The notes under the pieces: generated by a model
The model's input: only the letters and a program-made list of their open reading frames with translations
Database searches by the model: none
What the model was told of the DNA's origin: nothing
Program-made: the position numbers and the translations under genes
Shown here: piece after piece, positions 1 through 64,000 of the stretch
Layout: every line of letters begins with the position of its first letter
Position numbering within the stretch: the stretch's first letter is position 1
Source of the DNA: Octopus sinensis
Taxonomy: Eukaryota
NCBI RefSeq assembly: GCF_006345805.1
Contig: NC_043003.1
Location: 88,660,001-88,724,000 of the forward strand
Length of the DNA stretch: 64,000 bases
Reading direction: 5' to 3'

Positions 1-2035
1 TGGCAGGTCAGAGTCTGGAAGAAAAGCAAATTCTTCTTTTCCAAAGGTCACCAAGACCTCAAAAAGTTCTTTTTGTGTTATGACCTCCGCAGCCACCTGC
101 GGAGGCCAACTTGCAAAGTCAATGTAGACCAAGTCGTAGCGTATGCGAAAGAAACGGCTTCAGTACACAAGATAGGACCCCTCCTCCAAAAGGATGGCTC
201 CCTCACAGACAGTCCAACTAAGATCAGTGAGATACTGAATGACCAGTTCAAAAGTGTCTTTACCACCCTGTTGGAACACAGACAAGTGAACGAACCAGTG
301 GACTTCTTTGCTGCCTCACCTATAACCAGCGAGGCAGTTACAATGGAATACATTGACTTTAGCAAAGAAGATATACAACTAGCCATAGATGAAGTGGACA
401 CAAACTCAACTGCTGGTCCTGATGGTTTCCCAGCAATCCTCCTCAAAGCATGTAAGCATGCCCTGGCAAAACCCCCAAGATTCTCTTCCAGAGCTTTCTT
501 GCGAATGGCAAACTGCCAAGCAAGCTGAAGGAGGGAATAATATGCCCCATACATAAAGGGGGAAGTAGAGCAGATGCCAAAAACTATAGGCCTATCTCTC
601 TGACTTCACACATCAGCAAAGTCATGGAACGGATAGTCAGAGGGAAACTAATCACATTCCTTGAGGAAAATAACTTGCTGAGTGATACCCAGCATGGTTT
701 TGGACCAGGTAGGAGCTGCCTGACCCAGCTCTTACAACATTATGACTGGGTGTTGAGGCAGTTACTCAACAAATCGAATGTGGACGTAATCTACCTTGAT
801 TTTGCAAAAGCTTTTGACAAAGTGGATCATGGTATGATATGCCACAAACTGCGTGACTTCGGCATGGCTGGAAAACTTGGAGTGTGGTTACATGACTTCC
901 TGAAAGATAGGAGTCAGGCAGTAGTGGTTAATGGAGCCACCTCTATGAACACAGAAATAGTGAGCGGTGTTCCACAGGGCACTGTCTTAGGACCACTGCT
1001 TTTTATAGTGGCCCTCTCAGATATGCCCTCAAATGCCCGGGTAGCCACTCTGGAAAGCTATGCAGACAATACGAAAGTCTTGCAGAAAATACAGAACCCC
1101 AGCGATGTTGCACACCTGCAGCAAGAGTTGGACTCAATGTACAGATGGGCTGAGGATAATAATATGCAGTTTAATGCTGAAAAATTCCAGGCCCTGCACT
1201 ACCAGCATCCAAATCTGAATATGAAACTTACAGGGTACACCGGTCCACAGGAAATTTTAATCCCAGAGCCTAAGTCAGTGAGGGACCTGGGTATTGACAT
1301 GAGTGATGATACCTCTTTCCAAGTGCATATTACCAGGATGGCGACAAAGTGCAGATGATTGGCTGGATGGATCCTAAGAACAGTCAGAAGCAGAGATAAG
1401 GAAACCATGATGGTCCTCTGGCAGACATTTGTCCTCAGCCGCCTGGATTACTGCTCACAGCTATGGTCACCCACCAGTGTGAAATTAACAGCGGACCTTG
1501 AAGCAATCCAGAGAAGATTCACAAAGAAGATCGTCTCTTTGCAACAGCTGAACTACTGGGAAAGATTGAAACAGCTAAGACTCTACTCCCTGGAGAGAAG
1601 ACGGGAGAGGTATGCAGTAATGTATATCTGGAAGATCCTGGGAGGAATTGTGCCAAATTTTGGCATTCTAAGCTACACCAATGCTAGAACAAGACGACAC
1701 TGCATAGTGCCAAAGATCCCAGCAATGCCATCACGTTTCAGGACCAGCTACTGCAACAGCCTGGGTTTCAAGAGCCCACAGCTTTTTAATAGTCTCCCAA
1801 AGAGTCTGAGGAACTTGCACAAAGTAGATGTAGCGGTTTCTAAATCAAAGCTGGACATCTTCCTGTCGAGAGTCCCAGATGAACCTACCTCACAGCAAGA
1901 AGTGTAAATAAGGGTAGTTATATCAAACTCCATTCTTCACCAAGTGCCACATATTAGAGGAGGTTCTTAGTAATAATAGTGTAGCACTAAACGGCGGTGC
2001 ATCAGCATGGCCGTAGCTCTGAGCTGAAACAGAAT
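1..2035 (+). mobile_element. CR1-group LINE, 3' part: RT, C-terminus and 3' UTR (frameshifted, 5' end outside window)
   Basis: ORFs 73-528, 624-1358 and 1359-1907 carry QHGFGPGRSC, YLDFAKAFDKV, GVPQGTVLGPLLF, YADNT (degenerate YADD), SRLDYCSQLWSP and LYSLERRRERY. The 3' UTR ends ggcggtgc..cagcatggcc..gctgaaac, then (TA)n. Confidence 0.9.
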
Positions 2036-2079
2036 ATATATATATATATATATACTTTATTTAAAGAAGCAGAAAATTC

Positions 2080-2133
2080 AACAAAATCTGTTACTCTGAG
2101 TTTCTCGTTGCCGTGCATCAAACAGTTTTTGTT
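2080..2133 (-). ncRNA. Type I hammerhead ribozyme, left arm of a foldback; core degenerate
   Basis: Minus strand reads aacaaaaactgt-TTGATGC-acggcaacga-GAAA-ctcaga-GTA-acagattttgtt. Stem I is 11/12 bp and stem III is ACTC-A-GAGT. The core has C3U and A9C substitutions. Confidence 0.65.
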
Positions 2134-2147
2134 AGAATGGCCATTCT

Positions 2148-2200
2148 AACAAGAACTGTCTGATGAACGGCAACGAGAAACTCAGAAAACAGATTTTGTT
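2148..2200 (+). ncRNA. Type I hammerhead ribozyme, right arm of a foldback; cleavage triplet lost
   Basis: aacaagaactgt-CTGATGA-acggcaacga-GAAA-ctcaga-aa-acagattttgtt. The core is intact, but GTA is replaced by AA. Confidence 0.65.
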
Positions 2201-2294
2201 GATTTTCTGCTGCTTTAAATAAGCATATACTCTACCACTGGTATTTAGTACTCTCTTTTTCCACCTTGTTTCACATTTATGTGTTTACTCTGGA

Positions 2295-2625
2295 TATATA
2301 TATATATATATATATATANNNNNNNNNNNNNNNNNNNNNNNNNNNNNNNNNNNNNNNNNNNNNNNNNNNNNNNNNNNNNNNNNNNNNNNNNNNNNNNNNN
2401 NNNNNNNNNNNNNNNNNNATATATATATATATTGTATATATATATATATATACATACATATATATATATATATATACACATATATACACATATATATATA
2501 ACATATATATATATACATATATACATACATACATATAATATATACACATATATATATATACATATATACATATATATACACATATATATATATACATATA
2601 TACATATATATACACATATATATAT

Positions 2626-2672
<47 letters not shown>

Positions 2673-2710
2673 TACACATATATATATATATATACATATA
2701 TATACATATG
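2295..2710. repeat. (TA)n/(TACA)n microsatellite containing an assembly gap
   Basis: Direct reading. Confidence 0.95.
2319..2418. other. Assembly gap (100 N)
   Basis: Run of N. Confidence 1.
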
Positions 2711-2957
2711 CCTGACAGGCTGCTTTCAGCGTCTGTCTACCAAATCCACTCACAGAGCTTTGGCCAGCCAGAATCCATAGTAGAAGACACTTGCCCAAGG
2801 TACCATGCAGTGGGACTGAACCCAGAACCATGTGGTAGGGAAGCAAGCTTCTTACCACACAGCCACGTCTGCACCCATATATGCCTAAACTATTTCAAAT
2901 GTTTTTCTCAAATGAATGGGAACTAAATGGAAAAAAAAAAATATTTATTAAACTTAC

Positions 2958-2999
2958 TCTTTCTTTCCAACTTCTACTTTAGCAGCATTTAGATCTCGC
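2958..2999 (-). CDS. TPR: TPR coding exon (42 nt, phase 2-2): RDLNAAKVEVGKK
   Basis: Acceptor ttcctcttgtttag, donor gtaagt, open in the required phase. Weak similarity to vertebrate EDLNKVRTEKE. Confidence 0.65.
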
Positions 3000-3498
3000 C
3001 TAAACAAGAGGAAAATTAGAAAATTATTTTTAAAAAAATTACAGTAATTTATCCATAAATTCTGAATTTCATTTAAATTGTTGAAAGATTTGAAAAAAAT
3101 GCTTCAACATCACAATTTAAATACTCTTGTTTATGAATCTAACACCTTTCTGCAAATGCAACAAAACAAAAGTTATTTTATATGAATCTGACAAATTCAG
3201 AAAAATTCCTTTGGAATATTCTATCATTGAAATTAGACATTTCCCTAATTGCAACAATATTTATGTATTTTCAAAAGAGATTTAAAAGGTAATGGCTACA
3301 ACCAGGAACCAAAAGCTTAGATTGAACACTATTATGTTAATCACTGATATTATTAATAATAATATGAAAAGCAGTAGCAACAAATACTAACAAATATGAT
3401 TTCTTTATCTTAAATGAATGATGAATAATGGAGCTTTCCTTAATGGTTTATATTGTACAGTAACTGCCAGAAGTAACAACAAAACACTTCATTAAATA

Positions 3499-4047
3499 TT
3501 GGGTTGTCCAGAAAGTATGTGCCGATTTTTAAAGGAAAGAAAAAGGTCAATAAATACTTGCCATTACATTTTTAATCAACCAAATATGAACCATTTTGTT
3601 GCACAATGTGTCTCCAACTTTAACTTGAAAATACCCTCTTTCCAGAATTGCAGTGGTTTCATGGCAAAGAATTCATCAAGGTATCTTTTTACGTCATCCA
3701 AGGAATTGAAATTTTTACTATTAAGACTATTCTGTAGAGACCTGAATAAGTGGAAATCCGAGGGAGCAACATCTGGTGAATATGGAGGGTGGGGTAACAC
3801 ATCCCAGCCGAGCTGCAGCAATTTTTGTCTGGCTCCCAAAGCATCAAGTGCTAAAAATGAACTTTCTAATCTTTCATTTTAAAGGGTTACAGAATTAACA
3901 CAGGTTATAGGAACATAAACCTTCTTTCACGAAAAGATAGCTTAAACTGTGCTTTAAATGGAGGTGTAGTCAAATCCTATTTTATGGACTAAAATAAGTT
4001 GAAAGGTAAGCTACTATAAATCAGCACGAACTTTCCAGACAACCCAT
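3499..4047 (-). mobile_element. Internally deleted mariner (DD34D)
   Basis: TIRs ttgggttgtccagaaagt / actttccagacaacccat flanked by TA. ORF 3576-3839 contains LGWDVLPHPPYSPDVAPSDFHLFRSLQNSL. Confidence 0.92.
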
Positions 4048-4088
4048 TATAATAATCAAAAGAAATTCATTAAGCTCTGACAACTTAC

Positions 4089-4121
4089 ATCATACTTGCA
4101 TTAAGCCGGGAAAGTTCAGCT
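4089..4121 (-). CDS. TPR: TPR microexon (33 nt, phase 2-2): (K)AELSRLNASM
   Basis: Acceptor ttttatattttatag, donor gtaagt. Matches vertebrate KAEIARSNASL. Confidence 0.85.
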
Positions 4122-5323
4122 CTATAAAATATAAAATAGTAGGTAAAAAACATGTAGAACTGTAAAATTTGTCAAATTAAACTAAGCAATGGATAGAGCA
4201 AAAAAAATATAGTTCATCTAACTTAGCTGGAAAATAGCTTCAGCTACTTTCTCAAGTATATGTTATTTGGTGGTGGTAGATCTCTCTTGTTAGACAATAA
4301 GGATCCCGTTGTTTGATCAAATTAATCACCTGCTCCTGAGTGTAAATGCTGACAAATGCACAGCTACATGCACCTTTACCCTAATTCTTAAGCAAAATCA
4401 GCAGGACTGTACCTTTTGAATTACACCTGGCCAATGAACTTCTACACGGTTTCAGTTTACCCAATTTCACTCACAAAGTATGGGTTGACCTGCAGCTATA
4501 GAAAATGACATTTCCCTAACATGTCAATAAGCAGGATTAAATCCAAGACATTGTGGTTACAAAGTGAACTTCTTAACCACTCAGCCATACCACATCTACG
4601 TGTCATATAGCCTCTCATTTACCAAGTATTTGAAAGCTGAGGCCAGCTAACAAAACATCCACCAAAATCAAGAAAATTCACTCACTCTTACAATGAGTCA
4701 TGTGACGTTATTTAAAGCGAAGTATGTCAGCTGAATTTATATCAGTTTGGAGTCTTTTCATGTCAAACCACCTTTATTTCTTTGCTATTATCTTTGATCA
4801 GCTGGATGTTAAACGATGATGATGATGATATTTCCATGAGGGCAAATCAGATTTTGTTTCGTAATGAGTTTGTTTGATGGGATAGGGTAGTACTCATCAT
4901 TATTGTAAGCACATGTTGAATAACTGAAGGGAAAAGTGGGGCAGGAGAGAAATGAGAGTCCGATTAGAATACTTGTAACAGGGTGAACTCCATCATGAGG
5001 TGCTGATGTTTGTTAAAAATGCCAGTTTAGAGCAGAATTACTTATCAGCCTATTAAATAAATGAGAGTGCTATTGTGGCACCATGTTTAAGGCAGCAATA
5101 TTAACATTCTTTTTGATCTAATCTACCTAACTGTATATAGGAACTACAGAAAATAATTAGCTAGCAATGCTTCACTCAAATCTTCTCTGGTGTCTAGTAA
5201 GAAACCATCAAACATTTAGCATCTTGAAAACTTTGAAACTTAAAATGCCAGCACTTTGTAATACTTCAAAGTAACTCAGATTTGTTACACATGAATTTTA
5301 TCCCCTGGATCATTTCCACTTAC

Positions 5324-5386
5324 TTCTTCTTCATGTTTTCTTCATTAAGAACCATCATCTGCTTCTTCAAATCCTCACGCTCTTGT
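5324..5386 (-). CDS. TPR: TPR exon (63 nt, phase 2-2): QEREDLKKQMMVLNEENMKK
   Basis: AG/GT sites; frame continuous with both neighbours. Confidence 0.88.
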
Positions 5387-5758
5387 CTAAAGTCAAAAAC
5401 AGAAAGATTTTTATTTGCATTTACATTTCATTTTCATTATTCATTTACATATGTTACAGCCAATCCCTTGTGTTATTCTACATATCAATTGATTGCCAAA
5501 AACAACATTCATACTATTTTCTTTTCATTCATTCAAGGAAATGTGATTTTTCTTTGTTTTTATACAAAGGACAGGCTTTATGATTTACAAGAAACAGTTA
5601 AAAAATTGTGAAAACACTTCAGTTATACCCACTTTCTTGTTGGCTCTAGTCCTTTTTTATCACTTAACAATCAAAGTAATGTTAATTGTTAGGTGATAAA
5701 AAAAGGACTAGAGCCAACAAGAAAGTGGGTGAAAAGAAGACAATGAACAAGTTGAGAA

Positions 5759-5760
<2 letters not shown>

Positions 5761-5800
<40 letters not shown>

Positions 5801-5810
5801 AGGGAGAGAA
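5761..5810. repeat. (GA)n microsatellite
   Basis: Direct reading. Confidence 0.9.
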
Positions 5811-5884
5811 GGACAGAAAGAGTGAAAGACAAAGAAATCTGTGTTGGCTCAATATAATATTTACATATTTACACTAATACTTAC

Positions 5885-6069
5885 ACAATCTTGCGGTGTT
5901 CTTCAGGATCAGACTTGTTACATTGCTCAATAAGTCGATTTGTTCGAGCTTTCCATCTCTCAACTTCTCCACTCAGGTTATTTTTCTCAGTTGCCAAGTT
6001 TTCTTTCTGGTAAGTTAATTCTCGCAAATTTAACAGCAATGGATCGATATCTTCTTCTAATTTCTTAAC
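5885..6069 (-). CDS. TPR: TPR exon: VKKLEEDIDPLL...EVERWKARTNRLIEQCNKSDPEEHRKI
   Basis: AG/GT sites. Aligns to vertebrate VRKLELDILPL...[27 protein letters not shown]. Confidence 0.95.
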
Positions 6070-6673
6070 CTGATTTCAAGATATACACCATGAGATATAT
6101 ATATGTATGTATGCATGTATATACATACACCCCAAGTACACACACATCAAAACTAACAGCACTCTATACACTAGGATATACAGAAGTAAAAATATTAGTG
6201 ACTCAGAAATAAATGAAAATTACTCAACAAAAGAGCAAAAGCTACTTGTTTCAAATCACAAAAGTACAGAAAATATTTTGCAGTTTTTCACTATGCTATG
6301 AGACCTGTGCATGCCTCACACCTTGATATGTGTAGACAGAAACTGTAAGAAGACTGTGTGCGCGTGCGCATGTGTGTTATTGCCCATTTAAAATTCATAT
6401 TCCATGCTGGTACAAGCAAAACAGTTTGACAGCATACATGATGGCTCCATGGGATGCATCATGCTCCAATGTCAGCTTTGGTATAACTTCTATGACTAGA
6501 TGCTTTTTCTAATGCCAGCTGCTTTACAGAATGCACTGGGTGCATTTTTATGGCACCAGCTGTTCGGAGGTTGTCATGCATCTTGTAAACCTAAAATTTC
6601 CTTGACAGGGTGGGGATACAGTAGGGAGGAAGGCATCTTTATGTTGGGAGATGAAGGGTTAAAGTATGTGAAA

Positions 6674-7373
6674 ATTCAGCAAAAACCAAAGTTTAAAAGT
6701 AAGACAAATGAAAATATATGAAAACAAATTTTCTGAATTTTTTCTAGAGAACACATTCTCGATGGTAAATGGCGAGTTTGACGTTTATATGTAGTATACA
6801 GGCTGTCCACTATTAGTGGTCATTCCTCTAAATTTCGTATGTATAAAATTTTTAATCTTCGGATTTTTTTAAAATATGCTAGGCCACTGGTTTTAATTTG
6901 ATTAATAGCAATTTCTACCCTTATATAATTTTAAATAAATTTTAAAAAATGTTCTCTAGCCGGTAAATTAACTGCTGTAGTTTATTAACTGCAGAATAAT
7001 TTCCGATCTCAGCACACCAAAGTGAAGGTATTTGAAAAATACACATAAATATAATTTGTGGAGCTTTATACATGCCGGATTTCGGTTGAGCGCCCTGTAT
7101 CTAGTTCTGGAAGTTGTATTTCATAAACGACAGACTACGCTGACGATCTTGCAGATGTTTACATATATGTGAATACTAACAAGTGAAACTAATTAGTACG
7201 TAGGTAATCGTTTTCTATTTTCGTATATTTTCATTTGTCTTATTTTTAAACTTTGGTTTTTGCTGAATCTTTTCTTGACAACACATTCTTCGTGGTAAAT
7301 AGCAAATTTAACGTTTATATCTAGCATACAGGCTGTCCACTATTAGTGGTCATTCCTCTAAATTTTGTATGTA
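6674..7373 (+). mobile_element. Penelope-type pseudo-LTR-like unit: 530-bp period tandem with an inverted 5' segment and an internal hammerhead
   Basis: 6733-6843 repeats at 7263-7373 (98/111 identical). 6674-6724 is the reverse complement of 7218-7268 (49/51). HHR at 7125-7213; ends in (TA)n. Confidence 0.65.
7125..7213 (+). ncRNA. Type I hammerhead ribozyme (predicted cleavage after 7198)
   Basis: aaacga-caga-CTACG-CTGACGA-[t-cttg...caag-t]-GAAA-CTAATTAG-TA-CGTAG-gtaa-tcgttt. Stem I is 5+6 bp and stem III is the palindrome ACTAATTAGT. The base of stem II is a U-U mismatch. Confidence 0.8.
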
Positions 7374-7374
7374 C

Positions 7375-7375
7375 G

Positions 7376-7410
<35 letters not shown>

Positions 7411-7450
7411 ATATACATATATATATATACATTTATATACGTATATATAC
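7375..7450. repeat. (TA)n/(TG)n microsatellite
   Basis: Direct reading. Confidence 0.9.
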
Positions 7451-7457
7451 CTATACA

Positions 7458-7860
7458 TTTATAGAGACTTAGTAATTTTAATATTTCTATTATTGAAAAC
7501 AAGTGGATGTATTCCACTGAAACTAGGTAAATAGAAACCTTCGAACAGAGACGTCAGTGGCGACACCTGCTAGGTCTGACTACGCTACATTGACAAGGGG
7601 CAAATACCCTGAAACGCGTCTGTAGCTGTCGGACTGGCAGTGTGAAGCGGCTGACCTCCCTTGTTCGAAGGTTATAATGGATACAGATTGTGTGTATCAA
7701 TAGCTATCTTAAGGCGGTGGCCTCATGGAGCTAATCAGCGGCAGCGTTTATTCTTATATCTATAAGAATTGCCATATTAATATGGCGATAACAATTAATT
7801 TCCAGTAATGCTGCCGTAATCTCTTTTATAGAGACTTAGTAATTTTAATATTTCTATTAT
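7458..7860 (+). mobile_element. 367-bp retrozyme-like unit bounded by identical 36-bp direct repeats
   Basis: tttatagagacttagtaattttaatatttctattat occurs at 7458-7493 and 7825-7860. HHR inside; microsatellites on both sides. Confidence 0.7.
7574..7634 (+). ncRNA. Type I hammerhead ribozyme, U3-A8 core variant (predicted cleavage after 7620)
   Basis: gtctgac-tac-GCTACA-TTGACAA-GGGG-caaata-CCCT-GAAA-CGCG-TC-TGTAGC-t-gtcggac. Stem I is 6+7 bp, stem II 4 bp, and stem III is the palindrome ACGCGT. Confidence 0.85.
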
Positions 7861-7931
7861 ATATATATATATATATATATATACATACATATACATATAT
7901 ATATACATACATATACATACATATACATTTA

Positions 7932-7965
<34 letters not shown>

Positions 7966-8048
7966 CATTTATATACATATATATACATATATATACATAT
8001 ATATACATATATATATATATACATATACATTTATATACATATATATAC

Positions 8049-8079
<31 letters not shown>

Positions 8080-8223
8080 CACATGTACATTTATATACAT
8101 ATATATACATATATATATATATACACATATATATATATATACATACATGTACATTTATATACATATATATATACATACATATATACATACATGTACATTA
8201 TATACATATATATATACATACAT

Positions 8224-8312
<89 letters not shown>

Positions 8313-8318
8313 TACACA
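7860..8318. repeat. Compound (TA)n/(TACA)n microsatellite
   Basis: Direct reading. Confidence 0.95.
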
Positions 8319-8679
8319 TCACACCACTCTCTGTCCCTTTACTTCACTCTCTGGTACCTCTATCCCGCCCTCTCTCTCCCTCTCCATTTTATCTCTCCGC
8401 CTTTCTTCTCCCTGCTCCCCCTAAGGTCCATCTCCTTGTCTCTCTTTTCCTTCCTGTCCCTCTACTTTCCCTCTACCACGCCTCTACCCCTGCTGACCTG
8501 CCATTCTTTCTCTCTTCTCTCAGGACAATCCCCTCGTCTCTCTCTCTCTCTCTCTCTCTACCCCCCCCCCCGCTCATCAGCCACCAGCTTTTCTCCTTTC
8601 TCCTCTCCCTCTCAGGTCAACCATCTTATCTTTCCTTCTCTCTCTGTTCCTATATTTCACTCTCACTGTATCTCTGGCG

Positions 8680-11600
8680 AAAATGTCAGGAAACTGGTCT
8701 GCGAGGGAGTTGCAATTGTTCGTCCGAAGGTGACTCGCCGAACAATATCATTGCAGCGGCGCTAAAGAGCAATGGTTTTTCGAGGACCACCGCCCACATA
8801 GAGCAAAAGAAACGAGAATTTCTCCGTTCATACACTCTAATCAGGCAACACATGGACACTCTGGACATCATCCTAGGAGGTGACTGCACCAGGGAAGGCC
8901 AAAAGGATGAAGAAAACATCCAGGACCCAACAAAAGACACAACCAAGAAACCTAGAACAAAGGGAAACGATGGCACATGTCCAGCTCCCAACACGACTGA
9001 AGACCAAAGAGGTGTGATGGCCGCAAAAAAAGGAAAGCACCCTAAAATTGATAGGAAACAAGAGGTAAAAGACAAGAAAATTAAAACTAAAACAAACACT
9101 GTTCAGAAAAAACAAAAGAACCCCAGCAAGAACTAAAAGGTCAAAGGCAGAAACATCTGCAAATTCTACCTGAAGGGGGACTGATGGTACGGTGTCGAAG
9201 GTGCAAACTGTCGCTTTTCACATCAGAAGCCCTACCAAAAACCACACGGGCACGAGACAAAAATCCCTCCCTTGGCTAGAACAAAAAGATAAAGAAAAAG
9301 GAAAATATAAAAGAGGGAAAATAGTGCACTGACCACTCCTGAAAGACGATATGAGGATGTAGTGCGCAGTAACACAACAAATGGCCAGCTTCACCCAGAT
9401 TTGAGAAGGGCAGCAGCTGAACAGCAATCTTTTTTGTGCATGGCACAAAAAATTGTTCAGCAGCTGACCTGGCTACAAGCACAAAGCTGGAACTACCACC
9501 ACATAAGGCCACCACCAACAGATGCAGGATGGCCACCACAGACACCAACACACACACCACAAAAATATTTCTACTGAACGTAGGAGGGCTGCTGCGCAGA
9601 AACTGTAAAAGGAAAATCTTATTCCTGAGAGACCTTGTGACATGCAATCAAGCTATATGCATGGCACTCACAGAAACGCATCTTGGACCCGATATAGGGG
9701 ATACAGAAATACACATGCCGCAATATGCAGTCATATGCTCAGATAGAAAAGGAAGGAGCCATGGTGGAGTTGCAATGTACATCCGAGATGAACTCACGCC
9801 CCAGGTCCTGTTGTCATATTCAAACTCAGTGTGTGACACTCAAATTGTACACATAAGACAACTGAATATCGTCATATGCACTACATATCGCCCACCAGAT
9901 GCCCCAAATCACTAACAAAAATAGGAGAAGTCCTCACCAACCTTGAACAACACAACAGTGTATGCTTCATGGGTGACTTTAACTTCCCCAATGTGGAATG
10001 GCTTGGGGGGCAGATGCTCTCAGGGATGACACACCATCAGCAGGCACAGGCAGAGTCCCTGCTCCATCTCACAAATGCCTCTTTCATGGAGCAAATAGAT
10101 CTGCAACCAACAAGGGCAGATAATATACTGGATCTCTGCTTCACAAACAATATGGATATTATCCATAATGTTAAAGTGATACTGACAATGATCTCGGATC
10201 ACAACATAATAGAGCTGTCTATGTATGGACCAAAAGCCCCCATAGACGCACAGCCTATACGAAGCATCCACCATCTCTCCAACTTAAACTTTCATAAAGC
10301 AAACTGGAAGTTGATTGAGAAACAGATCCTCAAACGGGATCGGCCTAAATGTCTCTCCACACCGGACATTAACATGAAACACAAACACTTCATGTCCATA
10401 ATACAAGCCATATGTGACAAATATGTCCCAGTGTGCAGGGCCAGCACACACAAAAACAGGATCCCTAGAGAAAGGAAGATTCTTATGAGACGACGGACAA
10501 GGATTGCGAACCGCCTGAGCAAGCACACCAAAAGCGGTGAGAAGTCTCGGCTCGAGAGAATGCTAATGGAAATTGAGAAAAGTCTGCGTCAGTCCCATGA
10601 AAAGGAGAGAGCAGATAAAGAAGCTTGGGTAATAGAAAATATAAAATCAAACCCTAAAGCTTTCTTTAAGTTTGCCAAAGAGACAGCCACAGTGCACCAG
10701 AGAATAGGACCTCTCTTCCAAAAAGATGGCTCTCTCACAGGAAATCCCACGAGTATAAATGAAATACTGAACGAACAATTCCAAAGTGTGTTCACTACAC
10801 CTCTAGGACACAGGCAAGTAAACAACCCAGAAGAATTCTTTGCCACTTTACCTGCAGCCAAAGAGGCAAAAATTGAGTACATCAACATTGAAGATGATGA
10901 TATCACACTAACCATAGATGAGATTGACACAAACTCAGCTGCTGGACCTGATGGATTCCCAGCGATCCTTCTCAAATTGTGCAAACGAGCCCTTGCAAAA
11001 CTGCTACAGCTTCTTTTTCAGAGCTTTCTTGCAAGTGGTAAGCTCCCAGTCAAATTGAAAGAGGGGGTAATATGCCTTATCCATAAGGGAGGTAGCAGAT
11101 CAGATGCTAAAATTATAGGCCTATCTCTCTGACCTCACACATCAGCAAAGTCATGAAACGAATAGTCCGCAAGAAACTAATCATGTTCCTTGAGTAAAAT
11201 GACTTGCAGTCTGACACCCAGCATGGATTTCGACCAGGTAGAAGCTGCCTAACACAGCTCCTGCAACACTATGACTGGGTGTTGAAACAGCTACTAAATG
11301 TGTTGTGGATGTAATATATCTCGACTTTGCAAAAGCCTTTGATAATGTCGACCACGGTATGATCTGTCACAAACTGCGTGGTCTCGGCATAAGCAGAAAG
11401 CATGGAGAGTGGCTGCACAACTTCCCAAAAGATAGAAGGCAGACAGTTGTGGCCAATGGAGCCACCTCCAAGGAAACACAAATAACAAGCGGTGTTCCAC
11501 AGGGCAGTCTTGCGGCCACTGCTGTTCATAGTGGCCCTTTCAGACATGCCTTCAGTTGTTAAGATGGCCACCCTTGCTAGCTATGCAGATGAAACAAAAG

Positions 11601-12045
11601 TCTCCCACACAACACAAAACCCTGGAAATATTGCACATCTGCAACAGGAGTTGGATACAATTACAGGTGGGCTGAGGACAACAACATGCAGTTTAGTGCA
11701 GGTAAGTTCCAGGCTCTGCACTACCGGCACACCAAGGTAAACAACATGCAGACTGGATACACTGGCCTGGGAAGAATTGTAATTTCTGAGTCAAAATCAG
11801 TGTGTGACCTGGGCATTGACATGAGCAATGATGCCTCTCTCCAAGTGCATATTACTAATTTGGTGATAAAATGCAGACGGCTAGTTGGATGGATTCTCCG
11901 AACTTTCAGAACAAGAGAGAAGGAGACACTGATGGTCCTTTGGAAAACTTTTGTCCTCAGTTGCTTGAACTACTGCTCCCAAGTATGGTTACCACACAAT
12001 ATAAAGCTAACAGCAAAACTCAAAGCAATTCAAGAAGCTACACTA
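8680..12045 (+). mobile_element. CR1-group LINE, near full length but 3'-truncated: ORF1 with CCCH finger, ORF2 APE plus RT, multiple stops and frameshifts
   Basis: ORF1 frame about 8680-9577. APE motifs LLNVGGL, LTETHL, YRPP, GDFNFP, ILDLCFTN, SDHN. RT motifs AAGPDGFP, QHGFRPGRSC, YLDFAKAFDNV, GVPQG, YADET. Homologous to the copy at 1-2035. Confidence 0.92.
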
Positions 12046-12116
12046 AGAAGACATGTATATAGACATGTACACATACATATACACACACACACATATATAT
12101 GTGTGTGTGTGTTTAT

Positions 12117-12490
12117 ATCATCATCGTTTAACGTCTGCTTTCCATGCTAACATGGTTTGGACGATCTGAATGAGGACTGGCAAATCAGATGGCTGCACCA
12201 GGTTTGAATCTGATCTGGTAGAGTTTCTACAGCTGGATACCCTTCCTAACATCAAGCACTCCAAGAGTGTAGTGGGTGCTTTTACCTGCCACCAGCATGA
12301 GGGCCAGTCAGGCAGTACTGGCAACAGCCACACTCAAATGGTGATTTTCATGTGCCACCTGCACAGAAGCCAGTCTAGCGGCACTGGCAATGACCTCGTT
12401 CAAATGTTTTTTCATGTGCCACAAGCAGAAGTGCCAGTAAGGCAACGCTGGTAATGATCACACTCGCATGGTACTTTTTACGTGCCACCA
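12117..12490 (-). mobile_element. RTE LINE 3' UTR and tail fragment
   Basis: catcatcgtttaacgtctgctttccatgc is the reverse complement of the RTE tail at 18880-18917. Confidence 0.8.
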
Positions 12491-13663
12491 GCACGGAAGC
12501 CACCCGAACGTATAGAGAAATATATACATATATACAGATACACGTCTGCGCACACGCACACAAATCCACCTACAGGGCTTCCATTGGTCAGATGCTCAAA
12601 TAGAAGACACTTTCCCAAGGTACCATACAATAAAACTGAACCTGAAATTCCGTGGTTGGAAGTCAAACTTGTTAATCAAACAGCTGTGCCTAGGATTGTC
12701 ACCCCTATTTATACTCATGAAATTACCCCTATAAGGTAATTTCATGAGTATAAGAGTAGAGTGACAGATGGTTAGAGAAGTAGTAAGTGATGTGTGTTTG
12801 AATGGTAAATATTAGTATGAAGGGAGGAGGCAATGAGAGCAGTAATATCATAAATCTGTAGGGAGGTGAACATTGACAAAGATAGAGGCTAGAGTTACAT
12901 GAAAGTGTCTATAATGTGTGGTGGGTGACGGGAGGATACAAAGGTGAAGAAACAGCACTGATGGCAGATATGAGATTATGTTGAGAATGATAGCAGGTAG
13001 GAGCAACTTATAGAAGAATGATGGAGGGATGCGAATTAGGATGATGATATGTGGGGCATTGCTTGACATGCACAGATTGGGTGCAAGATCCAGCATATAC
13101 AGGCTTAAGCATAATGCTTTTAGGACATTGCTTTCACTGATGGACAGGTCTTCTTGAACACAGTGAATTGTTAATCATCTCTGTCCTTTGTTATGTGCTA
13201 CATGAGATTCAACATCTTGAGATCAGCTTTCATTACTTCATCCCATGTCTTCCTGAATCTCCCTTTTCCATAAGTTTCATATACTTAAAGCAATTAGCAC
13301 ATCTGTATACAGTTGTCCTTATCCATACGTATCACATTGCTAAACTATCAGTCTTCTCTTATGCATGTTACATCTGATTCCTCTTATGTCTAACTTTTCT
13401 CAATACATTTGCACTTTGTTGTGCATGCACATTAATAGAAGACAACATCTGCTTATTCAGGTAATCTGGGGCTAAACAACAATTTCTACTCCAATGACAT
13501 GTGGTTTGCAGTGTTTTGACATTACACGTGAGGACCCATTACAGTGACGACCTATTAGAGTGATAACCCATTATGGCAAGGTTCCATTACACAGTAATGA
13601 TCCACCCATGCAAATACTTAGTACTAATATAAAAGTTGATGCAATAGCAAAACCAGTACTAAC

Positions 13664-13801
13664 CTTAAAAGTTAATTCTTTCACCTGCTGTTCCAGTCTT
13701 TCTTTCTCTTGTCTCAGCATTGCATTACTTTCAGTAAACACATTCAAATTCTCTACTTTACGCATTAGATCGGCATGTTGTGCGGCTGAGTGTACATTGA
13801 C
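13664..13801 (-). CDS. TPR: TPR exon: VNVHSAAQHADLMRKVENLNVFTESNAMLRQEKERLEQQVKELTFK
   Basis: AG/GT sites. Matches vertebrate [32 protein letters not shown]. Confidence 0.97.
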
Positions 13802-14420
13802 CTAAAAATGTTAAGACAGAAACAAACAGAATCTTTTAAATTCCCAAAACATTTATCCTAAAGTAAAAAGGAAAATATTAAAATAGTAAAGGGGCAGAAC
13901 GAAGAGTTTCAAATGATGTATGAAATACTTCTCTCTACCATCCAAAGATGACTGAAAAAAAGAAAAGAAGAAAATCCCAATGAAAATACTCAACTACCTA
14001 AGTGCCAACAAAAAAAATCTATGCTGGCTTAACCAATGTTCACCACAATCAATTTGGGGTTTCTCGTCCTCTTCATAGCAATATTTGCCAGTTGTCACCA
14101 ACTATAGAATCCACATTGCACACAGAATTGTTATCTCCAGATATAGACTTCAGGATAAGTGGTATACCTTGTCCACAGCTATGCTATACAAGCAATGAAA
14201 TCTAGCTCCAAGATCTTTGACACTGCTGGTTTCACCTTCATTACTCAAAGTCCCAACATTGATATCAGATCATTTTAATTGTCTTCAGTTTGTGAGTCTC
14301 TTAGAGAACCATTAGAATCCATAAAAATTTAATTTACTTCATATAATTAGCATAATTTTAACTCCTTTCAAGCAGGCTATGCACACAGGAAGCACTGGAC
14401 TCTGCCATTTTTAAATATTC

Positions 14421-16015
14421 ATATCAAGTTGTTGGATCAAGTAAGGAAAGTCACAGAGAGGGTCAGTTTAGACGCGATACAGTTTGGGTTTGTACCAGAG
14501 AAAAGCAACACTGATACTATATTTCTGGTAAGACAGCTGCAAGAGAAATACCTAGCCAAAGATAAACCTCTGTACCTGGCTTTTGTTGACATGGAGAAAG
14601 CCTTTGACAGGGTCCCTCAATCCCTTATCTGGTGGTCAATGGGGAAACTACAGATAGATGAATGGTTAGTGAGAGCTGTACAAGCCATGTACTGGGAGGC
14701 TGTCAGTAAGATGAGGGTTGGCAATGAGCATAGTGAAAAATTATAGGTAGGGGACTACCAAGGATCAGTCCTCAACCCCCTCTTATTCATCATAGTACTC
14801 CAGGCAACAACAGAGGAATTCAAGACAGGATGCCCCTGGGAACTTCTCTATGATGATGACCTTGCTCTAATAGCTGAGTCACTATCAGAACTAGAGGAAA
14901 AGTTTCAGATGTGGAAACAAGGTCTAGAATCAAAGGGCCTTAGAGTCAATCTAGCAAAAACCAGTCTTAATAAGTGAGAAGGCAGACAAATCACAAATCC
15001 TTTCAGATAGAAGATGGCCCTGCTCAATCTGTAGAAAATATCAGAGGAAGGCTAACTGGGAAGATAGTTTTTGTGTGTGGCAAATGCTGGGGGGCAATAG
15101 ACACTGAAAATGTGCAGAAAACAGTTTCCATCACAAGCCAGGTGGAAAAACTAGAATAGTTGATAGCTTCCGTTACCTAGGTGACCAAGTCAGTAGCAGG
15201 GGTGGATGCTCTGAGAGTGTAGCTGCTACAATACGAATAGCCTGGGAAAAGTTCAGAGAGCTTCTACCTCTGCTGGTGACAAAGGGCCTGTCACTCATAG
15301 TAAAAGGTAGACTGTATGACTTACGTGTGTGAACAGCCATGTTACATGGCAGTGAAAAATGGGCCGTGACAGCTGAGGACATATGTAAGCTTGCAAGAAA
15401 TGAAGCTAGTATGCTTCGTTGATGTGTATAGTCAGTGTGCATACACTGACATTAAACAGAGTGAGCGATCTGAGAGAAAATTTAAACATAAGAAGCATCA
15501 GATGTGGCTGCAAGAGAGACGACTGCGCTGGTATGGTTATATGTTGCATATGGATGAGGACAGCTGTGTGAAGTGTCACACCCTAGTAGTAGAGGGAACC
15601 TGTGGAAGAGGTAGACCCGGGAAGACCTGGGATGAGGTGGTGAAGCATGACCTTCAAAGGCTGGACCTCACAGTGGTGATGACAAGTGACTGAGACCATT
15701 CGAGATATGCTGTTCTTGAGAAAACCCAGCAAGCCAAGTGAGACTGTAACCATGGCTTATGCCAGTGCAGCATAACCAGCCCATTTAAGAGTACCTTTCA
15801 AACATTGGGCAATAAACTGTGCTTGCAAAGATTTGTTGAGTCAAATGAAGTCATTGTTATGGCCGATGCCAGTACCATCTGATTAGTGCCTGTTCCACTG
15901 GCATGTTAAAAGTACCAATCGAGCATGGTCGATGCCAGTGCCACCTGGCACTCAGCTGTAGAAACCTTGGCAGATCAGATTGGATCAGACATTAAATGAC
16001 GATGATGATGATGAT
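14421..16015 (+). mobile_element. RTE LINE, 5'-truncated and degenerate
   Basis: QFGFVP, FVDMEKAFDRVP, QGSVL-PLLF, LHGSE-WAV, LRWYG, RGRPGKTW; (ATG)n tail. Confidence 0.92.
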
Positions 16016-16129
16016 AAAGAAACTACTTGAGTGTTCCATATAATAACCAAGTCACTATTGCAACTTGGTTTGAAACAATTCTAGTTGTGAAACATGAACC
16101 CTGAAAGCATCCTGCAATGGAGGTATTCC

Positions 16130-16400
16130 AAGCTTGTCTATTTTTCAACAGCAAGAAAACACAAACATGATTGAATACCAAGAAAATATTATTAAGTCAC
16201 ACTCCACTTATTCATGAGTATCACTTAGCTAAAGCTCCCAAAATCACTCCAATTGTTGAGTATCACTATCCGCAACCACCTCTCCTGAATATTGCTAAGA
16301 CTGCTTCCACATGGCTGGCCCTTCTCTTCAGAACCCGAAGATACTTCAACATCCAACAGTTATAGAAACTCTACAAAGATCAGGTAAGGTCCATCTGTCA
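16130..16400 (+). mobile_element. Degenerate LINE RT C-terminal fragment (L2/Jockey-like)
   Basis: LFRTRRYFNIQQL*KLYKDQVRS resembles the LYKAQVRP motif. Confidence 0.4.
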
Positions 16401-16636
16401 TCTAATAACAGTGCTAGCAATCTCCAATGAATATAAAAGCATAAGTTTTAACCCTAGTTTCGAAGAATAACTTGTGCTTTGCCATCACAACCAATAGAGG
16501 ATGTGCATTGTTGTGATAGCTAAAATGTCAATATTCCAAGAGAGTGACTAAATTTTTTGAGAATAACAGAGAAAGGAAAGACGTTTATGTGTGTGTGCAT
16601 GTGTTAGAAGGACTGAAGACCTGACTGTATTGTTAC

Positions 16637-16784
16637 CTGTGAATGTTCCCTTTCTTCAGAAAGATTCTTACAGGTCTCTTCATACTGTTTCTGGAGACTT
16701 TCAAGACGCTGCTTCATACGCAACACTTCAGCCTCAGCAACTTCGACACGAGCAACAGAAATTTCTTTTTCCTTCCGCAAAAAT
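16637..16784 (-). CDS. TPR: TPR exon: (R)FLRKEKEISVARVEVAEAEVLRMKQRLESLQKQYEETCKNLSEEREHSQ
   Basis: AG/GT sites. Matches vertebrate [27 protein letters not shown]. Confidence 0.97.
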
Positions 16785-16859
16785 CTGGGAAAATAACATA
16801 AGTAGACTTTACTATGCTCAGATTACATAAAACAGGATTATCCACCAACTTCAATATAT

Positions 16860-18917
16860 AAAATTGGATTAACAATAAATAAGATTGACAGTACCTTGGT
16901 ATATAAAGCAATTAAGAGAATAAAAACAGGGAAAGCCCCCGGCCCATCTGGAATCACTGCAGAGATGCTCAAAACTAGAATTGTTTTAAAACCAAGTTGC
17001 AATAGCCTAGTCACTCGTATAGTTAACCAGGAGATACACGAAGGAGTCATACCCAATGACTGGTGTAGCAGCACTATAGTCAACTGCTATAAAGGAAAAG
17101 GTGACGCTTTAGGTACAAATAATTACAGTGGTATCAAGTTGTTAGATCAGGTAATGAAGGTCACAGAGAGGGTCATAGCCCAACTAAATAGAGAGAGAGT
17201 CAGTTTAGATGAGATGCAGGGAAAAGCACCACTGATGCTATATTTCTGGTAAGACAGCTGCAGGAGAAATATCTAGCCTAATATAAACCTCTGTACCTGG
17301 CTTTTGTTGGCATGGAAAAAGCCTTTGACAGGGTACCCCGACCCCTCATCTGGTGGTCAATGAGGAAACTAGGGACAGATGAATGGTTAGTAAGAGCTGT
17401 GCAAGCTGTCAGTAAGGTGAGAGTTGGCAAAGAATACACTGAAGAATTCCGGGTGGAGGTAGGGATCCACCAAAATTCAGTCCTCAGCCCCCTCCTACTT
17501 ATCATAGTCCTCCAGGCAACAACAGAGGAATTCAAGACAGGATGCCCCAGGGAGCTCCTCTATGCTGACGACCTTGCTCTAATCGCTGAGTCACTATCAG
17601 AACTCGAGAAGTTTCGGGTGTGGAAACAAGGATTAGAATCAAAGGGCCTTAGAGTCAATGTAGCTAAAACCAAAGTCCTAATAAGTAGGAAGGCAGGCAA
17701 ACCACAAATCCCTTCAGGTAGAAAGTCCTGCTCGATCTGTAGTAGAGGCGTAAGTAGAAACTCTATAAGATGTACTCAGTGTAAGCTATGGACACATAAG
17801 AGGTGCTCTTACCTCTGCTGGTGACAAAGGGCCTCTCACTCAGAGTAAAAGGTAAACTATATTACACGTGTGTATGAACAGCCATGCTACATGGCAGTGA
17901 AACATGGGCCGTGACTGCTGAGGACATGCGTAAGCTTGCAAGGAATGAAGCCAGTATGATCCGATGGATGTGTATTGTAAGCGTGCATACTTGACAGAGT
18001 GTAAGTACCTTGAGAGAAAAGTTGGACCTAAGAAGCATCAGATGTGGTGTGCAAGAGAGATGACTGCACTGGTATGGTCATGTGGCGAGAATGGATGAGG
18101 ACAGCTGTGTGAAAAAGTGCCACACCCTAGCTGTTGAGGAAACCTGTGGAAGAGGTAGACTCAGGAAGACCTGGGATGAGGTGGTGAAGCATGACCTTCG
18201 AACTTTAGGCCTCACTGAGGAAATGACTAGTGACTGAGAGTTTTGGAAATATGCTGCGCTTGAGAAGACCCGGCAAGCCAAATGAAACCATAACCTCGAG
18301 GCCTGTGCCAGGGACGTAACCAGCCCACTTATGCGTACCCTTTCCTTCATTGGACACTAAACTCTCCTTGCGAAGACCTGTTGAGGCAAGTGAAATCGAA
18401 ATCAAATTCGATGACTGGCATGCGTGCTAGTAGGGAGCACCGTACGAGCGTGGTCGTTGACAGAGTGGCTACCCAGCTTCCGTGCCAGTGGCACATAAAA
18501 GGCACCATTCAAGTGTGATCGTTACCAGTGTCGCCTTATTGGCACTTGTGCTCAGTGTTAGTAGGGTGCTAAGAGCACCATCCGAGCGTGATCGTTGCCA
18601 GAGCGGCTAACTGGCTTCCGTGCTGGTGGCATGTAAAAGGCACCATCTGAGCATTATCGTTACCAGTGTTGCCTTACTGGCACTTGAAAAAACATTCAAG
18701 CGAGGTCGTTACCAGTACCGCCTGACTGGTCCCTGTGCCGGAGGCATGTAAAGGCACCCACGCCATTCTCGGAGTGGTTGGCGTTAGGAAGGGCATCCAG
18801 CTGTAGAAACTCTGCCAGATCAAGATTGGAGCCTGGCGCAGCCATCTGGTTCGCCAGCCCTCAGTCATATTGTCCAACCAGTGCTAGCATGGAAAGCGGA
18901 CATTAAACGATGATGAC
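16860..18917 (+). mobile_element. RTE LINE, 5'-truncated, with tandem ~60-bp repeats in the 3' UTR
   Basis: GKAPGPSGITAEML, PNDWCSSTIV, EKAFDRVP, ELLYADDLALIA. Repeated tggcac-taaaaggcacc units at 18480-18760; (ATG)n tail. Confidence 0.93.
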
Positions 18918-19254
18918 TAAACTTTGATTGTATAAAATCAAGTTCTTACAAACTGTGAAACATAAATTTAAATTACTATAAATATAATGTATAAAATTGC
19001 TTATCAGTGAATATAACATACAAATTTAGGTTTCCACTGTGTTATATAAATCCACATTACCATTAGACAATATATAAATTGAGTTACCACTAATAACTAT
19101 GTGTTTGAAAAGTTCACTTCCCAACCACAGAATTTCAAGTTCAGCCCCACTGCACAGCATCTTGGGTAAATGAGAGGAGAATTGTAGAGAAGAATTTTGA
19201 AAACGCATAAATGAGTAGAATAAAAACAAAAATTGTAGAATAATTATCACAAAC

Positions 19255-19475
19255 CTGATGACCTCAAGGAGTTGTTCAGACGACTTTTCTTTCTCCTCCA
19301 GAGAAGTATTAAGGACACTGGAAGCCTCAGCTGACTTTTGAATATGAGCTACTTGCACAGATAACTGTGCAAGTTGTTCATGTAAAATATTATTTTGGTG
19401 AACAAGATCATTGCAACGTCCTTCAATTTGGTTCATTTCACTCTTCAATATTCTTTCTTGTTCAGCCCATGATGC
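19255..19475 (-). CDS. TPR: TPR exon: ASWAEQERILKSEMNQIEGRCNDL...EKEKSSEQLLEVI(R)
   Basis: AG/GT sites. Matches vertebrate ASWEERERMLKDE...GKSQEQILEILR. Confidence 0.97.
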
Positions 19476-19649
19476 CTTGAATGGGGGGAAAAAAACCCAA
19501 AAAGCTATTATGATCATTTCCACTAATGCTAACAGAGTAGAACATGAACTTTGTTTAAAAATTATAAAGCCCATACCACCACTGATGATACGTTTGTTTG
19601 ATTTTATTGATTTAGATGTTATATCAGATAAATGATGAACCTATTTCTA

Positions 19650-19945
19650 ACTTGTTTCAGTCATCAGACTGTGAGCTATGCTGGGACACCGGCTCGAAAT
19701 TTTTTTATTCTATTAGTCACTTTTGTTGGACAACTAAGGTACAGGGATGCAAACACACCAATACTGGTTGACAAGTGGCAGTGGTGGGGACACAAAGACA
19801 CACGATGATTGGATTCTTTCAGTTTCCGTCTACCAAATCCACTCACAAGACTTTGGTCGGTCTGAGGCTATAGTGGAAGATACTTGTAGAAGGTGCTACA
19901 TAGTGGGATTGAACCCATTTCCACATGGCCACACCTGTGGCTATA
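19650..19945 (-). mobile_element. tRNA-derived SINE copy
   Basis: Reverse-complement similarity to the SINE at 45457-45850. Confidence 0.75.
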
Positions 19946-20591
19946 TTGAAAAATTTCCAAAAACTTTATGCATCAGATGTTCCACTGTTTGGTTAGTTAA
20001 CTATGGCATATTCACAGAGGTTACAAGTCTAGTAATATAATTTTGTTTTTCTGAATACATGCTGAAAGAGAGAGAGCTAAACTTACACATAATATATTTA
20101 ATGTATTACTACTATTATTGATTAGGTCATTTTATTTTGTTTGAGTACTCTATTGAATTGTTATGATACAGCGACTTTGTATAGCATACAGACTAAGTCT
20201 GCTTTTTGTTAGGTTATTTTCCAGAAAAGATTCTATCAAAAAACAGATGCTAGCAAGCATAGTTCTGTTGCTTATATTGTTGAACTATCAATACTAACTA
20301 AATTAAACGTTTCACCAATTTATATTACTATAAACAGGAAATAAACTAATGATTGTTCAAACAGATAGTTGCAGTATTCCTCTTTGTGATATTGTTTCCA
20401 TGTGTGGTCTTGTATCCATATTCCCACTAGCAGAGGGAGAGAAAGAGAAACAAAGTTACTTAATGTTAACATTCATGTTTATGAATCCCACCATAGTATT
20501 AATATTTATTTAGATTTACTTGCTTATTCTTTTCTTTACTGTTTTGTTCACCTTTTTTGCCAAATGCAACTTTGTTAATTTATACACTTAA

Positions 20592-20874
20592 CCTTTCGTT
20601 CCAACCCACCTACCAAATTTTGGTTAATATTACCAAACTAAAATTTCAGCACAGATCTTGTTAGTACATTTGTGAAAACTTGTGGTGTCACTATTGTAAG
20701 CAATTGAGTTACACTGTCCACCATTACTGTACACAATATTAAAGAGCTGTGTACTTTTGGAGATTTTTTCCCCACTTTGACTTCTTTTTAATAAATGGTG
20801 TTCCAAAAATCACATTAATATTGTGTGAAACATATAAGGGGTATATTTCGGTTAGAAATATAGTAACAAAAGGG
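20592..20874. mobile_element. Short non-autonomous piggyBac-family element
   Basis: TTAA-cctttcgtt ... gtaacaaaaggg-TTGA; ends are shared with the 30857-32124 element. Confidence 0.7.
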
Positions 20875-20957
20875 TTGAAAAACAAATATCAAGAAAACTA
20901 TCAACACATGGAAATTATACAAAAGAATTTTTATGAAAATAACAAAAGAAAGCTTAC

Positions 20958-21035
20958 TTTTGCCTCATTCAATGTTTTTAAGTTTTGCTCTCCCTCTTTT
21001 TTGGCAGTTTCTAATTTATTTGTAAAATCTGCTGA
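20958..21035 (-). CDS. TPR: TPR exon: SADFTNKLETAKKEGEQNLKTLNEAK
   Basis: AG/GT sites, phase 0-0. Its 26 aa fill the vertebrate-aligned gap exactly. Confidence 0.9.
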
Positions 21036-21609
21036 CTGTAAATATATAAAGGTTTAACATTATAAACAGAAAAATGAGACAGAATCTGGAGTATAACCAC
21101 ATATTTTTCCTAGTCCTCTTTTGCAATTATTTTCCACTAGAAACATATAGCATTTTCTTTCACTTAGTTATTATTCATTTGCATTACATACTCATATCGA
21201 TGCAATCAACACTCCTGCACATAACAGCTGATGTCTAATAAGTTGTTATAAGCAAATCATTGGTAGCGATACTAATTAAAGAAGATAATACCAATCTGTT
21301 ATAGTTACAAATCTGAGTAGATTTGTGACTATAGCAAATGAGAGCTACTTAGTTAAGGAGTTTGCTTCCCCAACACCATGACAATTTAGCAGTTCAGCTA
21401 AAAAGAGACCAATTGTATATGTACCGGGCTTAAAAGATTAGCACCAGGGGGTCAATTTGTTTGCCTAAACCCTGCAAAGTGGTCCCCAGCATGACAGCAA
21501 GCCAATGATTGAGATAGGGTTGATTTGTTTGCCTAAACCCACCAAGCAGCATAATGACTGTAACAAGTAAAAAAAGATACTAAATGTACAAACATATTTA
21601 TGTAAAAAG

Positions 21610-21930
21610 GTCCTTCAGCTTTTACTAGTTTCAGGGATTGGACTGTGGCCATGCTGGGACATCTGCTGGAAGGGTTTAGTCAAACAAATCAACCCCAGTA
21701 CTTATTTTTCATAGAACTTTAAGTTATAACGACATAAACAAACCAACATCAGTTGTCCAGCAGTGGTCACACACACACACACAACAGACATCTTTCAGTT
21801 TTGACCTACCAAATGCACTCACACCGCTATGGCTAACCTGGGGCTGTAGTAGAAGTCAGTGGAACTGAACCTAGAACCATGTGATTGGGAAGCAAACTGC
21901 ATACCATACAGCCATTCGTGTGCCTATATA
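21610..21930 (-). mobile_element. tRNA-derived SINE copy
   Basis: Reverse-complement similarity to the SINE at 45457-45850, including the internal (CA)n. Confidence 0.7.
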
Positions 21931-23999
21931 GATACAGCTTCATATTAAGGGATGAGAGGCCTGAACTATAAGAGGTGGGAGTGTCAGTGCAGATTCTTGT
22001 AAAAGATCTGCATGACTATTCAAATCTAGTAGGGGGGAAAAAAAAGAGAAAATGACAGTAGGATATGTAAGAGATAGACGGTTCCATAAGGCACAAGGTG
22101 AGTTGAATCAGTTTGCAAGACTGTATGGGAAGGAGAATGATGGGATGTGCAGGCAGACTTAAGAGTGGATGAACAAGGAGCCACAAGTTGGGGGAGATAA
22201 AGGGATGCAGAAAAGTGAAGTGTGGTGGGGAATGCAGCAGGAGCAATAAAGATGATACAATTGTCAGTGGGGTGAGGACAAGGGAGGGATAACTAAGCAA
22301 GTTTATTGTAAAGTGAATAACTAAGATTTGTTAAAATGGGGAAAAGAGTACTTTGGTGGTGTTAGGTTAACATAAAATTCTAGAAATAATAGAAAATGTA
22401 ATTGTCTCTCATTTTCTTGGAAAGTTTACAACACATACTAATGACAGCTGTAATATTTCCATTATTTTTCTTTTAAAGTACTCTACACATACTTTTCCAA
22501 TGCTGGAATAAGCTGATATGGGACCCTTGGTTTTTTTTTCTTTGTTTTTTTTTGTGGTGGTGCAGTAAAATTTATGGAAAACACTTACCATAGTAGATTG
22601 GTAGTATTTCCCACATCAATAATTGTTACTGTTGTTCTTTAGCCCTAGGTCAAGCTTGAACAAGTAAATCTAGAGTGAAAACTGCTCCAATCATTACCAT
22701 CTGACCAGTTTTGTATATCAGGGGCAATACTGTCTAAAGTGTCATTTCTATTTTAGACAGTAGGATGTGGTCTGTAGGAGATTTGAATGTTAACACAGTG
22801 ATACTGAAGCGAAGTTTAAACTAAGAACTAAATAGTCCAATATATCTATAACTATAAAAGAGAGTTTACATGTGTGTGTATGTGTACGTATGTTCCTTAT
22901 GCACTCCAAAAGCAAGCTGCCAATTTTGACATATGGGGTATCAAAAAATTCAGTACTATTTCCACTACCAGCTCAGCTTTATTTTCAATGACATATTTCT
23001 ATTTACAAAAATTTTTAATTGTAACCTTTTTCCGTAACTCAACTATCGTAAGCATTTTATATGACAACGATGAGATCACATTTTCTATATGGGTGTGTAC
23101 CTTAAAAGATATCCATCATTACAACACACACCTTCACTCTCTCTCGCACACATACACACACGTCCATTTCTTATACACGTACATACATCTTATTTTTACC
23201 GAATGAACAAGTGAAACACAGAATGAGGAAAAGACAAAGAGACAAGAGAAAGAAAGAGACAGAAAACAAGCTTCTATAGGAGAAGTTGAAAGATGGATAG
23301 TGAGTGAAAGACAGATGCCGATGTTTCATACCCTCTGGATGTTCTATAGTTGAAAGTGAAAGAAAGCCAGCACAAAATTGATACTGTATGTTCTATAGGT
23401 GAAGGTGAAAGAAAGCGGCACAAAGAGGAAAGCGGAAGAGAAGGGGACGCTAAGAACCCCAGAAACAAGGTCATGTCATACAATTTTAAGGTCATTTTCA
23501 CTTTTGTCCCATGTTTCACGCATGTGTAGAATTAGGCATTATCTTTCTCTTTCAATTTCTCATTATAATGTACGGAGACATTCTGCTGTTGACATATTAC
23601 AACTTCACTACATTTCCTTCTTTTGGAATTAAGAAAGGTATGTAAAAATAACTTCCTTTGGTGCGCACACACACACACAGAGTCAAAGTTCTGTATGAAT
23701 TATGTTATTTTTTGCTGTGTGCTAAATTACACCTCAAATCCTATGGAAATTATCTTTTCCTATTCTGTCATTCTTGTTTGTGAGGAGCGTATTTCAAAAC
23801 CTGATCTTTCATTTAAACTTACAAGGAAGTTATCTCAGAAACCATGTCCTTTACCTGTTGTTTCTAGCTTGTCTGAGATGACATTTGCGTACTCACCATC
23901 AACTTATTTCTTTCCTTAATTTACTCACATTCCTATATGTTTCCCATACAGGAGATTTGCATTTTGCCCAAAAGTGAGTAGCCGATGAGTGGCTGGGGT

Positions 24000-26073
24000 G
24001 AGGGAAGGGGCATTCAGTATTTCTTTCAGAAAATTTAAAGTTTCAAAAGCAAATTATATTTCCTACACCTCTGTACTTTTCCATGTGCATAAAAAAACAA
24101 AATTCGAAAAACAGTTTAAAATTAGGAAATTTTGGTGAGGAGTGGGGAAATTATAATTCTGAAAACAAGATTTCTGGCCAAAATCGTATTAACCCCATTT
24201 TATTCCATGAAACAGTACATAGTTTGTGATCCTTCTTAAGAACATAAATCACTTGCATGCAAATTGCACCCCTCCCCACTTCACTTCTGGACAAATAATA
24301 ACATCCATTACACCAGTGATCCACTCCACTCTATATCAGCTAACAGAATGCATTACGCTTATCAAGACAGAGCATAGCCAAATCATTCAGTTTACCGCTT
24401 CTCAAAATAATGGTATACAAATTGATATATGCATTTTCACCCCATCTTTTCGTTACTAAAAAATCAAAATATACAATGCACAACTTCAAATTGCTATGTC
24501 TTCCATCTTATATGTTCCTTAATTGTTTGCTCTTTTCAGTCATACCACCAAAACAAAGACATTCTCATTTATCTCCACAAACAAGGGCTGCAAAGAAAAC
24601 TACTATTTGCGGTCAAGAAAACTCACTTCAGCAATATGCGTAATATTTGAAAACAATCACCGACGGCGGAACTTCTGCTCTAAACTACCCATATCGCCTG
24701 GGATGAATACATGATGACACAGTAGAAGACCAAGATTGGTCACTTAGGGATATTAGAAACAGTGCTGCTGTTATGGAGAAGGGGCTTAACTGTTATCCTC
24801 ACAGGGGATTTCCGTTGAACATTACCAGTCATACCATGGAGTACGCGAGCAGTCAACATCTATGTGTGTCTGATTTTTTCACCTCTGTGGAGGTTTATTT
24901 GTCAGCTTTCATCAAGCAACAATATATGAGCTCATCTCTACAACTGAGGGATTCTTTCATCAACTTACACTAATTGGAAATGGTGCTTTAGCGTTGAATA
25001 ACACCCTGCAACAGCATGTATTGCAATGTGGGCACTTGGTGTCTACACTGGCTGAGCTTAAGGGAAAGGTATTTCCCACATTACAAGACAACTTCAAAAA
25101 CATAGCGTGGTTTGCAGAGAGAGCTATTTTAGCACCTCAGAATGAAAGTGTTGATAAAGTAAACCATGAACTCCTCCACATTCTACCTGGAAATGCTTCA
25201 ACGTTTGTCTCCTTTGATACTACCATCGATGAACATGCCACTGTTGACTATCCAGTTGAATTTCTCAACTCTCTACAACCCACAGAACTGCCACTGCATT
25301 AGTTTTTCCTAAAGAAAAGTGCACCAAGGAATTTCAACCACGACTATACAATAGTACATAATTGACTGTAACTACAATGACAAGTCATGTCCTACAAGCA
25401 ACCATTATTACCTGCTGTCATTGAGGAGAGATCACATACATTCCATGCATGCCCCTTATTCATTCAAATGTGTCGTTATAATTCAAGCTCCTCCAGTTCC
25501 CAGTACAATTCTGCTTTGCTATGACAATCAACAAAGCCCAGGGTCATACTTTAAAAATTGTGGGTCTCAATTTACAAATACCCTGCTTTTCTCATGGACA
25601 ACTATATGTCGTATGCTCTTGAGTTAGCAGTGCAGATGACTAGTATATTTATTCTATCAACACTAGGCTTACACAAAACATAGTTTACCCAGAAGCATTG
25701 TCGGCTTCACTGAAATGTACAGTCTGCCCAAACATTTAGAGATGATGATTTTCATAATGAAGCAGCTTTCTTTCTATGTACCTTACTTTCTGCAATATGG
25801 ATACCTCTACGTCCTTATACAGCATCCAATCCTTTAAATCTGTAAATCTAGGGGCAATATTAGAATTTCCTTCTAATTTAAGCTACCATTCTACATGTTT
25901 TTGGTGTCAACAATTTTAACATTGTTCATCACAAAATGACTGAAAAACATGTTTACAAAGAAGTGTTTTTATTTCACACACCTCATGTGCCAATTCTACC
26001 CATAAGAAAGAAACAAATAATACAATGTGGCTGTAAGTCATAACACCTGGGCAACACCGGGATGCATTACTAG
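24000..26073 (+). mobile_element. Helitron remnant (PIF1-like helicase fragments and 3' terminus); 5' boundary uncertain
   Basis: IAWDEYMM (Walker B), RAILAPQNESVDKVN...YPVEFLNSL, and an AMTINKAQG...FSHGQLYV-like segment. Terminal cctgggcaacaccggg hairpin followed by CTAG at 26070-26073. Confidence 0.85.
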
Positions 26074-26106
26074 ATAACTATAAAGATTATTATCATTGAT
26101 ATTTAC

Positions 26107-26181
26107 ATTCTTCTTCAATGCTGATAGAGCTTCCATATCTGCAGCATGCAATATAAGTTCCCTTTGATATTTGTCCTGAGC
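26107..26181 (-). CDS. TPR: TPR exon: AQDKYQRELILHAADMEALSALKKN (TPR/MLP1/MLP2 domain)
   Basis: AG/GT sites. Matches vertebrate AQNKYERELMLHAADVEAL. Confidence 0.97.
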
Positions 26182-27009
26182 CTGAAATGAAACAAAAGAC
26201 GGGTGTAAATACAGACAAAACAATTTATGGAGTTTGAGTGAAAGCAACTGTACTGTCATGCAAAAAGATGATGGTTGTGTAATATGAGAGCAGCTGTTTA
26301 AGATGACAGTAATTGTGGAACATGATGACTGCTGTGCAAGTTTCAGCAATAAAACTGAAAATAAATATGGATTATATTATGTCCAGTCCTATCCAAAAGT
26401 AAATAAGACAATATGACTTCAGTAACAATAAATAACAAATCCTTATTTCTGAATTCAACTAAAATTTTTTGGATGAAATTTTCTAATCATACAAAACAAA
26501 ATATTCAATGGAATAACAGGTTTAGGTTGAAATATGATTGTGTTAGTAGGGTTTGTGTATCCCTATGTCCCAATATACTGGTAAAAGCTTTACTGCAGGG
26601 AGGTGTAATGTGAGGGATCTGGTTGGGCATGCACAACCTTTCACAGAAAGCAGGCTGCATTAAGATATGATCATCATGAGGTGGGCTGTACTACTAAAAA
26701 TATGAAAATTACTGCCAAAAGCTTTGAGTAGCAGCAAAGCAGGTGTACAGCTGATGACAATGTTGTAATGTGAATTCTTTAATATAAAGGCATGACATGA
26801 TGATGAGACCAATATATCATCATAATCCTCACCTCAAAAATAATCTCAAAGTCTTGTTTAATAAGAATTCAGGTTGATACAATACAACAGAACAGAGTTG
26901 TGTTAAGTGTATTCTAAGAAGGAATAGATTCTAATGCTTTGGACCAGGGATCTTTGTCCAAACCTACTTGACATATTACTTTCTACTTTATTTATTCATT
27001 TTTAAAAAA

Positions 27010-28800
27010 TGCTGGAGTACACCTTAAGGGGTTTTAGTCAAACAAGTCAACCCCAGGGCTTATTCTTTGTAAGCCTAGTACTTATTCTATCAGTCTCTTT
27101 TGTTGAATTGTTACGGGGACATAAACACACCAACATTGACTGTCAAGCAATGGTGGAGGGACAAACACAGTCACACACACACACACACATATATATATAT
27201 TAGGGTTATGACATTTTCACAACCTAGTAACCCTATACTGTAATTCGATGAATAATTTCATAAAAGTTAGGAAACTAACATTTTGCTTTATTTGAAAAAA
27301 ATGTCACCCCCAACTTAAGAAATCAATCACCACATTTGACCTAAATGATGCAAAATTCTAAGGGGGTGAGGTTCATAATGCCTGCTCATGTTTTTACCAA
27401 ACTTGGCGTGCTGACTCAATGAAATGCAGAAACTGTATATCCGAAATTTCAGCTTTCTAGTTGAGGTAGTTTCGGAGTTATGGGCTTTTAAAACTATAAT
27501 CACTAGGTGGCACAAGATTCACACTTCAGTGTCTCCACTGCCTAAATCCTTGGAAACACAAGAGAGATATGAAATAAAAGTGTGTTTATACATTTTTAAG
27601 ATTACTAAATTGAAATTACTCTCTGCTATTTTAAGACATAGGCCACTACAAGCATTCAATAACATACACAATTAAAAACAATACATATTTTTGACTTTAT
27701 AGGTTTAATTCCAATTTTAAATAACTGTTTCTCCTCCTTTTTACAAACATTATAAAGATCTTGAAGGCACTTGATTGCTCGTTCTGCATTCTGATTTGTT
27801 CTGGGAATTTCCGGTTTTGATGGTTCTCAACTACAAAAGTTTCTTTTACATAGTTCAATGCTTTTTTATGAATTTGTAGGCTACCACATAACTTCTGATA
27901 ATCATGTGCTTTGAACACTTGGTCAGTAAACCAAAAATCAGCCCAGCTGTAAGAGATGAATCGACAAACATTGAGAAGCAAAACTCTTTTCTCTGGTAGA
28001 AGAATAAATGTAAAAAGAGCTAGTATTGCTTGAGAATTCCATCTTGCATTACATAAGTTGGGTATTTTTTGAAACTTTACAGTAGGAAATTTTCCGGTTT
28101 CTTCCAAGACACGAAAAACTCTGGTCAAATGAAATAGAAATTTCATGTCAACTCGCTGTCCTGCTGATTCAGTAATCTTTTCTTCACTATTATTGTAAGT
28201 AGCCTGGAGTTTCTCATAATTCCTTAGAAGCTCTGGGATGAATGTATATTCAATATTGGGAGATAACTTTTTTTTTTCCAAGGTCGTTATTCATTACAAC
28301 ACGAAGAACTCTATCAGGGATATGATGCTGATAACCAATAAATTATAGTTCTTTCAAACCATTTTGAGCAAACAGTATTTGCAACTGAATGGCTATGCCA
28401 TTTCTTTCCCCAGTGTTCATGCTCATATCAACGACAATCATCTTTACACAGTTCCATAGGCATTATGTAGCCCACTAAAATTTTGCATGATTTGGGTCAA
28501 AAGTGGTGTTATATTTCTTCAGTAGGAGGTGACGTCTTTTTTAAAAAAACCTTAAAATATTTTCCCTACTTATATGAAATTGTTTACTTCCAAAAAAATC
28601 AAAATGTCATAACCCTAACATATATATATGAAGGGTTTCTTTCAGTTTCCATTTACCAAATCCACTCACAAGGCTTTGGTTGGCCTGAGGCTATAATAGA
28701 AGACGCCTGCCTGCCCAAGGTGTCATGCAGTGGGACTGAACCCGGAACTATGTGGTTGGTAAGAAAGCTTCTTATCACACAGCCATGCCTGCGCCTATTT
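27010..28800 (-). mobile_element. tRNA-derived SINE split by a DNA transposon inserted in its internal (TA)n
   Basis: 3' half at 27010-27200 and 5' half at 28618-28800; both match the SINE at 45457-45850. Confidence 0.8.
27201..28617 (-). mobile_element. hAT-like DNA transposon, internally deleted
   Basis: Perfect 17-bp TIRs tagggttatgacatttt; flanks atatatat/acatatat (8-bp TSD-like). Transposase fragment 27697-28281 with KFQKIPNLCNARWNSQAILAL. Confidence 0.8.
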
Positions 28801-28916
28801 GTACATGACCACCATTTCACCTGTTTTTCAGGTATAATTCAAATAGGACTACATTATATTATGTGTCTTCAGCCCACAACCCTTTAATGTCAAATTATAG
28901 ATAAGCAAAACAATAC

Positions 28917-29051
28917 CTCTGCAGCCAATTTAATCTGGTTCTCATATCCTTCCCGAGCAGCTTGCTCATTACTTATGGCTGTCTTTCGGCTCTGGATAGC
29001 TTCCTGTAGTTCATTCTGGAGGTTTGAGAGTTGCTTACGAAGGTCAGAAAC
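28917..29051 (-). CDS. TPR: TPR exon: VSDLRKQLSNLQNELQEAIQSRKTAISNEQAAREGYENQIKLAAE
   Basis: AG/GT sites. Matches vertebrate [34 protein letters not shown]. Confidence 0.97.
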
Positions 29052-30169
29052 CTGTTCATAGGATGAAAATGATAAAAACAAAGTTTGCTTTAGCTATCAT
29101 GCACAAATAAACAGGAACTAAAGACAACAACATTAGAGAAAAACGCAAAATGACATGTTGTAAAATCTTTGTTAAAGGAGTCAAAAACTCTGATGAGGAT
29201 GAATATAATTTTGAAGCTAACAAGGCTCTACAGTAAAAGTGTCCTAACTAGATACTGAGAAGTGATTAGTATAATCGCTATAAGTTGATGTATTTAATTA
29301 CATATTTTATATACACATCTCTACCAATACAGCTAGTCAAAAGACAATGGGACATCACTGAATAAAGCAAAAAAGTTTACGTGCTGGTCTCCTTACAGTT
29401 TTTTTCATTGATTCGTAGTCCCCTATGAAATGCAGGTTAATTAACATGAAAAAAATGACATACATTTATGTACCATAACTTCTGGACTATGAACTGCACT
29501 GACCATAGACCCACAACCATGAAAACCACAATTTAATCCATGCAATACCCTATTGGGATACAATGAATACACATGAAAATATGGAGAATCAGCTGATCAA
29601 TTAGTTACAACACAAACGAAATGAAAACAGTCTAAAAATATCCTCAGCATCTGGTATTAACAACTGTGTAAGACCCATTTATGTCCATTTGGTAGAAGGA
29701 AATCGCAGGTCATATACTGAAAACTGAAGAAATCTGAAGTGCATATGAGCGTTGTTTTGTCCGTACATAAACCTCCGTGAATACTGTTCGGTCAGAACAC
29801 GTTGCCATGAAGAATACTGTTCGGTCAGAACACGTTGCCATGAAGAACAATCACACCTCATAAAGCCCAGTCATCATGTGGGATGAGAAAGAGTGTCTGG
29901 CAAAGGGCAAAGTCATGCAGGAAGTTGCACCAACGAGGACAGGCAAACATGTAGATTGCAATGGTGGAGTTGTGAATCATGTGAGCGTAGAATACTGACA
30001 GCACATGCACAATCCACCATTATACCTGTATATTTTCCTTGGGTCAATAACACTTGTTGTACAAGTGTGATTAGCAAACAAGTGTGTAAGAAGTCAACAA
30101 CAAAAAAGGATGATAGCATGTGAGAAATTGAAAGTCTTGAAATTTTTAAACTGTCTCAAGCCACCCATT

Positions 30170-30241
30170 TTCACAATACAGTCCCTCTAAAATTTCTTCA
30201 TAGTCCCCCAGGGGACTGCAGACCCCAGTTTGAAAACCACT
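30170..30241. mobile_element. hAT (Charlie-like) terminal fragment
   Basis: ccccagtttgaaaaccactg is a typical CAGTGGTTTTCAAACTGGGG end; the partner end was not found. Confidence 0.45.
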
Positions 30242-30680
30242 GGAATAGCACCTCTAGATAACAACAGGACCTGAGAAAATGGCTGATACTGCTGCTTATA
30301 TCAGACACACAATCAAGACTGCAAGATATTAAATTAGTGATAATGTTTGGCTATTTACATAAGTTTTACGGATCAGCATAATTTGCACAATAATTTTTAA
30401 TTCCATCAACAGTTAACAATATATTTAAACACTTAAAACAATGGAAACAGGTTGAAGAGACAGAATTAAAGAAGTAAATTTGTAAGTTTTGAACTTGTTA
30501 GTTCTCTTCCTAAATCTCACATCCTGACATATATTTGGCTGGAGATTTATTTACCTCTAATAGTAAACATAGCAAGATCACTCACAAGTGTGGTTTACTT
30601 TTGTCATTCTTAGATGAAGAAGATTGTTGTATCAGGTTACTGTAGTCAAAAAAGATTGAATATGAACAGAGCAATACCAC

Positions 30681-30756
30681 TTGAAGACTATCCTGTACAT
30701 AGGAGGAGACTGAAGTCTCCTCCTATGTACAGGATAGACCGAAATATTTCGAGGGG
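30681..30756 (+). ncRNA. Degenerate hammerhead-like motif around a perfect 23-bp hairpin
   Basis: TTGAAGA-[ctatcctgtacataggaggagac-tgaa-gtctcctcctatgtacaggatag]-acc-GAAA-tatttc; stem I is poor. Confidence 0.4.
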
Positions 30757-30856
30757 AAAACTTGAACTCAACACAACTTACGGCACTGGTTGCTTCCACT
30801 AGAAAGCTGAGTATCCACGGTGTCTATCTATCTGTGTCTATCTATCTATGACTTAA

Positions 30857-32124
30857 CCCTTTCATTACCAAACCGCCCAAAAATTTTGGTTCATGTGACC
30901 AAGCCGACCAAACCTGCCCATATTTACCTATTCATATTTAAATGAGAATATGAGAGCAAATCTCTTTAGTACATTCGTGAAAACACGTGATTATACTTCG
31001 TAAACAGTTCATCTACAGTTTTGTACAAAAATCGAAGTGTAATTTTAATTCCGTGAATTTTGGGAGATTTTTTTCCGAAATTTGTTCCTATTGTGTTTTC
31101 AAAATTTGTAATTCTGACAAAAAATGGATACGAATTTCGTTATATCAAGCAGAGAGTCAGAATTCGAAGGATTTTCTACTGAAGACCTTCATAAATCTAA
31201 CTCTATGACTGAAAAAAACAAAGCACGTGGTATTTGATAATGAATCCGATGTTTCATTTTCCGAAAATGAAAGCAGTGAATCCGAGAGCTCCGACAGCAA
31301 TAAAGAAAATGAATTGGCACCTGAATGGAGTGAAAATTTAAAAACTGTTTCTTTCAGTGATTTTTCTGAAGAAACTGGACCAAGCCACAGTCTTTCCCAG
31401 GAGAGTAAAGCCTTAGACTATTTCTTTTTACTTTTTCGAATAAGCCTATTTGAAATCATTACAGCGGAAACGAACCGTTACGCTAAATGTAAACAAAGCG
31501 AAAGAAAGGATAGTTTGTTATTTCCCACAACCTTAAATGAAATTAAGGCCTATTTTGCCATAAATATAATTATGGGTATCAGAAAGTTACCCATAAATAT
31601 TATTATGGGTATCAGAAAGTTACCCATAAATATTATGTGTATCAGAAAATTACGGCAGAAACGAACCTTTACGCTAAATGTAAACAAAGCGAAAGAAAGG
31701 ATAGTTTGTGGTTTCCCACAACCTTAAATGAAATTAAGGCCTATTTTGCCATAAATATTATTATCGGTATCAGAAAGTTATCCAGAATAACAAATTCTAT
31801 AGTAAAATTTTGTTGTATACCCAATTGAATATTAGCTAATAACCCATTTTCAATAGTTATGTTTGAACAAAAATTTTAATAATTTTATATTTTGTTGAAT
31901 TTACCTGTATCTACCTGCAATTAGAGTCACTTTGTGACAAAAATTATAGTATAGAATTGGTTGAGAACATTTCATTAAATTATCTTCCAAAAATCACATT
32001 AATATATTGATAAATAAAAAAGTTATAGTTGTTTAATGAAACCAGACTAAATTTATGATTATGTTAGAAATTAATTGAAACACATAAGAGGTGTATTTTG
32101 GTCAGAAATATAGTAACGAAAGGG
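30857..32124 (+). mobile_element. Non-autonomous piggyBac element with an N-terminal transposase fragment
   Basis: TTAA at 30853-30856 and 32125-32128; TIRs ccctttcattacc / agtaacgaaaggg. ORF 31227-31727 has LDYFFLLF...IITAETNRYA...TTLNEIKAYFAINIIMGIRKLP. Confidence 0.92.
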
Positions 32125-32689
32125 TTAAAGGACTAAATCAGAAAATGCTAGCTGCCTTGGTCATAAACACAAGTAATAAGGTATGAACTGCTAACCCTTC
32201 AGCCTCCATCCACCTCCCTTTTTTTTAAGGTTTACATGATTTAATCAGATGAAGGGCAACATTTGTAATACTTTACAGAGTCTTGGAGGTTGGTGAAAGG
32301 AAGTTATCCTCAGGTTGAGCATCTGGTCTGAATGCATTCAATAAAGGCACTACAGGGTTACATGGTGGTGCTAAGCTATATAATGGATTAAATCTAACAC
32401 TCAAACACAAGAATGTTTCCTTTGACAGACTTTCACCATCCACAGCTCGTTCATAAGGCTTTGGTCAATTTAAAGCTATAATAGAAGTACTTGCCAAACA
32501 TTACAATGCTAGAGCCCCAATGAACACTACCAACTGCAACTAATAAAGGAATACAATGTGACAATGATATTCTCCATACACTACAATTAGCTGAGGTTCT
32601 ATCAAGAAACGCTTATCATATTCTAAAATTGACAGACTATGTATGCAATTTTAATTTACCAAATTGACTTACCTGACTTGCTTGTGTAT

Positions 32690-33344
32690 GTACAACTTGC
32701 CCATGCACACACAGCTTATGCTACATGGCAGTAAAACATGGGCTATGATTACAGAGGACTTGTAAAAGTTAGTATGCTCTATTCGATGGGTAATGTCAGT
32801 ATGCACACATGACAGAGTGTAAATGATTTAAGAGGAAAACTGGGCGTAAGAAGCATCAGATGTGTGCAAGAGAGAAGACTGTGCTGGTTTGGTCATGTGA
32901 TATGTATGGATGAGGACAGCTGTATAAAGAAATGCTGAGCTCTAATTGTAAAGGGAAGACCCAGGGAGACATGGGACGAATTGATGAGAAAAGATCTTCA
33001 GATGCTGGGCCTCATTAAGAAAATGACAAGGGACCAGGAGTTATGATGATTGGCTGTATTTGAGAAGATGCATCAAGCTAAGTAAAATTGTGGTCATTCA
33101 TACATATAGGTTTGTCCTTTAAAGGTGCTGGTGCATAGAAAATGCATCCTTGCTGGTGCTGTCTAAATGCACCCATGCCATTGATATGTAAGATGCACTC
33201 AGCACACGCTGTAAAAGGGTTTGCATTAGGAACAGCATCCAGCCATAGAAACCATACCTCAACAGCTCCCTGGCTGGCCTGCTCTAGCTCCTGTCAAACT
33301 GTCCAACCCATGCCAGCAAAAACACATTAAACAATGATGATGAC
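32690..33344 (+). mobile_element. Degenerate RTE LINE 3' fragment
   Basis: LCWFGHVICMDED-like segment; 3' tail ...cattaaacaatgatgatgac. Confidence 0.8.
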
Positions 33345-33348
33345 TTAC

Positions 33349-33446
33349 CATTTTGTGTTTCTCCTCTGATAATTTTGTATTGTCTTCATTCAAGTACTGT
33401 TTCTCTTTCTCCAGTTTTTCAATTATTTTGTCTTTGCTTTCATTAG
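33349..33446 (-). CDS. TPR: TPR exon: (A)NESKDKIIEKLEKEKQYLNEDNTKLSEEKHKM
   Basis: AG/GT sites; phase 1-0 consistent with neighbours. Confidence 0.93.
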
Positions 33447-33668
33447 CTACAGATTAAAGAATTAAAATCCAAATAACAATACATATATGAAATTGAAAAT
33501 TAAATCTAATTTCATAAAATTATTAAATATTTATTATTATTAACATAATTAACTATATAGTCAATGACTACAGAAACAGTTGCAATGTGAAATAATAACA
33601 GTTTTACTGTAATAAGAATTTAACCAAACTAACCAATAAACTTTACAATAAAATAGAAATCTACAAAC

Positions 33669-33723
33669 CTTCTTTGAGAGTTTCCAACTTCTTTTCAGCA
33701 TTTTGGTTGAAATTTTCACTTGC
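33669..33723 (-). CDS. TPR: TPR exon: ASENFNQNAEKKLETLKE
   Basis: AG/GT sites; phase 0-1 is required to keep the frame. Confidence 0.88.
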
Positions 33724-34236
33724 CTTGAAAAGTGTTCATAAAAATAAATTACAATACCAATTTGATAACTACTGCAAATAGCTATTTCAACTATTTAGAT
33801 ATATAAAAAAAAACCCTTATCATAAAACATCAACCATTAAATCAAATCAACACTATGTAAAGTATTATAATATTATTGATAAATATTATTTTGTCAGAGA
33901 AATCAGCTTTTCCCTCAACAATATGTGACAGTTTGACTGAAGAGTGAGAAACATTTCAAAACTGTGAGGCTGATACATAAAAGAAAAACAAAATAGTGAA
34001 ACAATAAATTAAATTAAATGTGTATGGAAGATCTATAAACTCTTAATTATTTGCTTGAATAGTATGTATTGCATCAGAAACAAAGACAAAAGTTCCCAGG
34101 TCAGTTTTTACAGTAAAGTATGGACTAGAAATACAATCTTTGTCTCCTTAATAGAGAAATAAAAAATCATTTCTCAATAAAATCTTTGAAACAAAATTTA
34201 TATAATGAAAACAAAATTCATTAAATTTTTTTTTAC

Positions 34237-34331
34237 CTTGTTCTGATCTTTTAAACTATTTTCCAGGCTTTCAGAGATAGCTTTGTACTGATCTACATGT
34301 TTTCGACTCTTTTCCAACTGTTCTTTCAAAC
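34237..34331 (-). CDS. TPR: TPR exon: (G)LKEQLEKSRKHVDQYKAISESLENSLKDQNK
   Basis: AG/GT sites. Matches vertebrate [26 protein letters not shown]. Confidence 0.95.
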
Positions 34332-34872
34332 CTATAATAAGAGCAAGAACAATTAGAAACTAGTAGTTTTGCTGTGTTCTTTTTGATATTCAAAAAGCTT
34401 TAACCTGTGGACATTTGGCTACAGATGAATATAGATAAAGATATCCATGTAGTTCTTATATATCACATGGAAACCTAGTAAGTGTTAATGCATTTAATGA
34501 ATAACACATTAAAAAACTGATGGAAAAATTGTATTCTGTGGCAATTAAAAGTAATATTAAGCATTGACTAATATTGTTTTAGTTGTTACCACATACCTAA
34601 TCAAGTTATTAATGCATCTTACCTTCTATTTTCATGTGAATGGTGTGTTTGTATTATTCAATCTATTGTATTTCTTGTCTATCTATTGGTGTATGTGTGT
34701 GTGTCTATATATATATATATTTTCAGTAAAAACAATTAAGATTCAAGTGAGTTCCAATGAATTCACATGAATGTGGTACTTAACTTAGATGCACCAGAAA
34801 TCTATATGGTATTAACCATAAAATAATGTGGGGTGATTATAAACAAGAAAAAAGTAACAAGAATGGATTAGT

Positions 34873-34966
34873 TGTTCAGTACAATTGTTTCATACGAAGA
34901 ACAGCTTTATTAAAAGCTACAAATATTGCAGTAAATACAAGTGTCCCGTATTCATCAGCCAAAACA
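34873..34966 (-). ncRNA. Type I hammerhead ribozyme on the TPR sense strand (predicted cleavage between 34880 and 34879)
   Basis: Minus strand reads tgttttgg-CTGATGA-[atacg...cgtat]-GAAA-CAATTG-TA-ctgaaca. Core intact; stem III is the palindrome ACAATTGT; stem II is long and branched. Confidence 0.75.
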
Positions 34967-35112
34967 CATGAGTTTTCCAAACATCCTAGTAGGTGAGGCT
35001 ACACTCATGAAGTATCAAAGAGAATTCTATAAAAAGCAAAGAATTTATAGAATTCTCTTCGATACTTCATGAGTGTAGCCTCACCCCCTAGGATGTTTGG
35101 AAAACTCATATG

Positions 35113-35206
35113 TGTTTTGGCTGATGAATATGGGACACTTGTATTTGCTGCAATATTTGCAGCTTTTAATAAAGCTGTTCTTCGTATGAAACAATTGTAC
35201 TGAACA
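35113..35206 (+). ncRNA. Type I hammerhead ribozyme, right arm (predicted cleavage after 35199)
   Basis: tgttttgg-CTGATGA(35121-35127)-[atatg...cgtat]-GAAA(35188-35191)-CAATTG-TA-ctgaaca. Confidence 0.75.
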
Positions 35207-35235
35207 ACTAATCCATTCTTGTTGCTTTTTTCTTG

Positions 35236-35280
<45 letters not shown>

Positions 35281-36839
35281 ATAGTAAAATGTTTCACAGG
35301 AAAATGACAAAGGAACATGGAAAACAGGAAAAAACATGCAAAGGACATGGATACACTCATCCCATATCAGTTATTGATCAAAAATCCTCACAATTTTGAC
35401 ACCTTATCAATAATATTTTTCATTTTGGTGGCAACAACAGCAAAACATTGCTGGAATATAAATGAGTGAGAATGAAGGACAAATTGAGACAAGTACAAAA
35501 AAAAAAAAGACATGGTTTGTAGATTGAACAGTAAAATATATTTAAAAAAATAAAAATACAAGGATGGTAATATAAATATATGCAAATAACCAACAACACA
35601 AGTATTATTTTATACACACACAGAGAAAATATTTTGGCTTTGCGACAGAATTGAGACAAGACATGTGAAACAAAAAACAAAGGGAAACAACACAGATATT
35701 TGTTATACGTATAAATATACATAAAAGGCCTTTCAGCTATAAGACAGAATTAGGACAAGACATGCATGATAGTAACGCTAACAGGAATATATTATATGAA
35801 AATTCAAATGGTAAATTCCGGTGGGGTAAACAATCTGTCGTTGCGGAAAAGGGATGGTAAAAGTGTTTGTGAGAGAGAGAGTTTCAAATGGACACTTTTG
35901 GCATGTGCGTGTGTGTGTGCGTGCACACACACAAATGCTACTGGCACACACAAAGGGGACAATTAGCTGTGTGAATATGCGTGTGAGAAAGTAATGGGTA
36001 TCTGTATATGTGCATATGCCATTACCATTTCTTTGTGTAGGAACAAAAAGAAAATTTTTATGATAAATATTGCTTATCCTCAAGTTATAAATGAGTGAAA
36101 AATTCCATTGCAGTAGTTTCAGTCACTTGTCAAATTTATTTGATTTATTTCCCAATTAAACTGTGAAATATGTACTTGGTAGGGTAACTCCAATAAATGT
36201 TTGATGTAATATTTACTTAGTGATGAACTCAATAATCACCTTGTCTTGATATAGGCATAAAAGCTTTAGATTTATCTCCAGTACTTGCAAAAATAATTGT
36301 TTCTAATTTAAACATAAAATTAGAAATACATAATGAAGAGGGCTACTTGATTACATCAACCTCAGTATTTAACTGGTATATAAATTTACTATTTACTTAA
36401 GGGATGAAAAGGAAGGTTGATCTCAGCAGGATTTAAACTCTGAAAGTAAACAGCTGAAACAAACACCACAATACATTTATTCTAATGGGCTAATGATTCT
36501 GCTAATCATTCACTTTTGTATTTCCTAAAATGATGATAAATAATATCAGATAATTAACTAATATTGATTTTCTTCTTATCATATATCTATTAAGTTTTTT
36601 ACAGCTTCTGCATAAAATATGTTAACATGAAATAACACGAACAAGTTAAAACTAACTCACCTAAAACGAGGGTTTGACATATACAATGTGTTCAAGTTAA
36701 ATATAACAGTTTGCATAAAAGAAAAAGAAAACAATACAATATCCCATCCAAAAATAAAAGTATTTTTTTAAAACTCAAAAAATACCAACTAGATTTATAG
36801 TTGGAAGATAACAAATTACTCTAAGTAGCCATCTTCAAG

Positions 36840-37900
36840 AAGGCTCCAGAACCTAGCACATGAATTCCTTACTGTGTCCCTGGGAAGATCTTCAAACAGC
36901 TCCTTGATCTTTGCCACCAGCTTGGCATTGGTGTTGCTGGCAGAGCAGCTGGTGTCTTTCTCAACTGTGCCCCACACACATAATACATGGGATTACAATT
37001 GAATGAATTAGAAGGCCAGAAATTGGGGTGGGTGAAGTCATATAAATTCTCTGACAACCACTTCTAACTCTTTCTTGAAGTATGGCAAGGAGGTGAATCC
37101 TGCTGCCACACCTTCATGGCCTTCCAGCAGCAGCAGCCCTCTTCAACCAAGGTTTAACCAGTCTCCAGCAGCTTCACATAACCGTCTAAATTGAACCTAA
37201 GCTCCATTCAAAGATGTGAATGGAGCTTCACTCTCACTGAAGACACCCCTTAAGCTTATCATAGTTTGGAGGAACTTGGTTTTCATGGTATGTGGGACAT
37301 CACATGGATTGTAGGCAAACCACCAGTTGTGATGGATATTGTGCAACTGGTCCTGGCAGAAGTTCTTTCCATCTGAGAAAAACGAAATCATTCCCAGCTC
37401 AACAAGATGCCTCAGCTTATTCAAGGGATTCTTTGACTGTGGCAAGTATTTCCTCTTGGCTTTGGCTGTCAGCATTTGTCATTTTGCCTTTTGTACAAGG
37501 GGTAGCGAAGGTTCAAATTCAGGGCCAGCTTCATTGTGGTGACTCCAACACTCATCTTTCTTGCCAAATCCCATACTCCCTTGCGCAGATCTTTCATCAC
37601 CTTGTCCTGCAACTGGTGAATTCCTGTGTGTGGCCACAGTCAGAATGCTGGTTAAGTCCCTTCCTGCTGGTCATGGCATTACAACTGTCCATGTCACATC
37701 TTTCAACATTTACAGTGTTCACAGAGAATTGAGCAGTCTCTTGATGTTGGCATTTTGATACCCAGCACAAATCATTCTGATACAAGTAACTCTCTTCTAA
37801 TATTTAGGCAGCTTCCTGTCCACCAAGTCACTTAACTTTTTAACTACAACTTTAATCTATATGCTCTCCAATGCCATTGACTGTTCCCCAATACATCAAG
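36840..37900 (-). mobile_element. Degenerate Tc1/mariner-superfamily transposase (DD37D/maT-like)
   Basis: FFSDGKNFCQDQ...WFAYNPCDVP..MKTKF motif, and an FWPSNS segment near the third catalytic residue. TIRs not recognised. Confidence 0.6.
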
Positions 37901-38431
37901 CTTTTCGTGAAAGAGGAGACTTAAAAAGTCATCAAAACACCCTGTATTGCTAATTTTAAATATATAAAGAATATTAGTGTTATATTAACTTAAGTATCAT
38001 ATCATTGGTCTTATATGTAAAGAATATGACGTTATATTAACCAGTGCTTACTGTATTCTATTACTAGTTTTCTATGTAAAGAATGTAACTAGTTTTATAT
38101 AAACTAGTGTTTATTGTATTCTATCATTGGTTTTATATGTATAGAATCTAAGTTTAATTTTACTTGTGATGCAATGCTTTGAATTCTATGGATTCTTTTG
38201 ACCAATATTGCATCTTAGCACCATCTCTATCAATCTCTGAAACTTAAATTATGCTTAATGTTATTCATTTGATGTAACCCCACCACACACAAAAAAAGTA
38301 TTTCTAAATAGAGAGCTATTCCAGCCAATAATGAAGAGTATAATATTAGCATATTACTTTCATGGAGAGAAAGAAACAGAGAAAGGTTTTGCAATAAACT
38401 TCAACAGTAAAATTTATATAATAAAAATCAC

Positions 38432-38548
38432 CTTTTATTTCAGTCTGTGAGTCATTCAAGCGAGACCGCAAATCCTTCACTGCTAACGATTCTCCATCAA
38501 TATTAAATTGTAATGAAGTTGTATTGCTACTCACTTCCATGCTGCCAT
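38432..38548 (-). CDS. TPR: TPR exon: (Y)GSMEVSSNTTSLQFNIDGESLAVKDLRSRLNDSQTEIK
   Basis: AG/GT sites; phase 1-1, frame continuous. Confidence 0.92.
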
Positions 38549-39164
38549 CTAAAAATTTAGAAAGAAATAATTAACCAAATTATACATCACCCAACATATT
38601 ACTAAAATGTCACTGCTCCTCCACCTAATGAATGCAAAAGAAGTGCTACAAAAGTATAAGGTAGATTATTTTATTATTTGCAACATAACATTTGGCATAT
38701 AATATAATAAGATCCCAGTATTAGTGACAAGGTAATCAAAGCCACAAAAAACTATAGACATTTAGTAATCTTAAATCATAAATGTGAATGGTTGCTTCCA
38801 TTTTGCAGGAATATCAACAGATAGAGTAGCAGCATGATGACTAAAGACTACAAGCTTGTGTATTATGAAATCATATCTGCTTCTGGTATTCTAATGTGTC
38901 TGGAAAAAAAGCATTTAACTCTTAAGACACCTAGATATAGAAACATGCAGTGTTAACAGATCTGAAGACATAAAATAACAGACTAACATTCTATCCAAGG
39001 AGGGATTTATTACTCATATTTTTCATCTGTTAACACTATTGAATAAGGAGCTCAGAATGGGTTTTAATCTTGCCACTTAGCAACAGGATTTGAACTTAGA
39101 ATGCATAACAAAACCAGTCACCTTCCTGTTTCTCTGATCTAACTATTTAATCCCAACAGTAATA

Positions 39165-39385
39165 ATCATTCATAATAAAGGTACAAGACCTGAAATTTTG
39201 TGGAGGAATCGGTAAATTGAATCACTCCCCAGTACCTGACTGGTGCTTTATTTTATCAACCCTGGAAGAATGAAAGGCAAATCTATCTTTGGCAGGAGTT
39301 GAACCCAGTATGTGAAAAGCTAGAACAAATATTGGAAAGTATTTTTTTCCCAGTGCTCTAACAATTCTGCCGATTCACCAATTTC
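39165..39385 (-). mobile_element. Second SINE family (degenerate); related copies near 36340-36500, 42450-42550 and 54560-54780
   Basis: Shared ttattttatc-accc-gaa-gatgaaaggcaaa...ggatttgaac motif, with a B-box-like sequence on the minus strand. Confidence 0.6.
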
Positions 39386-39624
39386 CTCCCATCATTGTAA
39401 TAATTGTTTCTAATTTAGGCACAAAGCCAGCAGTTTAGAGAGTAAGGGGCTACTCAATACTACTAATCACAGTACTTGTATGAAAGGTTGAAAGGAAAAC
39501 CTGACCTCAGTGAGATTTTAACCTAGAACAAAGAATCAAAAATACTGTAAAAATTCTGTCAAGCATCTACCCTCATCCCAACGATAACAATGCTAATACC
39601 AATACTAATAATAATGTTCCTTAC

Positions 39625-39790
39625 ATGATTTAGAGAGTTTAGTTTCAGCACATGCGAGTTTTGCCTGTGTAGCTGCCAATTCCTGTTTCTGAGTATTTAC
39701 TCGACGTGTCATTTCAATAATTGTGTCTTTAGACTTTTGGTGAGACTGAACTTCTTGGTCCAACTGACGGTGTAGGTCATTCATTTTGGT
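39625..39790 (-). CDS. TPR: TPR exon: TKMNDLHRQLDQEVQSHQKSKDTIIEMTRRVNTQKQELAATQAKLACAETKLSKS
   Basis: AG/GT sites; frame continuous. Confidence 0.93.
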
Positions 39791-40087
39791 CTACAATAAT
39801 ATTTAGGAAAAGAAATATCTTAGCATTTTACTGATGGATTAAAACAAATCATTCACAATAATCTTAAAATTTTTCTCCTTAGTAGATGTTATCATATATT
39901 CACTTGAACAATATCTCATCAACTGGCTGTATTAATTGTATTTATCCTTAAACAGGTGATTAATGAAATAAGGAACAGGAAGCAGGCAGAATTATGATGT
40001 CACAATCATGCTTTCCCTGATGATCATCTTCAACTTATATAAAAATGACACTATAATTAGAAGACTAAAGCAGACAGTAGAGTAGGC

Positions 40088-40870
40088 GTCATCATTTAAC
40101 ATGCTTATTCCATACTGGCATGGGATTGATAGTTTGCCAAGACCTGACGAACCCAAGGATTGATTTGTGCTCCACTGTCTATTTTGACATGGTTACTATG
40201 GCTGGATACTCTTCCTAATGCCAATGACATTGCAGCATGTACAGTTTTTTTTTTGTTTTTTTTTTGGTGCTACCAACAACAGTGAGGTTGATATGCAGCT
40301 TGAAAGATAGGAACCCCAGAAGGGCAGCTTTAGACTAGAAGAGATCAGAGTAGAAAAAGTTTCTTGCTATAGAGGATCTACAGGACTACTCATTTTAAAA
40401 GAGAGGGTTGGATTGAAGTTGGAAAGAATGAAAGAGATAAAAAAATAGTGGTGATGAAGTGTTTAGGTAGACTCTCGAGGTATGAGGTGGGAAGAAGTGA
40501 GTGGAATAGAAGGATCAAGAGTGTGACTGAGTAGAAGTTGCAAAAGAGTTTGAGGCAGGGAGAGATGGGGAATGGGTGAGGAAAAGTAGGCAACAACTGT
40601 AGAGATTAAGGTTGAAGGGCAGATGTAGTGAATAGTGGATGGCCAATGATGCATGAGTTAAGGGAGAGTAGGCAATGACTGAAAGGGTGGAGCAGCAAAA
40701 TAGTAAGACTGGAGAAGGGATTAGAGAGAAATCACATGGTAGTGGTTGCAGGAGTGTGTTTAGAAAGGATAGAGGGGGTGCAGTGCATGAAGAGAGTGAG
40801 TGACATATGGTGAGAGAGGAGGAGATAATTGGGGATTTGGTCTTGGTGTGTTGGCGGGGATCAATGAACA
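40088..40870 (-). mobile_element. Old RTE-type 3' UTR and tail with a long purine-rich (antisense) tract; similar segments at 43845-44480 (-) and 45860-46580 (+)
   Basis: catcatttaacatgc..ttccat..tggcatggg tail followed by a GA-rich tract. Confidence 0.55.
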
Positions 40871-41059
40871 AAGAGGGGAATAAAAGTTATATTAAGCTAA
40901 AGTATTAAGTTGAAGAGTACAATATGTATATACATACAAGATGCATAGATATTTTCAGAGCAGCTACCTTAGTTAATTATGTCTGCTACGTAACAAAAGG
41001 TATCAATTACTACTGAGCCATCGAGGCAATCAAGGGGGTCTATTTCTGCTGTGTTCATA

Positions 41060-41370
41060 TATGAATATATTGTTCCAGTGCATCTATTGCATAGGTTCTC
41101 TGCTAGTCTGTCTGCAAATCCACATCTTGTGTCCACAGCTATATTGAGTACAACATATGGAGTTTATACTGACTCCTTTTCTGCATATTGAGCAAGGCCA
41201 TTTCCCTAAAGGTACTAGGGTCATGTCTTCATTCCTACTAACTAAAACTTTCATCTTTGCTAAGTTTATCATAAGACCTTTCAATTAACTTATTGCATCC
41301 TTGTACATGACCTCTACAGTTCTCACAAGCCATCTGTCAACACCTAGGTGATACCTATTTAGATATCAAA
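41060..41370 (-). mobile_element. Degenerate RTE fragment
   Basis: KGLMINLAKMKVLV...GKWPCSICRKGV. Confidence 0.75.
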
Positions 41371-41521
41371 CAACAGTAGAACCACTTTGGTCAAAATCAC
41401 TAAAGTGACAATATTCTTATATGTATGGTATCATGTTATGAAATCTGAGTATTAGCCTTTAACTTTATTTCAATGCTAGCGAAATTAGAGTCAAACTAAG
41501 AGCATCATCATCATGACATAC

Positions 41522-41662
41522 CTCTAAGGCTTTAATGGTTGCCTTAAACTCAGTCTCTGTATTATCCATCTTTCTTCTTAAGTTAGTCAATTCTTTCTCT
41601 CTAACATCAACTTGATGTTGCAGCCGAGATTTGGTTTCCTTTTCAACTCTTTCCATGTTATT
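41522..41662 (-). CDS. TPR: TPR exon: NNMERVEKETKSRLQHQVDVREKELTNLRRKMDNTETEFKATIKALE
   Basis: AG/GT sites. Matches vertebrate [30 protein letters not shown]. Confidence 0.96.
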
Positions 41663-44499
41663 CTGCAGAATAATAACAACATAAACATTCAAGACAAACA
41701 TCACATGTAAATATGAAATAGAAACTGTTACTGTATTTTCTGGCATAAAGATGCGACTTTTTCGATTAAAAACAAGCTGTGAAAGCTGTACCCTGCATGT
41801 AATGGGTATTCATTTTTGCTTAACAAGTTGAGGAATGTAGAGTTAGGAGGTCATATCTTGGTGTGAAGCAAAATAAAATGACTTCACAAGTGTATGAATT
41901 CATAATCTATAAGCAAGTAACCTCATACATTTTCTACTTGGCTACTATACTAATTACAAGAAACAAATACAGGAAAAGCTAAAAAAAAAAATAGTGCAAT
42001 AGAACAAGCAGGAAATAAATTGGAAAATTTCAAGAATAATTTGAAGATTTCTGAGGATAGCAGTTCCAAAATAGGCTTGTATTCACTGAATAATATACAT
42101 TATTCATTGATTTTACATCAGGTGCATAATTCTTGCACCTGTAATAATTGTAATATTTTTGTACTTACATTGAACTTTAACTTTTTTGTTACCATAGTTT
42201 TGTTGAAATAAATTACTTTGTTTCAATATATTTTGAAAGTAGAACTTAGTGAAATAATTTTGGCATTATTAACCTGGTATTTGGAACAAAAATTAAGAAA
42301 TTCTAATAGAATGATTTAACTTAGAAGTCTAGAAAACAAGTAGTTTGTACCACAGAAGAAGAGGCAGTGTCAGGTGGGTTGGTGTCAAAGAGTTGATTAA
42401 TGATTTATAACATATGCACAAAGCCATAATTTCTCATAAGTGGACACATTTGATTCATATCACTCTCTGTACTTAACTGGTGTTATTTTATTGATTTTGA
42501 GCAACTCAAAGTCAACCATGATAGGATTTGAACTCAAAATTAAGAGACATACAAAATACCAGACTCTACATATACTACCACTCACTGCCTAATAAATAGA
42601 TAATCTTATATTAAAAAGAAGATGAGCTCTTTTTGTCTGTCACAAGATATATGTGAAGGAGGTGAAGAAGGGAGGAGAAAGAAGTTGTTGAGAGAGTGTG
42701 TGATAGATAGGTAGTGTTGTCACCATAGTGACTAACAAGTTTTGATAAAAAACATGGGAATTTTAAGTGCAAGTTTGTCAACACAACACAGACTTCACAA
42801 GAAAAAAACTTTCATTATACAATACACAGTTATTTTTTTGCTTGTTTATGTGTGCTTGTGTTTCTGTATGTCTTTCAATATGAAGACAATACAAAGAAAT
42901 TCATTGAGAGAAAGTGTGTATATAAGAAAGATATAGTTTAAATTTGTTTCAAGAAAAAAAAAAAATTGTGGTTGCTGTTGAGAGAGGGAGAGGGTTGTGG
43001 GGAGAGAGAGAGAGAGAGAGAGGGAGAAGGTTGTGGAGAGAGTGTGTGTGTGTGTGTGTGAGAAAGGTAGATAGATAGATCAGTGGACAAGTAGAGTATT
43101 GTCACCAAAATAACTAATGAGACTTTCACTATGTAACAGCCTACTGTTAAAAGATATATGTATGATTCACATATAATTTTACTAGCAGCGAAGCAATGGG
43201 GAAAGACCTAATTAAAAATAAATACAACCTTCAATATTACAGCTAACTAAACCATTAAATCACTGAGATAGTAACGTATCACTCATCTACATAACACTGA
43301 GACATCTTCTCATTGAGGTTATGTTGTTTTGTCTCTTTGATGATTAAAACAATGGCCTAACAACCTATGTAGCAGTAAATAGATACCATTATAATATACA
43401 AAGCAAGTGTACAACTATTTTACTAGCTTGCAAAATTGTAATCCTTACATGGGCCCGAAAGAAGCCAGTGCATCCTCTTGAACCACACAGGAATACAAAA
43501 TCTTCAGCAGTGTCTCTATGATGTTAAGTTTTATAGGTGTATGAATGTCTGGCTGAGGTTCCCTTACACTTTACCACTTGCCCACAGCAACACACCTTCA
43601 CTCTAGCATTTCAACAATCTCACCAAATCAACATTTCATTGTACCTACATTGACTGTAGCTGTTCTAAGTTTGTGGACTGGATGGGAAGAATGAGTGAAG
43701 CATCTGAAAAGAAGAGGATTTATACAAATATCTGCCTAAAGGCAGAGGGCTCTTTCATAGATCCAAATAAGCATTACAAGTTTTACTGCTCAATAAGTTA
43801 CCACATCCTTCTCATGGACAAAGGCAACATTGGCAACAACATCAGCATCATCATCATTATTTAACATCTGCCTTCCATGCTGGCATGGGTTGGTGAGTTT
43901 GCAAGCCAAAGAGCTGCACCAGGCTCCATTGTACAGTTTCTATGGTTGGCTGCCTTTCCTGATGCCATCTACTTTACAAAGTGCACAGTGTTTTTTATGT
44001 GACCCAACAACTGTGGGGTAGCCAAGTAACTTGCAAGACAAAGACCTATTGGCTGAGACAGAGAGTGGTACTGAGATAAGTGGCTTTGTGCCAGGTGAGA
44101 AGTAAGAGTATAATAGAGGGATAGACAGGTGTCTTACTATAGAGGAAATATTTGACTACGCCAGTAGGAAAAGGATAAGAGGGAAAGATAGAAAGACAAT
44201 GAGAGAAAGAGAGGGAGATAGAAATAGTGTTGGAGATACATTGGGATCTACCCAGAGAACAGTGGAGGGAATATAGGTGGTACAGAAGGGCTAGAAGGGA
44301 AATGTTTTATGAGAGTGTTATGAGAAATTGGAGTGGTTGTGGGGATGTATGTGCAGATAGGTATGTGAGGGAAAGTGGAGCAGCCTGCAGTGGGTGGTGG
44401 GATGGAAGAGATGTTGGAAAGATTGGTTGTGGAAGAGTTTTGAGGGAGGACTGATTGTGAATGTGTGACAGGGAAGATGCTCGTAAAGGACATGCCTCT

Positions 44500-45300
44500 A
44501 TGTATGGATGACCATGATTTTACTTAGCATGATGTAGAAAAGATGTTTGTAGAAATTCCATACAGTGTATCCAGTGCAAATTGTGGACATATAAGAAGTG
44601 CAGTGAAATCACAAGATTAGCAGAGAAAGCAGATTTTATGTATGGGAGCAGCACATGAACAATACTAAATAAGAATACAGAGGAATAGATTTTCTCAGTT
44701 GCCCAGGAAGATTCTTAGGCATAAGAGATAACATGTTACCAAGGAGACCAAATTAACAGTGGAGGAGGATTCTCTGAAAGCGAAGTAACTAGAGTGGGAT
44801 CTAGCTAGAGAAAGTTCAGAGCGCTATAACCTCTGTTGGTAACAAAAAGTGTCCTCTCTCTCAGAGGAAAGACATATATGATGCTTGTGTACAAACAACA
44901 ATGCTACACAGCTGTGAAACATGGGCCACAAATGCAGAGGACATGAGAAAGATAGAAACAAATGAAGCTAGCATGCTCCATTGAATGTGCATGCATGACA
45001 AAATGCAAATGCATTGAGAAAAACTGGTCACAAGACGCATCAGATGTAGTGTGCAGAAGAGAAGATGGGGATGGTAGTCACATGATGCACATGGATGAGG
45101 ATAGCTGCAAAAAAAAGGCCAATTGCTAAATGTGAAAAGGAACTTATGGAAGAGAGAAACACAGGAAGACAGGGTAAAAAGTAGTGAACAATGACCTCCA
45201 GGTCATGAGTATCACAGAAAAGACAACGAAAGGGTGAAATGAGTGGTGATTTTCTGTGCTTAAGACAACCTGTCCGTCTAAACGAAAATGATGACCCTAA
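44500..45300 (+). mobile_element. Highly degenerate RTE 3' fragment
   Basis: Homologous to the RT C-terminus at 15000-15700 and 60890-61600. Confidence 0.65.
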
Positions 45301-45456
45301 AAGTATAGCATTTATGCTTCTACTCCTGATCCAGTCTGTCCCTGACAAATCTCTCCACCACAACTCAACTTTTTAAAGCCCACACCTCTATCACTGTTCT
45401 GACTACAGCATTATTCACTAAGCTGCTATAATTATGAGTTCAGAACTGCACATATA

Positions 45457-45850
45457 GGCGTAGGAGTGGCTGTGTGGTTAGTAGCTTGCTTACCAACCAC
45501 ATGGTTCCGGGTTCATTCCCACTGCATGGCACTTTGGACGAGTGTCTTCTACTATAGCACGGGCCAACCAAAGCCTTGTGAGTGGATCTGGTAGATGGAA
45601 ACCGAAAGAAGCCCATCGTGTGTGAGTGTGTGTGTGTGTATGTATTTGTGTGTGTCTATGTTTGTCCCCCCAACATCGCTTGACAATCGATGCTGGTGTG
45701 TTTATGTCCCCTTAACGTAGCAGTTTGGCAAAAGAGACCGATAGAATAAGTATAAGCTTACAAAGAATAAGTCCTGGGGTCGATTTGCTCGACTAAAGGC
45801 GGTGCTCCAGCATGACTACAGTCAAATGACTGAAACAAGTAAAAGAGAGA
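45457..45850 (+). mobile_element. Full-length tRNA-derived SINE with internal (TG)n
   Basis: A-box-like tggctgtgtggt, B-box-like gggttcattccc, LINE-like 3' tail ggcggtgctccagcatg..gactgaaacaagtaaaag. Many partial copies in the window. Confidence 0.85.
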
Positions 45851-46684
45851 GAGTATATTTCATCTCCATAGCACTCACCTTTTCTAGAACCCCTTTCCTT
45901 TCTCTCCTGCACCCCTCACCACTTTGTTTCCCACACAACACCCATTTTACTTCTCTTTTACCCTCTCACTACCTCTGTTAATTATCTACTATTTACATCT
46001 CGTGTATCTCTCTCTTTGTCCTTAGTATTGTACAATGCTCTCCCTTCCCACATTCTACATCATCTTTTTTGCCATGTTACCTCCCTGACCCCCTTTTTCT
46101 TCCTTCCTCTTTGACCATGACTAACAGTGCCCCAGCTGGATTCATTATTCACCTCTATCTCCATCTGTCCGCCACTCTTTCATTTTCACAAACTTACCAA
46201 ACCACTCACCCTGTTAATCCTCTACCATTTATCTTATATTCACATTCTTCTAACTCGAGGTTACACCTTAACACCTCTTCACCATCTCTCTTTTCCAATT
46301 GGGATACCCATGTATCTCCTCAACAATAAGACACATGTTCCTATCCCTCTATTATACTTTAACCTCTCATCACCTGCGAGTTACTTGTTGACTTCACTAG
46401 TGCTGGTGCCATGTGAAAAGTACACAGTACACTCTAAAGTGATTGGCATTAGGAACAGCATCCAACCATAGAAACTATGCCAAAGCAGACAGAGCTTGGT
46501 GCAGTCCTCTGGCTCACTGGCTCCTGCCAACCATCCAATTCATGCCAGCACAGAAAATGAACAATAAATAATGATGACAGGCAACAGGTGGCAGAAAACA
46601 TGTCACAACAAATTTTGTCTGAGCATATCAGCATGAAACAGTGGATGTTAAAATGAACAGAATATTACAGATGGAACAATGTAC

Positions 46685-46858
46685 CTGAATAGTTTGTAAG
46701 TTGGATAATAATACATTTTGGCTGTGTTGTTCTTTCAACATGTTCTCTTTCTCTTGAACAAGTCGTTGTTCATTCGCTTTTAATAGATCGCGTTCAGTTG
46801 TCAGGTTTTGACAACGGACTTGAAGTCGAGACACACTTGACTGAGCTGTTACCAAATC
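46685..46858 (-). CDS. TPR: TPR exon: DLVTAQSSVSRLQVRCQNLTTERDLLKANEQRLVQEKENMLKEQHSQNVLLSNLQTIQ
   Basis: AG/GT sites. Matches vertebrate EQRGQNLLLTNLQTIQ. Confidence 0.97.
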
Positions 46859-47124
46859 CTAGAAAGACACAGAAAAAAGTAACCAGTCATTTAATACAAT
46901 TTTTACAAATGTATTACAATTTAATACAGAATATTTATTATATTATAGTACAGTAATATTATATGAATGCAATCAGTCGCAATAAAAAAGGTAGGTCTGG
47001 TGAGATTATTGAAATGATGATGTGTCGCCATGTAGATGTGTGCAGTGTGCAAGTAGTGAGATGGAAGGGAGCTTCCGCTAGATTTCTCACAGGTAGGAAA
47101 CCAATTCAAATTCTTCTGGATAGG

Positions 47125-48790
47125 CAGGAGTGATTGGCACGGGCATACACTTAACAGAAAAGTGGGATGATAAGGTAACAGAGATAGTGAGCATATGTGA
47201 TAGGGGTACTAAGCTAAGACTTATCAGAGACAAATTAACAGTTACATTTATCTCTACAAATGCTTCACAAGCTGGGCTGGCTGATGACCAGAAGGACCAA
47301 TTCTATGAGGTTCTCCTGCAGACTACCTCAATAAAAAACAATGGTTATTGTGGCTTGCAACTTTAATGGACATGTTGGGCAGCAGTCCCATGGAGTGCAT
47401 GGTAGTTATGGCTTTGGCCCTAGGAATGAGGAGGGAATATGGCTACTGGAGTTCTGCGATGCAAATGACCTGCAACACTGACTTCAGAAAACCAGCCAGC
47501 CACCTAATTACTTATCAGCCATTTTGATTACCTCATCACCAGGCAATGAGAAGGGCAGATGCTCACAAATGCAAAGTCTTTCCCAGGTAAAGAGTGTTGT
47601 AAAGGAGCTTATGGAAGCTCAGAGACCCTGCGAATCATCAGAAATTTAGGGATATTCTAGTGGAAGAAGAGAGGATGTAGGAACATATAGCTTAGAAGAC
47701 AACTGGGAGTTCCGTTGGGACAATCTACTGAAGGCTGCAAAGCAAATATGTGGCTGGTGCAAAGTCCAAAGAGATTGACAGCACCATTAAAGCAAAGAGC
47801 CAGGTTTGGAAAGACGGGACAAATGGTCGAAGCAGAGAATTACATCAGGTAGCAAGAAGGGAAGCTAGAAAACAGGTTTACATAGCAAAAGGAATGACAG
47901 AATATAAGAGATTTGCCAATAGCAGAATGTAAGAGATTTGCCAATGAAGAAATTCCAGTTATGGAAGCAAAAATCTGGGATCAAAGGGCCTTAACTTAAC
48001 TAAGACCAAAATTGTTATTAGTGAGAAAGTATATAAGACTATTTCCGTCTGGTAAATGGACCAACTCAATTTGTAAGAAAGGAGTGAGAAGTAATTCCAT
48101 TCACTGCACTAAATGTAAGCTATGAACACATAAGAGATGAAGTGGAATCACAGGCAGATTAACCTTTGTGTATGGCAGATGTGCAGGAACAATAAGCATT
48201 AAGAGTACACAGCACTTAGACTCTCTCAAATGCCTAGGAGGTTCTCTTGAGGTAGTAGATAGTTTCTATTACCTAGGGGGCCAAATTAGTAATGGAGGGG
48301 AGGGATGCTCTAAAAGTACTATTTATAGAATATGAATAGGATGGAGAAAGTTCAGAGAGTTACTACCTCTGTTGGCAACAAAAGGACTCTCTCTGAGTGA
48401 AAGGTAGACTATATGATGCTTGTGTATGAACAGCTAAACTTCATGGAAGTGAGATATAAGCTCTGAATGCAGAGGACATGTGTAGGCTAGAGAGGAATTA
48501 AGGCAGTATGCTCTGCTGGATGTACAGTGTCAATGTGCATGAGAGAAAAGTTGGGCATAAAAGGAATCAAATGTTGCATTGGTTTGGACATGTAATGTGT
48601 ATAAATGAAGACAGCTATATAAAGAAGTGCCAGTCACTGAAAGTGGAAAAGGGTAGACCCAGGATGACATGGGATGAAGTAGTAAGGAGCAATCTCAGGA
48701 TGTTGGGGCTCATGGGAGGAATGACAAGGGACCAAGATGTCTGGCAATATGAGGTTCTAGAGAAGACTGCTCACATCAGCAAATCCGAGT
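47125..48790 (+). mobile_element. Degenerate, internally deleted RTE LINE
   Basis: APE fragments (QAGLADDQKDQFYE), linker and RT C-terminus (LHWFGHV, KGRPRMTW). Confidence 0.8.
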
Positions 48791-48859
48791 TCTAGAAGCA
48801 CTGTTCCAGCTACCCTAACAATATATTCTTCTCACACCCTACCCCAACAAACCAAACTA

Positions 48860-50009
48860 TTAGGTTGTCAAGAAAGTTCTTGTGGAATTTTTAATTTTGG
48901 TTTTAAATTATGTATTTTCAAATTAATTTTCGTTAAATTACAAGTTGAAGCTAGGCCAAAAAGCTGCTGAAACAGCTTGCTATATCAATGATGCATTTGG
49001 CCCAGGAACCACTAATGAACTTACAGCACAATGGTGGTTCAAAAAATTTCATAGCGGTGACGAGAGTCTTGAAGATGATAAGCGCAGTGGTCGGCCATTG
49101 AATGTTGATAATAATCAACTAAGAGCCTTAGTCGAAGCCAATTCATGCACAACTGTTTGCAAGCTTGCTTCTGAATTAGACGTAACATGTATGACAATTT
49201 CCAACCACTTGAAAGAGATTGGAAAAACAAAAATACTTGAGAAATGGGTGCTGCATGAATTGAATGACAACCCCCGCCCCCCCAAAAAACCGCCATTTTT
49301 GAAGTGTCATATTTCCTTCATTTATGCTACAAGAATGACCCATTTCTCAACCAGATTGTAATTTGCGATGAAAAGTAGATTCTTTATGACAACCAGCGAC
49401 GCTCAGCTCAGTGGTTGGACATTGAGGAGGCTTCAAGGCACTTCCTGAAGTCAAAGTTGCACCAAAAGAAGGTCATGGTGACTGTTTGGTAGTCTGTGGC
49501 CAGTCTCATCCATCACAGCTTTTTGGATCCCGGCGAAACCATAATGGCGGAGAAGTATGGTTAGCAAATGGATGAAATGCATAAGAAACTCCGACAACAG
49601 CCAGCATTGGTCAATAGAAAAGGACCAATTCTTCTCCATGACAACGCTCAGCTGCATGTCGCACAATTGACCCACAGAAGTTGAACAAATTGGGCTAGGA
49701 AACTCTGCCTCATCTGCTATACTCACTAGACCTCACACCTACCAACTACTACTTTTCCAAGCATCTTGACAACTTCCTGCGTGAGAAATGCTTCAAAAAC
49801 CAAAACAAGGCCAAACACGCTTTGAACAACTTCATCGCCACCAGAACACAGGATTTTTATGCTACTGGCATAAATAAACTTATTTCGCATTGGCAAAAGA
49901 GTGTTGATTCTAATGGTGTTTATTTCGATTAATAAAATTTTGTTTGAGCCGAGATATGTGCATCTGAATTTAAAGGTTAAAAACCGTAAGGACTTTCTTG
50001 ACAACCTAA
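48860..50009 (+). mobile_element. Near full-length mariner (DD34D), transposase disrupted
   Basis: TIRs ttaggttgtcaagaaagt / actttcttgacaacctaa with TA TSD. AQWWFKKFHSGDESLEDDKRSGRP, CDEK, LHDNA, YSLDLTPT. Confidence 0.93.
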
Positions 50010-50659
50010 TACATCTTTCTTTCTCACACTGCATCTCTTCTCTTCCTCACATTTCCTCTTCAAACATTATGATTACCTCTCATTCCCCAATACTCTGCTT
50101 GGGTCTACCAGCATAGCTGTGTGTGTTTCTGTTTATGGAGTTGTGGGTGTTTGTGTGCACTATGGATGTGTTTTATTTTTTAGGTGTGCTGTATAGCTGT
50201 GTTTCTAGGCATATTGTATAGCTGTATGTGCATGCACATCGCTGGCTGTATTAGTATATATATATGTGCATTCGGTTGTAAACATAGCCATACAGTAACT
50301 ATATGCTAACACTTTCAAAACCAACCTGCCCAAAGCAGCCCAAAAGTTCATTTGCGTGTTATGAACTATTCATATGTAAATGAGAATTTCAGTTCAAATC
50401 TTCTTGGTGCATTTGTGAACACAATTTCACTTTCTAAACAATTCAGCTACACTGTCTCTGCATCAGTAATGCTTACATCCACAATGCTCGTAACACTTAT
50501 ATTTACAACACCCCAAACACTTTCATATACAATGCTTCATTACTCCTACCCCACAGTAGAGGCAACAGCCTTATACAATTCTAAGATGTTTGAATGATGG
50601 TAGGTTAAAAGCAAGAACAACTGTTATGACGTATGTTACCAAACAATCACGGGAACCTT

Positions 50660-51275
50660 CTTTTCAGGTGCTAAATAACAGTTATCCTTCTTGTGTTACG
50701 TCTCCTATCTTGTTTCCAGTTTTCAGAGTTGGCACTGTAAATGTAGGCACATTGAAAGGTAGGTACTATCCATGGTGTACATGGGGACCATGGAATTGGT
50801 ACCAGAAGTGAAGAGGGCACTAGGCTCCTGGAGTTCTGCGATGCAAACAACCTATTGATCTGCAACACCAACTTCAGGAAGCCAGCCAGTCACCTGATAA
50901 CCTATCAAACAGGTGATTCTGCTAGCCAGATCAATTTCATCATCACCAAACAGCGGGATGCATGGTTGCTCTTAAATACAAAAACCCTCCCAGATGAAGA
51001 ATGTACCCCACTCCCAGCATAGACTAGTTATTAGTGGCTTTAGACTAGAGTCCAGAAGGATGACAAAAAGCAGTCCAATCTGGAAATGAAAGACTTGGAA
51101 TTTTAAGAACCTCTTACATGGTCAGAGATTTAGGGATATACTTACTGAGAAATTTGATGAGAGGAAGAAGGAGCTACAGTCCTGTGACATAGAAGGCAGC
51201 TGGGAATTCCTGCGAGACAGCTTACTGAGTGCCACAGACCAAATCCATGGCTGGTGTAAAGTCCCTTCCCTTAAG
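50660..51275 (+). mobile_element. RTE LINE 5' (APE) fragment
   Basis: FRVGTVNVGTLKGR, LLEFCDANNLLICNTNFRKP. Confidence 0.8.
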
Positions 51276-51459
51276 GAAGAAACTGAACCAAGCCACAGTC
51301 TTTCCATCGAAACAAAACTGTTAAGATTATTTTTCTCCCTCTTTATTAGTGTTTACTGTGGAAATGAATCATTACACAGAACATAAAGAAGAAGACAAGA
51401 TAGTCTGTGGTTTCCTACATGCAAGGAAGAGATCCAAGCACTTTTAAGAATATAGTGTG

Positions 51460-51500
<41 letters not shown>

Positions 51501-51997
51501 TTGATTTATTCTTTCATTCTTTTACTCGTTTCAGTCATTTGACTGCGGCCATATGTTTTTCAAATTTACCTCATTCTGTTACTGTATCAATACATCTTTT
51601 ATGTTTCTGAAAGTTTGTAACTCCATCAATGAAGACCTTTGTATTTCTGAGTAGAAATTTATGACTGCATCAATGCAGTTCTTTGTTTCTGTGACCGTGC
51701 CAATTTAACCCTGTGTGTTTGTTTCTGAATAGAAGCATGTTGTTTTGTGTTTCTGTCTGAGTTAGTGCATATTTTGTGTAAATTGAGATGAGTTGTTTCA
51801 AAAGAGAATGATAGCAAATGACTTGGTTGGTTGAAATGATTGAGATAAACTGAAATTTATACAGTGTTTGAATGAACATCTACTCAGTTTCGGTTCTACA
51901 CATGCACTAGACACACAAAGAAGTTCAAATGGATCAACTGCTCTGTTAATAATATGAAAAACTAAAAAGATAATTAAAAAGTAAAAGGTTAACTTAC

Positions 51998-52141
51998 CGA
52001 GTGCAAGACGCTAACATTTTTCTCTAAATCTACACATTGCGTAGAGCACTTCTTATTTTGCTCTTTAAGGATGTTGATCTCTTTACGGTAACACTCAGAG
52101 TTATTCTGCAAAACTTTGTAGCGTTCAGTTGCAAAATCAAG
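51998..52141 (-). CDS. TPR: TPR exon: LDFATERYKVLQNNSECYRKEINILKEQNKKCSTQCVDLEKNVSVLHS
   Basis: AG/GT sites. Matches vertebrate [22 protein letters not shown]. Confidence 0.97.
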
Positions 52142-52236
52142 CTTAAAAGATGAAAATAAATAAACTCTCAGAAGTCAAACACAGAACAAAAATCATAGGC
52201 CTATAATTTGATTTATCAGAAGGGAGTTAAGGGATT

Positions 52237-53050
52237 AACCCTTTGGCCCATAGATGCCCCACCAAAATTTTGGTTAATGTTACCAAAACATCCATAACCA
52301 CTCAAAATGATTATTCATGTTTTAATGTGAATTTCAGCAGAAATCTCATTACTACATTCATGAAAACTTGTTATTTCACTCTATAAACAATTGAGTTACA
52401 CTATCTGACATTTTACATGATATCTGAAGACTGCAAATTTTTAGAGAGCTTTTTTATCAACCACTTTTTTCCATTTTAATTTTCTGAAATATTTCACTAT
52501 GGATGAAAAATGGATATCAGTTTCATGTTGTCAAGCAGTGAGTTTCAATTCAAAGGAGTTTCAAAAGAAGATAGAAAAGAAACATGAAAAACAAAAAAGT
52601 TTGTGTTGATTATAAATTGGATATTTCTATAGTGATTCATAAATCCCTATACTGAAACAATACTGACAAAAGTTCTGATAGTGATAAAACAAGAGTGAAT
52701 TTGCACAAGAACATCGTAAGAATTTAAAAATTATTTTTTTTAGTTATTTTTAGGAAGATATTAAATCAAACCACAGTCTCTCCAAGGAATAGAAACTGTT
52801 AGATCATTTTTGTACTTTTTCCTTTGAAACAATAACTGTGGAAATGAATTGTTACACAGAACATAAAGAGGGAAAAAGAGATGGTTTGTGGTATAACACA
52901 TGCTTGGAACAACACTAGAAATCTGAACATTTTTAGGAATATAGGTTTTGTGTGTGTGTGTGTGTGTGTTTCATTTATAAATATCTTTTCAAATTTACCT
53001 TGTTTTTATCTTTCATTTACCTACAATTTTAATTTACCTGTAAGATGTGT
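52237..53050 (+). mobile_element. Degenerate piggyBac-family copy; further pieces at 50300-50450 and 51275-51560
   Basis: ttaaccctttg left end; ccacagtct..ccaagg segment homologous to 31370-31520. Confidence 0.6.
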
Positions 53051-53230
53051 GTTCAAGTTTGATTAATTTGTATTGTGAATCATTAATATATGTGTAGTGT
53101 GAGTTTTATTTCACAGGTATGTAGATGACAGGCTGGCTCCTGTCGAACTGTCCAACCTATGTCAGCATGGAAGATGGACATTAAATGATGATGACAATCC
53201 TCTGCAACTGTAACTGAGGAGACAGCAGAG

Positions 53231-53880
53231 CATACCGGAGAGCATCCAGTATGTAGCAAACTCCATCCACCAAAGTATCAAGGTAACTATAGATTACCCA
53301 ACCAGGCAACCTGTCCTTGACACTGAACTTCGGTTATAGACGGTAAACAACAGAGTACAGTTCCTCCACTCCAACATGAAAATAAGCATACCAATAGCAG
53401 ACTTAGAATAATGAATATGTCCCCACCATACTAACTCAATGAAGCAAAGAGATATAAACAAGACTTCATGTACTGCGTGCAATTCTCTGGATGCAACTAG
53501 ATCCACAGGATTCAAGTATACAGGAGAGCCAAAAAGATATCAGATAACAACACAAGTAATGATGCCAGTGGTACCCATCCTAGATACTGAAGTGAAGACT
53601 GGAATAGTATATAGAAAATTTGTGACAAAGCAAACAGAGAGAACACATGGTACAGGGCTGATAAATATCAAGGAGTGATGTTTGTAGAGGCCACATCTCA
53701 TGGGGAAATTAGCACATAGATTTAGGAAGACCCTGAAGGACACCAAACTCAACATTAAGATTGTTGAGAAGTCAGGGAGCTCCATTAGATCACAATTATG
53801 TAGGACTTAGTCCCTCAAAAATACCACATGCACTAATGAGAACTGTGTAGTATGTAAATTTAACCCCAGAATTCACTGTA
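53231..53880 (+). mobile_element. Penelope-like element relic (RT C-terminus and Cys-rich linker upstream of the GIY-YIG position)
   Basis: IQYVANSIHQSIKVTIDYP...PVLDTEL; KIVEKSGSSIRSQLCRT*...CTNENCVVC...HCK. Confidence 0.7.
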
Positions 53881-53884
53881 AGTT

Positions 53885-54521
53885 GAACAGACAATCTGCG
53901 TCAAATTTTCCCAAAAGCTTGGTGATACCTACTCAGAGGCTTAGTCAAAGTTTGCAAAAGATTTTTCATCATTCTCAATACAATCAAAGAGATCTTGTGC
54001 AACTGAAACACGAGTGTCATTTTGGTCAGCTGAAAGCAGTCTTGAAACAAACATGGCAGAGATGCATCTCATACCCAAATCTTTAGTCATAATGGACTGA
54101 ACTGAACTGTAACTAATCTTCACGTCCCCTGATAACTCACGGATGGTGATTTCATGATTTTCTCAGTTCTGCTCGTTGTCAGTCTGAGAACATTCATCAA
54201 TATGGACACTTTTTTTTGGCCATCTTGGAAATATCTGAACCACTCTTACACTTCTGTGCAGCTCATACACTCCTCATCATACACTTTCTGCAACTTTGTG
54301 TAGGCTTCTGAGCAGGTATTGCCATGATAGCTTTCTCTGTCATGATTAATGCGACAATCACACACTACACACCTTCCTTCGAAGCACTGTTAGGAGCTAG
54401 AACGTTAAAGCACATCAGAGATCAAGATCAATCTGTGCCAAGTGGCTTCACTCTGCGTGCTTTAGCTTCATTACTATGGCAACAATCTAGATACTTATTG
54501 ATCAGACCTCATACCTTTCAG
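53885..54521 (-). mobile_element. Mariner 5' half
   Basis: TIR tatgaggtctgatcaataagt on the minus strand; LGMRCISAMFVSRLL. Confidence 0.8.
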
Positions 54522-54819
54522 TAAAAATAAAAATAATACTGATTTCTACGATAATAATCATAATTCTTTCTACTGTGGGCACAAGACATGAAACTTTGAG
54601 GGAGGGGGCTAGTTGATTATAACCCCCCCCCCATGCAACTGGTACTTATTTTATCAATTCCCCCAAAAGGATAAAAGACAAAGTCTATCTTGGAAGAATT
54701 TGCAATCAGTACATAAAGATGGACAAAATGCAATTAAGCATTTTGTCCAGCATGCTAACTATTCTGCCAGTTTGCTGCCTTAATAATAATAATACCATAA
54801 CTCATTAAGTGTAACTTAC

Positions 54820-54898
54820 CTGTGAAGCAAGTTTTGTGTTCTGAACTCTCATGTCAGAAATGTCTCCACGTAATTTTTCAAGCTGACCATTCAGTATC
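54820..54898 (-). CDS. TPR: TPR exon: (K)ILNGQLEKLRGDISDMRVQNTKLASQ
   Basis: AG/GT sites. Matches vertebrate [26 protein letters not shown]. Confidence 0.96.
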
Positions 54899-55513
54899 CT
54901 GAAATAAGGGTAAGTAAAATGCAATGCTTAGATATAGATCCAGGAAGTTACTAAATGGATGAATGGGTTCAAAAGTGGTGATTTTGTATTGCAAGATTGG
55001 CACTATACTTTACAGTGTTGAACTTTGATTAAATACTGAAAAAAACTTACCTGCTAAGCATCAGCGTAGTTTGATATATGAATGGAAAATGAGAGGAGAA
55101 GAGATAGAGCTATGGTAAAGAGAAGGTGAACTGACTCAAAGACCTGAAGTGAACTGTACTATTAAGTAGTTCAGGTGTGAATGTCTTTGATATCACAGCT
55201 TACAAGTGATAGTGTATACCTGTTGTGGAGACAACAAATATAGTACTGTAGTAAACTGAGCAACATGATAGTTCACACAAAATTCACAAGATATCAAAGC
55301 ACTATCTACTAAAGAGGCTACCAATGTATTGAACATCTATGATTAACAGTTGAATTACCGAAAATTGAACAACAAGCATAGCTACAATTTTAGAAGATTC
55401 TAGATCATAGCAGTGACCACATGTTCATTCACTGCCAAGACATCAATGAACTTATTCCCTTACCAATCTGTTCTAAAATAAAACAAGAAAAATTTAGGAA
55501 AAAAATTGTTTAC

Positions 55514-55731
55514 TTGTCATTCTCTCCCTTTTCTCGTTTGTAAGTGGCATACTCTGTTTGCAGTTCTTGGAGAGCCATCTTCATGTCTTCCAGTTCTTTG
55601 TCCTTATTAGGGCTAAAAGGGTTAAAAGGGGTAGCAGGCATGCTTTGAGGAGTCTGCTGGTACTTTCCACGTGCCCTGTAACTGCCTCGGCCATGTCCTC
55701 GTACTGGTGTTGCTGTCTGGACATTTGAAAC
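55514..55731 (-). CDS. TPR: TPR exon: VSNVQTATPVRGHGRGSYRARGKY...ELEDMKMALQELQTEYATYKREKGEND(K)
   Basis: AG/GT sites. The 3' part matches vertebrate [25 protein letters not shown]. Confidence 0.94.
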
Positions 55732-55857
55732 CTAACATATATAAATAAATGACAGTATAACAGACATGTAATGGACAGTATAATGAAGTAATTGGTGAGA
55801 TTAATTAAAAAGAATCAACATAAAGTAGATTTTGTTGGATGGCTGGGTGGTTTGTCA

Positions 55858-58800
55858 CCATCGTCGTCATCATTTAACATTCGCTTTCCCTGCTCGCATG
55901 GGTTGGACGGTTTGACTGACAGTCTGGCAAACCAGAAGGCTGCACCAGACTCAAATCTGATCTGGACGCCCTTCTACAGCTGGATGTCCTTCCTAATGCC
56001 AATCACTCCGACAATGTAGTAGGTGCTTGTCAGGTGCACTGGCATCGACCACTCTCAAATGGTGCTTTTTACATGCCACCAGCATGGGAGCCAGTTAAAC
56101 GGCACTGGCAATAACCATACTCAAATGGTGGGTTTACATGCCACCAGTACTGGCCCAGTCAGGCAGCACTGGCATCGAATGGTGCTTTTTACATGCCACT
56201 GCAATAGGTGCCAATCAGGCGGTACTGGCATTGGCCATGACAATAACTTTACTTCACTTAAGTCATCACAAGCGCAGTTTATAGCCCAATGATTGAAGGG
56301 TACTCTTAAATGGGCTGGTTATGCTGCACTGTCATGCGCCATGGTTACAGTCTCACTTGGCTTGCCAGGTCTCGGTCACTTGTTATCGCCTCTGTGAGGC
56401 CCAACATTTGAAGGTCATGCTTCACCACCTCATCCTAGGTCTTCTTGAGTCTACCCCTTCCACAGGTTCCCTCTACTGCTAGGCTGTGACACTTTTTTAT
56501 ACGGCTGTCCACAACACATGACCATACCGACGCAGTCGTCTCTCTTGCACACCACATCTGATGCTTCTTAGCTCCAACTTTTCTCCCAGGGCGCTCACAC
56601 ACTATCGTATATGCACACTGACATTACACATCCAGCAGAGCATACTAGCTTCATTTCTTGCAAGCTTATGCATGTGCTCAGCAGTCACAGCCCATGTTTT
56701 ACTGCCATGTAGCATGGCTGTTCACACACTAGTGTCATACAGCCTACCTTTTACTCTTAGTGACAGGCTCGTTGTCAGTAGCAGAGGTAGATCTCTGAAC
56801 TTTGCCCATGCTATTCTTATTCTGGCAGCTACACTCTCATAGCATCCAGCCCTGCTACTTATTTGGCTGCCTAGGTAATAGAAGCTATCAACTACTACTA
56901 TTTTATCCCCATGCCATGTGATGGAAGCTGTTTTCTGCACATTTTCAGTGTTTATTGTCCCTGAGCATTTGCCACACAAAAACTATCTTCCCAGTAAGCA
57001 TTCCTTTGATATTGCTGCACCTCTTGTGTCCATAGCTTACACCGGGTACATCCTATGGAGTTTCTACTCATGCTTTTTCTACAGATCAAGCAGGGCCATT
57101 TATCTGAAAGGATTTGGGATTTGACTGCCTTCCTATTTACTAAGACTTTGGTTTTTGCTAGGTTAACCCTAGGGCCCTTCTATTCTAGACCTTGCTTCCA
57201 CACCTGAAACTTTTCTAGTTCTGACAGTGACTCAGCTATTAGAGCAAGGTCATCAGCATAGAGGAGCTCCCAGGGTTAGCCAGGATTCCTCTGTTATTGC
57301 CTGGAGGACTATGATGAATAAGAGAGGGCTGAGGACTGATCCTTGGTGGACCTGTACACCTACCTCAAATTTTTCACTATGCTCGTTTCAACTCTCACCT
57401 TATTGACAGCATCCCAGTACATGGCTTGTATAGCTCTCACTAACCTTTAATCTATACCTAGTTTTCCCATTGACCACCAGATAAGGGATCCGGGGACTCT
57501 GTCAAAGGCTTTCTCCATGTGAACAAAAGCCAGATACAGAGGTATAACTACAGCTGTCTTACTAGAAATATAGCATCAGTGCTGCTTTTTCCTGGCACAA
57601 ACCCAAACTGCATCTCATCTAAACTAACTCTCTCCCTGACTTTCATTACCTGATCCAACAACTTGATACCTCTGCAATTATTTGTATCTAAAGCGTTCCC
57701 TTTAATTTTGTAGCAGTTGATGACGGTGCTGCTACACCAGTCATTGGGTACGACTCCTTCGTGTATCACCTGGTTAACTATACAGGTGACTAGCCTATAA
57801 GCTGACACTGTGAGATATGTTAAGCATCTCTGCGGTGATTCCTGATGAGCCGGAGGGGCTTTCCCTGTCTCCATACCCTTCATTGCTTTATCTACTGTCA
57901 ATTTAGATAGCTGGTCCTTCTGTTGGGTCGACATTCAGCAGACTCTCTTTCTCCTATTCATTCTCTTCATTTAGCAACCTTTCATAGTGGCATCTCCAAG
58001 TCTCTGTTTGCAACCTCATTAAATTCAAGTGAGCCATCATCCATGCAGACACATTTGTCTCCTACAACATCATGATTCTCTCTCTCCCACACTGTCTTGC
58101 AACATGAAACACTTCAAGTATTTGGTCCGCACGACGCAGAACATTGGCAATTTTTTTCTTATCTGCTTCCCCTCTGGTTAAGTAAACCTGTTGCCTAGCT
58201 TCCCTTCTGGCAATCTGATATAATTCCCTGCTACCACCGTTTTTCCAGTCCTTCCATGCCTGTTTCTTTTCCTTAATAACCCTCTCAACTATATTTTTCC
58301 ACCACCACATTATCTTGGGTTGAGAGGGGACTTTGCTCCATCCTTAATGTGGGAACCAAATACATAGCCTCCGTGTATACCATGGAAGCCCGCTGCATGT
58401 TGTCCAACATGCCCATTGAAGTCGCCAAGCCACAAAGCTTGGTAGTCTGCAAGAGGATGTTGTAAAATCGGTCTTTCTGTTCATCATGTAGCCCTGGCTG
58501 AGGGGTATAAGCCAAGATAATGGTTGCTAATCCATGTGCAGCACTTATCTGATGTTAGGTATTCTATCGCAGACTCTCACTACCTTGATTACCTTATCAA
58601 CCCATTCCTCCGCAAGAAGTATACCCACGCCCCTAACCCCATCAGTATTCCCTGCCCAGAAATTCTTATACCTATGTTCTTTGCCTGTGAAGAACCTAGC
58701 AGAACTTCCTCTCCACCTTACTTCTTGGATGCAGCACAAATCTACATGCCTCTGTTCAAGCATCTCAGCAATCTCACCAAACCTACTTTTCAGTGTGCCA

Positions 58801-58895
58801 ACATTAAGTATACCAACTCTGAGGGTGTGGGAGGTGTGGGCCCGCAAGATCATGGGATGGGGGACAGTAGTGACACGTACCTGAAAAGAAAGCTC
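55858..58895 (-). mobile_element. Near full-length RTE LINE (APE plus RT), disrupted
   Basis: LRVGILNVGTLK...CCIQEVRW, QFGFVPGKSSTDAIF, RT C-terminus, and a 3' tail with (ATG/ACG)n. Confidence 0.93.
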
Positions 58896-59973
58896 GCATT
58901 TGGCAGAATTTATAAACATACAACAGCCTGCAACCTGTATATAATCACTACATTACAAAGGAGATAAAACCCAAAGTAGGGATGGGAGAACATTAAGCCT
59001 TTGGAGGTGTTCATGGGAAAGACATTTGATAGAAGACAGAGGAAAAAGACTTTTGGTACAGTAGGAAGGGCAGGTGTACCACGAAACAGCAAAAACTCAG
59101 GTTGTCGGTGTGAAAGAATAGTAATGAGATAGAATTGGGCATTTGCATTCTTAACTAGAGCTATAACCAACAATTTTTTTATTAGATAAATGAATGAATA
59201 AATGACAATAATAAATGAGCGAGAAAGAGAGAGTTGGGTTGAGCATAGGGATCTTAAGTTTTTTCTCTAAAAATACAGCGTGAAAGACGAAACTGTGTTT
59301 ACACAGAAAGATAATAAAATGAAATAATAAAGTAATTATAATTTGTGCTGAAAAAGAGGTTTTAGATGTGTCCTAGGTTGGAAAACAAAGTTGCTTATCT
59401 GAACATCTGATTTGTACTCTGTGTGGCGAGGTGTTAAAATATGCTTGTTATATAGTGGCCCAAATTATAGGTTGGTTTTACAGACAGGTGATTTGGCATA
59501 TATTACACTAAATAGCCTAGTTATAGATCAGGTGGGGTATTTGTGTACATTACAGCCCTGGTCCGGGCTACAGATCAGGTGCTGTGTTTGTACATGCTAG
59601 ATAACTGATACTAATTACAACTGAGGTGAGTTGGTTTGTACATAATCCAATTTTGAAGTGCATACGCATGTATGAGGTCCCTGGAATTTAAATAAAGAGT
59701 TGCAGATCTGTGAGGAGACTGGCCTATTGTAATTGGTGGAACATCGCTATTTTTCAAGTCTTCCATCCCTGTTAATTAATCAGCAAGAAACCCTGCACTG
59801 GAAAACAGTGTCACATGAAATAAGTTTCAAGGAATAAGAAGAGCAAATATTACAAAAATCTGTTTTATGCATGTCTTTCAGCACTTCATTTTTGCAATAC
59901 ATTTCTTAAAAATTAAAATTTTACTTTGTTTATTCCACTTAAGGCAATGATCACTTATCTGGTAAAAGCTTAC

Positions 59974-60033
59974 ATGAGTAGATTCCTGATACAGAACTCG
60001 GTACATATCTCTTTGTCGAATAATGGATTCTAC
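59974..60033 (-). CDS. TPR: TPR exon (most 5' found): VESIIRQRDMYRVLYQESTH
   Basis: Acceptor tctttctatccag, donor gtaagc. Matches vertebrate VDSIVRQRDMYRILL. Confidence 0.96.
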
Positions 60034-60884
60034 CTGGATAGAAAGAAAGCAAAAGAAAATTAGTAACCTTCATTTAACAATCATATACAAAGCCTTGCAT
60101 GGGTATTTAGTACATGAAAGGACACCGATATGAACATACATACCATATATCTACAATAAAAAAAATGGCAAGATTGTGTTTGTGAATTTGTTACTTTAAC
60201 TCCTCTGAGACTATCCAACAGACCTTGATGAAACCTGACATAGGTTCACTTACGCACTTGGAATTTTTATAAAATCAATTTTTAATCAGCATCGATTTTT
60301 CAAAAATCATAAAATTTCAACATTTTTCACGCTAGCCATCATAACATCAATTTGACGAAAAGTGTTTCATGGCTTTAAACAGAAAGCTTATTAATAGTAA
60401 TCAATTTAGCATTTGCTAATTCTTTATTTCAATGCAAATTGTTTTCATTTGCAAAAACTTATTATTTCAATTCATTGTTTTAATTGCACAGTGTTTCAGG
60501 TTTTGAATAGGTAAGAGTATTTTATTTCTCAAGCAACACTTAAGCATTTTGCACACTAGCTATCGTGTCATCAATTTGACAAAATCTGCCCCAAAGTGTA
60601 AAATTTCATCATTCTATGCACATGCACAAAAATGACCACGTGGGTTCACTACGAGACTCTGCTCATTTCTTCATCAAATTGGTCCTACCCATTAATATAG
60701 ATTTTAAATTTTTGAAAAATGTCGAAATTTGGCGCAAAATATTTCATATTTCAACAGGCATCTTATTAATGGTAATTTATTACATATAATACATATACAA
60801 TACATCGTGTGAGGAAAAAGTAACGCCCTTTTGTATTTGAGTTTTCTAGTTTGTCTCCTCTCTCCCTCTCTTACATAGGATTGT

Positions 60885-61820
60885 TGCAGGCTTTTTTCAG
60901 AGTTGTTTCTAGGAGGGACCTTTCACTACTTTTGGAATGTTGGTTGAAGCAATTTGCAACCTTCATGGCAGATGCTCAGGAGCAACAAACACTGAAAATA
61001 TGCAGAGAACAACTTCCGTCACATTCCAGGGAGAAAAACTAGAAGTAGTTGATAGCTTCCGTTACCTGGGTGACCAAGTCAGTAGCAGGGAAGGGTGCGC
61101 TGAAAGTGTAGCTGCTAGAATAAGAATAGCCTGGGCAAAGTTCAGAGAGCTCTTATCTCTGCTGGTGACAAAGGGCCTCTCGCTCAGAGTAGAAGGTAGA
61201 CTGTATGACGTATGTGTACGAACAGCCATGCTACATGGCAGTGAAACATGGGCAGTGACTGCTGAGGACATGTGTAGGCTCACAAAGAATGAAGCCAGTA
61301 TGATCCAATGGATGTGTAATGTCAGTGTGCATACTCGACAGAGAAGTACGACCTAAGAAGCATCAGATGTGGTGTGCAAGAGAGACGACTGCGCTGGTAT
61401 GGTCATGTGGTGAGAATGGATGAGTATAGCTGTGTGAAAAAGTGCCACACCCAAGCACTTGAGGGAACCTGTGGAACAGGTAGACCCAGGAAGACCTGGG
61501 ATGAAGTAGTGAAGCACGACCTTCGAACTTTAGGCCTCACTGAGGCAATCATTAGTGACCGAGACTTTTGGAAATATGCTGTGCTTGGGAAAAGTCGGCA
61601 AGCCAAATGAGACCATAACCTCATGGCCTATGCCAGCCCACTCGTGCGAACCTTCCGTTCATTGGACACTGCTTGCGAAAGACCTGTTGAGGCAAGTTAA
61701 ATCGAAATCAAAGCAAACCATCCAAGCATGATCATTGCCAGAGTGGCTAACTGGCATTCATGCCGGTGGCACAGAAATAGCACCATTCAAGCGTGATCAT
61801 TACCAGTGTTGCCTTACTGG
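60885..61820 (+). mobile_element. RTE LINE 3' fragment
   Basis: LEVVDSFRYLGD, MLHGSETWAV, RLRWYGHVVRM, 3' UTR repeats. Confidence 0.92.
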
Positions 61821-62239
61821 AAATGGTACCAGTGTGCAAATATAATAGCCAAATATAATACACTAAAGTTAATTACGCACGCCAGATTTCCCGTCGAAAA
61901 AAGCACGTGGTGACATCTCTTAAGTTTATTTCCAATCGACAGTAACAAGCAAAAAGAACGGTTTTTCTTTTCTTTTTTGAAAGAAAACCTCTTCGTATAG
62001 AGAGACAATTTTGGAACTTCTTCCTCTTATAAGATAAGTACCCCTTTTCATTTGTTTAATCTCCCGTAATTCAATGTAAGGACCTATTCTCTGTTTACAT
62101 TCTGTTAATAATCTTTCAATTTCTGCTTCAGCTCCGTTTTTGTCAATTTCTCAATACATCTCTTTAAAATTATTCAATTTTAGATAGGCATATATTTATT
62201 TGTTGCTTTATTTATATACATATATATATATATATATTT

Positions 62240-62940
62240 TTACTCAGCCTCTCAATCTTCCTAAATATATAAACGCGAACATTAGAAATATAGTCGTAAA
62301 TAGTTCAGAAGAAAACTTTCGTAGCTGCAGATAGATATATATTTATTTGTTGCACAACCTCCTCTCTTTCATTTCTTTCTCTCTCTGTCTCTTCTCTTCT
62401 CTCCTTCACGTCTCTAGTGAAGGAGAGATAGATATTTATAATTAGCTTAGAAGAAAACTTCATAGTGGCAGATATACATTTATTTGTTGAATAACCTCCT
62501 CTCTTTCTCTGTCTCTTCACTTCTCTCTATCACACCATCTTTCTTCTCTCAGCCGCTCAATATTCCTAAATCTATAGACTCTCACTTTCTTATTAGCTTC
62601 TCTCAGCCACTCTATCTTTTGCATCACTTCCTCTCTTTCTCTATCACACCATCTTTCTTCTCTCAGCCTCTCAATCTTCCTAAATATATAGACTCTCTCT
62701 TACTTCTTATCTTCTTTCAACCGCTCAATCTTTTGCATAACCTCCTCTCTTTCATTTCTTTCTCTCTCTGTCTCTTCACTTCTCTCCCACACGCTTCTTT
62801 TTCTGTCTCTTCACTTCTCTCTGTCACACCATCTTTTCTCTCTCAGCCACTCAATTTTTCTAAATATATAGACGCGAACTCTCCCCTCTCACTCTCTCCT
62901 ACTCTCTTCTTATCTTCTCTCTGCTCTCAATCTCTCTAAA
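62240..62940. repeat. Degenerate CT-rich tandem repeat
   Basis: ctcagcc-ctcaat-ttcctaaatatata unit near 62243, 62550, 62663 and 62843. Confidence 0.7.
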
Positions 62941-62991
62941 TACATAAACACTTTCTTTCCTTATTTCTTCTCTACCCTCTATCGCACTTTG

Positions 62992-63660
62992 TTCAGTAGG
63001 AGCATCGAGGTGATGTGTGTGCTGTTGCCGGTGGTATCCACCTGGGGTCTATTTGCTGTGGCGGTCTTGTGTATTGTGGATAGTCCCATCTGCGAGATTG
63101 AGTTTGATGGAGCCAGGTTAGCTGCTGTACAATCTTTTGTGCCATGCACAAAAAAGATTCTTGTTCAGCAGCTGCCCTTTCAGTAACATGTTGGTGGTTT
63201 GTAGCACGCAGTACATCTGCGTACCTCTGTTTTGGGGCAGGTGGTGCATGGTCCATTCCTTTTCCTTTTGGTAGTTGGTTTCTGCCGTTTCATGTTTATG
63301 TGGCAGGGTATTTGGTGTGCAAAACAGCAGCCTGCACCTTCCTCTCCATGCCGGCAGACACCTTTCAGGTAGAATTTACACATTCGTGTGCGCAGTCTCT
63401 TTCTATCCTTTTTGCTATATGGATAGTCAGGTCTGCTTCTATCCTTGGCTGTTTCATCTTTTGGCTTTCTTTGAGTTTTAGATTTTCCTTCTTTGGCTCT
63501 TTCATCTCCATGGTTTTGGTTTTTGGTGCTGGTAGGGGCATTTGCACTTGGGTTTACTTCCCGGGCAGGTATCTCACTTGAATCCTCTTTGATGTCCTGG
63601 GTGTCTACCAAGTGGGGGTGACATCTTTCATCAGCACCCGTGCCTCCATCCTTAACTTAC
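62992..63660 (-). mobile_element. ORF1-only fragment of the CR1-group LINE family (CCCH finger intact)
   Basis: CKFYLKGVCRHGEEGAGCCFAH; RAAAEQESFLCMAQKIVQQLTWL is near-identical to 9415-9480. Breaks off at the start of ORF2 (LLN). Confidence 0.88.
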
Positions 63661-64000
63661 AACCTGTCATTCATATTCATTTTTTTAAGCGTTGATTCGT
63701 AACTCTAAATCCCGTTTATTATTTATTTCGCCATCTTGTATGCATGGCTTCCTGTCTGTCATGCATTTTAAATTCCTCCTTTAATTTCAGTGTCATCCCG
63801 TTATTATTCCATTCCCAGAATTCACTACAAAATATTCTCTCTCTCTCTCCTATTTATATCATGTTTTACTCGAACCCCGAAGTTTCTAGATGTTCAGTAA
63901 TTTCTGTTGCAGAAAATTCCCTACGTATTAACTTAAAACCTGTTGTTCCTTCGTTGTTATTCCTTTCCCCAAAGATTCCCTAAATTCCCTACAAAATATT

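Follow-up and report, generated by a model that had tools for sequence, protein, structure and literature searches.

A 404-base near-perfect palindrome, at 34838-35241 of the window (the whole 64-kb stretch of DNA analysed here), lies inside an intron of a TPR-like nuclear-pore gene, and each of its arms carries a type I hammerhead motif. We propose, with a probability of roughly 0.6, that a hammerhead-bearing Penelope-like (PLE) retroelement left this foldback as the scar of its insertion, or that a short non-autonomous, retrozyme-like unit mobilised by such an element did. The ribozyme motif would then be inherited element cargo, and its masking by the opposite arm would be a side-effect of insertion rather than a selected function.

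Read on the minus strand, the strand of the host pre-mRNA, the left arm (34838..35033, 196 nt) is sense for a hammerhead motif. Reverse-complemented, the right arm (35044..35241, 198 nt), itself sense for a motif on the plus strand, matches it at 94.9% identity. The 10-nt spacer between them, AAGCAAAGAA (35034..35043), is the centre of symmetry and the hairpin loop. An earlier sequence-only reading of this DNA had given ~191-bp arms, ~95% identity and a 10-nt spacer, all of which agree with our values apart from the slightly longer arms. The left arm has its truncated 5' end at the centre and its 3' end facing outward (leftward), while the outer 3' end of the right arm runs into (TA)12. The outer ends of the two arms are nearly identical (...CTTGTWTATA), and their G+C content is 32-34%.

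Eight substitutions and one 2-nt indel, scattered across the arms, separate the two copies. Six of the eight substitutions are transitions (two of them at CpG), as had been claimed for most arm mismatches, and the other two are transversions. The ribozyme part (~94 nt) carries three of the eight against ~3.8 expected, and the arm alignment shows no difference at the core nucleotides of the hammerhead. This 5% divergence has a neutral-looking pattern and, consisting of differences in DNA, cannot record RNA editing at the locus. An assembly artefact was rejected on the grounds that 5% divergence, made up mostly of transitions with CpG decay, is unlike the signature of a read chimera; the nearest run of Ns is at 2319-2418. 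BLAST against the window found no further copy of either arm, or of 33400-36600, within the 64 kb. The two hammerhead-bearing units are inverted, and no direct repeat of the unit is present locally or across the window.

A descriptor scan combined with reading of the sequence places the plus-strand motif at 35116..35204. Its helix I (35116-35120 with 35200-35204) has 5 bp and is followed by the core CUGAUGA (35121-35127), a 60-nt helix II segment with seven closing pairs (35128-35187), the GAA (35188-35190), and helix III, ACAAUUGU (35191-35198), which consists of 2 bp and a palindromic AAUU loop. A17 is at 35199, and cleavage is predicted at 35199/35200. The minus-strand motif, on the pre-mRNA strand, spans 34875..34963, with helix I at 34963-34959 and 34879-34875, the core CUGAUGA at 34958-34952, the helix II segment at 34951-34892, the GAA at 34891-34889, helix III (ACAAUUGU) at 34888-34881, and A17 at 34880. 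The predicted cut, 34880/34879, is exactly the position claimed previously. Defining the hammerhead core as C3 U4 G5 A6 N7 G8 A9, G12 A13 A14, an A15.1-U16.1 pair and H17, the conserved type I core is complete in both arms (CUGAUGA ... GAA-A...U-A), and the three helices occur in the correct order.

The descriptor matched nowhere else on either strand of the 64 kb. Chance would yield 0.075 matches per window under much looser descriptor thresholds, which scales to ~1e-4 per window at the observed stem lengths by our estimate. The motif is type I, with a short helix I, a helix II longer than usual and a very short palindromic helix III. The sequence-only reading was right about the kind of motif when it likened its type I build and palindromic helix III to those of Penelope-like elements and animal retrozymes. 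The build (5-bp helix I, 7-bp helix II closing stem, and helix III of 2 bp plus AAUU) matches hammerheads of PLEs and invertebrates as published (PMC4209133; PMC6765202).

The host gene is encoded on the minus strand. The exon downstream of the foldback (34237..34331, minus strand) belongs to a TPR/Mlp-like gene and is bounded by the acceptor ...ttattatag/GTTTGAAAG and the donor CAAG/gtaaaa. Its AG acceptor is clean, and the minus-strand cut site lies 548 nt upstream of it, close to the ~550 nt reported before. The TPR identity claimed for this gene is backed by a match of the concatenated exons to TPR_MLP1_2 (PF07926) in Pfam (E 7.5e-6), but the score of 26.4 bits is below the curated cut-off of 36. 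Single exons gave only generic coiled-coil noise against Pfam. A search of the PDB with the host gene returned no match, and a search of the protein database returned one, a Logan protein.

Several features of the foldback are those described for PLE integration. PLE insertions are highly 5'-truncated and often have an inverted 5'-truncated copy directly adjacent, giving inverted repeats (PMC8557442). One PLE enzyme, in purified form, cuts the top as well as the bottom strand and extends both, uses the same reverse transcription start sites on each, and prefers AT-rich DNA (PMC11167929). A head-to-head layout with the ribozymes outward is therefore an expected by-product of PLE integration (PMC8557442; PMC11167929). 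In the mechanism we propose, the target would be an AT-rich site in the intron, bordering a (TA)n tract. The endonuclease/reverse transcriptase of the element would nick it on both strands, and each nick would prime a reverse transcript beginning at one shared internal position, a few tens of nucleotides past the hammerhead. The two short cDNA copies would then be joined head-to-head, such that the ribozyme-bearing 3' ends come to lie outside and the 5' ends at the centre. Neutral drift since insertion would have produced the present arm divergence.

The foldback shows the 5' truncation, the inverted neighbouring copy and the AT-rich target of such insertions, though its arms are equal, only one end meets a (TA)n tract, and no 'tail' was identified. 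Inverted arms, outward hammerhead-sense 3' ends and nearly identical outer ends all argue for this origin, as do the confinement of the motif to the arms, the lack of any sign of selection, and a hammerhead fold that is disfavoured in both the isolated arm and the foldback. The right arm abuts a (TA)12(CA)10 compound microsatellite (35236..35279), a candidate for the AT-rich target site; (TA)n arrays make up only ~1.5% of the window. The low G+C of the arms is like that of non-LTR retrozymes (<45%). The arms end ~37-42 nt downstream of the hammerhead cut site; the start of PLE reverse transcription has been placed ~85-92 nt downstream of it (PMC11167929).

The window contains neither a PLE reverse transcriptase nor a GIY-YIG ORF; its ORFs of at least 120 aa comprise only LINE-type RT/EEP (judged by eye) and a piggyBac fragment. 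This absence neither excludes nor proves PLE descent, because it is expected for a truncated copy of ~200 bp. Pattern scans of metagenomes (two), and scans of bacterial/archaeal genomes (one) and of viral sequences (one), returned no relative. Protein searches likewise found no relative, whether made with the long antisense ORF of the arm or with six-frame ORFs of 34100-36150, the latter in case orthologous or paralogous contigs carried spurious gene calls. Since no relative turned up in the collections searched, it is by its architecture only that we assign the unit to the Penelope-like family.

Some details of the locus argue against a PLE scar. Two independent 5' truncations would not be expected to leave equal arms (196/198 nt), which fit better with a full-length short unit in each arm, with snap-back, or with duplication at the DNA level. 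The left end of the foldback is ~105 bp from the nearest array, a (TG)n(TA)n microsatellite (34689..34732) that is the mirror image of the one on the right. TA-rich sequence is found at both outer ends, but (TA)n abutment at the right end only, and no clear target-site duplication is visible at the foldback, where any TA duplication would be indistinguishable from the TA-rich flanks. The motif itself also departs from expectation, with no match to an Rfam hammerhead family, a 60-nt helix II far from the usual 4-8 bp stem-loop, and an A-U pair at 10.1-11.1 in place of the usual G-C.

The foldback might instead have arisen at the DNA level, either as a MITE of the foldback type, in which a non-autonomous DNA transposon consists almost wholly of terminal inverted repeat, or by local inverted duplication of a single hammerhead-bearing retroelement fragment through replication fold-back or hairpin repair. 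Under both versions the ribozyme motif would be passive cargo. Snap-back or a MITE, unlike twin priming, predicts both the equal arms and the 10-nt spacer, and the TA-rich outer ends suit such an origin. Debris of DNA transposons also occurs in neighbouring introns, including a piggyBac-type DDE_Tnp_1_7 fragment (31227-31727). A DNA-level origin is nonetheless unlikely, if a serious contender, as there is neither a second copy in the 64 kb nor an unambiguous TA target duplication, and as outward ribozyme-bearing 3' ends and (TA)n abutment are specifically predicted by PLE biology. A MITE would, in addition, leave the hammerhead motif to chance, at the ~1e-4 per window estimated above.

No hammerhead family reached the Rfam gathering score anywhere in the 64-kb window, and none appeared at E<=10 on 901 nt or on the 116-nt arm stretch alone. 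The other Rfam matches were to generic miRNA hairpins, caused by the palindrome, and weak ones of C/D-snoRNA-like kind. Default folds of the isolated arms did not form the hammerhead (z ~ -1.5). When constrained, it lay above the minimum-energy fold by 11 kcal/mol for the minus-strand motif (34875..34963) and by 9 kcal/mol for the plus-strand motif (35116..35204), an ensemble fraction of ~1e-7 to 1e-8. The covariance-model scan and the folding of each arm, both put forward by the sequence-only reading as checks on its ribozymes, did not confirm them. Of the intact hammerhead ribozyme that it saw in each arm, the conserved core and the helix order stand, but the Rfam match and the favoured fold are missing. 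Helix II encloses 46 extra nucleotides beyond its seven closing pairs. Two 3' partners compete for its 5' strand: the proximal CUUGUAU (35138-35144) gives the better pairing, and the distal CUUCGUAU (35180-35187), which adjoins the GAAA, the poorer one. A helix II of such unusual length, with two competing 3' strands, could represent a variant hammerhead.

The same observations could mean that the motif never was a ribozyme or has ceased to be one: it might resemble a hammerhead by chance within a repeat, or a ~43-nt insertion or duplication in helix II might have broken a former hammerhead; the locus would then be a plain intronic inverted repeat. The failure of Rfam models even on 116 nt, the preference of helix II for its proximal strand and the A-U at 10.1-11.1 all point this way, and by our scaling a multi-gigabase genome would contain a handful of chance matches of equal quality. 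We consider this doubtful, however, because all 11 invariant core nucleotides, H17 and the three helices have been kept in both arms after 5% divergence, and because helix III is exactly of the invertebrate/PLE style. Moreover, the helix II closing stem contains a single arm substitution, the sole informative change between the arms, and this converts U-G to C-G and so preserves the pair.

Because the 3' ends of a PLE scar face outward and the 5' ends are central, the antisense copy is transcribed before the sense copy on either strand, including that of the pre-mRNA. The sequence-only reading was right about this order, and right also that the foldback physically masks the ribozyme. The entire foldback folds as a single hairpin (-310.7 kcal/mol, z = -41), and in the 404-nt transcript this hairpin is ahead of any hammerhead-compatible fold by ~125 kcal/mol. 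In the host pre-mRNA the motif would be buried in an RNA duplex of ~196 bp and almost certainly silent. It would probably be silent even when unmasked, because hammerheads of this class need a dimer to work and the present copy prefers a rival fold. In published work, single motifs of this class show no detectable cleavage, and cleavage is low even for dimers (PMC4209133; PMC6765202). A lone intronic copy therefore needs no inhibitor, and in Xenopus 42-44% of retrozyme copies are intronic (bioRxiv 10.64898/2026.07.22.740005).

This bears on the further claim that the antisense arm is a selected cis-inhibitor, which lets an active ribozyme persist in the intron and which A-to-I editing or transcription kinetics could release, yielding a TPR pre-mRNA switch. 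The transcription order and complete sequestration of the ribozyme by the hairpin are as this claim requires. In Xenopus, retrozymes are also somewhat depleted from introns (bioRxiv 10.64898/2026.07.22.740005), suggesting that sense-strand ribozymes may carry some cost. Yet the single motifs do not cleave, the hammerhead fold costs 9-11 kcal/mol in the isolated arm, the geometry is accounted for without selection as an expected product of PLE integration, and the arms diverge in a neutral-looking manner. Release by editing is likewise unsupported. With up to 70% of adenosines converted in simulation, and inosine modelled as G, the hairpin kept a lead of at least 84 kcal/mol. Adenosines of the core would be lost to editing as well: random editing at 50% would spare all six with a probability of 0.016. 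Kinetics, too, would favour the hairpin, as the sense arm probably zips from the loop while it emerges. An adaptive ribozyme switch would be interesting if true, but it is unsupported by the present evidence and very improbable.

More generally, the inverted pair might be kept for some function. It could act as a self-masked ribozyme that cuts TPR pre-mRNA upon release by a helicase, heavy ADAR editing or slow elongation or, likelier, as a diced or hyper-edited intronic hairpin feeding small RNAs that silence the parent family of hammerhead-bearing retroelements in trans. Taken together, we regard such roles as a long shot. Finally, that each arm should encode an intronic RNA like a box C/D snoRNA, its C box being UGAUGA and its D box the CUGA past the 'cut site', is scarcely credible: the ~89-nt length and intronic location suit, and weak Rfam C/D snoRNA matches cover 35117-35206 (14-18 bits, E 2.4-9.7), but these scores are far under the gathering thresholds of 50-70 bits, no convincing terminal stem adjoins the boxes, the acceptor is 548 nt away against a usual ~70-90 nt, and both the palindromic duplication and the full hammerhead core would be unexplained.

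If it is indeed a PLE scar, the foldback is a compact example of the symmetric product predicted by PLE both-strand priming, which has so far been seen mainly in vitro. It would also illustrate how insertions of this kind, once in a host intron, automatically silence the ribozyme they carry. Its value would be for annotation, since ribozyme scanners and transposable-element pipelines both miss the foldback, and it would introduce no new biological principle.

Among known systems, PLE insertions (Evgen'ev & Arkhipova; Cervera & de la Pena 2014, PMC4209133; Craig et al. 2021, PMC8557442; PMC11167929) resemble the foldback in carrying, close to the element 3' end, a type I hammerhead whose palindromic helix III is short, and in their heavy 5' truncation, head-to-head inverted copies, and AT-rich or (TA)n target. 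The foldback differs in having no identifiable RT/GIY-YIG ORF, pLTR tandem or 30-40-bp 'tail', in that truncation stopped at the same ~197 nt in each copy, and in a helix II of 60 nt compared with 6-8 bp in PLE hammerheads. Animal non-LTR retrozymes (Cervera & de la Pena 2020, PMC7229834; bioRxiv 10.64898/2026.07.22.740005) are likewise short (~170-400 nt), AT-rich, non-coding type I hammerhead units. They are thought to depend on PLEs and are common as dispersed monomers, many of them intronic (PMC7229834; bioRxiv 10.64898/2026.07.22.740005). Retrozymes are defined by units repeated directly in tandem, which makes dimeric cleavage and RNA circles possible, whereas the units of the foldback are inverted and so can give no dimeric ribozyme or circle in cis.

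The proposed insertion also resembles L1 twin priming, in which the second target strand primes reverse transcription to leave inverted, 5'-truncated halves in one insertion. In L1 the two halves copy different parts of the RNA and the result is an inversion, whereas the foldback arms cover the same 3'-terminal segment and form a palindrome. The enzyme class differs as well, with an APE LINE acting in L1 twin priming and a GIY-YIG PLE proposed here.

In Avsunviroid and viroid-like RNAs, as in the foldback, the sense hammerhead is base-paired with the complement of the hammerhead of opposite polarity. Native folding of the viroid type hides the hammerheads and blocks self-cleavage except during transcription of multimers, a principle cited by Cervera 2014 (PMC4209133). 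Those RNAs are replicating circles, with imperfect rods or branched folds under selection, while the foldback is a chromosomal, near-perfect 196-bp palindrome with neutral-looking decay and no tandem. A DNA copy of a viroid-like RNA was rejected as an identity for the locus, given a near-perfect 196-bp duplex unlike viroid rods and the absence of tandem or circular context.

The amniote intronic hammerheads HH9 and HH10 are similar in that a type I hammerhead lies on the sense strand of an intron. They are said, following de la Pena & Garcia-Robles (2010), to be single-copy, ultraconserved, monomer-stable and matched by Rfam models. The motif of the foldback, by contrast, is probably borne by a transposable element, matches no Rfam family and has a helix III of the dimer type. 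In its RNA, the locus resembles intronic inverted-repeat transposable elements, such as inverted Alu pairs and hpRNA loci, where an intron of the pre-mRNA likewise pairs with itself in a long, near-perfect duplex. Such duplexes are expected to undergo ADAR hyper-editing and/or dicing, followed by intron turnover. What sets the foldback apart from them is its ribozyme cargo, which is incidental to its behaviour as double-stranded RNA.

The foldback comprises two inverted copies, a left arm at 34838-35033 on the minus strand (196 nt) and a right arm at 35044-35241 on the plus strand (198 nt), which flank the 10-nt spacer AAGCAAAGAA and share 94.9% identity, differing by eight substitutions and one 2-nt indel. 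The sequence-only reading had judged the identity (about 95%) and the spacer correctly but made the arms slightly short, at about 191 bp. RNA from either strand is predicted to form a single hairpin of -310.7 kcal/mol, with z = -41 relative to shuffled sequences. G+C content is 32-34% in the arms and 37.7% in the window, and the closest assembly gap lies at 2319-2418. The outer ends match to within a few nucleotides (...CTTGTWTATA), 37-42 nt beyond the predicted ribozyme cut site, and the right end continues directly into (TA)12(CA)10. As (TA)n arrays make up only ~1.5% of the window, this abutment is unlikely to be coincidental.

The hammerhead descriptor specified CUGANGA, a helix II segment of 8-80 nt with at least three closing pairs, GAA, a helix III closed by A...U, a non-G residue at position 17, and a helix I of at least four pairs. 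Exactly two matches were found across both strands of the window, one per arm: CUGAUGA at 35121-35127 with A17 at 35199 (plus strand), and CUGAUGA at 34958-34952 with A17 at 34880 (minus strand). The latter places the predicted cut at 34880/34879, in agreement with the earlier proposal. In each motif, five pairs form helix I, seven close helix II, and helix III is the palindrome ACAAUUGU. Relaxing the descriptor to admit the minimal helix III of Penelope-like elements (PLEs) as well gave no additional sites in the window. The chance expectation is 0.075 sites per 64 kb (200 first-order Markov simulations of the window, loose thresholds) and an estimated ~1e-4 per window at the observed motif quality (scaled by ~0.38 for each of seven extra pairs), with thresholds set post hoc when the motif was already known. 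The motif is rare, yet a multi-gigabase genome could hold a few chance occurrences.

In metazoan type I hammerheads, helix III is usually 1-2 bp long and ends in a palindromic loop of 2-4 nt; in the PLE variants, helix II is longer (6-8 bp) and helix I is short (PMC4209133). A single motif tested there showed no detectable self-cleavage, and dimers and trimers cleaved only weakly (PMC4209133); a later review concludes likewise (PMC6765202). The data do not establish that each arm encodes an intact ribozyme, as had been claimed. No Rfam hammerhead family matched at the gathering score, at E<=10 on 901 nt, or at E<=10 with lax filters on a 116-nt arm alone. Default folding of the isolated arms produced no hammerhead; enforcing the three helices cost 8.9 kcal/mol in the right arm and 11.1 kcal/mol in the left relative to the minimum-energy fold, and the hammerhead's predicted ensemble fraction in an isolated arm is ~1e-7 to 1e-8. 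This fold is disfavoured because the helix II 5' strand AUAYGGG (35128-35134) prefers the nearby CUUGUAU (35138-35144, triloop ACA) to the distal CUUCGUAU (35180-35187), which is contiguous with GAAA and less readily paired. The 60-nt helix II segment with these two alternative 3' strands (35128-35187; mirror 34951-34892) is the one feature that may be worth a bench test. If 35145-35187 were missing, the motif would be a compact hammerhead whose helix II has 7 bp, exactly in the PLE style; it may therefore, speculatively, be an ancestral ribozyme into which 43 nt were inserted or duplicated. At 10.1-11.1 the pair is A-U in place of the usual G-C, and the lone difference inside a helix between the two copies compared exchanges U-G for C-G. 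Weak Rfam matches to box C/D snoRNAs at 35117-35206 on the plus strand (14-18 bits, E 2-10) stem from UGAUGA within the hammerhead core and from the CUGA that opens the helix I 3' strand, and give no support for such an RNA.

PLE insertions are heavily 5'-truncated, frequently beside an inverted copy that is itself 5'-truncated, and (TA)n is a favoured target of some PLE clades (PMC8557442). A purified PLE protein cleaves and extends both target strands, favours AT-rich DNA, and begins reverse transcription on each strand at the same internal positions. These lie 111-118 nt into the ORF, and the hammerhead cut site is at +26; insertion in vitro proceeds without need for the hammerhead (PMC11167929). 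Target-primed reverse transcription on both strands from one common internal start site would leave two copies of an element's 3'-terminal segment in an AT-rich target, with their 3' ends joined to the flanks, the hammerhead just inside, and the truncated 5' ends at the centre. As the foldback has the anatomy that such priming would predict, we propose, with a probability of roughly 0.58, that it is the scar of a PLE-type or PLE-mobilised insertion carrying the ribozymes as cargo. Against a PLE origin, the 64-kb window contains neither a PLE ORF nor another copy of the arm, and searches of metagenomes, of bacterial, archaeal and viral genomes, and of proteins retrieved no relatives. Further weak points are the 105 bp (34733-34837) that lie between the left arm and the nearest microsatellite, the absence of a clear target duplication, and arms of equal length, an outcome that independent truncation would not predict. 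Because the arms are equal in length, there is real room for a palindrome of DNA-level origin (a MITE, or snap-back duplication of a single copy), although we consider this unlikely.

Mirror-image compound microsatellites flank the foldback, (TG)n(TA)n at 34689-34732 and (TA)n(CA)n at 35236-35282. The 105-bp stretch is unique and present on the left side only. It could be part of the insertion or duplication event, or be coincidental, the genome being rich in microsatellites. The window also holds a number of very long (AT)n stretches reaching ~450 bp (regions 2034-2709 and 7376-8314), and the 100-N assembly gap falls within a long (TA)n array. The genome is unusually (TA)n-rich, which is relevant to any (TA)n-targeting element. 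Judged by eye, ORFs on both strands (624-1907, 9436-12150, 17312-17824, 57548-57934) resemble fragments of LINE-type reverse transcriptase and endonuclease, and none resembles a PLE element with reverse transcriptase and GIY-YIG domains. Another intron of the host gene holds an ORF fragment (31227-31727, plus strand) that matches a piggyBac-type transposase domain (Pfam DDE_Tnp_1_7, E 2e-7) and contains a 33-bp tandem repeat at 31558-31653.

The host gene is a coiled-coil exon series on the minus strand, and several of its exons, such as those with ...RWKAR... and ...NLQTIQ, may resemble human TPR. Joined exons match Pfam TPR_MLP1_2 (PF07926; E 7.5e-6, 26.4 bits, under the curated 36 bits); single exons gave only noise against Pfam, and no host-gene exon matched the PDB. 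Downstream of the foldback, the next exon is 34331-34237; it has clean AG and GT boundaries, and its acceptor lies 548 nt downstream of the minus-strand cut site, close to the ~550 nt originally estimated. The only database relative is a protein found in Logan runs SRR11869384, SRR11869385, and SRR11869394, whose contigs match 47369-46629 at 82.8% identity and then directly 41749-41503 at 89.5%. The minus-strand intron 46629-41749, which separates two host-gene exons, is ~4.9 kb longer in the window than in this relative, unless the Logan contig is chimeric, and the extra sequence presumably represents TE insertions. Because divergence from the relative (10-17%) exceeds that between the arms (5%), the foldback probably postdates the split. 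In Xenopus, 42-44% of retrozyme copies are intronic, with only mild depletion (bioRxiv 10.64898/2026.07.22.740005).

Pre-mRNA synthesis reaches the antisense arm (35241 to 35044) before the sense arm, as previously described, and the sense arm would zip up while being made, since it emerges beside the loop. In the 404-nt transcript, all hammerhead-compatible structures are modelled at 125 kcal/mol above the hairpin ensemble. The physical part of the proposed cis-inhibition thus holds in the model, where masking is real and trivial; several results argue against the other part, an evolved inhibitor or switch. Ribozymes of this class are inactive as single copies and this one misfolds alone, the layout arises without selection (PMC8557442, PMC11167929), and arm divergence looks neutral: the ~94-nt ribozyme portion contains three of the eight substitutions, against ~3.8 expected. 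The suggested A-to-I editing switch also fared poorly. In simulations with 10-70% of adenosines edited, inosine treated as G, and the ribozyme itself spared, the hairpin's lead never fell below 84 kcal/mol, a very large margin even though I-U pairs are weaker than their G-U stand-ins. Random editing would spare all six core adenosines with P = 0.12 at 30% and 0.016 at 50%. Most arm mismatches are indeed transitions (six, two of them CpG to TpG, against two transversions), but such DNA differences are uninformative about RNA editing at the foldback. Retention of the hairpin to serve as a gated ribozyme, or to supply small RNAs against its parent element, is very improbable.

Vertebrate retrozymes are apparently non-autonomous PLE derivatives (bioRxiv 10.64898/2026.07.22.740005). 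Animal non-LTR retrozymes resemble the foldback in their dispersed monomers, but their defining tandem arrangement is absent here, and we therefore do not class it as a retrozyme. The likeness to L1 twin priming is conceptual. In viroid-like RNAs, hammerheads are hidden by native pairing, as in the foldback. The principle of such hiding is cited in PMC4209133. Along with the foregoing, the closest known systems include PLE insertions accompanied by an inverted, 5'-truncated copy, and their pLTR hammerheads.
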